From Pseudovirgaria hyperparasitica (taxonomy: Eukaryota): 64,000 nt of DNA. Each line of letters opens with the position of its first letter. Positions within the stretch are counted from its first letter, which is position 1. The stretch lies in NCBI GenBank assembly GCA_010093815.1, contig ML996567.1; one strand, 5' to 3'. Position numbers and translations under genes: made by a program. The notes beneath the pieces are model-generated. The model was not told the DNA's origin. It saw nothing but the letters and a program-made list of their open reading frames with translations, and did no database searches. This document shows positions 1 through 64,000 of the stretch, piece after piece.

Positions 1-1
1 A

Positions 2-547
2 TCAAACACGCCTGGCCTCTGCAACAGCACCTCAATCCGAGACTTGCCGACCTCCTGGACCTTTGATGAATTATATGCTGCAATCAATGGAACAGCACTA
101 TTCGATCTGGTAGCAAACTTCGGATCGGCACTCTATGGCTCCACAATCGTGGACAACAACTGGCCTACGCAGCGGACACTGGACTCGGTCAACAGAGACG
201 AATGGTCTGTGCCATACAGCTACTTCTGGGGATCTCTGGCCATATTCGCGTTTGTCTCGCATATCCTCATCTCCCTACGACGCAAGACCCGTGCCGACAT
301 CTTCCTGTTTGTGCAAACCCTGTCGCGCATCCTGGTGTTGGCTGTGGCCATAGCATTGGGTGTTGTCGGGTCGTTCAACGACACCTTCTACTACAACTTT
401 ACGGACTCACCGTCTGTAGTCACCATCGCAATGGGCTGTCTAGCTTTCGTCTTCATATCCGACTACATCGGAAGAGTCGCGAGTAACTGGCAGGTAGGCA
501 AGCGGAATGAGCGACTGGACATTGATGACGAAGGCGAGAAGCGCTAG
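2..547 (+). CDS. 3' end of a multi-pass membrane protein (possibly fungal LtrA-like family); 5' part lies outside the window
   Basis: Frame is open from position 2 to TAG at 545-547. Three hydrophobic segments (YFWGSLAIFAFVSHILI, ILVLAVAIALGVVG, VVTIAMGCLAFVFIS). Family call is tentative. Confidence 0.6.
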   Translation, partial: SNTPGLCNSTSIRDLPTSWTFDELYAAINGTALFDLVANFGSALYGSTIVDNNWPTQRTLDSVNRDEWSVPYSYFWGSLAIFAFVSHILISLRRKTRADIFLFVQTLSRILVLAVAIALGVVGSFNDTFYYNFTDSPSVVTIAMGCLAFVFISDYIGRVASNWQVGKRNERLDIDDEGEKR

Positions 548-578
548 ACGAGCTACATGGTACATATCAGCGTATCAC

Positions 579-582
<4 letters not shown>

Positions 583-620
<38 letters not shown>
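583..620. repeat. (AT)19 microsatellite
   Basis: Perfect AT dinucleotide run between two convergent genes. Confidence 0.97.
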
Positions 621-624
<4 letters not shown>

Positions 625-680
625 CACATCCATCTCATCGCCCTCCAACCCCACATCCCTCCCTTCTCCTAACCTGAACC

Positions 681-1348
681 CTACCCAACCCTCAAAACCA
701 TAAACACACTAAACCCACCCTCCCCACCCCCAGCATACGGTCCACATTCCACAAACTCAAACTCCTCATACAGCCTCCTCGCACCCGCAAACTCCCCCGA
801 CGACCCCGTCTCCGCATACACCTCCGCATAGCCCCTCCTCCGCGGCTCTTCGATGACATACCCGAGCAACGTCGCGCCCACGCCCTGCCGCAGAAACTCC
901 GTGCTCGTCCGCATTGCTTTGATTTCGCATGCGTGTGTGGTACTTGTGTCTTGGGGGGGGGGGATAAGAAAGGTTCGTGTGAGTTTGGTTATAGGGCGTA
1001 ATTTCTATATGGATGGTAAAGTGGAGGTTGGTGAAGTGGTGGTTTGCGTGTGGTGGTATCTCGGGGGCACGTACTTATCTCCTTGAGCGCAGCTATGCCC
1101 ACGAGACGCCGCCCGTCGCTGTTGTCCTTGTCCTCCTCCTTCTCCTTGCCATTATTGCCATCGTTATCGTCGTCCTCCCACCAGGCCGTATAGCACGTCA
1201 CGCTCGCATCGCGCAGGCCATCTACGCCCAACACGCGTGCAGACGCAGTAGAGTCGGCGATTACGCTCGCCATATGGCGCGTGTGTTCTGCAAGGAGGGC
1301 TAGCACGCGTGGGTTTGTGAGTGGGTCTTGTTTTATGATGATGGGCAT
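681..1348 (-). CDS. GNAT N-acetyltransferase, bacterial YsnE-like; 2 exons, intron 950-1074
   Basis: Splicing GTACGT...CTCAC...C11-AAG joins MPIIIKQDPLTNPRVLALLAEH...LVGIAALKEI to EIKAMRTSTEFLRQGVG...ETGS...ARRLYEEFEFVECGPY...SVFM, matching the YsnE-type pattern EIKSMRT..HLRKGV..ETGS..ARxLY..FG..C.PF..S.FM. Confidence 0.85.
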
Positions 1349-1845
1349 TGTGGGATTTTGTTGATTAGTGGATTTGAAGGGGGGAGGGGTTTGTGGAGGT
1401 GTGAGACGGATTATTGTGTGTTGTTTGATGGTGGTGTGGGTTGTGTGGGTTGAGGATCTGATAGTGCTTGCGCCCTGTGTTGTACATGCATGCGGTAGAG
1501 TCGGATTTTGGGAGGGTATGCTTGCGTGCGTGCGGGCTGGCTGGCTGGTTGGTGAGATGGGTTCTTGTAGACGCCAAAGTATAGACTCGGCACAGCTTTA
1601 GACTATAAGCGGCTATATTAGATGTAGATAATCCGGGTTTAAATCCTGCGTGTAAAGTGGAAAAAGCTCAGCATACGACAGAGTTCACTGTATGCTAACA
1701 TCTTCGGTATATTGAGAAAAAGCCACTATGCTGGGCAAGTCTATATTAAGTGCATGATGCACAATATGAACAAAATAGGATGACATAATGGGTATATAAA
1801 TATGTACAACCATCACGATAAAAACAAAAAACACCCAAACCTCCC

Positions 1846-4800
1846 TCAAACAGCCTCCTTGTCATTAATCGGATTAGCAGCCTTCTGCACCCCATCCTTG
1901 ACGCCCGCCTCCACCTTCTCCTTGCCCTCGCTTGTCTTCTTCCCCTTCTTCCCCTTGCCTTTAGGCAGACTAAAGCCGCTCATATTCCACTTCTTCACGC
2001 GGAACAGGTAGTACGTCAGCACGGCCATGGTAATATTGAACCCGATAAACGCCCACATGATGCCATAGTCGCGCCACCGCTCAGAGTAGTAGATGTTGCT
2101 GCCGGCCAGATACTGGTCGCCGTTGCTCAACGGGCAGTATTGGCAGTTGGTCATGGCCTCGGGGTTGCGCAGATAGCCGGGCGCCACGGCGAGGTAGTCG
2201 CGCATGTAGTCGCCACAGCTCGTGTTTGCGGGAGGGTCAAACTGTGAGGTCTCGGCGGCCGAGCACTCGATTGCGCGCTCGTGTAGTTGGGTGCCGGAGA
2301 TGCCGCCGACCCAGTAGGTAAAGGGGCTGACGCGGTACATGAAGATCCAGAAGCCGGGCAGAGCGTCGGGGGATTGCAGGACACCGCAGAAGAGCGTGGA
2401 CATGAGCGTTCCGAGCGTGACGAGGCCGGAGGCGGTTTGGGCGTCTGGGAGCGCGGCGATGGTCATGTGTGCAAAGGACGAGGCGTAGATGAAGAGCTGG
2501 ATGACGAAGAGAAGCACGAGACCCTGGCGCGCAGATGACTGGATGCCGATGACGGCGTAGTAGTATGATGCCCAAGTGACGATGGCGACAATGACTTGCC
2601 AGGGGATTTCAATGAAGATGTTGGCAATAACGAACGCTTTCCAAGAGTATGCTTTGCTCGGCCGTTCACGGACCTCGTACAAGGCGCGCTGTGTGATAAA
2701 CAGCGGCTGTATTTGCTGCACAAGCGTAGAGAAGATTGTGGTGAGCATGAAGACGGAAAAGATGACATTTTGCATGCCCGCCTGAGTGGCATCAGCGCCG
2801 TAGAATGTAAAGCCGATGAAGAGGCCTGCAGCGATTCCGAGCGCGAATTTGGCGCCGATGTACGAAGGCATGCGCCAGTATTGTTGCGTGACGCGCCATG
2901 TTACTTCAATCAATTGAGTGGTAAAGGGCATTGCGAATTCGGAGTGCGAGTCTGCACCGTCATCCTCGACAGCTTCATGTTGTTTTTCTGAGTGGATGCG
3001 GTCGATTTCAGTGCCTACAGCTTGGCAGTTTTCACTTTGTTTCCATACGTCAAACCAATCCTCGCCTTGGTCGTTGGTACCGTTGTTGACAATCTCGAGC
3101 ATGTATTCTGCGGGATTCTCTTCATCATCGCACTTACGGCCCCCATTCGACTCAAAGTAGTCTAGGAGTGTGCGAGAATTCTCTCCAATCTCGCCAAAGT
3201 AGACGGTTTTTCCGCCCTTGGCCAAGAATAGAAGCCGATCGAACTCCTGGAAGAGGATGGCGGAAGGTTGATGGACGGTACAGAGGACTGCCTGGCCTGC
3301 ATCCGCAAGTTTGCGAAGGAATGAGCAGATTGCCCACGAGGATTGAGAGTCCAGTCCACTGGTAGGCTCGTCGAGAAACAATAGAAGTTTTGGCTTGGCC
3401 GACAATTCCACTCCGATTGTCAGGAGTTTGCGTTGCTCAACGTTCAATCCTTGTCCAGGTACACCCACAACAGCATCAGCAAAGTCGCGCATGTTGAGCA
3501 TATCGATGACCTCTTCGACAAAGTCGTATTTCTCTTGTTTCGAAACGGTCTTGGGTTGACGTAGCATGGCACTGAATCGAAGAGACTCTCGAACGGTGGC
3601 AGTCTCAAGATGTAGATCTATGACGTGTCAGTGGAGTTTACTATGACTCAATAGTTCACCTACCTTGCTGTTGAACATAACCTGTCTTGCGCTGGAAGCT
3701 GGCGTCCAGGGGCTTGCCATTGACTAGCATGTCACCAGTAATGACACCCATAGTGGTCCTCTGAGCCAACACATCCAAAAGAGTAGTCTTTCCAGCACCG
3801 CTGACACCCATCAAGGCGGTCAGGGTTCCGGGCTTTACCCAACCAGAAACATTGTCGAGAAGGCGGCGACTTCCATCTTTGACCTCAATGTCGTACACAA
3901 CATCTCTCCAGGTGAAGATATCCTTCTGAGGCTCGATTGCTTTCACTTCGCCTGCATCGCTGTTACCCTTGACTTCACCACCATTAGCCATCTCCTCATC
4001 GGGTGAGGCTTGCTTTGCACCCTTTTGGAGAGCTGCAGGGACACGACCACGCTGGAAGACGAGAACTTCGGCAGTGCTAGTCATGGAAGAATTGAATTCG
4101 ACCGCGACAAAATATATCGCCATGAAAAAGACCAGAAAGGCGATGAGGATACCGAAGTTGCGCCAGACGTGGGAGTAGTAGTACTGGTAGTTTTGTTCGA
4201 TGAACGAGTCGCCACTTACTGTCGTCTGACCCGCGACAGCACCTACGATAGAGCATATGAACGAGTCTCCAACCATGTACGAAGGAACAAAACTCGAGCA
4301 TTCAAACTGTCGACCGTGGAATTCGTTGGCGATAAGGATCTCAAAAGCGTAGAATAGTGGATTGATCCATCTAATCCAAGAGAACCAGGGATGCATCTGT
4401 GGTACAGCAATCACGAAGCCGGTGTAGATGACAAGAGCGAGAACCAAAACACCGGACAAAGCCATGGCCTGTGAGACGGTCTTGGTAAGCGCGGCCATGG
4501 TCCTGAAAATAGCGCTCATTACAAACGTCGAGAGGTATGTAATAAGGAAGTAGAGGAAGAATTGAGCCGGCTCCACACGCAGACCGGCCATGAAGTACAA
4601 GACGATATTGAAAATTGTGGAGACGACAAACTTGACGGGTATATCGAGCACTATTCCCGCTGCAGCCTCTGTCGCAGGGTGATAGAAGGCGTACGAAGCA
4701 TGTTTTTCGACAATCGGACGTTGCGCGTACAGACTATTGATTTCACCAATGGCAGTCAAAGCGTTGAGGAGGGCAGCCATGAACAGAACCGAGCCTTTGG

Positions 4801-6536
4801 CGAAGAAACCACCCGAGGCGTTGGGAGTACCGAAAAAGACAGAACCGATGATGAGAGCCAGGATCAGATTCATTACAGACTGTGAGACGGTTGCCGATTT
4901 ATCTCCCATGACACGTTGGTATGCTCGTCGAGTACAGAGTCGGACCTGCATGACCGTATTGATCGTGTAAGGAGACCCTTTGCGGACATGCTTGGCTTGC
5001 AAGTATTGCTGCTGCTCTCTCAACTGAGAGGCAGCACCAGAGTTCTCCAATGGATATTCCTTCTCATATGAGTCCATTTCGGATTGGAGCTCTTTGTATT
5101 CTGGCGATTCTCGCCAGTATCGTTCAAAATCCTCAGGTGTACGAGGAACCTTGTCTTCCATACCTTCTCTTGGCTTGCGTTCCGAGGCGTTCGTTACGGA
5201 GGTAAGGAAGTCTCCAGTTGTCTGTCTCTGTGGTGACAACCAGCCTTGTCTTTCGAAGAAGGCTTTAGCCTTTGAGGCGGGGCCAAAGTATATCTGACGC
5301 CCTTCGTAAAGTACTGTAGCCTTGTCGAAAACATCGTAAATGGCTTGACTAGCCTGGTAAATGGCTACGGCACTTGTAGCGCCACTGAAATCGGATGCCA
5401 TTCGCAAGGCTTGGACAAACTTCAAAGCCGTTGCCGAATCCAAACCTCGAGTGCTGTTGTCCCAGGCTCCCATAGGAGATCCAGCCAGCACCATTTCTGC
5501 AATGCTGACTCGTTTTCGTTCACCTCCACTCACACCGCGGATAAAGTCGTCACCAACTTTCGTATTGTAAGTATGGCTGAGACCGAAAACTGCCATCACA
5601 ACTTTTGCGACATGCTGGCTCATCTCTTCACGAGACATATCTTTGACTCTATGGGATGGAGTGCGTGCACTGGCAGCAAATTCAAGAGTCTGACCGACAG
5701 TGAGATGCGGAAAATGTCTATCGACCTGTATAAAGTGTCAGCAGCATTTCACGTCCTCACTTCATATCACATACTTCCTGATTGTATATCGTCTCTCCCC
5801 GAAACTCCTTGATCATCTGCTTCTGATCGATACCGTTATAGTGTATTGTGGAAGCCGGATCTAGTTCAAGGCCGTGCAGCTGTCCAGTCATAGTTTTGAG
5901 CAGGGTACTGCATCCTGAACCAGGTCTTCCAAGTACAATCAGGAGCTCACCGCTCTTGACTACACCGTCGAAATTCTGTAGAATCTGCTTGTGTTCTTTC
6001 TTTCCAAAGCTCAGAAGCTCTCCTAGTCTTAATGGGGCCATCAGGATGCTGCCGACAGTCCCTTGCAACTGAACTGCGGACCCGGTACCCGAGACATTCA
6101 AGTTCCTGTACAAGACTCCGGTGCGTTTTGGTGTGACACCTTCGGCTTCGAAATGCTGCATGAACTTGCGTATCCATTTGCCCAAATCGAAGCTTTTGCT
6201 GTTGGGATCCAGCACCGGATCGTTGTCTTCAAGTCCAGAAACCGTGTTGGTCCGCGAGAGACCATCCGTGAAGCTGGACTGTCGTCTGGAAAGGGCTGTG
6301 ACGATCCGTCGGAGTTCGTCTCTATCAGAATCGGTTATCATGGCCTCGCTATTCCGTCTGCTTGTCGCCGCCGGGTCATTTTGGCTGCCCTTGACAATCG
6401 ACGCGTAGGCGGCATCTGAATCATCACTAGAGTTTATGGATTCAACTTCCTCCTTAGGCTCGACATATTCATTGACAGGAGTCTGTTCTGTGCTAGACGA
6501 CTGCATCTGGCTATCCAGGGAACCTGGATGCGCCAT
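1846..6536 (-). CDS. Full-size PDR/ABCG multidrug ABC transporter (Cdr1/Pdr5/AbcG1-like); introns 5726-5774 and 3618-3663
   Basis: NBD1 Walker [10 protein letters not shown] (Cys for Lys, typical of PDR) and signature [16 protein letters not shown]2 GVSGAGKTT and [15 protein letters not shown]; two TMDs. Splicing restores [13 protein letters not shown] and QQ|DLHLET. Confidence 0.97.
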
Positions 6537-7312
6537 TGAATCAATCGATTCCACCGAGGGCTTGCCGCTATGATTCAGCTATCAAAGAATTGAAATTGAG
6601 TAACGACACTGGATGGAAATGATAGCTACAGGTGTCGATGTTGTGTTGGGCGGTATATGTATGTATGACGAGCAGTGCATCGGACGACGAGGGCAGGAAG
6701 ATGAATATAAGTGAGTAGTAGCAGTAGCATCAAAAAGCCAACAAGTTCGAAATGAGATCATTCGAGCGCATTGGACCGAGCTGGAAATGGTAACGCGCGA
6801 CACATAGCAACGGTACCAGACGGCTAAGGACCAGTTAACCACTATTTCCAGCCAGTACGGACGAAGAGAAGCTTAAAGCCCGAGTCTGGGCGTCAACTAT
6901 CAACACACCGAGCGGAGGGTCGGAGGAGCCGGAGCAACGTCCAGGAGCCAGTTGAGAAGGACATTTTGCGCCTCAACAACACAACAACAGTGGAGAGGTG
7001 TAGTGGAAAGTCATGGCAACAACATGGGAGACAGATGTATCCGGGTCCGACCAGATGTGTAAGAGCTGTGGCGTCAGGCTGAGATCGACAATAAGATTCT
7101 CGCATGGCCAGGATTGTTTGCGATCCGAATACGCCTACGTTTGGCACACACCACCCCCCTCCCCCTGCCCTCTACCCCCGTCTCACCTCCTCACCCGGCA
7201 GGACATGGCAAGCAACAGTAGCCGGGAACAGGCGTGGAGCCGCTGCGGCTGGGCTTGTTTGGCCGCGCGCTGGCTGCAGTTTAGGCGGGCCTTCACCAAA
7301 TCTTTAGGGGCC

Positions 7313-7350
7313 CGGTAGCCAATGCAGCCGTTATCCGAGTCCATCCGCGG
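7313..7350. promoter_or_regulatory. Candidate AtrR-type response element CGG-N12-CCG plus PDRE-like TCCGCGG upstream of the ABC transporter
   Basis: CGG TAGCCAATGCAG CCG at 7313-7330 and TCCGCGG at 7344-7350, about 0.8 kb upstream of the ATG at 6536. Confidence 0.5.
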
Positions 7351-7614
7351 CGGTTTTGTCAAGCTGTATCGACGTAATTACTGTACATCCAACTCTCAAA
7401 TGCCGACGGTCAAAACTCGCCGGGCGGACTTTGACAGCATCGCACAAATCATTTCGTCCTCGCATGTCACATTCTCTCCATACCATTGGACATAGCCTCG
7501 AAACACGTTGTCCTGGTTATTTTACTTGACACGCAAGCCATGGACAAGATTTAATATATCTTTACTGCGAAGTGCGTAGGTAATTGACATTGCCTCAGCG
7601 ACGCCCTTCGTTCC

Positions 7615-8319
7615 TCAATCGACCGTCAATAGCTGCTCAAAGAACCCAGCAAACTCCCCACTCGGATGCCTGAGATGTACTTCTAAAATCCAATGCAATC
7701 TATGGCCTTTCTTATCCATGCTCGCCATTGACTGTGTATTGCCACTCGTGATATAGTGTGTGATCTTGTTGTTTGGAATGCGCTCGTGCGGAAAGTCTCC
7801 AACTATGTGTCCAGCAATATCCGCATTCCATTCCCACCCGTCCTCCTTGGCGGCAGAAACAGCAATCTCATACAACTCCCCTCCAGTCATATCAGGGCGC
7901 TGCTGATACATAGCCTTGATCTTGTGCCACATTGGATCAAGAGCATTTGCAAGTTTCTTCTTCTCCGGATCGTTTCCCAGGACATACGAGCGACCAAAGT
8001 CGGCCTCCCAGGCTTCAAATACCGGTCCCAGATCAATTACTAGAATGTCATCTTCTTCGATGATGCGATCAGGTGGGCTATCTCGGAATGGAAGTAGAGT
8101 GTTTGGCCCGCTTCTGATAAGTCGTTTGTGCCAATGCGTCCGCACGCCGTAACGCTCTTTGCCGAGCTCGTGGATCTTGTCACTCACAGCCTTCTCGCTC
8201 TGGCCTGGCTTGATAAGAGTCCTGCTAATCTCTTCGAACATTTGTATAGCTTTCGTCTCCGCATCTCGAAGAGCTGCTGCTCGTTCTTGCTCAGCAGTGG
8301 TCGCTGCTGAGGTCATCAT
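7615..8319 (-). CDS. M24-family metallopeptidase (Xaa-Pro aminopeptidase-like catalytic domain only), intronless
   Basis: Metal-ligand motifs IDLGPVFEAWEADFGRS, AGHIVGDFPHE, WILEVH, FFEQLL; ATG at 8319 or 8316. Confidence 0.85.
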   Translation of the reverse strand: MMTSAATTAEQERAAALRDAETKAIQMFEEISRTLIKPGQSEKAVSDKIHELGKERYGVRTHWHKRLIRSGPNTLLPFRDSPPDRIIEEDDILVIDLGPVFEAWEADFGRSYVLGNDPEKKKLANALDPMWHKIKAMYQQRPDMTGGELYEIAVSAAKEDGWEWNADIAGHIVGDFPHERIPNNKITHYITSGNTQSMASMDKKGHRLHWILEVHLRHPSGEFAGFFEQLLTVD

Positions 8320-9783
8320 GAAAGCTCCTTGCAGAGATACCACTAATGTCAATAATGGGTGTATTGAGGTATTCAAGCATCGAAGGATCTAAGGAGCATT
8401 CTTTAAACAATCGTGGGCGATGTACTGTATAATCCTTCGCGCGGGATAGATTCTACCTACCACGAAGTCGAACGTTCCACCTCATATTGAGTATTATGTC
8501 ATCCAGCTTACTCAGGGGCTAAGGTGAGCCTTCTAATTTATTTCTAGAAAGTTCCCACGTATAGGTATACACCCAGACGACTATAGTTGAGTTTATCTAC
8601 GTGGGACGAAAGTCAATGCATATTCTACCTCTATAGTCGTCATTCATATATTTTCAGACTCAAAGACACCGTGGACACTGCCATTGATGTTACGCAGTGA
8701 AGCATTCTTTGGACGTCCTACCTTTGTGTACAATGTTACTATCATGGCTGCATATAAACTGTTCTAATGTGACACCAGGCACGCCTCAGACCAGTTACAC
8801 AGCCTGTACATAACACGCACGTACCTTAGGCCTCCAGCTTACTATAAATTCAACATCAATGCACAATCAGTCTCAATCAACACGAACTAAAATGAAGTAT
8901 CCAACACGCAAGTGAAGTTGAACCATTATGATCGTCTCTCATACAGTTATAACAGACCTCCAGAATGTATTTGCTTTACAGACAGGTTGAAGTGACGTCG
9001 GCCTCGGAGCGCCACTACTTGGCCATACTTGAAGAGTCTGACAAACTTGCTTATTGTAACGTCGCGCCACGCTTGATTTCAGGCCCGGCGTCACTGTCTA
9101 CGTCAGGCCTGGAAACTAATCACTAATAGATGATGCACCGCTTTGACTACGAAGAACTAGCTCTACACTGCAGCACTTGTTAACCTAACATCTTCGTTAA
9201 CTTGTTGAGGGGTGAATTGTACAAATGAGTTATACATGGTAACCTGCCACATGTGCTAGACTCATGTAATTTCCCGTGAGCGAAGCCCTGTTCCCATCCC
9301 TGCACATTCCCTACAAGCTTTTCTGCAGACATCTAACTGAGGGCAAAGTCCGTGGGCGGCGAACCCATCATGCCACTATATCATCAGGAGATCGGCCGGA
9401 CGCCGTTCGACCTGACATCTGTGCCACAATGCTCGCCTAGTATTAACATAGGTCGCCTCGTCTAACGGACCTAATCAGGACAATAGACTGGAAGACCGGA
9501 TAGCAAGCTCATGCGCCAAGTCCCAAATAGGTATTTTGAAGATGGAAATGGCGACCCTGGTGGGCGAAGCAATGCCGATGTTACTCTTAACTGCAACCAG
9601 GGTTTATCAACCATGAAGATCCCTGATTCGAGTGATCATTATAAGTACTTAGATCTGCTCTTTGATCAATTCGACATCAATCGCTCAAACACACCAACAC
9701 TCGATCTCAACTACTTACCGACAATCTCCAAGCGCCAGACCATCTTCGTCCGCAAACCACATACCGACCTACCACTCTTCAAA

Positions 9784-10227
9784 ATGCGCGCTTCTATCCT
9801 CGCTGCTGTCGCCTCTATGACTTGCCTTGCCTCAGCCCGCATCGTCGGCTTCGCAGTTCCCAAAACCATAGCCACCAACTCTCCCTTTGATATCACTGTC
9901 ATCTCCGAGAACTACATCCAATCGGCACAAGAAATCTCGATCGCGTACGGAGTTACCTCCGGCCCGGTGACACCATACCCAGGCACCCTTGGACGTCTCG
10001 TTGGCAGCGCCTACCTTGGTCCCGACGCGTCCAACACGCTGAGCAACATCACCATCACTGCTACATTGGATGGGGACATCATTGAGAAGGGCGATGGGTT
10101 GTTTTCGGCTGCGCTGACGAGTTTGTATGGTGTTGCGTACGGACCAGTATTGCAGAACTTCAACGCGAGCATTACTGTTGGTGATGTGACCAGCGAGGAG
10201 CTGGTCAGGAGTGGTGCTGCTTACTAG
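9784..10227 (+). CDS. NIS1: Secreted NIS1-like effector (necrosis-inducing secreted protein 1 family), 147 aa
   Basis: Signal peptide MRASILAAVASMTCLASA|RIVG; family motifs ISENYIQS..I.IAYG, YPGTLG...GS.YLGP, SLYG...P...NFN.S.TVG..TS; AAAATG start context. Confidence 0.88.
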   Translation: MRASILAAVASMTCLASARIVGFAVPKTIATNSPFDITVISENYIQSAQEISIAYGVTSGPVTPYPGTLGRLVGSAYLGPDASNTLSNITITATLDGDIIEKGDGLFSAALTSLYGVAYGPVLQNFNASITVGDVTSEELVRSGAAY

Positions 10228-10703
10228 AGTAATAGTTTGCGAGACGGTTGTAGCTGTTTAGCATGTTTCAGGCCTAGCGAGCATCGTTGTCTAATTTTAT
10301 ATTGTGTAATTTGTACCTTTTAGACTCAATTCTTTCTATATACTCCTGAGCGTGTTGCAAACCTGTATTAGACCGCGAGCGCGACTCGAATTGAATCGCA
10401 TATATCTCAAAATACACCCATTAGATAGAGTCTTCTTACAAGTAATGACTGCCACATTTTCTTGCGTTAGTCTATCATGTCTCGTTTCTTACCACAAGTC
10501 CAACGAGTAGCATGGTTACCTATATCTGCCCATTCGCTTTAGTGACATGTCGATCGGGTTTGCACCTTCCTCTTTCGCACACCAGTGCATGCAGGTACAG
10601 CTACAAGGGTGCAGCTATGAATATATAGCTTTCAGTGAGATCCTTTCAGCATATTGACTACCTAGGTACGTTTTCAAGAGTAAACAAAAACTTGTTTGTC
10701 AAA

Positions 10704-11678
10704 ATGAAACCCATACCATTCACCAAAGCAGCATTTCTAACCACTCTCACCCTCACCCTCACCACGCCAGGCGTATCATCCCAATACACAACCACATCAC
10801 CCCTCTCCATACCAATCCGTCTCATAACCCACAACATCCGCTACGCAGCCACCTCTCTCTTCACCAACGAAGCCCCCTGGTCCACGCGCCGCCCCCTCAT
10901 CGCCGCCGAACTCCACCACGTCGCCAACGCACCACCCAACTCGCTAATCTGTCTACAAGAAGTTCTACACAACCAAGTCGTCGACATCCACACGGATCTC
11001 AACGCCGGTACGACCGCAAACACAACAGCCACCGAATGGGCATACATCGGCGTAGGTTGTGATGACGGCGTCCAAGCAGGGGAGTACTCACCAATCTTCT
11101 ACCGACCATCCGAATGGCGCCTGCTCTCATTCCGTACGGTCTGGCTCAGCGAGACGCCAGACGTGCCTAGCAAAGGGTGGGATGCGGGCAGTGTGCGAAT
11201 TCTGACAATAGGCGTGTTTGCACATGTGGCGACCGGGCGGGACGTGGTGGCCATGTGCACGCATCTGGACAACCAGGGGACGGTGTCGCGATTGGAGTCT
11301 GCGAAGCTGATCATCGAGCGGATTAACGGGTATACGGGTGCGAATGGGACGGGCCCGGTTGTGCCGGTGTTGTTGGCTGGGGATTTCAATAGCGAGATGG
11401 GCCAGGAGGCGTATGAGGAGATGAGCAGTGCGGCATCGCCGGTTGTGGATTTGAGAGCGCAAGTGCCTGAGGGCATTAGGTATGGAAATGTGAATACGTT
11501 TACGGATTTTACGGATGATACGGGGGATGATATTTTGATAGACTTTTTATGGGTAGGGCCAAATAATGCAAGTTTCTGGAAAGTGGAGGGATACGCGGTG
11601 CTGGCGAATAAGTTTGATAATGGGATTTATAGCAGTGATCACCGGGCTGTGGTTGGAGATGTTGTTTTGATGTCATGA
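10704..11678 (+). CDS. Secreted endonuclease/exonuclease/phosphatase (EEP) family protein
   Basis: Signal-like N-terminus; motifs THNIRY, CLQEV, GEYSPIFY, WLSETP, THLD, GDFNS, IDF, SDHRAV. Confidence 0.92.
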   Translation: MKPIPFTKAAFLTTLTLTLTTPGVSSQYTTTSPLSIPIRLITHNIRYAATSLFTNEAPWSTRRPLIAAELHHVANAPPNSLICLQEVLHNQVVDIHTDLNAGTTANTTATEWAYIGVGCDDGVQAGEYSPIFYRPSEWRLLSFRTVWLSETPDVPSKGWDAGSVRILTIGVFAHVATGRDVVAMCTHLDNQGTVSRLESAKLIIERINGYTGANGTGPVVPVLLAGDFNSEMGQEAYEEMSSAASPVVDLRAQVPEGIRYGNVNTFTDFTDDTGDDILIDFLWVGPNNASFWKVEGYAVLANKFDNGIYSSDHRAVVGDVVLMS

Positions 11679-12146
11679 GGTCGAAAGTTGGAGATATTGT
11701 TAGTAGTATGATTGGTGGTCGTATGACGAGCCTGTGAGAGATTCGTCAAATGGCAACACGAGTCTTGCTAATCCTCACAGCCCAGAAGAATCTATCCTGG
11801 AATAGGATGTATCGTACGCATGTCTTGACTTTTGACGATAGATGAAAAGAAGAAGCTCCCCAGTACAGTACTTCTTCGCCTTTGGATCCCCGCTGATTTC
11901 CGCCCCCGCCTCGCCTGCTAGTCCCGGCCCGCCACTACAGGTACCGGTCCAGCTTCCGAGAGCTTCACCACCTCGGTGGAGCTCATTTGCCGATACCAAC
12001 AGCCATGCTCTGTTCATCGCAAATGGCTCTACAGAGGGCCTCTGTACATCTTCTAGGTCCTCTGGATATTCCACCACGTTTCAATTGTCTGGTTGTACCC
12101 TCACCCCTTCATACCGTACTACTCCCACGTTGAAGTATCCTCAGCC

Positions 12147-13435
12147 ATGGCAGGCTTCGTTCAGAGGGGCGTCAAGAATATCCTCCAAAAGAGGCCTAAC
12201 GACGTAGTCTTTCTCTCTGCCCTTCGCACACCCGTAACGCGAGCAAAGAAGGGTGGTCAGCGTGATGCATACGACCACGAGTTACTCGCTGCAGTACGTA
12301 CACATATGGTCTCGGGCAACACAATCGTAACGCAACCTAGGTCCTCAAAGCTACGCTGGCGAAAAACCCGAACCTCAACCCGGCCAGAATAAACGATGTC
12401 ATGATTGGTACAGTCCTGTCGGAGCTTGGTGGCTCAAAGGCTGGACGCATGGCCGCCGTACATGTCGGATACCCCAGCACAACATCTTTTCAAACAGTCA
12501 ATCGCGCATGCGCCTCCGGCCTAGCAGCTATCACAGGCATAGCGCATAGCATTGCTGTGGGCGCGATCGACGTGGGAGTAGGAGGAGGAATGGAGAGCAT
12601 GACACGAAACTATGGATCGAGAGCTATCCCGACCCAATTGTGGAACAAGCTAAAGGAGTCGCCAGTAAAAGAGGCGCGAGACTGCATCATGAACATGGGG
12701 ATCACAGCGGAGAACGTCGCAGAACGGTATGGCGTGAACAGGGAAGACCAGGATGCGTTTGCGGCTCGCTCGCAATTGAAGGCTGCAAAGGCACAAGAGG
12801 AGGGTCTATTCGACGAGGAAATAATTCCTGTTGAGACTATCTGGCGACCAGACCCGGAGGTATTGGAGAAGGAGGAACTTATAACTGTAATTAAGGACGA
12901 CGGCATCCGAGGAAACACAACCGTGGAAAAGCTCGCAACCATGAAACCTGCATTCAAGGAGAATGGAACACTTACGGCTGGAAGTAGCTCACAAGTCTCT
13001 GATGGTGCAGCTGCAGCTCTTATGATGAGGCGAAGTACGGCACAAGAACTCGGCTTGTCATCTTCTATCATTGGCAAATGGGCCGGTACCAAGACCATTG
13101 GCTGTGACCCCGATGAGATGGGCATCGGCCCTGCCGTAGCCATTCCTGAACTCCTTGAGTATGCAGGCATATCGAAGGATGACATTGGCATTTGGGAGAT
13201 CAACGAAGCTTTCGCCAGCCAAGCTATATACTGTATAAGAAAGCTGGGGATTGATGAGTCCAGGGTAAATCCCAAAGGGGGAGCCATCGCGCTTGGTCAT
13301 CCACTTGGAGCAACTGGGGCTCGACAACTGGCCACGCTGCTACCAGAGATGGCGCGTCAGGGACAGGAGCTGGGCGTGATCAGTATGTGCATAGGCACAG
13401 GTATGGGTATGGCGAGTTTGATTGTTCGGGAGTAG
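12147..13435 (+). CDS. 3-ketoacyl-CoA thiolase; intron 12294-12340
   Basis: VNRACASGL (catalytic Cys), SDGAAA, EINEAFASQ, GHPLGATG, SMCIGTGMG. Confidence 0.95.
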
Positions 13436-13510
13436 ACATTGAAATTTCGACCGCCTTTGCGACTCTAAATGTGCTGGGAATCTTGTTCTGGGTAATATGC
13501 AGCCACTTTC

Positions 13511-14227
13511 TCATTCACCCGATAGGTCTTTCGCCGACTTCTTTTTCTTTTTGGATCTTGAGGCAAGTAGATCGTCAAGATATGACGTCGATCGCTTCGT
13601 GGCTCTGATTTGCTGGGTAATTTTGGTCTTTTCTGCTGGCGGTTGTGCAGTCTTGCTAATTTCATGCTCGCTTGACTCCCCACTGTCGCTGTGGGCATCC
13701 TCATGTCTACGGCCATTGGACGCCTCGTTGCGAGACTGTCGTGATTTCTTGGACGATGTGAACATTGACGCCCTACCCTCCTCCTCGTCGCTTGCGTCCT
13801 GAGGAGCTGCAGTTCGGGGAGGATTACGTGTTGTAGAACTCTCCGTAACTGCTGGCGGCCCTCTCGGTCGCTGGGCCCTCTCTTTTGCAACCTTCTTCCC
13901 AAGGAGATTCTGTAGCAGCTTGTCATTTGAGGTGAACCTGCGGCGGTTGAGGAAGTCGTCATCGAAGTTCTGCGCGCCCATACCGAGACTACTAGACACT
14001 CAGCCATCATGCCTGCAGATATGTTGGGTCTAAACTGACGTTTCGGGTCCGCTCACAGCGAAGTCTTTCTCCTCTTGCTGGAATGCGTGTTCAGACTTTG
14101 TAGGCTGAAGCTGCTCATCAGAGTTCGGAGACAGCCATGACGCTGCTATTCGCTGTAAGTTTGCGCGACTGACATTCGCCTTATTGTATATTATGTCCGC
14201 TTCGGAAGCCTGTTTCGGAGCTGGCAT
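13511..14227 (-). CDS. Conserved fungal protein of unknown function (DUF3245-like); one intron, 13992 or 13989 to 14039
   Basis: IIYNKANV...QRIAASWL N-terminus, LGMGA, DEEEGRAS, SYLDDLLASRSKKKKK basic C-terminus. Confidence 0.7.
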
Positions 14228-14502
14228 GATCATATGTAAGTGTACGTAGCAGCGCAAGATGATAGCTTGTGCGAGCGATACGAATCAGGTTTGGAAGCGC
14301 GGCGCGATTTAATATTTATATCCATGCAGGGTTTATGTCGCTGCTTTCTTCTTGAGTTCCCGGCTTGGCAGCCGCAACAACTCGTCGAAACCTTGATCAA
14401 CCGCATCCGAGGTCTTTTCTAGGGTTATCTGCTTTGCAACCATCTCAATAGCACCTTTTCGTTACCTCGTCTGCTCTACAACTTGTATTGCAGCTCGTCA
14501 CA

Positions 14503-16168
14503 ATGTATAAACTTGCCAGCAGCAGGCCACTGGCCTCTTTCGCTACAGCAGCCAGGGTACGTATACCCTTCTCCTCCGGAGGTCTCTTCCGCGAGCGCCA
14601 TTATATATGAGGACTCATTGCTGATTGATAACGATAGACATCCCTCAGAGTCCCCTTAGTTCAACAGACAAGAAACCTATCTATACATGAATTCCGATCT
14701 GCTGCGCTGCTGAAGAGTGTACGAAGCATTCTGCGCCCAACTTGAACCAGATGCTGATAAGATGATGACAGTATGGTATTGGTGTTCCTGCTGGAGATGT
14801 TGCGTATTCACCCGCAGAAGCTGAGAAAATTGCAAAGTCTATTGGTACCAAAACATAAGCTTCAAGAGAACGTTGAATTATGCTAATGTCTTCTAGGCGG
14901 GGAGGATATGGTCATCAAGGCACAGGTTCTTGCTGGCGGTCGCGGGAAGGGTACTTTCGATAACGGGTTCAAGGGTGGTGTCAGGGTCATCTACTCGTAT
15001 GGTAGTAGGATTCGCGTTGCGAAGAAATACTGACCTTATCTCGTAGACCCACTGAGGCCAAGATACTAGCTGACCAGATGATCGGCCATAAACTGATCAC
15101 GAAACAAACGGGCGCTGCCGGACGTCTGTGTAACGCTGTCTACATTGTGGACCGCAAGTACGCCCGTCGAGAGTTTTACTTGGCCATTCTCATGGATCGA
15201 GGAAGCCAGTCACCAGTAATCGTCGCTTCCTCTCAAGGTGGGATGGACATCGAAACCGTCGCGAAGGAGAACCCCAAGGCTATCATTACGACCGTTATCG
15301 ACATTCACAAGGGTGTGACCGATGATATCGCACGGAACATCGCTACTGAGCTTGGCTTCTCCGAACAATGCATCGAGGACGCAAAGGACACGATTCAGAA
15401 GCTGTACAAGGTCTTCATGGAGAAGGATGCTACTCAGATCGAGATTAATCCCCTCTCCGAGACTACGGACCACCAGGTTCTTGCTATGGACGCTAAGCTT
15501 GGGTTTGATGATAATGCAGAGTTCCGCCAAAAAGATGTGTTCGAATGGCGGGACACTACACAAGAAGACGCCGATGAGGTCAAGGCTGCCGAGTGTGGTC
15601 TCAACTTCATCAAGCTCGATGGTGATATAGGGTGTCTTGTAAATGGCGCAGGTCTTGCTATGGCCACCATGGACATCATCAAGTTGAATGGAGGCAACCC
15701 AGCTAACTTCTTGGACGTTGGCGGTGGTGCCACTCCCGAGGCCATCAAACAGGCGTTTGATCTTATCACCAGCGACCCCAAGGTAACTGCCATTTTTGTT
15801 AACATTTTCGGTGGTATTGTCCGTTGCGATGCTATCGCAAAGGGTCTAATTGCTGTCGTTGAGAGTATGAACCTTCGCACACCGGTCATTGCTCGTCTGC
15901 AGGGCACCAACATGGAGGAGGCGCACAAGCTGGTAAGCTCTAGTCACAATCTATAACAGCTCGGTATACTCACTTATTCCTTAGCTAAATGACTCTGGAC
16001 TAAAGATTTTCTCCATTGACGATCTTCAAACTGCCGCTGAGAAGTCAGTGCAACTTTCGAAGATTGTGAAGACTGCGCGTGAGATCGATGTTGGAGTATG
16101 CTCATCCCTTTCTATATATACATCTCATGCTAACATTACGATAGGTGGAATTCAATCTAGGTCTATAG
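14503..16168 (+). CDS. LSC2: Succinyl-CoA ligase beta subunit, mitochondrial; 6 introns
   Basis: [65 protein letters not shown]; last exon VEFNLGL*. Confidence 0.96.
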
Positions 16169-16870
16169 AAACATTTCCTTGTTTCCTTTCTTACTGATCT
16201 ACGCAGTCACATGAATGGGGCATGCTAGCTTTCTCCAACTCGCCTGTATCATGAATTGAGCCATTAAGGATTCCTTTTCTTGTCAACTATATCTTCCATA
16301 GGATTGCATTCGATGGCATTTGCAAGTAACATAGAGTCTGTTTAGCCTACTCTTTATCTGGATCTCAAATTCAATGATCCGACGCATATTGAGTACGATG
16401 CCAGAGCGATAATTATCAGCAATCTGGGTGGGAACTGTGGCCAAGTGCTTCATTAATATACATACCGTCGACACGACCCTACCTCACCGGTCCGATCCAT
16501 ATGGCACAACCCTCTAGCTGCGTTTCGCGATCCTGACTACTTGTTTGTGCCGTATATGTGTTATCACAATTGTTCTCATGTGCATTCTCGCGTCGAACAC
16601 CCATGCAGTTTACTAACTGGCGAACAGCGAAACGGTCTCCACCTTGTCTGTCCTGGTGTGGGGACCTGGAAGGGCCCGCTTACCGAATGTGACTTCATAC
16701 CTGGTACCTTTGCCGGCCTTGCAGGTCTGACTGGGGCAAGATATTAGGCAATGGCCTACCGCGATGATGCAAAATAGTTCTTCAGTCTTATCGTGCTTCT
16801 CTCTTGCATCCACCTGGAAACATCTGATTCCACCCACAATCTTATATCTCAACCACGAGTAATAAATAAT

Positions 16871-18053
16871 ATGTCTCGCGTTCTTCTCACTGGTGGAAGT
16901 GGCTTTATTGCCGCACATACCCTTGATGTACTGCTGGAGCACGGGTGAGTGTTCACTATATATCGCACTTGTCTCGTCGCACGTGCTGACGTTGCACCGC
17001 AGCCACTCTGTGGTCACGACAGTGCGATCACAGGAGAAGGCAGACAAGATCAAAGAGGCTCATCCCAATGTCGGCAAGGACAAATTAGATTTCGCCATTG
17101 TGGAGGATATCGCGCAGCCTGATGCCTTCGAAAAGGCGGTCGTTTCAGACCCGCCATTCGAGATTGTCTTGCACACGGCTTCGCCTTTCCATTTTAATGT
17201 CACGGATGTTCAGAAGGTTGGTGCCGTACATGTCAAAGTGTTGTTTTGTGCTAATAGAGCCCAGGAACTACTGGATCCCGCTGTTATTGGCACAACTGGA
17301 ATCCTGAAATCTATTAAGAAGCATGCACCCACTGTGAAGAGGGTTGTCATTACGTCTTCTTTTGCTGCTATCCTCAGCCCCAAGACAGGTTTCGCTAAGG
17401 GTGTTACATATTCAGAAGAGAATTGGAACGATATCACTACGGAAGAAGCGCTCCAAAATCCACAGAATGGTTACAGAGGTCGGTCAAACAACAAGTATGC
17501 ACACTATACCAACGGCTAATTGAACATAGCCAGTAAGACATTTGCAGAGAGAGCAGCATGGGATTTCGTGGAGAAAGAGAAGCCAAACTTCCAACTCTCA
17601 ACCATCAACCCTCCGTTGGTCTTCGGCCCGATCGTGCACTATCTCAATTCCTTAGACGGCTTGAACACCTCAAACCAGCGTGTCCGTGATATCATCCAAG
17701 GTAAATCCAAGGCAGGGATCCCCGCGACTGGTGTCTACATATGGGTCGATGTTCGAGATGTTGCCCTTGCGCATGTCAAGGCGTTCGAAGCGCCAAACGC
17801 AGGAAACAAGCGTTTTTTCGTCACAGAAGGCGGACATTTCAACAATAGGTTGATTGTGGATATCATTCGGAAAAACTTCCCGGAGTACGAGTCTCAACTA
17901 CCAAGCCCGGATGTGAAGGGCGGTGAGTATCCAGCGGATGGTGTGTTCACAGCGAACAACAAGCAATCGATTGAAGTGCTTGGTTTGAAGTACAGGAAAT
18001 TTGAGGATACTATTGTTGACACGGTCAAATCGCTGCAGAATGTGGGAGCATAG
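16871..18053 (+). CDS. NADPH-dependent aldehyde/methylglyoxal reductase (GRE2-like extended SDR); 3 introns
   Basis: VLLTGGSGFIAAH, VLHTASPF, VVITSSFAA, YxxSK (YR|ASKTFAERAAW), WVDVRDVALAH. Confidence 0.93.
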
Positions 18054-18655
18054 TTGGTCTGCACAGTGCAAAATCTAAAGAGACAAGGTGTTAGCCCATG
18101 AAGAAGAACGCAGGAACACAGAAATGAATTTGTTTGAGACATCTCATATTGTTGAGCTTGACGGCTTTTTATTGAACGTCAACGTGCAATGCACTCAGAA
18201 GTTATCGTTTGAAGAAAAATAATCATTGCGAGCATAGAAATCAGGATCGCCACTTACCAGTACAGATTAGGACTCGCAGCCTGCACACATCTGCAGGCAA
18301 TCACGACTAAGATGGGAAATTGCCATAACGAGACAGGCGATTAGTTTGCGAGGCAAAAGTGTTGCGGTGTGGAGGAAGATGTAGAAGAACATTTGGCCAT
18401 GAGAGCTCGCACAAATTTCTTGCTACCTAGCGACCTACGCGGCTTCGGCGAAACTTGCTCCTCCGAGAGCTGCCCCTCCACCTGTTGAGTTGTTCGAGGG
18501 GCCATATCTACCAGGCAACATACCAAACATTGATCTGGACACCACTCTTACGTTCTCGTGTACATTAAATCTTCCCTCTCGAAGATACTTCGATCTTTTT
18601 TACGTCGATCAATCCATCCACTAGCTCCTGCGCAAAAAAAATAAACTCCAGCAAA

Positions 18656-19328
18656 ATGGGTAGGAGGAATCAGAAGTGCGCCGTGAAGCATGGCTAACAG
18701 ATCTAGCGGACTTTCAAGGCATTGCTCGTACGTCTACATCTATTGCGGCGAAGGGCTGCACAAACAGTGCTTGGCCTATTATGGGCTTTGACTTACACGC
18801 TTGTTGTTATAGAACAGTTCGTCGAATTCTACTACAAGACCTTCGATGAGAATCGCGCATCTCTTCAGAGCCTCTACGTAAGTATATATTACCCTCAAGT
18901 TGTACAGTGGCCTTAGCTAACCGGAGTCGTGAAACAAGCGCGAGCAATCCATGCTCACATTCGAGAGCGCCCCATCTCAAGGAGCAGTGGCCATCACCGA
19001 GAAACTAGTAGTACGTCCAATATCGTCCTACACAACCTGAAGTCCTCACTGAGATGCGCGATACAGGGGCTTCCATTCCAGAAGGTCCAACATAAAGTGA
19101 ATACTCTGGATGCTCAGCCTACATCCGAGGATGGCGGCATCATGGTCATGGTGACTGGCCAATTGCTTGTATGTGCATACATTAGGAGAGGAGACGAAGG
19201 ATATATCTGACAAAAACCAGGTCGACGAGGAGCAGAATGTTATGAACTTTTGTCAGACCTTCCAACTCAAGCGTGACGGCGGAAGCTACTTCGTCTTCAA
19301 CGACGTTTTCCGCTTGGTATACGGCTAG
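18656..19328 (+). CDS. NTF2: Nuclear transport factor 2; 6 coding exons, the first only 4 nt (ATGG)
   Basis: Spliced product MADFQGIAQQFVEFYYKTFDENRASLQSLYREQSMLTFE...LPFQKVQHKVNTLDAQP...VTGQLLVDEEQNVMNFCQTFQL...YFVFNDVFRLVYG*. Confidence 0.95.
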
Positions 19329-20083
19329 ATAATCTATCATTCATGGGTCATTATGGGAATCAAATAGCGTCAAAATGGGTATCGGTGCGGCAGGCGGTTA
19401 TGGATTAGGCGTAGATCAAGACTTGGACTATCCTGGGCAGTCCTTGTCGGTACGATACCATACCTTATCTATGTTGAAGAACAAATGAAGTGTTCTATTG
19501 AGATACACCGTTGGAGACCCGTAGCAGAGCTAGAAGTGACTGTGATGAACGCATGTAGCGTATCTGAAACTGTATCGATGGCCAAGAATGATGTATTAAG
19601 AACAGGATGCAGAGCGCCTAGATGAGATCGTGGAGCACGGTGCCTTGGTAGACCGCTAGGGAACATTTGAGGCAATGCTCTGATCAAGATCAAGATCAAG
19701 AGGATTGCGTATGGTTGAGGCGCTGCAGGTAGCTAGGTAATCATGTCATGTCTCCATTTCCGGGAACGTTAGAGCCGCAGGGCTGTGAAGACTTGGCGCA
19801 GTTCGGCGCAACGTAAACTTCGTACGTGGTCCCGTAGGCAACGCTCACTTTCGCAAACAAACTCGACAAGACCACCAGCTTTCCACTCGCAATTGCAACC
19901 CGCTCCAGGCTCCAGACATCCACTGATCAAAGACTCCATTCCTGATAACTTCTGACGCACCCGATAACACTGCTACCTGTCCTTCGAGGCTTCGACTCAC
20001 CTTTGTTTCCGCATCTACAACAATAATCAACAACGTAAACTTACCACAAGAAGTAGAGTCTCTGAACAGATACTCCATCCACC

Positions 20084-20842
20084 ATGACTCTTGCCGAAGA
20101 ACTTAGATCAAGAAACTTCAGTCAGTCCTCCAAGAGTGGTATTGGTCACTTCCTATTGCTAACTGTAAACACAGGTATATACGGACAATGGTCAGTAGAC
20201 TTCAGCTTCACTGTCATCGTCCACATCTTTTCTGCCCCTATTATCATCGGAAGTAGCATCGTACTATATAATCTGCGGCCTCTATCGCAAGAATGTTTAT
20301 CTACCGTCCTGCTCTCAAAACGGAATTCGAGAACAAGCGATGCATTACGAATGATAAAAAATGCCGGTATCAGACTCAGAGCTGACATATCCGTAGGACG
20401 GGAATCATATGCATGGTTCTCTGCTTCGCCCTGGGCATCGCCAACATCTTCCATTTTAGCATTGTCATCGTTTTCAGTGTCATCTGCCTGTAAGTCATGA
20501 TCCCCCTTGAGTCTACTACACGTCTAACATATGTACTATAGCGTGAGCTCCTTCATCATTCTATTTATAGAGGTACCGCTACTCCTTCGTATCTGTCCAA
20601 CATCCTCGAAATTCGATGCTTTCATCCGACGATTCGCAACAAATTACATGCGCGCTGCTGTCTATGGTGTGATGAGCTTGGTCCAATGGCTCTCACTCAT
20701 AGTAGATACAACGAGCTTGATCGCTGCTGCTGTCTTATTGCTTTTTGCTGCAGTGTTCTACACTATCGCGGGTGTCAAGGGCCAAGGATTTGTCGGCAGC
20801 AAGACTTTGGGCGGCCAGGGCGTGGCACAGATGATTGTGTAG
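20084..20842 (+). CDS. TVP18: Golgi membrane protein Tvp18; 4 exons including a 16-nt exon at 20175-20190
   Basis: MTLAEELRSRNFSIYGQWTGIICMVLCFALGIANIF...FIEVPLLLRICPTS...SKTLGGQGVAQMIV*. Confidence 0.93.
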
Positions 20843-22630
20843 AGCAAAGACGAAAGGCAGCTACTACAGTGGCACCTTCCTTGGAATGGTCTGCGAACCT
20901 TATTTGGAACTTGAAGAGCATTGGGATGTTTGAGCTTGTGTATTATGTGGAGCGTGAATTACGCTTCTTTGATCAGTAGCTTTAAAAGTCGGACTGATTT
21001 GCGCAGAGCACAATGGAACTTGTGCGATATAGTACTTGGAGTTCTTTTCCCGTGTATCAATACCTTGGCGTTGCCCTCGTGGGAAAGGAACTGATATTCT
21101 GAAGCGACAGCATATTAACGTTGGTTAAGCAGACGCTGCGAACGGCTTTGTAGTAGAAATTAATGAAACTTGTGATGATTTGCAATACTGGTTCGAAACT
21201 AGCCTAACAACAGGAGATTTTAAATTTCGGTTGCCAAGTCGCGATGCTGGGCTGCATGTTGGTAAGTAGAAGAGCGCGCTTTGGAGCAAATGTGGCGCAT
21301 GTCATGCATCGTGAAGAACACTCTACGGCATCCATGATGATCACATCCACAGCTCGCTCGCCCAGTTTTACCCCGCATAAGGTGCATGCAAAGCAACATA
21401 AATGCCGCACGCTATTTGGAGAGGAACGAATGAGGCGCATAGATGCAGTTCACGGCAGCAAAGAATTCGATCAGCTGGCGCTGGCGAATCAAGCGTTTGT
21501 TGGTTTATGGGAAAACATGGAAACCCAGGGTGCATGACCGGTGCCAGACCATTCATCAATCGAGACAGACTTGAAAGAGGCGGTGGCCGTCCTTCGTCCA
21601 TCGTGATCCTGAAGTTTGAACCACGTTTTAAAGAGGGCTGAACTGTCTGCTGAGAGCCTGAGGGGAAGGACATGCAGGAAAAGAGTGTAGTATCCATTGA
21701 AGCCATATGGGTACAGAACTCGCCAGACCTTCCTCTCGCCTGCATCGTATCCATGGATGATGGTAATGATGATGATAAAGGCGTGTTCGTCTCATAGAAC
21801 AACAGTAATAGCCCACGCCACAGCAAATATACATTCTTCAAAATGACCGCACATTCCAAGTTCGCCATACCGGCCATGACTTACTACATGATAAAAGGGT
21901 AGACATTGCCTAGCTAGTAATAGTATCCATACTGTACCCAATAAATACCCAGTCAGTGCCCCAACAGTCCAGGTGGGTAGTTGGCGCCGGTTTTGGTGTC
22001 ATTGCGTGCGATTTCACTGGCCCAACTCGGGCAAGTGACGCAGCCCCAAACCTCTCCGTGCGCCGCTCCTGCAGCAGCTCTTAAAGGATCGACAGACGCT
22101 CCCCACGGACATCTCAAGGTTCCCTACTACTACCTACCCTACCTACCTGATTACCTTAAAGCTTCAACTTCCAATTACCTACTTCGTTGAAGACAAGTAC
22201 GACTGTGTCAACTAGCCTACTTGATTTTACTGGCTCCAATGGTCCTTTGACCAAGACTCAATCGCTACGAATCAATTTCCTTATCATCCATATCTGTTAC
22301 TATATACAAGGTATGTCTGGACCCCGAGATCCTGTTTCCCAACACTAGAGATACATGGCCATCTATGTTACCTTTCCAGAGCCTCTTGAAGCATTCTTCT
22401 AGTTTTCGTTGTGAAGGAGAATCTTCCTTCTGCCAAATGCTTTTGATTGGCTCCAATTCAGAAGTCTTTGGTGAAAGGTTTCTGCCATATTGTGTCATTA
22501 TCACGTCCAGAACGACCAAAATCCCCCAGTCTGCAGAAATATATGAATTCTTCGAGAGTGATTGGACAACTACTGACAACTGTCTGTCATATATAGACCA
22601 CTACCGCGTCGTTACTTTACCGATCAATTC

Positions 22631-25625
22631 ATGATGTCAACTCCTTCGATCCCACCTCGTCCGAACCGGGGACAGAACCTCGACCCTTCGAGAGCTATGG
22701 AAACTCCTAGCATACCTCCCCGACCGAAAGGGAAGCGCGGTGATAATCGTTCCGTCTCCCCGGGTCGCACGTTTGCTCGGTCGCCTCTGAATGACCCCTC
22801 ATTCGTTCATACCAAAGGGAAAAAGCCAACTAGTGATGATAATACCCAGATCCGTCGGCCTCCAAGTGTGTCACAGCTTCCCTCGATAGGCCAGGAAGGT
22901 CATGAATATATGGTCAATGATCTTCATCCCGAAGATGCTTCACCGCCCGAGCAGACAAAGTCTGTTAGTAGAGATCTACCTCTACACGCTCCCACAGCGT
23001 CGGTGTCTGCTGCAACTGCTAAAGCCAGAATCTCTGGTGTCACTCGTCCCGAACCTACATCTTCGAGAGGTGAACTCGAAGTGAAAGCTCGACAGGCCAA
23101 TTCACAACGCTCTGGGTCTTCAGCTGGAGATGTTTCACGCCCAGCATCGATGATAAAAGATGACGATGAACACGGCATTCCTCAAATAGGTTTTCATGTA
23201 CCCATGTATCCGAACGCTGGAGATGTTCAGGCTCCGACCCCGTCTCAATTGCCTCAGCATGGTTCTACTGGGGTCGGATTCTTTAACAATGGAGCCCATC
23301 GAGAGGGTCGACAGCACACTCGTACCAAGAGCGGCCGGAAAGTCTTTCAGGGGCCTCCGGGAAGCTATGGTATGCACGGTCATGGAATGGCTCCACGTGA
23401 CCCATTAGAGAAATCTTGGTACGACAAGCATCCTGAGGACGCGAAGAAAGAAGCAATGGGCGAATATGGTCCTAAGATTCAAGACAATCGCAAAGAATAC
23501 CATATGAGTCAGGATGATCTGAATAAATTGGTGCACCATCGACTCGGTAAGCTGATGGTAGCTAGCCTGTCTATTATAGTTGACACTAATACTATCAGTG
23601 AAAGCTCGCGAAGATGCTGGCACACCTGCAGAAGAAGTTGGCTATAAAGTTTCTGAAGAATACCAATCGCGCATGGCCTCTCCCGCCATTAGTACGGAGA
23701 ACCTAGCCCCGAATCCCTCCCAGAACCATCTAGAATCCCCACTTCGCAAGGTCGAATCGAACACTACAGAGAAGAATGATGTTATTCTCGGCGAAAAGTT
23801 GGGAGATCTTTCCCGCACTAGAACAAGTGCAACCGTTGGTGAAAGCCGGGAAAGTCTTGACCTTGTTCGGACCAAGACCCAGGAAGATCGCTGGGCGGAG
23901 GAGCATGGATACCATGCACCAATTCTCGCAGCTGACGAAGTTGCGAAGCACGAGTTTCCTGAATTTATGCAACCCGCTGTGTCTCCAGAATTCGACCGTG
24001 AGCGACGGCGCAGTGCTGAATTTACTCATGGCGAGCACTCTCTGCGAAAAGTGAACAGCCGACCAGAAAGTCGTAACAACGGCTCTCTCAATAATTTGTC
24101 ACGATTTTCAAGTCGCGAGCAAATCGAGGGTATTCATACACCACTTGACAATGTTCAAGAGTATGAGCCGCTGTTCCCAGAGGACGACGATGAGAAACTA
24201 TCAAAGAAAAAACCGAATGCGGTGGAGAAGTTAAAGAGACCTGATCTGGCTCGTTATCACTTTCCAAGTCAAGATGTGTGGGAAGACGCGCCATCTCATG
24301 TTCATTTGTCCACAACGGTCGAGACCCCCGAGCCAGAGGCAGAGGAGGAGATTGGAACCGAAGAGACTTCGCCTAGAAAGGCTTTCGAAAAGCCTGAGGA
24401 TGAAGCAGCTCGTAAAGAAACTATTACGAAGCAAGATCAGCTTAACTTCATACCCGAGCAAACTAAGAAGCTAGCTAAAACCCATATAACTGCCGCTATC
24501 ATGGCAGATATGCCTACTAGACCTGGTTTGAAGCAAAGGTTCCCAAGCCGTGACATCTGGGAAGATGCGCCCGATGATGTGCATCAGTACACAACAGTGG
24601 ATACACCTGAAGATGAGCTTGATCGACAGCTTGAGCCTATGTCACCCGACGACGTACCAGATATACCAACAGTGCCTGCCCGACCAACAAAGAGTAAAGC
24701 AGCTGATGGTGTATCGCCCGAGAAGAAAGCGCCTGTTGTGCCTGGTCGACCAAAGCCACAAATACCTGCACGGCCAACGCGTGCGTTTCACCGTGCTTCC
24801 GACGATTCTGATCCCTTCGAAAAGACTGTCTCTACTGAAAGCGCAGATAGTACCGGTAGTGGTGAAGCTAGCACAACGAAGCAAAAACCCCAAATTCCTA
24901 CCAGACCAGGCGGAAGCAAGTTAGCAGCTCTAAAAGCAGGCTTTATGAGTGATCTCAATAGCCGCTTACAACTTGGCCCTCAAGCCCCTAAAGTTAAGGA
25001 ACCTGAGAAAGAAGAAGAATCTGAGAAGGCGGTGGAGCCAACACCGCTAGCAGATGCCAGGAAAGGGCGAGCCAAAGGTCCATCAAGACGCAAACCTGGC
25101 GTCTCGCCATCCGGGATTGCTCCATCTACGGCGCCTCAGACTGTGACGCCTGTTTCATTCAGCGTTTCCGCACCCCGAAGTATCTTCTCTATCTCTAATG
25201 AGGGCGTACTGAGCGTGCCAACTCATGATGATGGTACTCTAAACGTGACGGGCCAATCAGCTCCTTCACAAACATCACAAATTATAGCTGAGGTACCTCT
25301 AGAACAGGACCCTGCATCTACTATTAATGCTGTTGACGCTGCTGATGGCGTCAATCTTACCAAGGCACCTACAGCTGAGCAGAGTACACAGACTGGCCAA
25401 CTTGATATTCGGATCTCCTCGCCCACCGGCGAAAAGGAGAACGTTACCGCGTATGTTGGTGGCAATGCTCACGAGGATGGTGATGTTGTAATAGACAAGG
25501 ACGGAGTGGAACATGTTAGCGGAAAATCAGCTCCAGCATCACCTACGGTTTCGAATGCTTCGGCCAAACCCGTTGTCAATGAGCCTGACACTATAGAGCA
25601 GAAAACAACTGATGGCGAGGCTTGA
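22631..25625 (+). CDS. AIM21: Aim21-like proline-rich actin-patch regulator; intron about 23547-23598, probable 5'UTR intron 22311-22596
   Basis: PxxPxRP SH3-ligand motifs, KLAALKAGFMSDLNSRL, and capping-protein-interaction-like LADARKGRAKGPSRRKP. Confidence 0.75.
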
Positions 25626-26045
25626 GAGGTGTCATAATATTTCACCGGTATTTGGCGTATGGTATTGTCTATGTAACACTCACTCATCCATATGTATGGT
25701 ATTTACTGCTTGTCGCTTCCATCAAGTGAAGGCATCATTCGCCTCAATATATAGTAGTGAATATTATAGGCAATGACAGATACCTGTTGGAAATCCGCGT
25801 CAGGTTAGTGCGGTGTGATCATGTCAGGTGTCTAATCCTTCGGGATCCGTGCAACCAACTTTCCTTGTGAGTGAACAGATCAATTTCCCGAAGCTGGACC
25901 GGGCCGCCGCAATCGCGACCGTGGCTAATTAACTTATGAGCACGCGAGAATCAATGTTCCATACATCGAAACGCAAGTCTATACGGACGACTTCTCACAA
26001 AACTTCGACCTCAAGCGCACGGCGCTCTCACAACTTCACCACGTC

Positions 26046-26880
26046 ATGTCCGCCCAACACGACTTTGCACCTTACCAGGATGCCTCCCCCGAACGAGTCC
26101 GCGCGCTCTCTCCTCCTCCAAGATCTCCTCCGCCGCAGCGGATAGGCATCCGCTCCCCGCGCGCAAGCCTCGACCAGGCCCGCGGTCCCAACAACATCAG
26201 GAATATCGGCACAAAGGCCGTTACGAGCCCGCGCATCGGCGGCAGTGGCGCTGGTGCTGGTGCTGGGAGAAGTTATTTCGATGAGCCGGCAGGATGGGGC
26301 GGTGCTGGCGCGAGTGGTGCGAGGAGTCCGGACGTCGGGCCTGGCACTGGCTGGGGAGATGATGCGGCGGTGACCGAGAGCAGAGGGTGGTCGAGGAGGG
26401 AAGAGGTGGATATGTTTGAGACGAGGCTGGGCCTGAGGATGGATTATGAGGCGTGTCTTGCGTATCTGCTGTTGCCGCCGGCGGGGGCGGTGTTGCTGTT
26501 GGTGCTGGAGCACAAGAGTGATTACGTGCGGTATGTTGCGGGCTGGGCTGGGCTGGTCGAGAAATGTCTCTACATGAAGAGGAATAAAGTGCTAATGTGT
26601 GGGGAGTCTGACAGATTTCATGCGTGGCAGTCGGCGCTGATGTTCTCGGTCGTGTTCATCGTGCACGTTATATTCTCGTGGAGTGCGTTCATATCGTATA
26701 TCATGCTTGTGGGAGATCTGGGACTTATTGGGTATATGACCTACCGGGCGTATCTGGATGGTGTGTGCAGGTCCGATCATGCCGATTCGATACTGACTCT
26801 GTTCTACAGCGGAATTGCTCGACCGCTTCGAAGTCCCTTTCTTTGGGCCGCTAGCGAGCTCGATCCTCGACGACGAATGA
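26046..26880 (+). CDS. UPF0132-like membrane protein; 2 introns
   Basis: FETRLGLRMDYEACLAYLLLPPAGAVLLLVLEHKSDYVR|FHAWQS...RAYLD|AELLDRFEVPFFGPLASSILDDE*. Confidence 0.82.
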
Positions 26881-27675
26881 ATCAGACCGCCAAATTATAC
26901 ACGTGGGTGAACATAATAAGCATTTCCAGGCGTTTGCATTCTTGGTGTTGGGGATAGTTGTAGAGCAATTCATGGTGGACAGCGGCAGGAGCGTATCTGT
27001 TCGTTCATCTCTTGGGCGCATGCAGCTTGACAGTATTCTCTTTCGTTCTAGCTAATACAGCAGATCTATCTGTCCGAGAGTAATGTATAAACAATGCTGG
27101 TAGGAGAGTAATTCTCGGCATATTGGTTTTCCTTAGCGTCAATATCATTTCTCCGCCTGGAGTCAGTCAGGCAGGCGAAGTCGTGAGAACCTCACGATCA
27201 TGATTGTATAAAGTGACATGCTGATTGATGATGGGGAATACTTCCCAAATGGCACTGCCTAGCAAAATGGGAACTACTAAAGTTTAGTCTAGCTCGTATT
27301 CAATCCAGAATTCCGAGTTCTTCTCCCATTAAGTTGCGGACACATAAACTACAGTCGTCGTAATGAATGCCGTAAGTGGTATTGATAAAGATAGTGTTAT
27401 CCGCACGGTCGCGTGCACGAGGTCAGGACTTACACTGGTCTCTCTGTTTTCTCGTGACAAGTGCCGCTATGTTTCGACTTCCCCAGTTTTCGACATTCAG
27501 ATTTGACTCAAGGGGCTTACAAGGTGAAGAAAAGATGTGAAAGGTTGTTGCAAGTAATCATTCTTACGTGTACAAGAGGTTATGCTGGGTGGGACTTTGC
27601 GGCGGTTATGGTCGTGATCGCGTTTGAGAATTTTGAGTGAGCCTACGATTGGTGTATATCGATATAGCCATCTCT

Positions 27676-28778
27676 CTAGCCAAACCTTTCCTTTGCAATT
27701 GCTTTCAACATCGCCATTGTCTTGTCCTCCTTTGCTCTGTGCTCTGCCATCTTCTCCTCCCATTCCGCTGCTCGCGCGCGGTTCAGTTCTTCTCTCCTGA
27801 TCTCGCGCTCCGTCTTCTTGCGCTCGTCTGCTTTCTTGCGCGCCTTGAATGCATCCGCGTCGTCACCTAAGAGATCTCCGTCACCTACTTCCTCAGCTCC
27901 AGGCGATTTTGCTTCCCGGAACGACCGATTGGCTGCTGTGGTCTCTCTCTTCTTTTCAAGTTGTCGCTCGCGACTGCCCGGGTCTGCTCGTGGGACGAGT
28001 TCTTCCAACCGCTCCTTTTGTGCTGCGCGGTCTTGTTTGCGAGCGTAGCGGAGGTCGGCCATTCGACCTTGGGCTTCCTCTGCACTCATTTCTGTCGTGG
28101 GTGTTAGCTTAAATCCCAGCACTTGTCTAAGTCGATGTACCATCACGGAGCCTAAGATCTTGTCTTGAGGGGAGTGCAGGGCCGTAAGTGCGATTGTTGT
28201 TGTAGTCCTCGTCTGGCAGCGCAGGTCCGATATCGCTATCATCGCTTTCCTCGGGAGCCGCGTGAGCGTTCTTGAGGCTAATGGGAGGAGATTCTCGGGA
28301 GTTTCGTGATGCTGCTTCTGCTTCCGCTCCTGCAGATGCATTCGCTTTCGCATGGGTCTCTGGATCATACCATCCTTCTGCTAATACATTCGAATTCCTC
28401 CCCACGTCAGCCTAACAATTTCTCCTGTTGTACTATACACTGCTGTGCTGCTCACCATTTCTTTACGAAGCTCTTCCATCGGCCCCTCACCTCCTGTTCT
28501 GGTAGATCCTCTATCAGGAGCTGCTTCTGTACGTCCAGGTAGAGTGCAAACACATTCCTGTACTTTATGAAGTCATCCTTTGAAATTGGACTGGCTCTAA
28601 GAGGGAGCTGTACTGCGATTACGGGAGAAGAGCGCTTTCGTTTGCGGTCATGGCGGCTGTGGTGGCTGTGATGCTTTGAGGAATGCCGGCGCGGCGACGT
28701 TGATCGGTCTCTATGGCTTCGGTGGCGGTGGGAACTTCGATGAGGCGACCGAGAGCGTGATCTGGATCGTGAAGGCAT
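27676..28778 (-). CDS. Conserved RS/H-rich, probably nuclear, protein with coiled-coil C-terminus; 2 introns
   Basis: RSRSRSRS N-terminus, FALYLDVQKQL...RWKSFVKKW|NSNVLAEGWYDPE, DSDIGPALP, EELVPRADPGSRERQLEKKR, KEDKTMAMLKAIAKERFG*. Confidence 0.85.
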
Positions 28779-29145
28779 CGTATGTGCAGGCTATTGGAAT
28801 CTGGCGCATTGTTGCCATAAAGATCTCCCTTCTACTTGACATATGCTGCACGAGCTCTGATTGGCTCTAGATTGTGCGCACCTACCAACTAGAGATTTTA
28901 GTCCGAATCAAAAACATCATGAGAACTTAATAGTGCTGTCCCAACGTACTTTTACTACACCTAGGTGATCTTCTAGATACGTTTAAAGTCAGGTTTGCTA
29001 CGCGTTGCGCCACGTCGATAGAATGACCCGCAAAATGCTCCAAGGACAAGCTACAAGTATTGCATTTCAACATAGTAATTCATTGTATTTACAGGCCAAA
29101 CTCCCATATTGCTATCAAGTTGCGCCAAGCACTACCTTCGACGTT

Positions 29146-30190
29146 TCAAGGAAGGGCGAACTGATCGAAGAACTTCATTACAATGTCGCTAGCTTGTATA
29201 TGAGTTGGCAACTCCGGAATAGACAGCTGAGAGAAGTTTGGCTCAGTATCAGCCCAACAGTGTCCTGTATCAAGGTCAGATATGTACAGCGTAATGTCAA
29301 TCTCACCTACCCATTGAATCTATCTTCCAGTGCTGCAGAACTCCTTGAAGCCCATCGCATGTCCACATTAGATGGTGCACGTCGCCATCAAAACTGTCCT
29401 CCTGCTTTTGTCCTGTACAGGCATTGCGGATTGCCCATGAACTGAGCCTGGTAACTGTCAGCGCGATCTACAAACACGAGTCAATAGTATACCAATCTGG
29501 GATAGATGGTTCGGCCCCTCCTTCTCCCTGTTGTGTACCAGCGTATGGCACAGACTTGTCGTTCCCGCCGTGGATCTCAAGGATAGGTATTGGGCTTCTT
29601 GCTGGAGTACACCCATTATCAGGACCGTTCAGATCCGTGTAGTAGCTCCCGCTTCCAGGGGCAAATGCAGCAAACTTTGAGCCCGTACTGCTGCAAGCAA
29701 TCGTGTTCACAAATCCGCCTCCGTTAGAGATGCCAGTTGCATAAACCCGCCTCTCGTCGACGCAGAAGTTGCCCATGACATCTGCCAATACGTCTTCGAT
29801 AAATTGCAAGTCCTCTCCAACTGTAGCATTTGCATAGCTTGGACCTGCCCAATTCCCATCAGCGCCAGTAGGGTATACCATGATCTTGGATCCCGAGAAG
29901 CGTGCTTCCGACATCTTACTGTCGGCCTCGAAGAAGAACCCTATGCTGGACGATCCATGGAAGCCCATCACTACAGGATAAGCTCTATTTGCGTCATAGT
30001 CGATCGGAAGATGAATTGAGTATTTACGGTCGCGACTGCCGGACTGGAGGCCTCTGTACTGAGTGACACCGAGGTAGAAATGTGACTGGCCGCATCCCTT
30101 GCTGGCGCTACGGATCAGAGCCTCTTGCTGAGGAAAAGCGTTTGTTGCACTATACAGCAGACAGCTAGTAATCCAGCCTTGCCACTTCAT
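29146..30190 (-). CDS. Secreted carbohydrate esterase family 1 / feruloyl esterase FaeC-like alpha/beta hydrolase; 2 introns
   Basis: Signal peptide, SKGCG, YPVVMGFHG, FCVDERRVYATGISNGGG (nucleophile Ser), EIHGGNDKSVPY (Asp), spliced M|GHCW (His). Confidence 0.88.
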
Positions 30191-33010
30191 ATTGTCTCTC
30201 TCGTTGACCCTCGAACTAATGTCTTATGGAAGTAGGTAGAATCAAGCCTAAGCACTGAATGTAGGAAGTCTCGGATGCTTGACGAAGAAGAACAGCAAGA
30301 GGTCAAGGCTGCGAAGGTCACGAAAGCGACAGGACATATTGGAATATAAAGAATGTGATACCTACCACTGTATTGGGAAGGTAGTCCATTGGCGTTGCTG
30401 AGACCGTCGACCACTTGTTCGTATGGCGATCTGATTGGCTGAGAGGAAATGATCTAGTCGCAAACGTCATGCTCTTCTTTCACCAACTTCATGATCTGTA
30501 CACTGCGTAAGCCTGTCCGTCGGATAGGGAGATGTACTCTGCTAGAATTGATCTAGACGCATGTCTCAAATCTTACCTCCCTGTAACACCTGACAGGTCG
30601 ACCATGGCATGGAGAGTTTTTGGACCTCCGTCAGATCCTCCCCTACATCTCAATTAGCGAGACCTGATATCATGATGATCACATGCAACATCGGTCGTCA
30701 ATCTACGACCACTCACTCGCAGAGCAGGAACGTTAGAGATATTGCCACTACTGAAGATAAACCTGTCTTCCAGTATAACACTTCCGAGTTCGGAAGTATC
30801 CTGTGTACATACGGCCATACGCACAACAATACGCATAGACCAAAGTCAAGGCTGCAGTAACCCATCAGGACACCACACACCCTCATACGAAGTTGGATAC
30901 TTCGCACGGTTCCACTAAGATGTCTCTGAAGCACGGGTCTCCTACGTTTAGTAAAAGTAAGATGTTCCAGGAAGTTTTCCAAGAACACCACAAAATCGAA
31001 GTCACTTCCAGCGCCTGACGAGTCGCAAAAGACGGGGCGCAGAGGTAGGTTTATCCTCCCTCCCACATCAAGTAGGTGACGGACTCATTGAGCATGCCAA
31101 GAAGCAAGAAGGATGCTCCATGATTTGGAACGAAAGTCTCGATGGTAGCCCTATCTGGTATGGGAGTTTCAAACACAATACGGGAAGCTGTTGAAGTACT
31201 TCGAAAAAAACAATCCGCTCAGTCACACTGTCGCATCAGACAAAAGACGTCACAGGAGCCTGCGAAATGCCCTGAACCCCTTTACTTCACTCAAATAGGT
31301 CGAGTCGAATACACAGATGACTACTAAGGACATTAAATCAGTGGTCACGATTTGTTTCTCTTAGGCGTCTTTCGCCGTTGCTTACTTAGTTTGAGTGTTC
31401 GATTTCTGTTAATGGTTTTCTTCGATTTAGCGTGATATGTCTGATTTCCAACATCAGCTTGTTCGGCGCCTCCTTGAAGACTCCCGAACGGCAAGGTACG
31501 TGTATATTTTGTTCCTTTTGCTCATGAACACATATCTCTTTTCAAGACTCCAAATACGCTTATAGTATGTCTCGTAATACCAGGATGATGCCTTAGAAGT
31601 GACAGTGACATGCTCTTGAATTCCGTTGTACTGTAAATGAGTTTGTTTGAACTTGAAGAATGCGATTGAGTTCATCAAGGGTTTGTTCTCCTAAGATTAA
31701 TATTTGTTACTTACGCGAAGAAGCTGTTTAGACAGCACCAGAGGTCTCTTTCTCTGTTCGGAGTGTGAAGGCGGTAGTTCCCAGGAGCGAGTTACATGTG
31801 AAGTCTCATGCTAATATATTCTACCTCGATTTTCTTGCCGTCAAACTTGTTATTATCCTTTTCCATTCACATGCACTGCTTGATACAAGAAGAGGCTATG
31901 TACTCTCTAATTCTCTTCTCTAGCATCTATAACTCCCTCTCTACCTCCAACTTGCGAACCTGCGCCTCAACCCTGTTTCTCTGCTTCCCATAGATTTTTC
32001 AAGCTTGTTCCATATTATGTAAAGATATGGATATATTAAGAAGCTTACAGTCCATTTCAGGAATCAGGTACCCAGTTGGAAGCCAGATTCTTTATGACTT
32101 GTGCATGTGGGAGTTTCTTGTTGGCCTCTCTTGGTCTGACTGATGACCGAACAGAACTTGAAGCAGAAGATGATAAGGGAGAAGAAAGGCGGAAGTCTGT
32201 AGAGCTTGTAGCAAATCATGCCAAATATTCAAAGCACGAAGCCCGAACAAGTTTAAGCACGGTGGTATGACTTAGTGTGCAAAGAGTGATCGCTGAGGAG
32301 ACTATAGGGATGACTTGGTTAGAGCTGATTATTCAAATTAGTGTGTTATACTAATCGATGCATGAGACCTGTGTGAAGGTGAATGAGTGCCAATAGCATA
32401 AGTGTTTCATGGTCTAGGAAGTCAAATTTTCACGAAATAAACATACCGCGATTATCTGCATACTCACTGGTGAGTGCAGTGATCACAATAAGCGTTACGG
32501 AAGGTATAGTGTACAAGGCGTATTCAAAACATACTAGAGTGAAACATCAAGCAGTTTACAAACCATTGTGGTCGAAACATTATATTTCACATCACCCTCG
32601 TTTCACCGCACGCAAGCTGACACCCCAGTCTATACTCGCCCAAATGCGTATCAATACTGGCAGACAGCATCGGTGAAGGGGAAATAATTTCAATGAACCA
32701 TGTTCAACGCGCGCAAGTAGGGACTGTTAACAAGGTCGAAAGATATTGTTCAACATAAAGCTCATATCTACACTATCCGGGTCATTAGTGGGACTTCGTC
32801 ACATGTATAGCGCCAACGACTCATAGATCACCAGAGAAGATCGCTGTCGACAGGAAGGTCTAGCTATTTGTCGCGTTGATAAGACTCAACTTCAGAGTTT
32901 TATGGACTAGAGCAAGAGGCTCCCCTAACTAGTATAATTCACCACAAATTAGGAGAAAAGAGAGCATCCGTAAGCCAAATGACATACTGACCCTTGCTCT
33001 CAGATAAATC

Positions 33011-33715
33011 ATGGGCCTGTCAAGTGGCATGGTATCAGATAACCCACAGCAAGACACGGCCGAATCTCTCCGCCAACGCCTAACCCAAACTTTCAGCGAA
33101 AAGATCATCGAGTCAGCCCTCGGCGAGATAGCTCTATATCTCTATAACAATGGAGTGTCCGTTACACTCATTACGGTGGGCGGCATCGTGGACATGAAAC
33201 ATCTCAAGAGTTGGCAAACAATGAACGAAGGCATTCTCTTTGGAAATGATATCAGCGTCAAGCACACCCGGACACTAGTCAAAGAGGCACGAGACATTGT
33301 AGTCGCAAAAAGCCCCGTCATGCTGGGCACTGAATGGTTCAACGTGGAGAACTACTTCTGGCTGGCACCAAAGCTATGCCACGAGCTCACGGCAGAAGCT
33401 GTAGCGCAGGATATTGTAGTATACGATAACCCAGGTCTTAAGATACTGGCTGCGCCGTGGGAGCATGCATTCGCTGTGAAGGTGTCTCGACTGCTGGGGA
33501 ACCAAGAAGGGGCGAACCAGCGCGCTTACTATGAGCTGCATGACTCTGTGCAGTATTTGAAAGAGATCCTGAAAAAGAAAGGCCATGCGCGCATCTCGTT
33601 GGCGGTTGTTATGTCGTGGTCTAGCAAGTTTGGTCTACGTACGTGCCGCGAATATCTGATCGATGTTGTGGATCAGGAGTACTGGAGGCAGTTTGGGCAA
33701 AATGCTATGTTTTGA
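33011..33715 (+). CDS. Fungal nucleotidyltransferase-fold protein (AbiEii/DUF6036-like), apparently catalytically degenerate
   Basis: LITVGG, LGTEWFN, VVYDNPGLKILAAPWEHAFAVKVSRL, YELHDSVQYL. The usual R.TT.DVD motif reads WQTMNEGI. Confidence 0.7.
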   Translation: MGLSSGMVSDNPQQDTAESLRQRLTQTFSEKIIESALGEIALYLYNNGVSVTLITVGGIVDMKHLKSWQTMNEGILFGNDISVKHTRTLVKEARDIVVAKSPVMLGTEWFNVENYFWLAPKLCHELTAEAVAQDIVVYDNPGLKILAAPWEHAFAVKVSRLLGNQEGANQRAYYELHDSVQYLKEILKKKGHARISLAVVMSWSSKFGLRTCREYLIDVVDQEYWRQFGQNAMF

Positions 33716-34286
33716 GATTGTAATTCAGACCAGATCTTAAGTATTTCCACTTACGAGATGTTCGTGGAAGTGTTGCTGATGATGAACAAGATAGCAGATA
33801 GCGAGCTGCTCTGTCGTAGCCAAGAAATAAAAGGGTGGTTCTGGATCGCATGGCTTCCGCTTAATAGAAGAGTCTTATTTCTCATGGGTAGTGTACACGT
33901 CACTCTGCAACGAGAGACTCACACAATACATGCAGTATGAAGTTTGTCATCGACGTGCCTGGGAGCGCCGTTAGGCAGCATGCGACATATGTCCTGTGCT
34001 TGTTTTGGTTTTTTGAAGTGGTCATCGTCTACAGTGGTGGGTGAGCAACATAGAACATCGCCTGCTTGAGCTGATGAGGGGAGACACTTCCTGGAGTGGA
34101 TTTTATAAAGTTGAGATGATGCAGTAGCAGAACGGCTTAGGTTCCGAGTGATGACGGTTATAGGGTTTGCTTCTCTATCGACGCTTAATTACTAACTAGT
34201 TGACTTGGGTTCTTAGCAAGTGTAGTCGGTATATATGCGCTCGCTGATCAAATATGTATAGAAGTTGATTTTTGCAACTCATAGCT

Positions 34287-34367
34287 GGACCCATAGTTCA
34301 GTGGTAGAATATCTGATTCCAGTTGCGGGTTTCCAGAAGGTCAAGCGTTCGACTCGCTTTGGGTTCA
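34287..34367 (+). tRNA. tRNA-Trp(CCA) with a 9-nt intron (34323-34331)
   Basis: Acceptor GGACCCA/TGGGTTC, D arm GTTC-AGTGGTA-GAAT, anticodon CCA at 34319-34321, T arm AAGCG-TTCGACT-CGCTT, discriminator A. Confidence 0.9.
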
Positions 34368-34378
34368 TTTTTGTTTTT
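34368..34378 (+). terminator. RNA polymerase III terminator (T5-G-T5)
   Basis: Oligo-T tracts directly after the tRNA discriminator base. Confidence 0.8.
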
Positions 34379-35405
34379 CCTTTTCAAGGTATCTTTGAGT
34401 GCGCTCATTACGTAAACGATAACCACAGTACATTTAGAATAAGTAAAGCCTCAGAACACTACAATTTCTTTATACGGTTTGAATTAGTATAATCCTCTCC
34501 AGTCCTTCAGTACATATGACCAGTAGTCGTCCGCCCGTTATAGCTACGTGACGCGTACCGTTGCATTTAGTTTAGCTATGCCGAGTATAATGATATGATT
34601 AGGTGGTCTTAGCACCCTAAGATATTAAATTGAATCTAGATCTACGCGACTTGTAAAGTCGAAGCTTTATCGTAGTGGAGTTATAAGTCCTTACTACCGA
34701 TTAAAACTTTATAAGTCTAGCGACCGCCTGGAGTATGGCATACTCAACGTTGCAAAGAATCAAACGTTCCTTATTATCTAAGATCATTTCTATTCTCCTA
34801 CTCTCCTATAAGGAAATTCGATGAAGAGTTGAAAGCTTTTGGAAGTACTGGAGCACCAGCGTCCAGAGTGTGTGTCTGCTACTATATCCACGAAGAACTT
34901 TTGGGTCAGTTTGTTCAGAAGTTGGATTCTTGCATCTGGACGGTAAATATCACGTTCGTTGATCTCGGTCTGCGCTATGATACTACCACAGTCCAAGCCC
35001 AGCGCGATATGAGCTCTGTCCAGACACAACTAGCTTTGGAGGTGGAGTGAAGTAGTTATACATCTCGAACCTCGCCACGGGAGAAATCTACCATGACCGT
35101 GATGCATACGGCGACTACCGTGAAGCTGCCTAGCGGCACGTGAAGAAGGTTGTGCATCGATTTCCGAAATTGCTTCCTCTGATAGTAAGACATACTTGTT
35201 GCTCATCTAGAGAAGCATTAGGTCTGCATTCAATGATATCGTCCATAAGAAATATAACGCATATCATGACTCGTATTATTTCCGCACAATGACCTCCCTT
35301 GCATGAATGTAGCGACGTATCGCCATGTCGTTTTGACGCCGTAAATGCTGGAATTATGTATTATATGAGACGTATCGCATGGTGTCTTCTCATCTTCTCG
35401 ATCTT

Positions 35406-36112
35406 TCATGACTGCTCTTGCTGTACAGTTTGCTGATTCCATCGTTAGTAAGGTCGCATAACCAGGACTGCCATATGCACGTACCACCAACCAATCCATA
35501 CCTTCGTCCACACCTCTTCCATCGATTGCACTACAAGCAACGATACTCCAGTTCCGATCTTTTAATTCTCCCAGCTTCAACGCTTCGCTTATCTCACCCG
35601 CTCCTTTTGCGCCGGGTTGGTCTTGTTTATTCGCAAATACCAGTAACGCCGCATCTCTCAGCTCTTCTTCATTCAGCATGGCCGCTAACTCCTCACTCGC
35701 TGTGTTCAATCGCTCTATGTCTGTGGAATCGATGACGAATATTACGGCTGCGGTGTTTGCGTAGTAGCACCGCCAGTATGGCCTGATTGAAGTTTGCCCT
35801 CCAAGATCCCACACGTTAAAATTTAGGTTCTTGTATGTGACGGATTCGACATTGAAGCCGATTGTGGGAATTGTGGTTACGACTTCGCCAATTTTAAGAC
35901 GGTAGAGAAGAGTCGTTTTACCAGCGTTATCCTGGAAGGTGGAGTTAGCACCCAGTCTAATAGCCTTGGAGCCTTGCAAGAGGGAACCGGCATTCGTGGC
36001 TTTACTGTGTTCAGAATGCCACTGAGAGGGTACTAACCAGTCCTAAAATCAATATGCGAATCTCCTTTTTCGACCATAACAGCGCTGTGAACTTTGATAT
36101 CATGCCACCCAT
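35406..36112 (-). CDS. ARL1: ADP-ribosylation factor-like GTPase Arl1; 2 introns
   Basis: [56 protein letters not shown]; last exon QTVQQEQS*. Confidence 0.96.
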
Positions 36113-36522
36113 CTTGTATGTTCGTTCGACCACTTGCTCGAAAGTTTTGCTTGCGAATGATGCTCAGGGGCGTAGATGTGGCTGTTGACGTTAATGTCAA
36201 TAGTAAGAGGAACAGTTACGGCAGAGGTCGCTGATAGACTCTTTAGATGAGGCGCTGAGTAGGGAAAGCAAAGAACGAAAAGACAGCTAGCCTATGTAAA
36301 CACTAGGTCGCTGACAAAAGTAAAGACAGGTACTAAGTACGGGACGTAGCAGTGGTCGCGTGGAGTTCGAGGCGGACCTGGAACGTCCACGTGCGACAAC
36401 CCTTCTGCCTCAGGCACAAAGACCTTCAATTCAGTACACCAATAGTAATTCATTGAGATTATATTCCCTTCCTATGTATATGTGCTACATGTACAAAAAC
36501 CATGACAAGTATGTAAAGTAAC

Positions 36523-38075
36523 TCATAGCTTCGCAAAGACAGTCGTGACTTCACCACTCATGTCCACCAACGTGCTCTTGTTCCGCAACCAGGCTTCAAT
36601 TCCTTTCCTACCATTTTCAACACCAACACCGCTCATTTTCCAACCGCCTACGCTCATTTCTGCTGGTGATTCTCCCCAGGTATTTATCCAGGTTATGCCA
36701 GCCTGTAACTTCGAAATAACCTTGTGCGCTGCGTTCAGATCGTTCGAGAATACACCGGCAGCAAGACCCATCTCTGTTGAGTTTGCCCTTTTAATCACTT
36801 CGTCAACACTCTTGTACGTCAGGATGCTCATAACGGGTCCAAATATCTCCTCTTGAACGATCTTCATATCATCTGTACAATCTGTAAACACCGTGGGCTG
36901 GACCCAATAGCCCTTTTGGTAGTTCTGGCTAACTGCTTGAGGTAAAGTAAGTGGTTCCGAGCCACCATAGATCAGCGTCGCCTTGTCAGTCTGAATACCA
37001 TGCTTGATATAGCCCTTGACCTTCTCCCAGTGCACTCTGCTGACGAGTGGTCCGAAGTTTGTGGTCATATCACTAAGGTCGCCGGCACGAATGTACTTCA
37101 TCTTCCCCAGAAGGATTTTCTCGAAATCAGCCTTCTTTTGCTCTTGTACAAATACCCGAGTACCATTCGTGCAAACCTGGCCGGTGCTGAAGAAGTTTGC
37201 CATCATAGCCCCATCCACAGCTTTCTCGAGATCGGCGTCCGGGAGAATGACAATGGGCGATTTACCTCCAAGCTCCATCGTCACATACTTCATGTTACCA
37301 GCAGCGGATCCTGCGACCTTTTGTCCAGTGCTGACTTGACCTGTAAATGAGACTTTGGCGATGCTCGGATGCTGGATAAGATAAGCTCCGACTTCTCCGG
37401 ATCCTTGGACGATATTGAAGACACCAGGTGGGACACCAGCCTCAGTGTATATCTCAGCGAGAGTGTTCGCATGCAGCGGAGTGAATTCAGAAGGCTTGTA
37501 AACCATCGTATTCCCTGCTGCCAGACAAGGTGCTGATTTCCATAGCGCTCTAGTACCCATTAGATCTCGAAAGCCGTGCCTGAATTCAGCTGTTCTTACA
37601 TTTGAATCGGGTAGTTCCAAGCTCCAATACCTGCACATACACCCAATGGTTCTTTCTTTGTATATACCCAAGCATCTTCTCGTAGCTGAGTAGTTTCGCC
37701 ATTAAGCCCGCCACCACCAATCATATTTGCAAAGTACTCTAAAACATCGGCACCAGTCACGACATCGACGGTACTGGTTTCACTGAAAGGCTTCCCAGTG
37801 TCGTCTGTTTCGACCTTTGCGATCTGATCATTCCGCTCTCTAAGGATTAATGCAGCTTTCTGCAGTATGCGCGCGCGCTGAACGTATGTTGTGCTTGACC
37901 ATGACGCGAAAGCTTTCTGGGCAGAAGCAATGGCAGCGTCTATGTCACCCGTAGAGGAAGTCTCGATCGCACCATTGGGCTGCGCTGTTGCAGGGTTGAT
38001 TGACTGGAATGTCTGCTTTGAGGTGGCCCATTGTCGCTTGCCATCATAATACAGCGATTGAGTAGCGTACGTCAT
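36523..38075 (-). CDS. Betaine aldehyde dehydrogenase (BetB-type ALDH) with PTS1 (-AKL); 1 intron
   Basis: [55 protein letters not shown] (catalytic Cys), [15 protein letters not shown]. Confidence 0.9.
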
Positions 38076-38372
38076 CTTGATGAAGGTCCAAAGCCAGAAA
38101 TGTTCAATGAAGTGAGCACCAGATCCGACCTAGGTGAGTACTTCAGTATTTTGGCCCCGGGACCAGTTGATGATGGAAGTGCTTGATTGCAAGCTCATCT
38201 AATTATGGATGGATCAAGGATTGCCTGTTCGGGCGGGGATTTCCGCGTTACGCCAAGCATTTACAGTGTTCAGGTGGCCGCCCCGGGCCCACAGATGAGA
38301 TCACGACGTTCTTATGTAATATCAAGTGCAACTTTTCGGACTGTTCATTCTTCAACGCAGTGATCGTCCAAC

Positions 38373-39506
38373 TCATGCGAGCTCGCCCTTCTTGTATGGA
38401 AATTGCGCTCTGAAATGTTCCGCAATCTGCGTCCGTGTCGCCACCCAGACACCCTCCTTGGCAGCAATGTACTCAACGAACTTCTTCAATGCGGAGAAGC
38501 GTGACGGCTTGCCAATACATCTACAGTGGAGTCCAATTGTCATCATTTTAGGCATACCCTCTTGTCCCTCTTCATACAAGATATCGAATGCACCCTTAGC
38601 TGTTAGAGGTAGGGTATAGTCTAGGGTGCAGAACTAACCTTGACATGATCATAGAAATCGTTCGGAGCACCGAAACCCGTCGGCACGTTGAACTTATAGT
38701 CTTACACGCATTGCTTTCAGTATCATGATTATCTGTCAAATAAGGGCGACCGTAACACATACCGTTGCAATCATAGCTGTAAGGAACCATCAACATTCCT
38801 TCAGGCTTCGCTTCATCTTTTTCTGCCGGAACGTCGACCCAGTAGGGTATGTCGTCAGCATAGGAGTCGGATTCCCACAGTAGAGGCAGCCCCATCTCCT
38901 TGTATACATCCCAAACAAGAGCATGTGATCTGGGCGAGAGTCGTCCATAGTACCATCCCTTCGGATACACACCAGAAACATCCTTAATGACTTCGATTCC
39001 TTTACGAATGTAATCTTTTTCTTGCTCTGCGGGCATTTTGTGATAGTCAATCCAACGGTAGGCGTGCGAAGCGATATCATGACCGTTCTCAACTGATGAT
39101 TTAGCCACAGCTGGGTTCTTTTCAATAGCCTGTCCAACAGCGTACAGAGTGTATTTCATTTTATATTTGTTGAACAGGCGGAACAGCCTCCAGACACCAC
39201 TGCGAGAGCCATAGTTGTACTCGGATTCAATATTCACAGCGCGCTCTTGCATATGAGGCTGGCCACCTACGGCTGTCAGTCATTCACAGGTAGAATCATG
39301 CACTCCTTACCTGAAGCTTCCCACAAATGTGTCTCCGAATGAACATCACCATTTAGCACAGTATGCTCTGCACCTTCTTCATAATTGATCACGAAAGACA
39401 CTGCGATCTTTGCATTGTTTGGCCACCTAGGATTATGCGATTTCTCTCCATAGCCAACAAGATCACGTGGGAAGTCGTAATGCTCGTCCCATTCGAAAGG
39501 CTTCAT
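38373..39506 (-). CDS. PuuE-type allantoinase / polysaccharide deacetylase-fold (CE4) protein; 3 introns
   Basis: FPRDLVGYG...WPNNAKIAVSFVINYEEGAE, ESEYNYGSRSGVWRL, SHAYRWIDY, DSYADDIPYW, PYSYDCN|DYKF, MMTIGLHCRCIGKPSR. Confidence 0.9.
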
Positions 39507-39701
39507 GTTGGCGGCAGTAGCACCAAGTTTGTATGGTATTGAAATGCGAACCTCATCTGAGAGATGGGCTGACAAGAACTTCCTGAGCCTACTTATACTG
39601 CTCTCAATTCACTTGAGCTACCTGACAACAACTTCCGCACCTTGCCTTGTCACAATTGTGATACGTCTTTACCAAGTATGATCGGGATTGGCATCATATT
39701 C

Positions 39702-40101
39702 CGATAATGCGTCAATGAGACACTATCACCAGGCCGGTATGAAGGTCTGGCGGGGCTGGGGAGTGTTGATAAGGGCGTGGGTCCATAATGCCGGGGCTTT
39801 GTTGCCTTCGGACAGTCCGACAACATTGGAAGCGCGACTCGTAGAGCATTACCCGTAATCAAATTTGACAGAGCCATGAGTCTCATTATCTATTGAAGAC
39901 ATAGGGTGAGACACAGCGACAAGATGATGTTAATGGGATAACGGAAGAATAAGAGACAGGACAGGATTTCTAACTAAGACCAAAGGAAGCTAAGAACGCC
40001 ACGTGGATCCATGTGTTAGCAATGCCCGCGTTTTTCACCTCCATCTCAACGTAAGTCTTGTACAGAGACAATCTAAGCTCTTGGCATACTGATCATTATC
40101 A
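39702..40101. promoter_or_regulatory. Divergent promoter with five HGATAR (AreA-type) sites and the palindrome TCGGAC-A-GTCCGA
   Basis: HGATAR at 39702, 39723(rc), 39767, 39886(rc), 40096(rc); palindrome at 39808-39820. Confidence 0.5.
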
Positions 40102-40171
40102 GAGACATTACTGGATACTGATCGTATTGTGGATTGGAGTGTTCTGATATTGCTATCGAGCTCGAAGGGCT

Positions 40172-41335
40172 TCTGACTACGAGCCGCCAGTAGATCTCAA
40201 AAGATTATCACGCAGGGGTATTCATCGCGTCTTACTATCAAAACAGGTCAGGACAATTTGTCTCAAGGACTGTATTGCTGTAGCAAGTGTCCCTTAGTCA
40301 CTAGGGACTACGATCATCGAGCCATCCGGATGGACCCCAGACAGCGACGCTACTGTGGAGACAAGCGCCCTGGAAGCAGGTGCCGAAATAGTAGGAACAA
40401 CGAATTGCGAGAACTGGCATTAATTCACCTCTTCGCTCAGTAGTGCCCACGGTATTGTCGAGATCCCGCACGCGTCCGGTCATTTCGCAGGAGGAAGCAC
40501 ATTTGGCGCTGCTGCTCTCGTTACAGCGGGCCTGGTGGACATAGCCATTGGTGCAGATCAGGGGAGCACTATCTGCATTCCAGCTTCGCTTCGTGGATGT
40601 AAGTCACTCCCAGCACGAGATCCTAGTAGTATACTGATTAAAATTGTAGGTGTTGGCTTAAAGCCCACTTATGGACTAGTGCCTTACACGGGATCTGCAT
40701 CAAATGAACAATCATGTGGGACCCTTAGTATTGGACGTTCTGGACATTTCTTGGCGCTTAAATGCTATCTCAAGTTACGATGGTATCGATGACCGTACCC
40801 TAGCGGCCCAAGCACGGCTCGGTCGAGTTTGCGAAGGTCTCTCTCGTATCCAATGCAAGCGATCTCACGGTCTTCAAGATCGGCATCCTAATCGAAGGAT
40901 GCAGTGGACATAGACTATAGATATACGGTTGTAAAAACCGCACAGAAGTTACAAAGTCTTGGTGCAATTAGGCCATCGAATAACGTGTTTCGGGAACCCA
41001 AACACTGAATAGTCCCAGTGGCAGACGAGGATAATTTTAAAGGGTATGATGCTCTGATCACTGCAATTACCAGCTTCGTAGCCCTCAGGTATGGTAGACC
41101 TTGCACACAAACTGCAACAATTGCCCCTATGTTCGGCTTGATTGCAACTACTGCCATATTTGAATACAACCAGGCAGCAAGCCAGCTATCAGCATACCCG
41201 TGAGATATCTATCCGCCGAAGAAGAGAGGATATCATGCTTCCTGACGGTATGCAGATCATAAGTGGCTTATGGAAAGATAGCAAGGCTCTATGAGCTCAC
41301 GAGCGGGAGACGGAATTCGATTGGAACGAAACTAA
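40172..41335 (+). pseudogene. Amidase-signature (Ser-cisSer-Lys) amidase pseudogene
   Basis: DYEPPVDL, ICLKDCIAVASVP*, DATV, CENWH*, AGGSTFG, GADQGSTICIPAS, GLKPTYGLVPYTG, frameshift into HVGP, DGIDDR, LPDGMQIISGLWKD, FDW. In-frame stops at 40295 and 40421, a frameshift near 40705-40712, and large internal deletions. Confidence 0.9.
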
Positions 41336-41902
41336 ACCATAGCTAATAATGCGATAGGCATCAGTCTCTCCCATGAAAAATCAGACGGCCCAGAAAGACC
41401 CCTGACTATATCCGTTATACCACGACACTTGAGGTATTTTCTCACCAGACCGGTATCATCTGCAAGTTCATTATCATATACGAAAGTCTGGATGTGACGA
41501 ACATCTGGAGATTCCAATGCGGAGTACCTAGGTGGATCAAGCAAGGATGAAGATAAGCCACCCTCGCCTGAACCGTTCTCGGTCAGGAATACTCCGGTCA
41601 TGCATACCTATCTCGACTGCTGAGTCGTCATGAATCTTCCTATCTTCAGTGATACAAGTGACGATCGAGACTCGACGACTCGACGCCACCTTGATAGGCT
41701 TCCAAGATAGCTCTATGATACGGACTGGAACTGGAACCCCCAAATTGTTTTCTTGTTATCAGCTTCTAGCATATGGCTCCTGGCAACTTTGGATGTCTTG
41801 CGGGCAGAACAGGCCATTCCTCGCTCAACATAATATTCGCCTTCAAGAATAACACTAAGCCATAAGCATATCCTTTGCTTGACACCTCTTTCCTTACCTG
41901 AC

Positions 41903-43746
41903 ATGAAGAAGTTTTCTATGCGCAGCATAAAGCGTGCAGTGGCAACAGACAATGAGATGACATACTCGTCCAAGTGGATCAATCATGATCTTGTGCCTTC
42001 ACCGCCTGAGCGACGAACATGGACTTGGATATCTATGAGTTTATATTGGTGGAGTGTATGAAACCTAAAATTTTCAGTTGAGCTGCAGCTAACGTGTTTA
42101 AGGGAGCCTTCAATACGAATCAATGGTCCAGTGGATCAGCCTTGATAAGTGTTGGTCTTACTCTGTCGCAAGCTGTCGGCGCAGCCATCATTGGACATCT
42201 GATCTCTTCAGGAGTCGCGCTATCCATGGGACGTCCTGGTGCTACATATCACATTGGTTATCCTGTCATCGCTCGCGGTGTATTCGGCATGTATGGAGCC
42301 TACTTCTTCGTTGCCCTCAGAGCATGCGTTGCCATTGTCTGGTACGGCGTACAAAGTTTCTACGGTGGCAAGCTGCTCAGTGTCGCTATACGCTGCGTAT
42401 TTGCTAGCCACTGGCAAAATATCCCGAATTCCCTGCCTGAAAGTTCTGGGACAAATTCGAGGGAGCTTCTTGCTTTCTTCCTGTTTTGGCTCATCCAGTT
42501 TCCCTTTCAGTTCGTACATCCAACAAGAATTAGGCATCTTTTCACTGTCTCGAGCTGTGTAGTGCCTGTGGCCTGCATCGGCCTATTTGCATGGTGTGTA
42601 AATTATGGTGGTGGACTCCATGCTAACGAGCTGGGCGTCACTACACAAGTGAGTGGAGGTGCGCTTGGATGGGCATTCATGACGGGCATCAATTCCGTGA
42701 TGGGCACTCTCTCACCACTTTTGGTCAATCAGCCAGACTTCACACGTTACTGCAAGAAGCCCAAGGACGCCAGTTGGCCGCAAGCCGCGTCTATCTTCTT
42801 TAGTAAGACTTTAATGCTCTTCCTTGGGTGCGGAGCAACGGCTGCGACGCAGGCAAAGTTTGGGACGGCATTTTGGAATCAATGGGATTTGCTGTCGGCT
42901 ATTCTGGACAGGTTTTGGGGTCCAGCGGCGCGGGCGGGCTGCTTCTTTGCCTCAATAGGATTTTGCCTCAGTATTCTCACCACTAATTTTGCAGGTAAGC
43001 ATCTCGACCTGAGAGTTCCAATTAAGTACTAACAAAGTTGTGTAGCGAACAGCATGCCATTCGGATCTGATGTCACAGGTCTGCTACCAGAATACATTAC
43101 CATCAAGCGAGGACAAGTGATCTGCAGTATCCTTGGAATTGCTGTCGTACCTTGGGAGCTACTTAGGAGCGCACAGGGTTTTCTAACGTTCCTCGGTTCT
43201 TACTCAATATTCATGGCACCTTTGTGCGCAATCATCATCTGCGACTACTTCATCATCAAACGTGGGAATATTCACGTTCTATCGCTATATGATCCGACCC
43301 CTGGAAGTCTATACTATAATATCAAAGGCTGGAACTTCATTGCCACGGGATGCTGGGTCACTGCTATGCTTTTGGGGCTGCCTGGACTGATAGGTGCGTA
43401 CGACCCCCAGCTTGTCTCCGAAATTGCTGTGCACATGTATCAGACCGGCTGGCTCATTACATTCGTTGCTGGATTTGTATTCTACTTCGTCATGGCTGGA
43501 TTCGTGTTTCCACCTAGAGTACTCCCGGAGAGGTCTGCAGGTCCTTTTGTTGAGATGAGGAATAGCAAGGGAAAATTGAGGTACGAAGCATTGGCTGCTA
43601 CAGATGGGTATCTCGAAGGCGAATCTATTGAAGATTTACATCATAGTGTATCGAAGATCAACCGGGTGCCAGTGATCGAGCAGAAGATGTCAGAGAATTC
43701 GAGACAGAAGGAGGCTTGTGTGGCTTCAAAGGAACTCATTGTTTGA
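41903..43746 (+). CDS. NCS1-family (Fur/Dal4-like) nucleobase/allantoin permease; introns 42056-42102 and about 42995-43046
   Basis: WINHDLVP..PERRTW, YHIGYPVIARGVFGMYG, WYGVQ, NQPDFTRY, ANSMPFGSD, FLTFLGSYSIFMAP, DYFII. Confidence 0.94.
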
Positions 43747-44808
43747 TATTACCGGGTAGAGACTGTGACTGTAACCCAGGTTTTGGGTGACGGGATACTC
43801 TATAACGAATGAAGCGTTATATCTGGACATGTGACCTGCCTCAACGCCGGGAAAAACCCCCTAGACCAGCACAAGCGCCACATCCTACGAAACAGTTGTA
43901 CACCCTTAATGTTAGACCTTCTTTTTATAACAGCCTTCATGACAATTGAGGTAAAGTACAAGTCTTTAGGAAAAGACCAGACTGTCAATTCGTCATTCGC
44001 ATGATCTAATCGAAATGTGTAGAATATTGACTCACGATGTTTGTGCCCTTCAAATGACTCGAGACGAGATCCTGAACCTCGCCTAGGGGTGTCGTCAAGG
44101 AATCCCTTATCTGGAGGGATGGCTGTCTTGGGCGCAGCTTTACAAAACGATGTCAGCGCCGACGGTAGAACTGCAAGGACTTGAGAATGATCAATTAATG
44201 ATGTGCTGATAAGAATTGGCATGGCCGAACGCCAGAACATGATGATTTTGGACGGAGTGAGCTCTTTTAATTCACATCATCCTTGCTCATGAGAAACGAG
44301 GGGTACAGATCATTCTACTATCTTATTGTGTCCCAGGATAGATTCGAACGTGATAAGTATATGGGAACTAGATGCTATTCCGTGCAATATCCAGATGACC
44401 CATCTTTATATGATTGTCGATTATTGCTGTTGGAGGCAAAAACTCACATTTCTTAGCTTACACATGGGCAACCTTAGATATCATCATAGCCGCGGGTCGC
44501 CGTCGCCTTTCGGTCATATCGCCGTCGGCTTGCTACCGGCATATCAGCCGTAATAGGCTCTGTGAAACCCTGTCGAGTCCTGAATAGCAGCGAAAACCGC
44601 TCCAGAATTTATGGGACGATATGGGCCTCCCAACAGTCCGACGAAAACGTGGCGATACGGGCACCCTTGGCTCCATGGGTCCCAACGTATGACCGTAGAC
44701 CCTGATATGATGAGTCTTGGTGTTATCAAAGATCATTATGTATCTCTGATATACTGTTTCTGAAGTACTACCTGAGCCATCTATCTGAGCACTGTTGAGT
44801 TCATAATC

Positions 44809-46091
44809 ATGGTCCAACCAAAGAACGCCGACTCGAAAATTTTCTCGCAGCTGCGCATCGCCAATGGCGATATTAAACTAAACCACAGGATCATTCTTGC
44901 ACCTCTGACACGGAACAGAAATGTGCCATGCATACCCAAAGATCCGTTGGAGCCAGTCCGCACCTGGTGTCCTGATGAAGTTGTGGTGGAATATTACAGA
45001 CAACGCACTACAGAAGGTGGACTACTGGTTTCGGAAGGCATCAATCCAAACCAACAAGGAGGTGGTATGCCTGGAACACCCGGTCTATGGCTGCCTGAAC
45101 ATATCGCTGGATGGAAGAAAGTCGTCGATGCGGTACACGCGAAGGGCGGTTATATCTATTGTCAATTGTGGCATCAGGGAAGGACTACAATCGAGCACAT
45201 GACGGGAATGTGTACGGTAAGCCCATCGGGCGTAGCATGGAATGATCCTGAAGAGCTGTATCCATATCCAGTCAAGGGCTGCAGGGGCGAGGGTGAGAGT
45301 CTGAAGCTGGCGGACTATACATCGATCGAGATGACCGTCGATATGATCAAGGATACTATCAGCGACTTCTGTGAGGCCGCGAGAAGAGCTGTGGAGGAGT
45401 GCGGCTTCGATGGTGTGGAGGTCCATGGGGCGAACGGGTATGTATGTCATTCTAATGGTCTTACCTTGACCGACAGAACTGCAGATATCTCCCTGAACAA
45501 TTTTTGAGTGATAATACCAATCTCCGGACTGATCATTACGGAGGAACCCCACAAAAGGCTTGCAATTTTTCGTTGGAGCTGATGGAAGGTCTTGCAGGCA
45601 CTGTTGGACAACAGAAAGTAGCCATCAGACTAAGTCCTTTCGGCATGTACAACCAAATTCGAGGAACGAAGCGCATGGAAACTTTCACGCATCTTTGCAG
45701 ACAGCTCAAGTCACGTCTTCCAAACATGTCATACGCATCGTTCATCGAACCACGGTATGAACAAGTCTTCAGCGCCAACGAAAAAGACGCATTTCTAAGA
45801 TCTTGGGGGCTTGCGAGCGTAGATTTGTCTATATTTCGAAAGATCCTTGGTAGCACGCCGTTCCTGACTGCGGGTGGCTGGAATGACACCAATGTCAGGG
45901 GTCTTGTGGAGTCGAGCCAGTATGATGCTGTCGTTATGGGGAGATGGTTCACCAGTAATCCAGACCTTCCACAGAGGCTGTTGGAAGGGAGGCCACTGCG
46001 ACAGTACGAGCGGGAGCGATTCTATGGGCCCTTTCAAGACCGAGAGCGTGGATATACAGACTACGATCCGTGGTGTCAAAACGAATCATAA
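44809..46091 (+). CDS. Old yellow enzyme family NADH:flavin oxidoreductase; intron 45438-45484
   Basis: ILAPLTRNR, YYRQR, QLWHQGR, GFDGVEVHGANG|YLPEQFL, RTDHYGG, IRLSP, GRWFTSNPDL, FY...GYTDY. Confidence 0.95.
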
Positions 46092-46912
46092 GGGACTACG
46101 AGTCAAGCGGAACAAGATTGGTTCATCGGGGTCAAATCTAACGTAACAGAGACTATTAGCGTGTACAAATTACATGCCCGACAGACGGTGGAACATCTAC
46201 ATATATTTCCTCTTTTCCGATTCCGGTTTCCATCTCGTTACAATGTTTGCTACTTCTTCAAAACTTCAACGTCTTCGACCGTACGCGTTCTTTTTTCTGA
46301 TGCGTGAAATTTGCTAGGCGATCAGGCCACTCGCCACGACTGGACCGTGTACAGGTTGTGGCCTGTCGCGGTCTCGAATTTCCCTGCTGAACGCAACGGG
46401 GTGGATAGTCCTCAGAAGCAAGCGTAGCCTTGGCTGCCTTGGATGCGGTCGGTCGTATCAGGAACGTGCTGTGCTGTGCTGTCCTGCTCTTGAGATCATG
46501 ACACGTACCATGCGCTTTTGGGTCCATTAATCCATTGAGTGGAGGCAGTCGACACCGATCATATGTCAAAGAGCCCGGCGCATTGGTGGGGAGAGAGAGA
46601 CATGCGGAGAGAGGCAATATCAACAGAGGAGAACATTAGCCTTCAAGAGAGTGGATCCCTCACGATCTCGGAAATTCCGAGTAAAGTCTTTCTGTTACGA
46701 TATATTAATTTACAGACATCAACATTACGGCTTCCAGAATCCGTTTGCCCATTCGGAGTCAGTGGATCAGCGACCAAAGGCCAATCGCAATAAAATACAA
46801 GGGCGTATTAAGAACTCAATGTAGTATGCTAACACTGATGAGTGCGTATAGTTCGCTTACGTGAGGTGAGACCTGGCTTTTCCGAGCCACTCACACCGCC
46901 ACCAAATCTCAT

Positions 46913-46980
46913 CTCCACGGCACCCCAGAGCGGCACCCCAGAGCGGCACGTCTGGGGTTGCGGGTTATCAGAATCTGGGG
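46913..46980. promoter_or_regulatory. Cluster of five CreA-type SYGGRG sites including a 13-bp tandem duplication
   Basis: CTCCAC 46913, CCCCAG 46923 and 46936, CTGGGG 46952 and 46975; 125-190 nt upstream of the GH43 ATG. Confidence 0.55.
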
Positions 46981-47104
46981 TAATTTTAAAAGGGTCACCG
47001 GTCACCGATGCCACTGTGTCTCGTTGTTATATTACAATCGTGTTGGTCGCCATAATCTTTGCGCTTTGGGGCAAATCGTTGCGTCGAATGTTCCCAGCTC
47101 TACA

Positions 47105-49100
47105 ATGTTGGCCTCATGTTTTGCTGTTTTGTTGACAGTAGCGTGCCTGCAGGGGACCGTTGTCGCCAGGCAACAGGGTGCGACGGTCATATTTAGCAAT
47201 ACTAATCGTTTCTTGTTCGACGTGGACGGAAAGCAAATCGATGCATATGGGGCAAAGATCAATTGTAAGCCTCTGAAAGATATTTCATAGTTCCACGCTA
47301 ATAAACACCTAGATTTCAGTTAGTGATACTACCTGACAGCTTCCTATCAAATATTGACGCAAAACACTACAGATGGAAAGTACTACTTTTATGGTACTTC
47401 TTGGGCCAACCCATCAAATTTCGGCTTCAAGTTCTACTCCTCCGTTGATCTTGTGAATTGGTAATATTCTCTCGACCACATTGTGGGCCTTGGACTGATT
47501 CTGCGCGTAGGCAATATGAGAATTTTATCAATGCCACTGGGAGTGGAAGACCTCACGTCATTTACAATCAAGCGACAAAGAAGTACACACTATGGGCTGA
47601 TGCCAACACCGGCCAACTTGTTCAAACGTCAGATTCTCCAGCCTCAGGCTACAGCTCTGGAAAATACGCGGATCTAGATCCCCAGTATTCGAGCTTGCAT
47701 CCCGCTGATGCTGGAGTTGAATCATTTGGTATGAGAGCTACTGTATGTTTACGAGGATATCTCTGATTTTTGCAGGCGATAAAGGGTATCTCGTTTGGTC
47801 GGCCCTAAATTTTGCGGACCCGCGACAAGGGAGCATTTGGCCTCTGATCTACCAAACAATGCACATTAGCCCTCTGACAAGTGACTTTGTACGTATCCCG
47901 TACTATGAAATAACAATGCCTGTACTGACGACAGACAGACAAATACAGACACGACGAGCTACAACGTCACATCTGCGGCTTTCGACCTGGTCGATCAGCA
48001 AACCGAGTCTCCGGATCTCTTTATGCGCAATGACACTTTCTGTAAGCTAGAGTAGCTTTTCGAGGCTTCGGGCGACTCTAATCTATTGGCAGACGTGTCG
48101 GCAAGCAATTCATGTGCATTTTGCAGCGGTTCAATTGGGGTCCTCTATCGCTCAAAGTCCATTCAAGGACCCTGGCAACGGCAAATATTGTCGGGCTATT
48201 CCTGTGGCGGTCAGGTCGAAGGTATTCTGCCTCTTACTGACCCAACAACTGGAAAAGTCACGCACGTCTGGCACTCCACTACTAACCGTAAGTTTGCAGC
48301 CAGCCTATAGGAGCTGGTCTTTTGCTGAACATACTATAGCTGGTGGCCCTCGCGTTGGTCTCAATGGCCATATCTTCCAGCCTTTACAGTTCAATGCCGA
48401 CGGCAGTGCAAAAGAGCTAGACTGCTCTGACGGCGCCCGTTTCAGAGTCTCGTTTACCCCAGGGACAGGTGACACAGCAAGCGGTAGCTACACAAAAGCT
48501 GTGGATAAGGCGCCACAATTTGCCAACGTAAGGACTCCAAAATGTGGTAACGTTGAAGACAATAACTGAGAATATCTGCAGTACCGTTCTGTCTGTGACT
48601 CAGACGTCTACTACACACTCCATCAGACCTGGCGTACATCAAAGTCGGGCATTCTCCAGTCTGTATCTGTCAATGTTGCGGCTGGGGGTAACAAGAACGC
48701 GCTCGATATCAAGGTCTTCCGCTTCACCAACATCCAACAGCTTCTGTCCGCAGGCTACAAGTACGAGCTTCTGGGCAGCGCCACGTTCGTTCCCAGTGCC
48801 AATCTGACGGAGGTATTCGACACAGCTACCGTGTCTGTCAACAGGGCGGTCAAGAAAGGTGACATGCTGGGCTTCAGCTTCGGAGAGAAAAACGTGCTCG
48901 GGTTTGGCCTTGGTAATTATATTCCGTACTGCCATCTAGAGTATGATCTCAACGCGGTGGAGCAGCAATGCGATCTGCAGCAACCGGTGCTGATTGAGCA
49001 GGGGAGTGGACAGAATTCTCCAAGAGGGTTAAATGGGATGGAGAGTCCGATTAAGGTGCGCAATGGAAAGGGCATGAAGTTTCACGCGAACATTGTGTAG
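47105..49100 (+). CDS. Secreted GH43-like glycoside hydrolase (GH43_24/exo-beta-1,3-galactanase-like) with C-terminal extension; about 9 introns
   Basis: Signal peptide; FDVDGKQIDAYGAKIN|YF|NGKYYFYG, YSSVDLVNW, GRPHVIYNQATKKYTLW, ESPDLF, SASNSCAFCSG, GPW, SCGGQ (Gln typical of GH43_24). Confidence 0.8.
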
Positions 49101-50122
49101 GAGGATCAGGATGTTGGCTTGGCGAGTTTCTTTAGGGTGTCATTATGTAGTCGTTCATATATCTACGACAGGAAACTCCATCGATCCAAGCGCAAATGGA
49201 AGAAGCATCATTGTCAAGTAATCTGTTCATTATCTACGCATGATCAAGACAACTGATGAACTCTACCCAAAAGGACCTAAGTCTGGATCATGCAGACATA
49301 CTCCAAACCAAAACCAGTGGAGCTAAATAGCCTTTCTCCATCCAATATTCGATTTCCACGGGTAATTTGCCAGGGCGGAGTCTTGTCAGTGTGAGTGGTT
49401 TAGGTGACTTGCATATGCGTACGTTCATCTCGGTGATTGGTGTGCTTCTCCGATGATAGTGCAAAGTTAAAGCTAATTATTGTTCGCAGAGAGCTATGTG
49501 AAACGTTCGAAAAAGTGCGTACATAGCATCCCCCATTGATCTGTGATATCTCATGCCCATGTAGCATTATCTAATGAGCTGTGTACAAAAATGGTTCTAT
49601 ATCCCTGGTCATTGGAGTCTTATATTGTATTGTTGATAACATGACTATCGATATGTCTCATGATCGAAGCATGTAAAACACCTGTCCACTGGGCCGGATT
49701 GTGATCTTGGGTACTAGTCTTTATACGAATTTACTTTGTACCTACATCATTCGATCGTACGCTTATACCGGTTATACTTAATGGAATATGTATAGTCAAT
49801 AGATGCAATAGTAAGAGATTCAAGTTCGTAGGCCTTAAGTTTTCGAAGGCTATCGTTCGTGTGTAGACTGAGGCCAAGCCATAAGTATAGCTAGGGTCAA
49901 AAGCATCAGAATATGTACGTCGTGCGGATTTTTTAAACGCTGGTGAACGTAGACTGTTCCCCCTTGGCAACACGAACATAGCCTGCGAGTTCAAGGTATA
50001 TTCTATGGATGGGTTAGTGGAAATGCAATTCATGGTGAGGACGAAAAATATTTGGGGCTAAATATTCGAGAACAGGGTAGGGAATCAATCAAGCCAGAAA
50101 GTGAACATATGATTCAAGGAGT

Positions 50123-61433: not shown

Positions 61434-64000
61434 ATGACAGACCTTCCTAGTCCGTGCATTACAGGCAGTCCGACAAGGTCGCGACGATCGTCCCAGCCAG
61501 TATCCACTGCCTCACCCGATTTGATATCACCCCTCCAGTCTCCCCAGGCTTTTGCCTCCTTTCAGCGCCCCACCCCTACGCGCTCCGCTTCAAGTTCTGA
61601 CGACCGGCTGTCCAAATTGTTCCCTTCCAGACGGCCTTCGTCGGGTGGAAGGCCACCTTCGATATCCGAAGAGAGGAAACCACGGCCACCGTCGAAGCAG
61701 TTTTCGTTACCTGGGTCCTTGGTACCGGCGGTGCAACCTGCATATACTATACCATCAGCTCCAGCCCCCCCGGCATTTGCAGTTTCGCAGCCTCCAGCTC
61801 CACCCGCGTTCCCAGACCATACATCATATGATAGGACGGTGGACCCATTCGAAACGCAACATGCCCCAATAGCACAGTCCAAGCCAAGCCGGACAAAAAG
61901 TGTACTGGATAGATTCGCTTCACTGCGAGCGACAAGCATGTTCAGGTCGGCGAAGTACGCTACGCTTGACGATATTGACGGTGACTCTAGGGATAGGACA
62001 CAGAGGGAGCTTCCACATGTTGCTGAAGAGGACGAAGGGCTCGGAATCGATATTAGCGGGCTGGAAGGACCCATCGCTCTTCAGTCAATCCATAGGGGAA
62101 GACCAGCCAACGTCTCAGATCAACTCGATGCCGACGAGGATGCCATGTATGCTGGCCATGCGGCAGAGTTTGAACGACTAGAAGCTCATGATAGGGCCCT
62201 CGGACTGGGTATGGCAAATGTTGTGGAAGCAGCTTTCGAAACTTCTACTACTTCCAAAGTCACTCCTTCCCAAGGCATGACGATAATACATAAGCGGGAA
62301 CTGTCAAATCAAAATGTTGCAGCCCAGGACGCCGCAGAGAAGACTGGCGAGATACTTGCTGTGCCTGAAACTCCAGCATTCGACATCAGCACATTTGGCG
62401 GTGGTGACATTGGCACAAGCGATCCACTCAGCGTGAACGCGGAATCACGGGACGTATCTGATAAGCCTATGAGTTACTTCTTCCCGGAAGATAAGGAGAT
62501 GCCGGACTGGCGACCAGTGTCGATGCGCTGGTTTTATGTCGGCCTTCTAGTCTTACTCGCTTTCACCCTGGCTGGACTACAGGAATATCTTTGTCAACTC
62601 TCCATTAAGAAGAAGAAGGAAGGTGGTGGCATTCTGGCATTCAAGGAGGCCAACGAACTCAGCGTTCTAGCATACTTTACATGGAAGTACGCGCCCACCA
62701 TTGTCCTGCTATCTTACGGTATTCTCTGGCAAATCACCGACTACGAAATTAAGCGTCTCGAGCCCTACTATCAACTCTCTAAACGAACAGGTGCCACCGC
62801 AGCAGAGTCCCTTAATATCGACTACATATCACTTATTTCATACTTTGTACCTTTCCAAGCTGTCCGACATGGCCATTGGGCTGTTGTAATCTCCTCTATG
62901 GGATATCTTTCAGCCGGCTCAATTGTGCCCATTCTCCAGTCTGCATCCGTAAACATATATCCTGATAAGGCACACCGGAAAGAAAATGAGTTCAAATACG
63001 TTCTGATTGATCCCGGCTGGTCACGTGCCGTCTCGGCAGTATTGGTCTTTGCTGCCATTCTGGGTATTGCCTTATTGGTCTCAATACGGCGCAAATCAGG
63101 CCTTCTGTCCGATCCCAAGGGTATCGCAGGCATTGCAGCCATGGCTACGCGCAGCCATATCCTCAACGATTTCCGCGGCTTAGACACCGCAAGCCAGAAC
63201 ACTATCAATAAACAACTACGGCACCGAAGATACATTCTACACAAGAGTGCCCTATGGCAAGGAGAGTACATCCGTAACTCGGCCCACACAATCCGCGAAC
63301 ACCACACGGATTCCCGACCGATTATGCTCACGAAACGTGCGGGTTACCCGTTCGTCGGCTCCATTGTTGTCGTCGCAATTCTTATACCTATTTTTATGTT
63401 TATTCCATCAGCAAACGTCCTCACTGAAAAAGTGCCTTTTCTCCTTACCGCCATCGCTACCGGCATCAAACTCATCTGGGGCTCTCTTGACATGAGCATG
63501 CGGCTCATGGAACCCTGGGTCATCCTCAGCATGCGCGGCGCCCCTGCCTCGACACTCACCCTGGACTACACTGGCACGATACCCGGATATTTGTCTTTGA
63601 AAGCCCTCGTGAACAAACACTACCTCGTGAGTCTCGTCGGAATTGGAGCCATCCTCACTGAGATACTCACTGTATGTGCATCCTCGTTCTCTGTCGACGG
63701 CCTCAAATTCATCGCTGGCCAAGACGGGGGGCTAGGCAGTAGCAGTGGTGATCCTCCAGACATGCTACGCCTACGCGACGAAGATGACGTCGATGATGGT
63801 GTGTCTCGCTCCAACTCTGGAGAGACGTTCAAATCATTCTGGGTATCATTCGGCCTATCCATCACTATTCTTATCTACCTCACTATCGTAGCTATCCTAT
63901 GCCTCGTCCGACGCAGCAAGAAAATTATGCCGCGTACGCCGGGTCCAATCGCATCTACGCTAGCCTTCATCCACCAGAGTAAGATGCTGAATGTGTTTGT
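61434..64000 (+). CDS. DUF3433 (Spray-like) multi-pass membrane protein, 3' end beyond the window
   Basis: Frame appears open from ATG 61434 to the window end (absent from the ORF track because it has no stop). Motifs WRPVSMR, FTWKYAPT, DYEIKRLEPYYQLS...A.ESLNIDY, SGLLSDPKGIAGIAAM, MRLMEPW...TLTLDY, PGPIAS. Confidence 0.88.
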   Translation, partial: MTDLPSPCITGSPTRSRRSSQPVSTASPDLISPLQSPQAFASFQRPTPTRSASSSDDRLSKLFPSRRPSSGGRPPSISEERKPRPPSKQFSLPGSLVPAVQPAYTIPSAPAPPAFAVSQPPAPPAFPDHTSYDRTVDPFETQHAPIAQSKPSRTKSVLDRFASLRATSMFRSAKYATLDDIDGDSRDRTQRELPHVAEEDEGLGIDISGLEGPIALQSIHRGRPANVSDQLDADEDAMYAGHAAEFERLEAHDRALGLGMANVVEAAFETSTTSKVTPSQGMTIIHKRELSNQNVAAQDAAEKTGEILAVPETPAFDISTFGGGDIGTSDPLSVNAESRDVSDKPMSYFFPEDKEMPDWRPVSMRWFYVGLLVLLAFTLAGLQEYLCQLSIKKKKEGGGILAFKEANELSVLAYFTWKYAPTIVLLSYGILWQITDYEIKRLEPYYQLSKRTGATAAESLNIDYISLISYFVPFQAVRHGHWAVVISSMGYLSAGSIVPILQSASVNIYPDKAHRKENEFKYVLIDPGWSRAVSAVLVFAAILGIALLVSIRRKSGLLSDPKGIAGIAAMATRSHILNDFRGLDTASQNTINKQLRHRRYILHKSALWQGEYIRNSAHTIREHHTDSRPIMLTKRAGYPFVGSIVVVAILIPIFMFIPSANVLTEKVPFLLTAIATGIKLIWGSLDMSMRLMEPWVILSMRGAPASTLTLDYTGTIPGYLSLKALVNKHYLVSLVGIGAILTEILTVCASSFSVDGLKFIAGQDGGLGSSSGDPPDMLRLRDEDDVDDGVSRSNSGETFKSFWVSFGLSITILIYLTIVAILCLVRRSKKIMPRTPGPIASTLAFIHQSKMLNVF

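Follow-up and report, generated by a model that had tools for sequence, protein, structure and literature searches.

A probable fungal gene module for nitrogen release from small cyclic imides or ureides, with a decayed amidase, in Pseudovirgaria hyperparasitica

Five genes lying side by side on contig ML996567.1 of the fungus Pseudovirgaria hyperparasitica raise the question of whether they form a functional unit for nitrogen scavenging, as an earlier note on this DNA had proposed. Over positions 36523-46091 of the 64,000-nucleotide stretch that was analyzed (the window), Pfam domains follow one another in the order Aldedh, Polysacc_deac_1, Amidase, Transp_cyt_pur, and Oxidored_FMN, in agreement with the genes called there; the left flank of the block is an Arf GTPase gene, and the right flank consists of ORFs without a Pfam match. 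The block probably holds a conserved fungal module for scavenging the nitrogen of small cyclic imides or ureides, in which the amidase has decayed and to which the aldehyde dehydrogenase (ALDH) does not belong. The proposed cluster would thus be kept for the ring-opening hydrolase (CE4), the amidase, and the NCS1 permease, and probably for the old yellow enzyme (OYE), but not for ALDH. The genes are transcribed and spliced: each modelled intron is skipped in X3 and/or X4 contigs and never in the DNA run X1, and the spliced X3/X4 contigs span CE4, the amidase pseudogene, NCS1, and OYE. By Pfam and ORF inspection, no gene for a pathway-specific transcription factor was seen in the block.

The CE4 gene (minus strand; 39506-39311, 39266-38763, 38700-38639, and 38594-38373) has four exons encoding 327 amino acids, and all three introns are missing from the X3 and X4 contigs. 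It is intact: of the 85 alignment columns that at least 29 of 30 homologues share, all 85 are retained. Its product is predicted to be a PuuE-type, NodB-fold, metal-independent cyclic amidohydrolase or imidase. TIGR03212 (PuuE) is the nearest NCBIfam family, and 3s6o, 3cl6, and 1z7a are the nearest solved structures. A homologue that is 86% identical to the protein of the window (P0001) matches 3s6o (E 4.7e-97) and PuuE of Pseudomonas fluorescens (3cl6; E 1.6e-90) end to end. In the alignment, the motifs NYEEG, SHAYRW, and GLHCR are the counterparts of PuuE Glu36, of His and Trp of the Glu-His-Trp triad, and of His259, respectively; both the triad and the catalytic His are kept. The imidase BpIH from Burkholderia phytofirmans, described as a glutarimide hydrolase, shares 91% sequence identity with 3s6o (PMC11424739). 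Compared with bacterial PuuE and BpIH, the CE4 of the window belongs to a fungal clade with an insertion, visible as alignment gaps.

This relationship might also be read as an allantoin route, with NCS1 as allantoin permease, CE4 as a PuuE allantoinase replacing or doubling the DAL1-type enzyme, and the amidase acting on allantoate or another ureido product. The preserved catalytic residues speak for it, as does the Ustilago maydis homologue, which its workers named PuuE1 from metal-triad substitutions (PMC8092297). Although PuuE is the nearest family, the CE4 orthologue P0003 reaches 361.9 bits, under the equivalog cut-off of 424.6, so that even the name allantoinase is not secured. The NCS1 exons match allantoin-permease models weakly, and their equivalog scores (84.3 + 66.9) are far under the cut-off of 620. 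Pfam detects no gene of urate or allantoin catabolism anywhere in the 64-kb window. The breakdown of allantoate is not known to need an amidase-signature amidase, and among solved structures the conserved amidase partner most resembles a Rhodococcus enzyme that hydrolyses amides in general (3a1k; E 6.9e-82 for the family). An allantoin route is thus unlikely.

The amidase itself (plus strand; 40022 to about 41345) is a transcribed pseudogene of a Rhodococcus-type amidase-signature amidase, which bears out the suspicion that this gene is broken. Pfam Amidase is matched at 40424-40792, and when the remnants are read through with X at stops they are 66-72% identical to intact fungal amidases; spread over frames 2, 3, 1, 2, 1, and 3, they correspond to about amino acids 57-306 and 426-531 of unbroken orthologues. 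The lesions comprise at least three stops (in frame at 40295, 40421, and 41292), at least five frameshifts, and an internal deletion of about 100-120 codons; S196, G217, S218, and R220, which are invariant in the family alignment, are substituted, and the catalytic serine is lost. The introns 40051-40102 and 40599-40649 are still spliced, and the X3/X4 contigs are listed with no letter differences from the window over the pseudogene.

Other fungi carry the pair as annotated neighbours. Adjacency was taken from consecutive locus tags or GenBank accessions, which give annotation order and not distance or orientation; so defined, 13 of the 14 named fungal genomes that could be scored have CE4 and amidase side by side. 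These are Helicocarpus griseus (AJ79_02016/02015), Fonsecaea erecta (AYL99_11306/11305), Diplodia seriata (SLS55_008540/008539), Neofusicoccum parvum (GME27707/27706), N. ribis (SLS56_007561/007560), Cladophialophora carrionii (OCT44045/44044), Rhinocladiella similis (RBB50_000959/000958), Saccharata proteae (KAF2089300/299), Aureobasidium pullulans (THY23335/23334), Emmonsiellopsis PD_5 (FQN50_002629/002628), Onygenales PD_40 (FQN55_005475/005476), Emmonsiellopsis PD_33 (KAK2781457/58), and the basidiomycete Jaapia argillacea (KDQ57990/57989). In Aureobasidium subglaciale, the two genes are on the same contig, 12 accession numbers apart. The CE4 of the window and all 11 ascomycete linked CE4 rows of the tree fall into one 24-row clade (SH-aLRT 98). 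An independent pairing of a PuuE-like hydrolase with an amidase is found in Fusarium poae: there the annotation joins a PuuE-like paralogue in one fused gene to another kind of amidase-signature amidase, which shares 30% identity with the Rhodococcus-type one.

How far the unit extends beyond this pair depends on the neighbouring genes. The functional unit might be CE4 and amidase alone, with NCS1, OYE, and ALDH adjacent by chance or through inherited local synteny. The NCS1 gene (plus strand; 41903-42055, 42103-42994, and 43046-43746) has three exons encoding 581 amino acids from the first ATG; the deposited protein of P. hyperparasitica (P0191; 563 amino acids) equals residues 19-581 of this model, starting at Met19. 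Both introns are missing from the X3 and X4 contigs. The product matches TIGR00800 and is predicted to be a Fur-type permease, with the hydantoin permease Mhp1 as nearest solved structure (E 2.6e-12). Orthologues 71% identical to it are consecutive with CE4 in PD_5 (FQN50_002630), PD_40 (FQN55_005474), and PD_33 (KAK2781456); these three genomes are close relatives and therefore count as one lineage. In Trichodelitschia bisporula, NCS1 and CE4 are on one scaffold, three accession numbers apart. The remaining three of the seven scoreable genomes are without a link, the orthologue of R. similis being on a different contig from the pair and none being found in H. griseus and F. erecta among the 120 matches listed, which favours the smaller unit. 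However, the adjacency occurs in two fungal classes with different gene order (NCS1-CE4-amidase in the three Onygenales, CE4-amidase-NCS1 in the window), which speaks against plain inherited synteny. Membership of NCS1 is supported by a distant lineage and qualified by the unlinked genomes.

The OYE gene (plus strand; 44809-45437 and 45485-46091) encodes 411 amino acids in two exons, and one X3 contig lacks its intron (45438-45484). The N-ethylmaleimide reductase subfamily of NCBIfam is matched weakly; among solved structures, plant OPR1/OPR3 match best. In Knufia obscura, an OYE relative (PMZ80_008916; 53% identical over 404 amino acids) is consecutive with a PuuE-like gene (PMZ80_008915), the latter being of a paralogous CE4 lineage (61% to the CE4 of the window, 75% to a third lineage). 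This link comes from one other species only, again in favour of the pair alone; yet the subfamily is tiny (21 of 1.84 billion representatives at E <= 1e-30, the best 55% identical), and one of the few members with a species name adjoins a PuuE-like gene. OYE is probably an accessory to the module, and it is predicted to be a flavin ene-reductase of a rare subfamily. With NCS1 and OYE considered together, there is only a small chance that the unit ends with CE4 and amidase.

The presence of a permease and an ene-reductase would also fit a non-canonical reductive pyrimidine route, in which NCS1 would import the base, OYE would reduce uracil or thymine, CE4 would open the dihydropyrimidine, and the amidase would strip the carbamoyl group. 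The four enzyme classes can be mapped onto four such steps, by comparison with the canonical PYD steps, and many relatives of the permease bear the source name "uracil permease", although such names are automatic. OYEs are not known to reduce uracil. The nearest solved relative of the amidase acts, by its depositors' naming, on primary amides and not on ureido acids, and pyrimidines are not singled out over imides or pyridones. We regard this route as quite improbable.

Regulation by nitrogen would be consistent with the upstream regions of the core genes. The motif HGATAR occurs in the 64-kb window at a mean of 3.19 per kb, or 1.6 per 500 bp. Upstream of NCS1 (41350-41902), 8 sites are found in 553 bp, the maximum of all 500-bp windows, making it the GATA-richest region of the window; X3 and X4 contigs reaching from the amidase pseudogene into NCS1 cover it unbroken. 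The spacer between the divergent CE4 and amidase genes (39507-40021), a putative bidirectional promoter, is 515 bp long and has 4 sites in 516 bp, with the 95th percentile of 500-bp windows at 4. OYE is preceded by 6 sites in 1059 bp and ALDH by 0 in 297 bp, so that the description of the promoters as GATA-rich stands for NCS1 and the divergent spacer and fails for ALDH. The spacer contains a perfect palindrome, TCGGAC-A-GTCCGA (CGG-N5-CCG), at about 39807-39820; in X4, the CE4 contig stops at 39981, and the amidase/NCS1 contig begins near 40055 (record coordinates). A 9-mer is shared by three of these four regions but lacks statistical significance, since 9% of draws from random regions and 2% of shuffles equal it, another point on the side of the pair alone.

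ALDH (minus strand; 38075-37600 and 37549-36523) has two exons encoding about 500 amino acids and ends in -AKL; its intron (37550-37599) is absent from the X3 and X4 contigs. Its exons score 502.5 + 194.1 bits with NF009725 (cut-off 593), and its best solved structure is Pseudomonas aeruginosa BADH (2wox; E 2.7e-122); it is most likely a BetB-type betaine-aldehyde dehydrogenase at equivalog level, an assignment that would equally suit the pair alone. Since ring opening followed by deamidation yields no aldehyde, ALDH is most likely a bystander, and the aldehyde-oxidation step of the earlier note would fall away.

The enzymes differ from those of the DAL, PYD, and Rut routes, as had been claimed. 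Bacterial cyclic-imide metabolism employs an imidase and a half-amidase, converting imide via half-amide into dicarboxylate and ammonium, and the same two-step logic is proposed for the window. In bacterial hydantoin-utilisation clusters, the NCS1 transporter Mhp1 is combined with metal-dependent hydantoinases and carbamoylases; in both cases the importer adjoins a hydrolase that opens the ring and another C-N hydrolase, but Mhp1 is distant from the NCS1 of the window, whose enzymes are PuuE-type and amidase-signature. A search for prokaryotic counterparts of the module was negative: of 80 metagenome loci around CE4 relatives, 5 had NCS1 as a neighbour, 3 ALDH, 1 amidase, and 1 OYE, and of 40 prokaryote loci around amidase relatives, 0 had CE4, 0 NCS1, and 1 OYE.

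The best reading, by analogy, is that the module would parallel, with non-orthologous enzymes, the HxnT/HxnM/HxnN steps of Aspergillus nidulans. The lower nicotinate pathway is there described as proceeding from OYE via imidase to amidase (PMC9304392). According to PMC9304392 and PMC8478523, its chemistry comprises N-heterocycle ene-reduction, cyclic imide hydrolysis, and half-amide deamidation, hxnM and hxnN likewise occur in divergent mini-clusters, and the hxn genes are controlled by the GATA factor AreA. Three enzyme classes (HxnT OYE, HxnM imidase, HxnN amidase) are in common, plausibly in like order, yet each is of another subfamily and not orthologous. HxnM is HpPgdA-like (3qbu), HxnN is closest to FAAH1, and HxnT to OYE1 (PMC9304392, PMC8478523), whereas the amidase family of the window leads to Rhodococcus 3a1k, its OYE to plant OPRs, and its CE4 to the PuuE group (E 2.3e-41 to 3.7e-36, versus 2.5e-12 for 3qbu). 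The transporter is NCS1 in the window and MFS in the Hxn system, and no relatives of hxnR, hxnS, hxnV, hxnW, or hxnX were seen in the 64-kb window.

In the proposed scenario, the Fur-type permease would bring a ring compound into the cell, where OYE might begin by reducing an activated C=C bond. The PuuE-type hydrolase would then break a ring C-N bond to give a half-amide or ureido acid, from which the Rhodococcus-type amidase would free ammonium. With the amidase a pseudogene, the route is decaying in P. hyperparasitica, as the earlier note had suggested. The other three genes (CE4, NCS1, and OYE) are intact. Deamidation must then be either lost or done by another amidase, and the module may no longer be working in this fungus.

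Pfam recovers five adjoining genes between positions 36523 and 46091, in the order stated by the earlier note: ALDH (36523..38075, minus strand), a NodB/CE4 'polysaccharide deacetylase' (38373..39506, minus strand), an amidase fragment (40022..41345, plus strand), NCS1 (41903..43746, plus strand) and OYE (44809..46091, plus strand). The block is bordered on the left by an Arf-family GTPase gene (35230-36042, minus strand) and on the right by ORFs without Pfam matches. No transcription-factor domain is found by Pfam in or beside the block, nor are urate or allantoin catabolic domains found in the window. The window is of fungal origin, and the introns of the block genes are short and of the GT..AG type. 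According to exon models built by hand, they are located at 37550-37599 in the ALDH gene, at 39267-39310, 38701-38762 and 38595-38638 in the CE4 gene, at 40051-40102 and 40599-40649 in the amidase, at 42056-42102 and 42995-43045 in the NCS1 gene, and at 45438-45484 in the OYE gene. All of them are skipped exactly in contigs from X3 and X4, two public sequencing runs of the same organism, while none is skipped in the DNA run X1. The kind of runs X3 and X4 is not on record, and their contigs were used only for what they bridge; for the splice contigs, no letter differences or indels relative to the window are listed. Two introns, 38595-38638 and 42056-42102, end in AAG instead of YAG; both are spliced in the contigs, and both acceptors lie a few bases past a CTAAC branch-like site. 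Downstream of OYE, at 47264-47373 on the plus strand, X3 and X4 contigs skip 108 bases and carry the letters ATTTCA at the joint, which looks like a 6-nt micro-exon of an unannotated gene with ORFs at 46.8-49.1 kb and without Pfam match. Elsewhere, the window contains a PDR-type ABC transporter gene (1849-6578, minus strand; ABC2_membrane, PDR_CDR, ABC_tran and ABC_trans_N domains) as well as thiolase, succinyl-CoA-ligase-like, Aim21, Rpc31, cation-efflux and DUF3433 genes, which are unrelated to the block.

On sequence grounds, the CE4 protein is assigned to the PuuE branch of the NodB fold, i.e., to the metal-independent cyclic amidohydrolase type. Enzymes of the PuuE type have a Glu-His-Trp triad instead of the Asp-His-His metal triad, and catalysis falls to Glu36 and His259 (PMC11424739). 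The window protein contains the motifs NYEEG (E43), SHAYRW (H133, W137) and GLHCR (H277), and the motifs of P0001, a homologue with 86% identity to it, align with E36, SHGYRW and H259 of 3cl6, as counted in the alignment. The solved chains nearest to the window protein are 3s6o, 3cl6 (PuuE) and 1z7a, which P0001 matches over residues 23-336 at 4.7e-97, 1.6e-90 and 6.3e-90, respectively; 3s6o is described in the same paper as 91% identical to BpIH, an imidase opening 3-substituted glutarimides (PMC11424739). The nearest NCBIfam model is the PuuE allantoinase TIGR03212, on which the orthologue P0003 scores 361.9 bits, under the equivalog cut-off of 424.6, and the largest exon of the window gene alone 156.9 bits. 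Since the window enzyme keeps all 85 columns that 29 or more of 30 homologues share, it is predicted to be functional. Orthology with HxnM, the imidase of the lower nicotinate pathway of Aspergillus nidulans, was considered and rejected; HxnM is HpPgdA-like with 3qbu as nearest structure according to PMC9304392, and 3qbu is matched by CE4 at only 2.5e-12 over 86 residues, compared with 2.3e-41 for 3s6o and 3.7e-36 for 3cl6. Fungal PuuE homologues are widely named 'chitin deacetylase 1' or 'polysaccharide deacetylase' in the source names of the matches, and the literature found assigns them no physiological role.

The divergently oriented amidase is a pseudogene of the amidase-signature family PF01425, belonging to the Rhodococcus-amidase-like branch, and the earlier claim that it is broken is borne out. 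The Pfam match (1.6e-10) is confined to 40424-40792, and over 118 amino acids the remnant shares 66-72% identity with intact amidases of fungi. Recognizable pieces span about residues 57-306 and 426-531 of the intact orthologues and follow each other in frames 2,3,1,2,1,3, which implies at least five frameshifts. In-frame stops are present at 40295, 40421 and 41292, approximately 100-120 codons are missing through an internal deletion, and the family-invariant residues S196, G217, S218 and R220 (A2 columns) are replaced, the window reading GGSTFG and QGSTIC versus GGSTSG and QGGSIR in the family. The pseudogene is nevertheless still transcribed, with both introns spliced in the X3 and X4 contigs. 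Among the intact relatives, the orthologue P0125 has the Rhodococcus amidase 3a1k as nearest structure (E 6.9e-82) and scores 442 bits on NF005565, under the cut-off of 545. For two further amidase relatives, P0140 and P0170 from Paramyrothecium foliicola and Paraconiothyrium brasiliense, the annotation shows a fusion with domains of zinc-type alcohol dehydrogenases (PF00107, PF08240); in those two species, a different reductase may thus adjoin the amidase.

The core of the block is a conserved pair. Linkage was read from locus tags and consecutive GenBank accessions of the matches, and by this measure CE4 and amidase genes are consecutive in 13 of the 14 scoreable named genomes. These comprise Helicocarpus, Emmonsiellopsis PD_5, Emmonsiellopsis PD_33 and Onygenales PD_40 (Onygenales); Fonsecaea erecta, Cladophialophora carrionii and Rhinocladiella similis (Chaetothyriales); Diplodia seriata, Neofusicoccum parvum, N. 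ribis and Saccharata proteae (Botryosphaeriales); and Aureobasidium pullulans and the basidiomycete Jaapia argillacea. In the fourteenth, A. subglaciale, the two genes also share a contig, of 273 kb, but lie 12 accession numbers from each other. A tree was computed from 55 CE4 proteins, picked from 113 matches plus cluster members with the remainder omitted for size; it groups the window protein and every one of the 11 ascomycete rows with linkage in a single clade (24 rows, SH-aLRT 98), the sister of which (18 rows, SH-aLRT 100) holds proteins of Aspergillus, Fusarium and Zymoseptoria. Within this sister clade, the annotation fuses the CE4 gene of Fusarium poae to another kind of amidase-signature amidase, with 30% identity to the first type, and here the two enzyme classes have been paired independently.

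The permease belongs to this neighborhood in part. Residues 19-581 of the NCS1 model are identical letter for letter to P0191, a 563-amino acid protein deposited in GenBank for Pseudovirgaria hyperparasitica. Its two large exons score 182.4 and 110.7 bits on Pfam PF02133 (gathering cut-off 23.5), and 206.5 and 104.8 bits on NCBIfam TIGR00800 (cut-off 353.1), while the allantoin-permease equivalogs remain far under their cut-offs. The protein is classified from these similarities as a Fur-type permease, and among solved structures its sole relative is Mhp1, a hydantoin permease (E 2.6e-12). In three Onygenales genomes, close relatives of each other, CE4 is consecutive with an NCS1 orthologue of 71% identity to that of the window, the order being NCS1-CE4-amidase there versus CE4-amidase-NCS1 in the window; in Trichodelitschia bisporula, both genes are on one scaffold, with NCS1 (KAF2400568) three accession numbers away from CE4 (KAF2400571). 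Altogether, NCS1 is adjacent to CE4 in three and three genes off in one of the seven scoreable genomes. The NCS1 gene of Rhinocladiella similis is unlinked, on another contig; for Helicocarpus and Fonsecaea erecta, no NCS1 orthologue is found among the 120 matches listed; and in Fusarium fujikuroi, NCS1 (CCT73035) is not linked to the clade-B CE4 (CCT73975), which is on a separate contig. In the window, one contig each from X3 and X4 runs unbroken over 40055-43814, from the amidase pseudogene through a 550-bp spacer into NCS1. NCS1 may thus be reached by transcripts starting at the pseudogene promoter, a contig over two genes being no proof of a single transcript. About 200 bases past the NCS1 stop codon, an X3 contig skips a GT..AG intron (43949-44020, plus strand); since no ORF of more than 67 amino acids follows, it would be either a 3'UTR intron or part of a non-coding transcript. 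Neither this spliced stretch nor a 158-amino acid minus-strand ORF without Pfam match (43800-44276), both in the gap between NCS1 and OYE, was counted as a gene.

The OYE exons score 133.3 and 81.1 bits on PF00724, above the cut-off of 27. The motif HGANGY, spanning the exon junction of the spliced model, represents the HxxN plus Tyr signature; best solved matches are plant OPRs. Roles for the signature residues are named for OYE1 and for HxnT, the OYE of the nicotinate pathway, in PMC9304392. The subfamily is very small, with 21 of 1.84 billion representatives at E <= 1e-30, the best of which are 55, 54 and 53% identical. Two of the three best representative clusters have named members, and one of these two is linked to a PuuE-like gene: Knufia obscura PMZ80_008916 (53% identical over 404 amino acids) is consecutive with PMZ80_008915, a PuuE-like CE4 of a third lineage with 61% identity to the window protein. 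The recurrent co-localization expected from the earlier note therefore holds for the CE4/amidase pair, which is well supported, and is partly supported for the permease and for OYE, the latter in a single species and beside a CE4 of another lineage. The ALDH, assigned by sequence to the BetB type of betaine-aldehyde dehydrogenases, is probably a bystander outside the module. On NF009725 its exons, scored apart, reach 502.5 and 194.1 bits (simple sum 696.6; cut-off 593), and its best solved relatives are Pseudomonas BADHs (E 2.7e-122). Its C-terminus -AKL (36523-36531) resembles a PTS1 peroxisomal tripeptide.

A bacterial operon as origin or counterpart of the block was considered and rejected, the unit being absent from the prokaryote loci examined. 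For CE4 relatives, the metagenome loci examined are the 80 best of 593 confirmed ones; NCS1 is a neighbor in five of these, ALDH in three, and amidase and OYE in one each. All 80 are unspliced matches of 41-49% identity, by which fungal contigs were crowded out. In 40 prokaryote genome loci with amidase relatives, CE4 and NCS1 are found in none, an OYE neighbor in one, and distant ALDHs in six.

The promoters had been described as GATA-rich, which applies to some of them. HGATAR sites occur at a mean of 3.19 per kb across the window; the 553 bp upstream of NCS1 contain eight, equal to the maximum of any 500-bp window, and the 516-bp CE4/amidase spacer contains four (95th percentile). There are six in the 1059 bp upstream of OYE and none in the 297 bp upstream of ALDH, to which the description does not extend. 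The CE4/amidase spacer also contains the perfect palindrome TCGGAC-A-GTCCGA (CGG-N5-CCG) at 39807-39820. An all-k-mer search returned the 9-mer ACAGTCCGA, whose only three exact copies in the window precede ALDH, CE4/amidase and OYE, and CAGTCCG is also present upstream of NCS1; the positions of the motif (A)CAGTCCG(A) are 38336-38344 for ALDH, 39807-39820 for CE4/amidase, 41721-41727 for NCS1 and 44633-44641 for OYE. A 9-mer common to at least three of the four regions is matched by 9% of random-region draws and by 2% of shuffles, and the common promoter motif is only a lead.

A route can be proposed in which a small ring compound bearing a ureide or -CO-NH-CO- group would enter through the Fur-type permease; a conjugated C=C bond may be reduced by OYE, after which the PuuE-type hydrolase would open the ring and the amidase would free ammonium. 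Bacterial imidase and half-amidase metabolism follows the same open-then-deamidate logic, albeit the module of the window is made from different subfamilies. The subfamilies also differ from those of HxnT, HxnM and the amidase HxnN, the steps of which in nicotinate catabolism share the logic of the proposed route (PMC9304392). Allantoin, hydantoin and dihydropyrimidine are further possible substrates. An imide would fit better than allantoin, because the conserved partner of the hydrolase is a primary-amide hydrolase, for which, to our knowledge, allantoin breakdown has no need. Alternatively, the block could represent a pyrimidine- or pyridone-like ring route from wholly non-canonical enzymes, undescribed in fungi, which we regard as improbable. 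There, the rare OYE would replace dihydropyrimidine dehydrogenase, the PuuE-type hydrolase dihydropyrimidinase and the amidase-signature amidase beta-ureidopropionase, and a dedicated Fur-type NCS1 would feed the route; if true, a physiological function would be found for orphan Fur transporters and for the widespread 'chitin deacetylase 1' look-alikes of fungi. The last step, that of the amidase, is lost in the window genome, and the suggestion of a decaying pathway is thereby supported, with hydrolase, permease and OYE intact. In A. nidulans, deletion of hxnN only weakens growth, since other amidases contribute (PMC9304392); the route may thus still run in the window organism, or the hydrolase may serve otherwise.

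The literature search returned no description of such a gene group, with the proviso that a supplementary phylogeny of HxnM paralogues belonging to PMC8478523 may touch on these genes. From the comparison it emerges that the genes of one CE4 clade and one specific amidase type form a tight pair in Eurotiomycetes, Dothideomycetes and a basidiomycete, and that such PuuE-like genes repeatedly have an NCS1 permease or a rare OYE as neighbor. This leads to the testable hypothesis of a second fungal 'reduce, open, deamidate' module for nitrogen scavenging, which would have been assembled independently of the hxn genes and is not found as a unit in any prokaryote locus examined. Such a module suggests candidate substrates for orphan Fur-type transporters, and its copy in this mycoparasite represents a cluster losing one member, with the remainder intact and transcribed.
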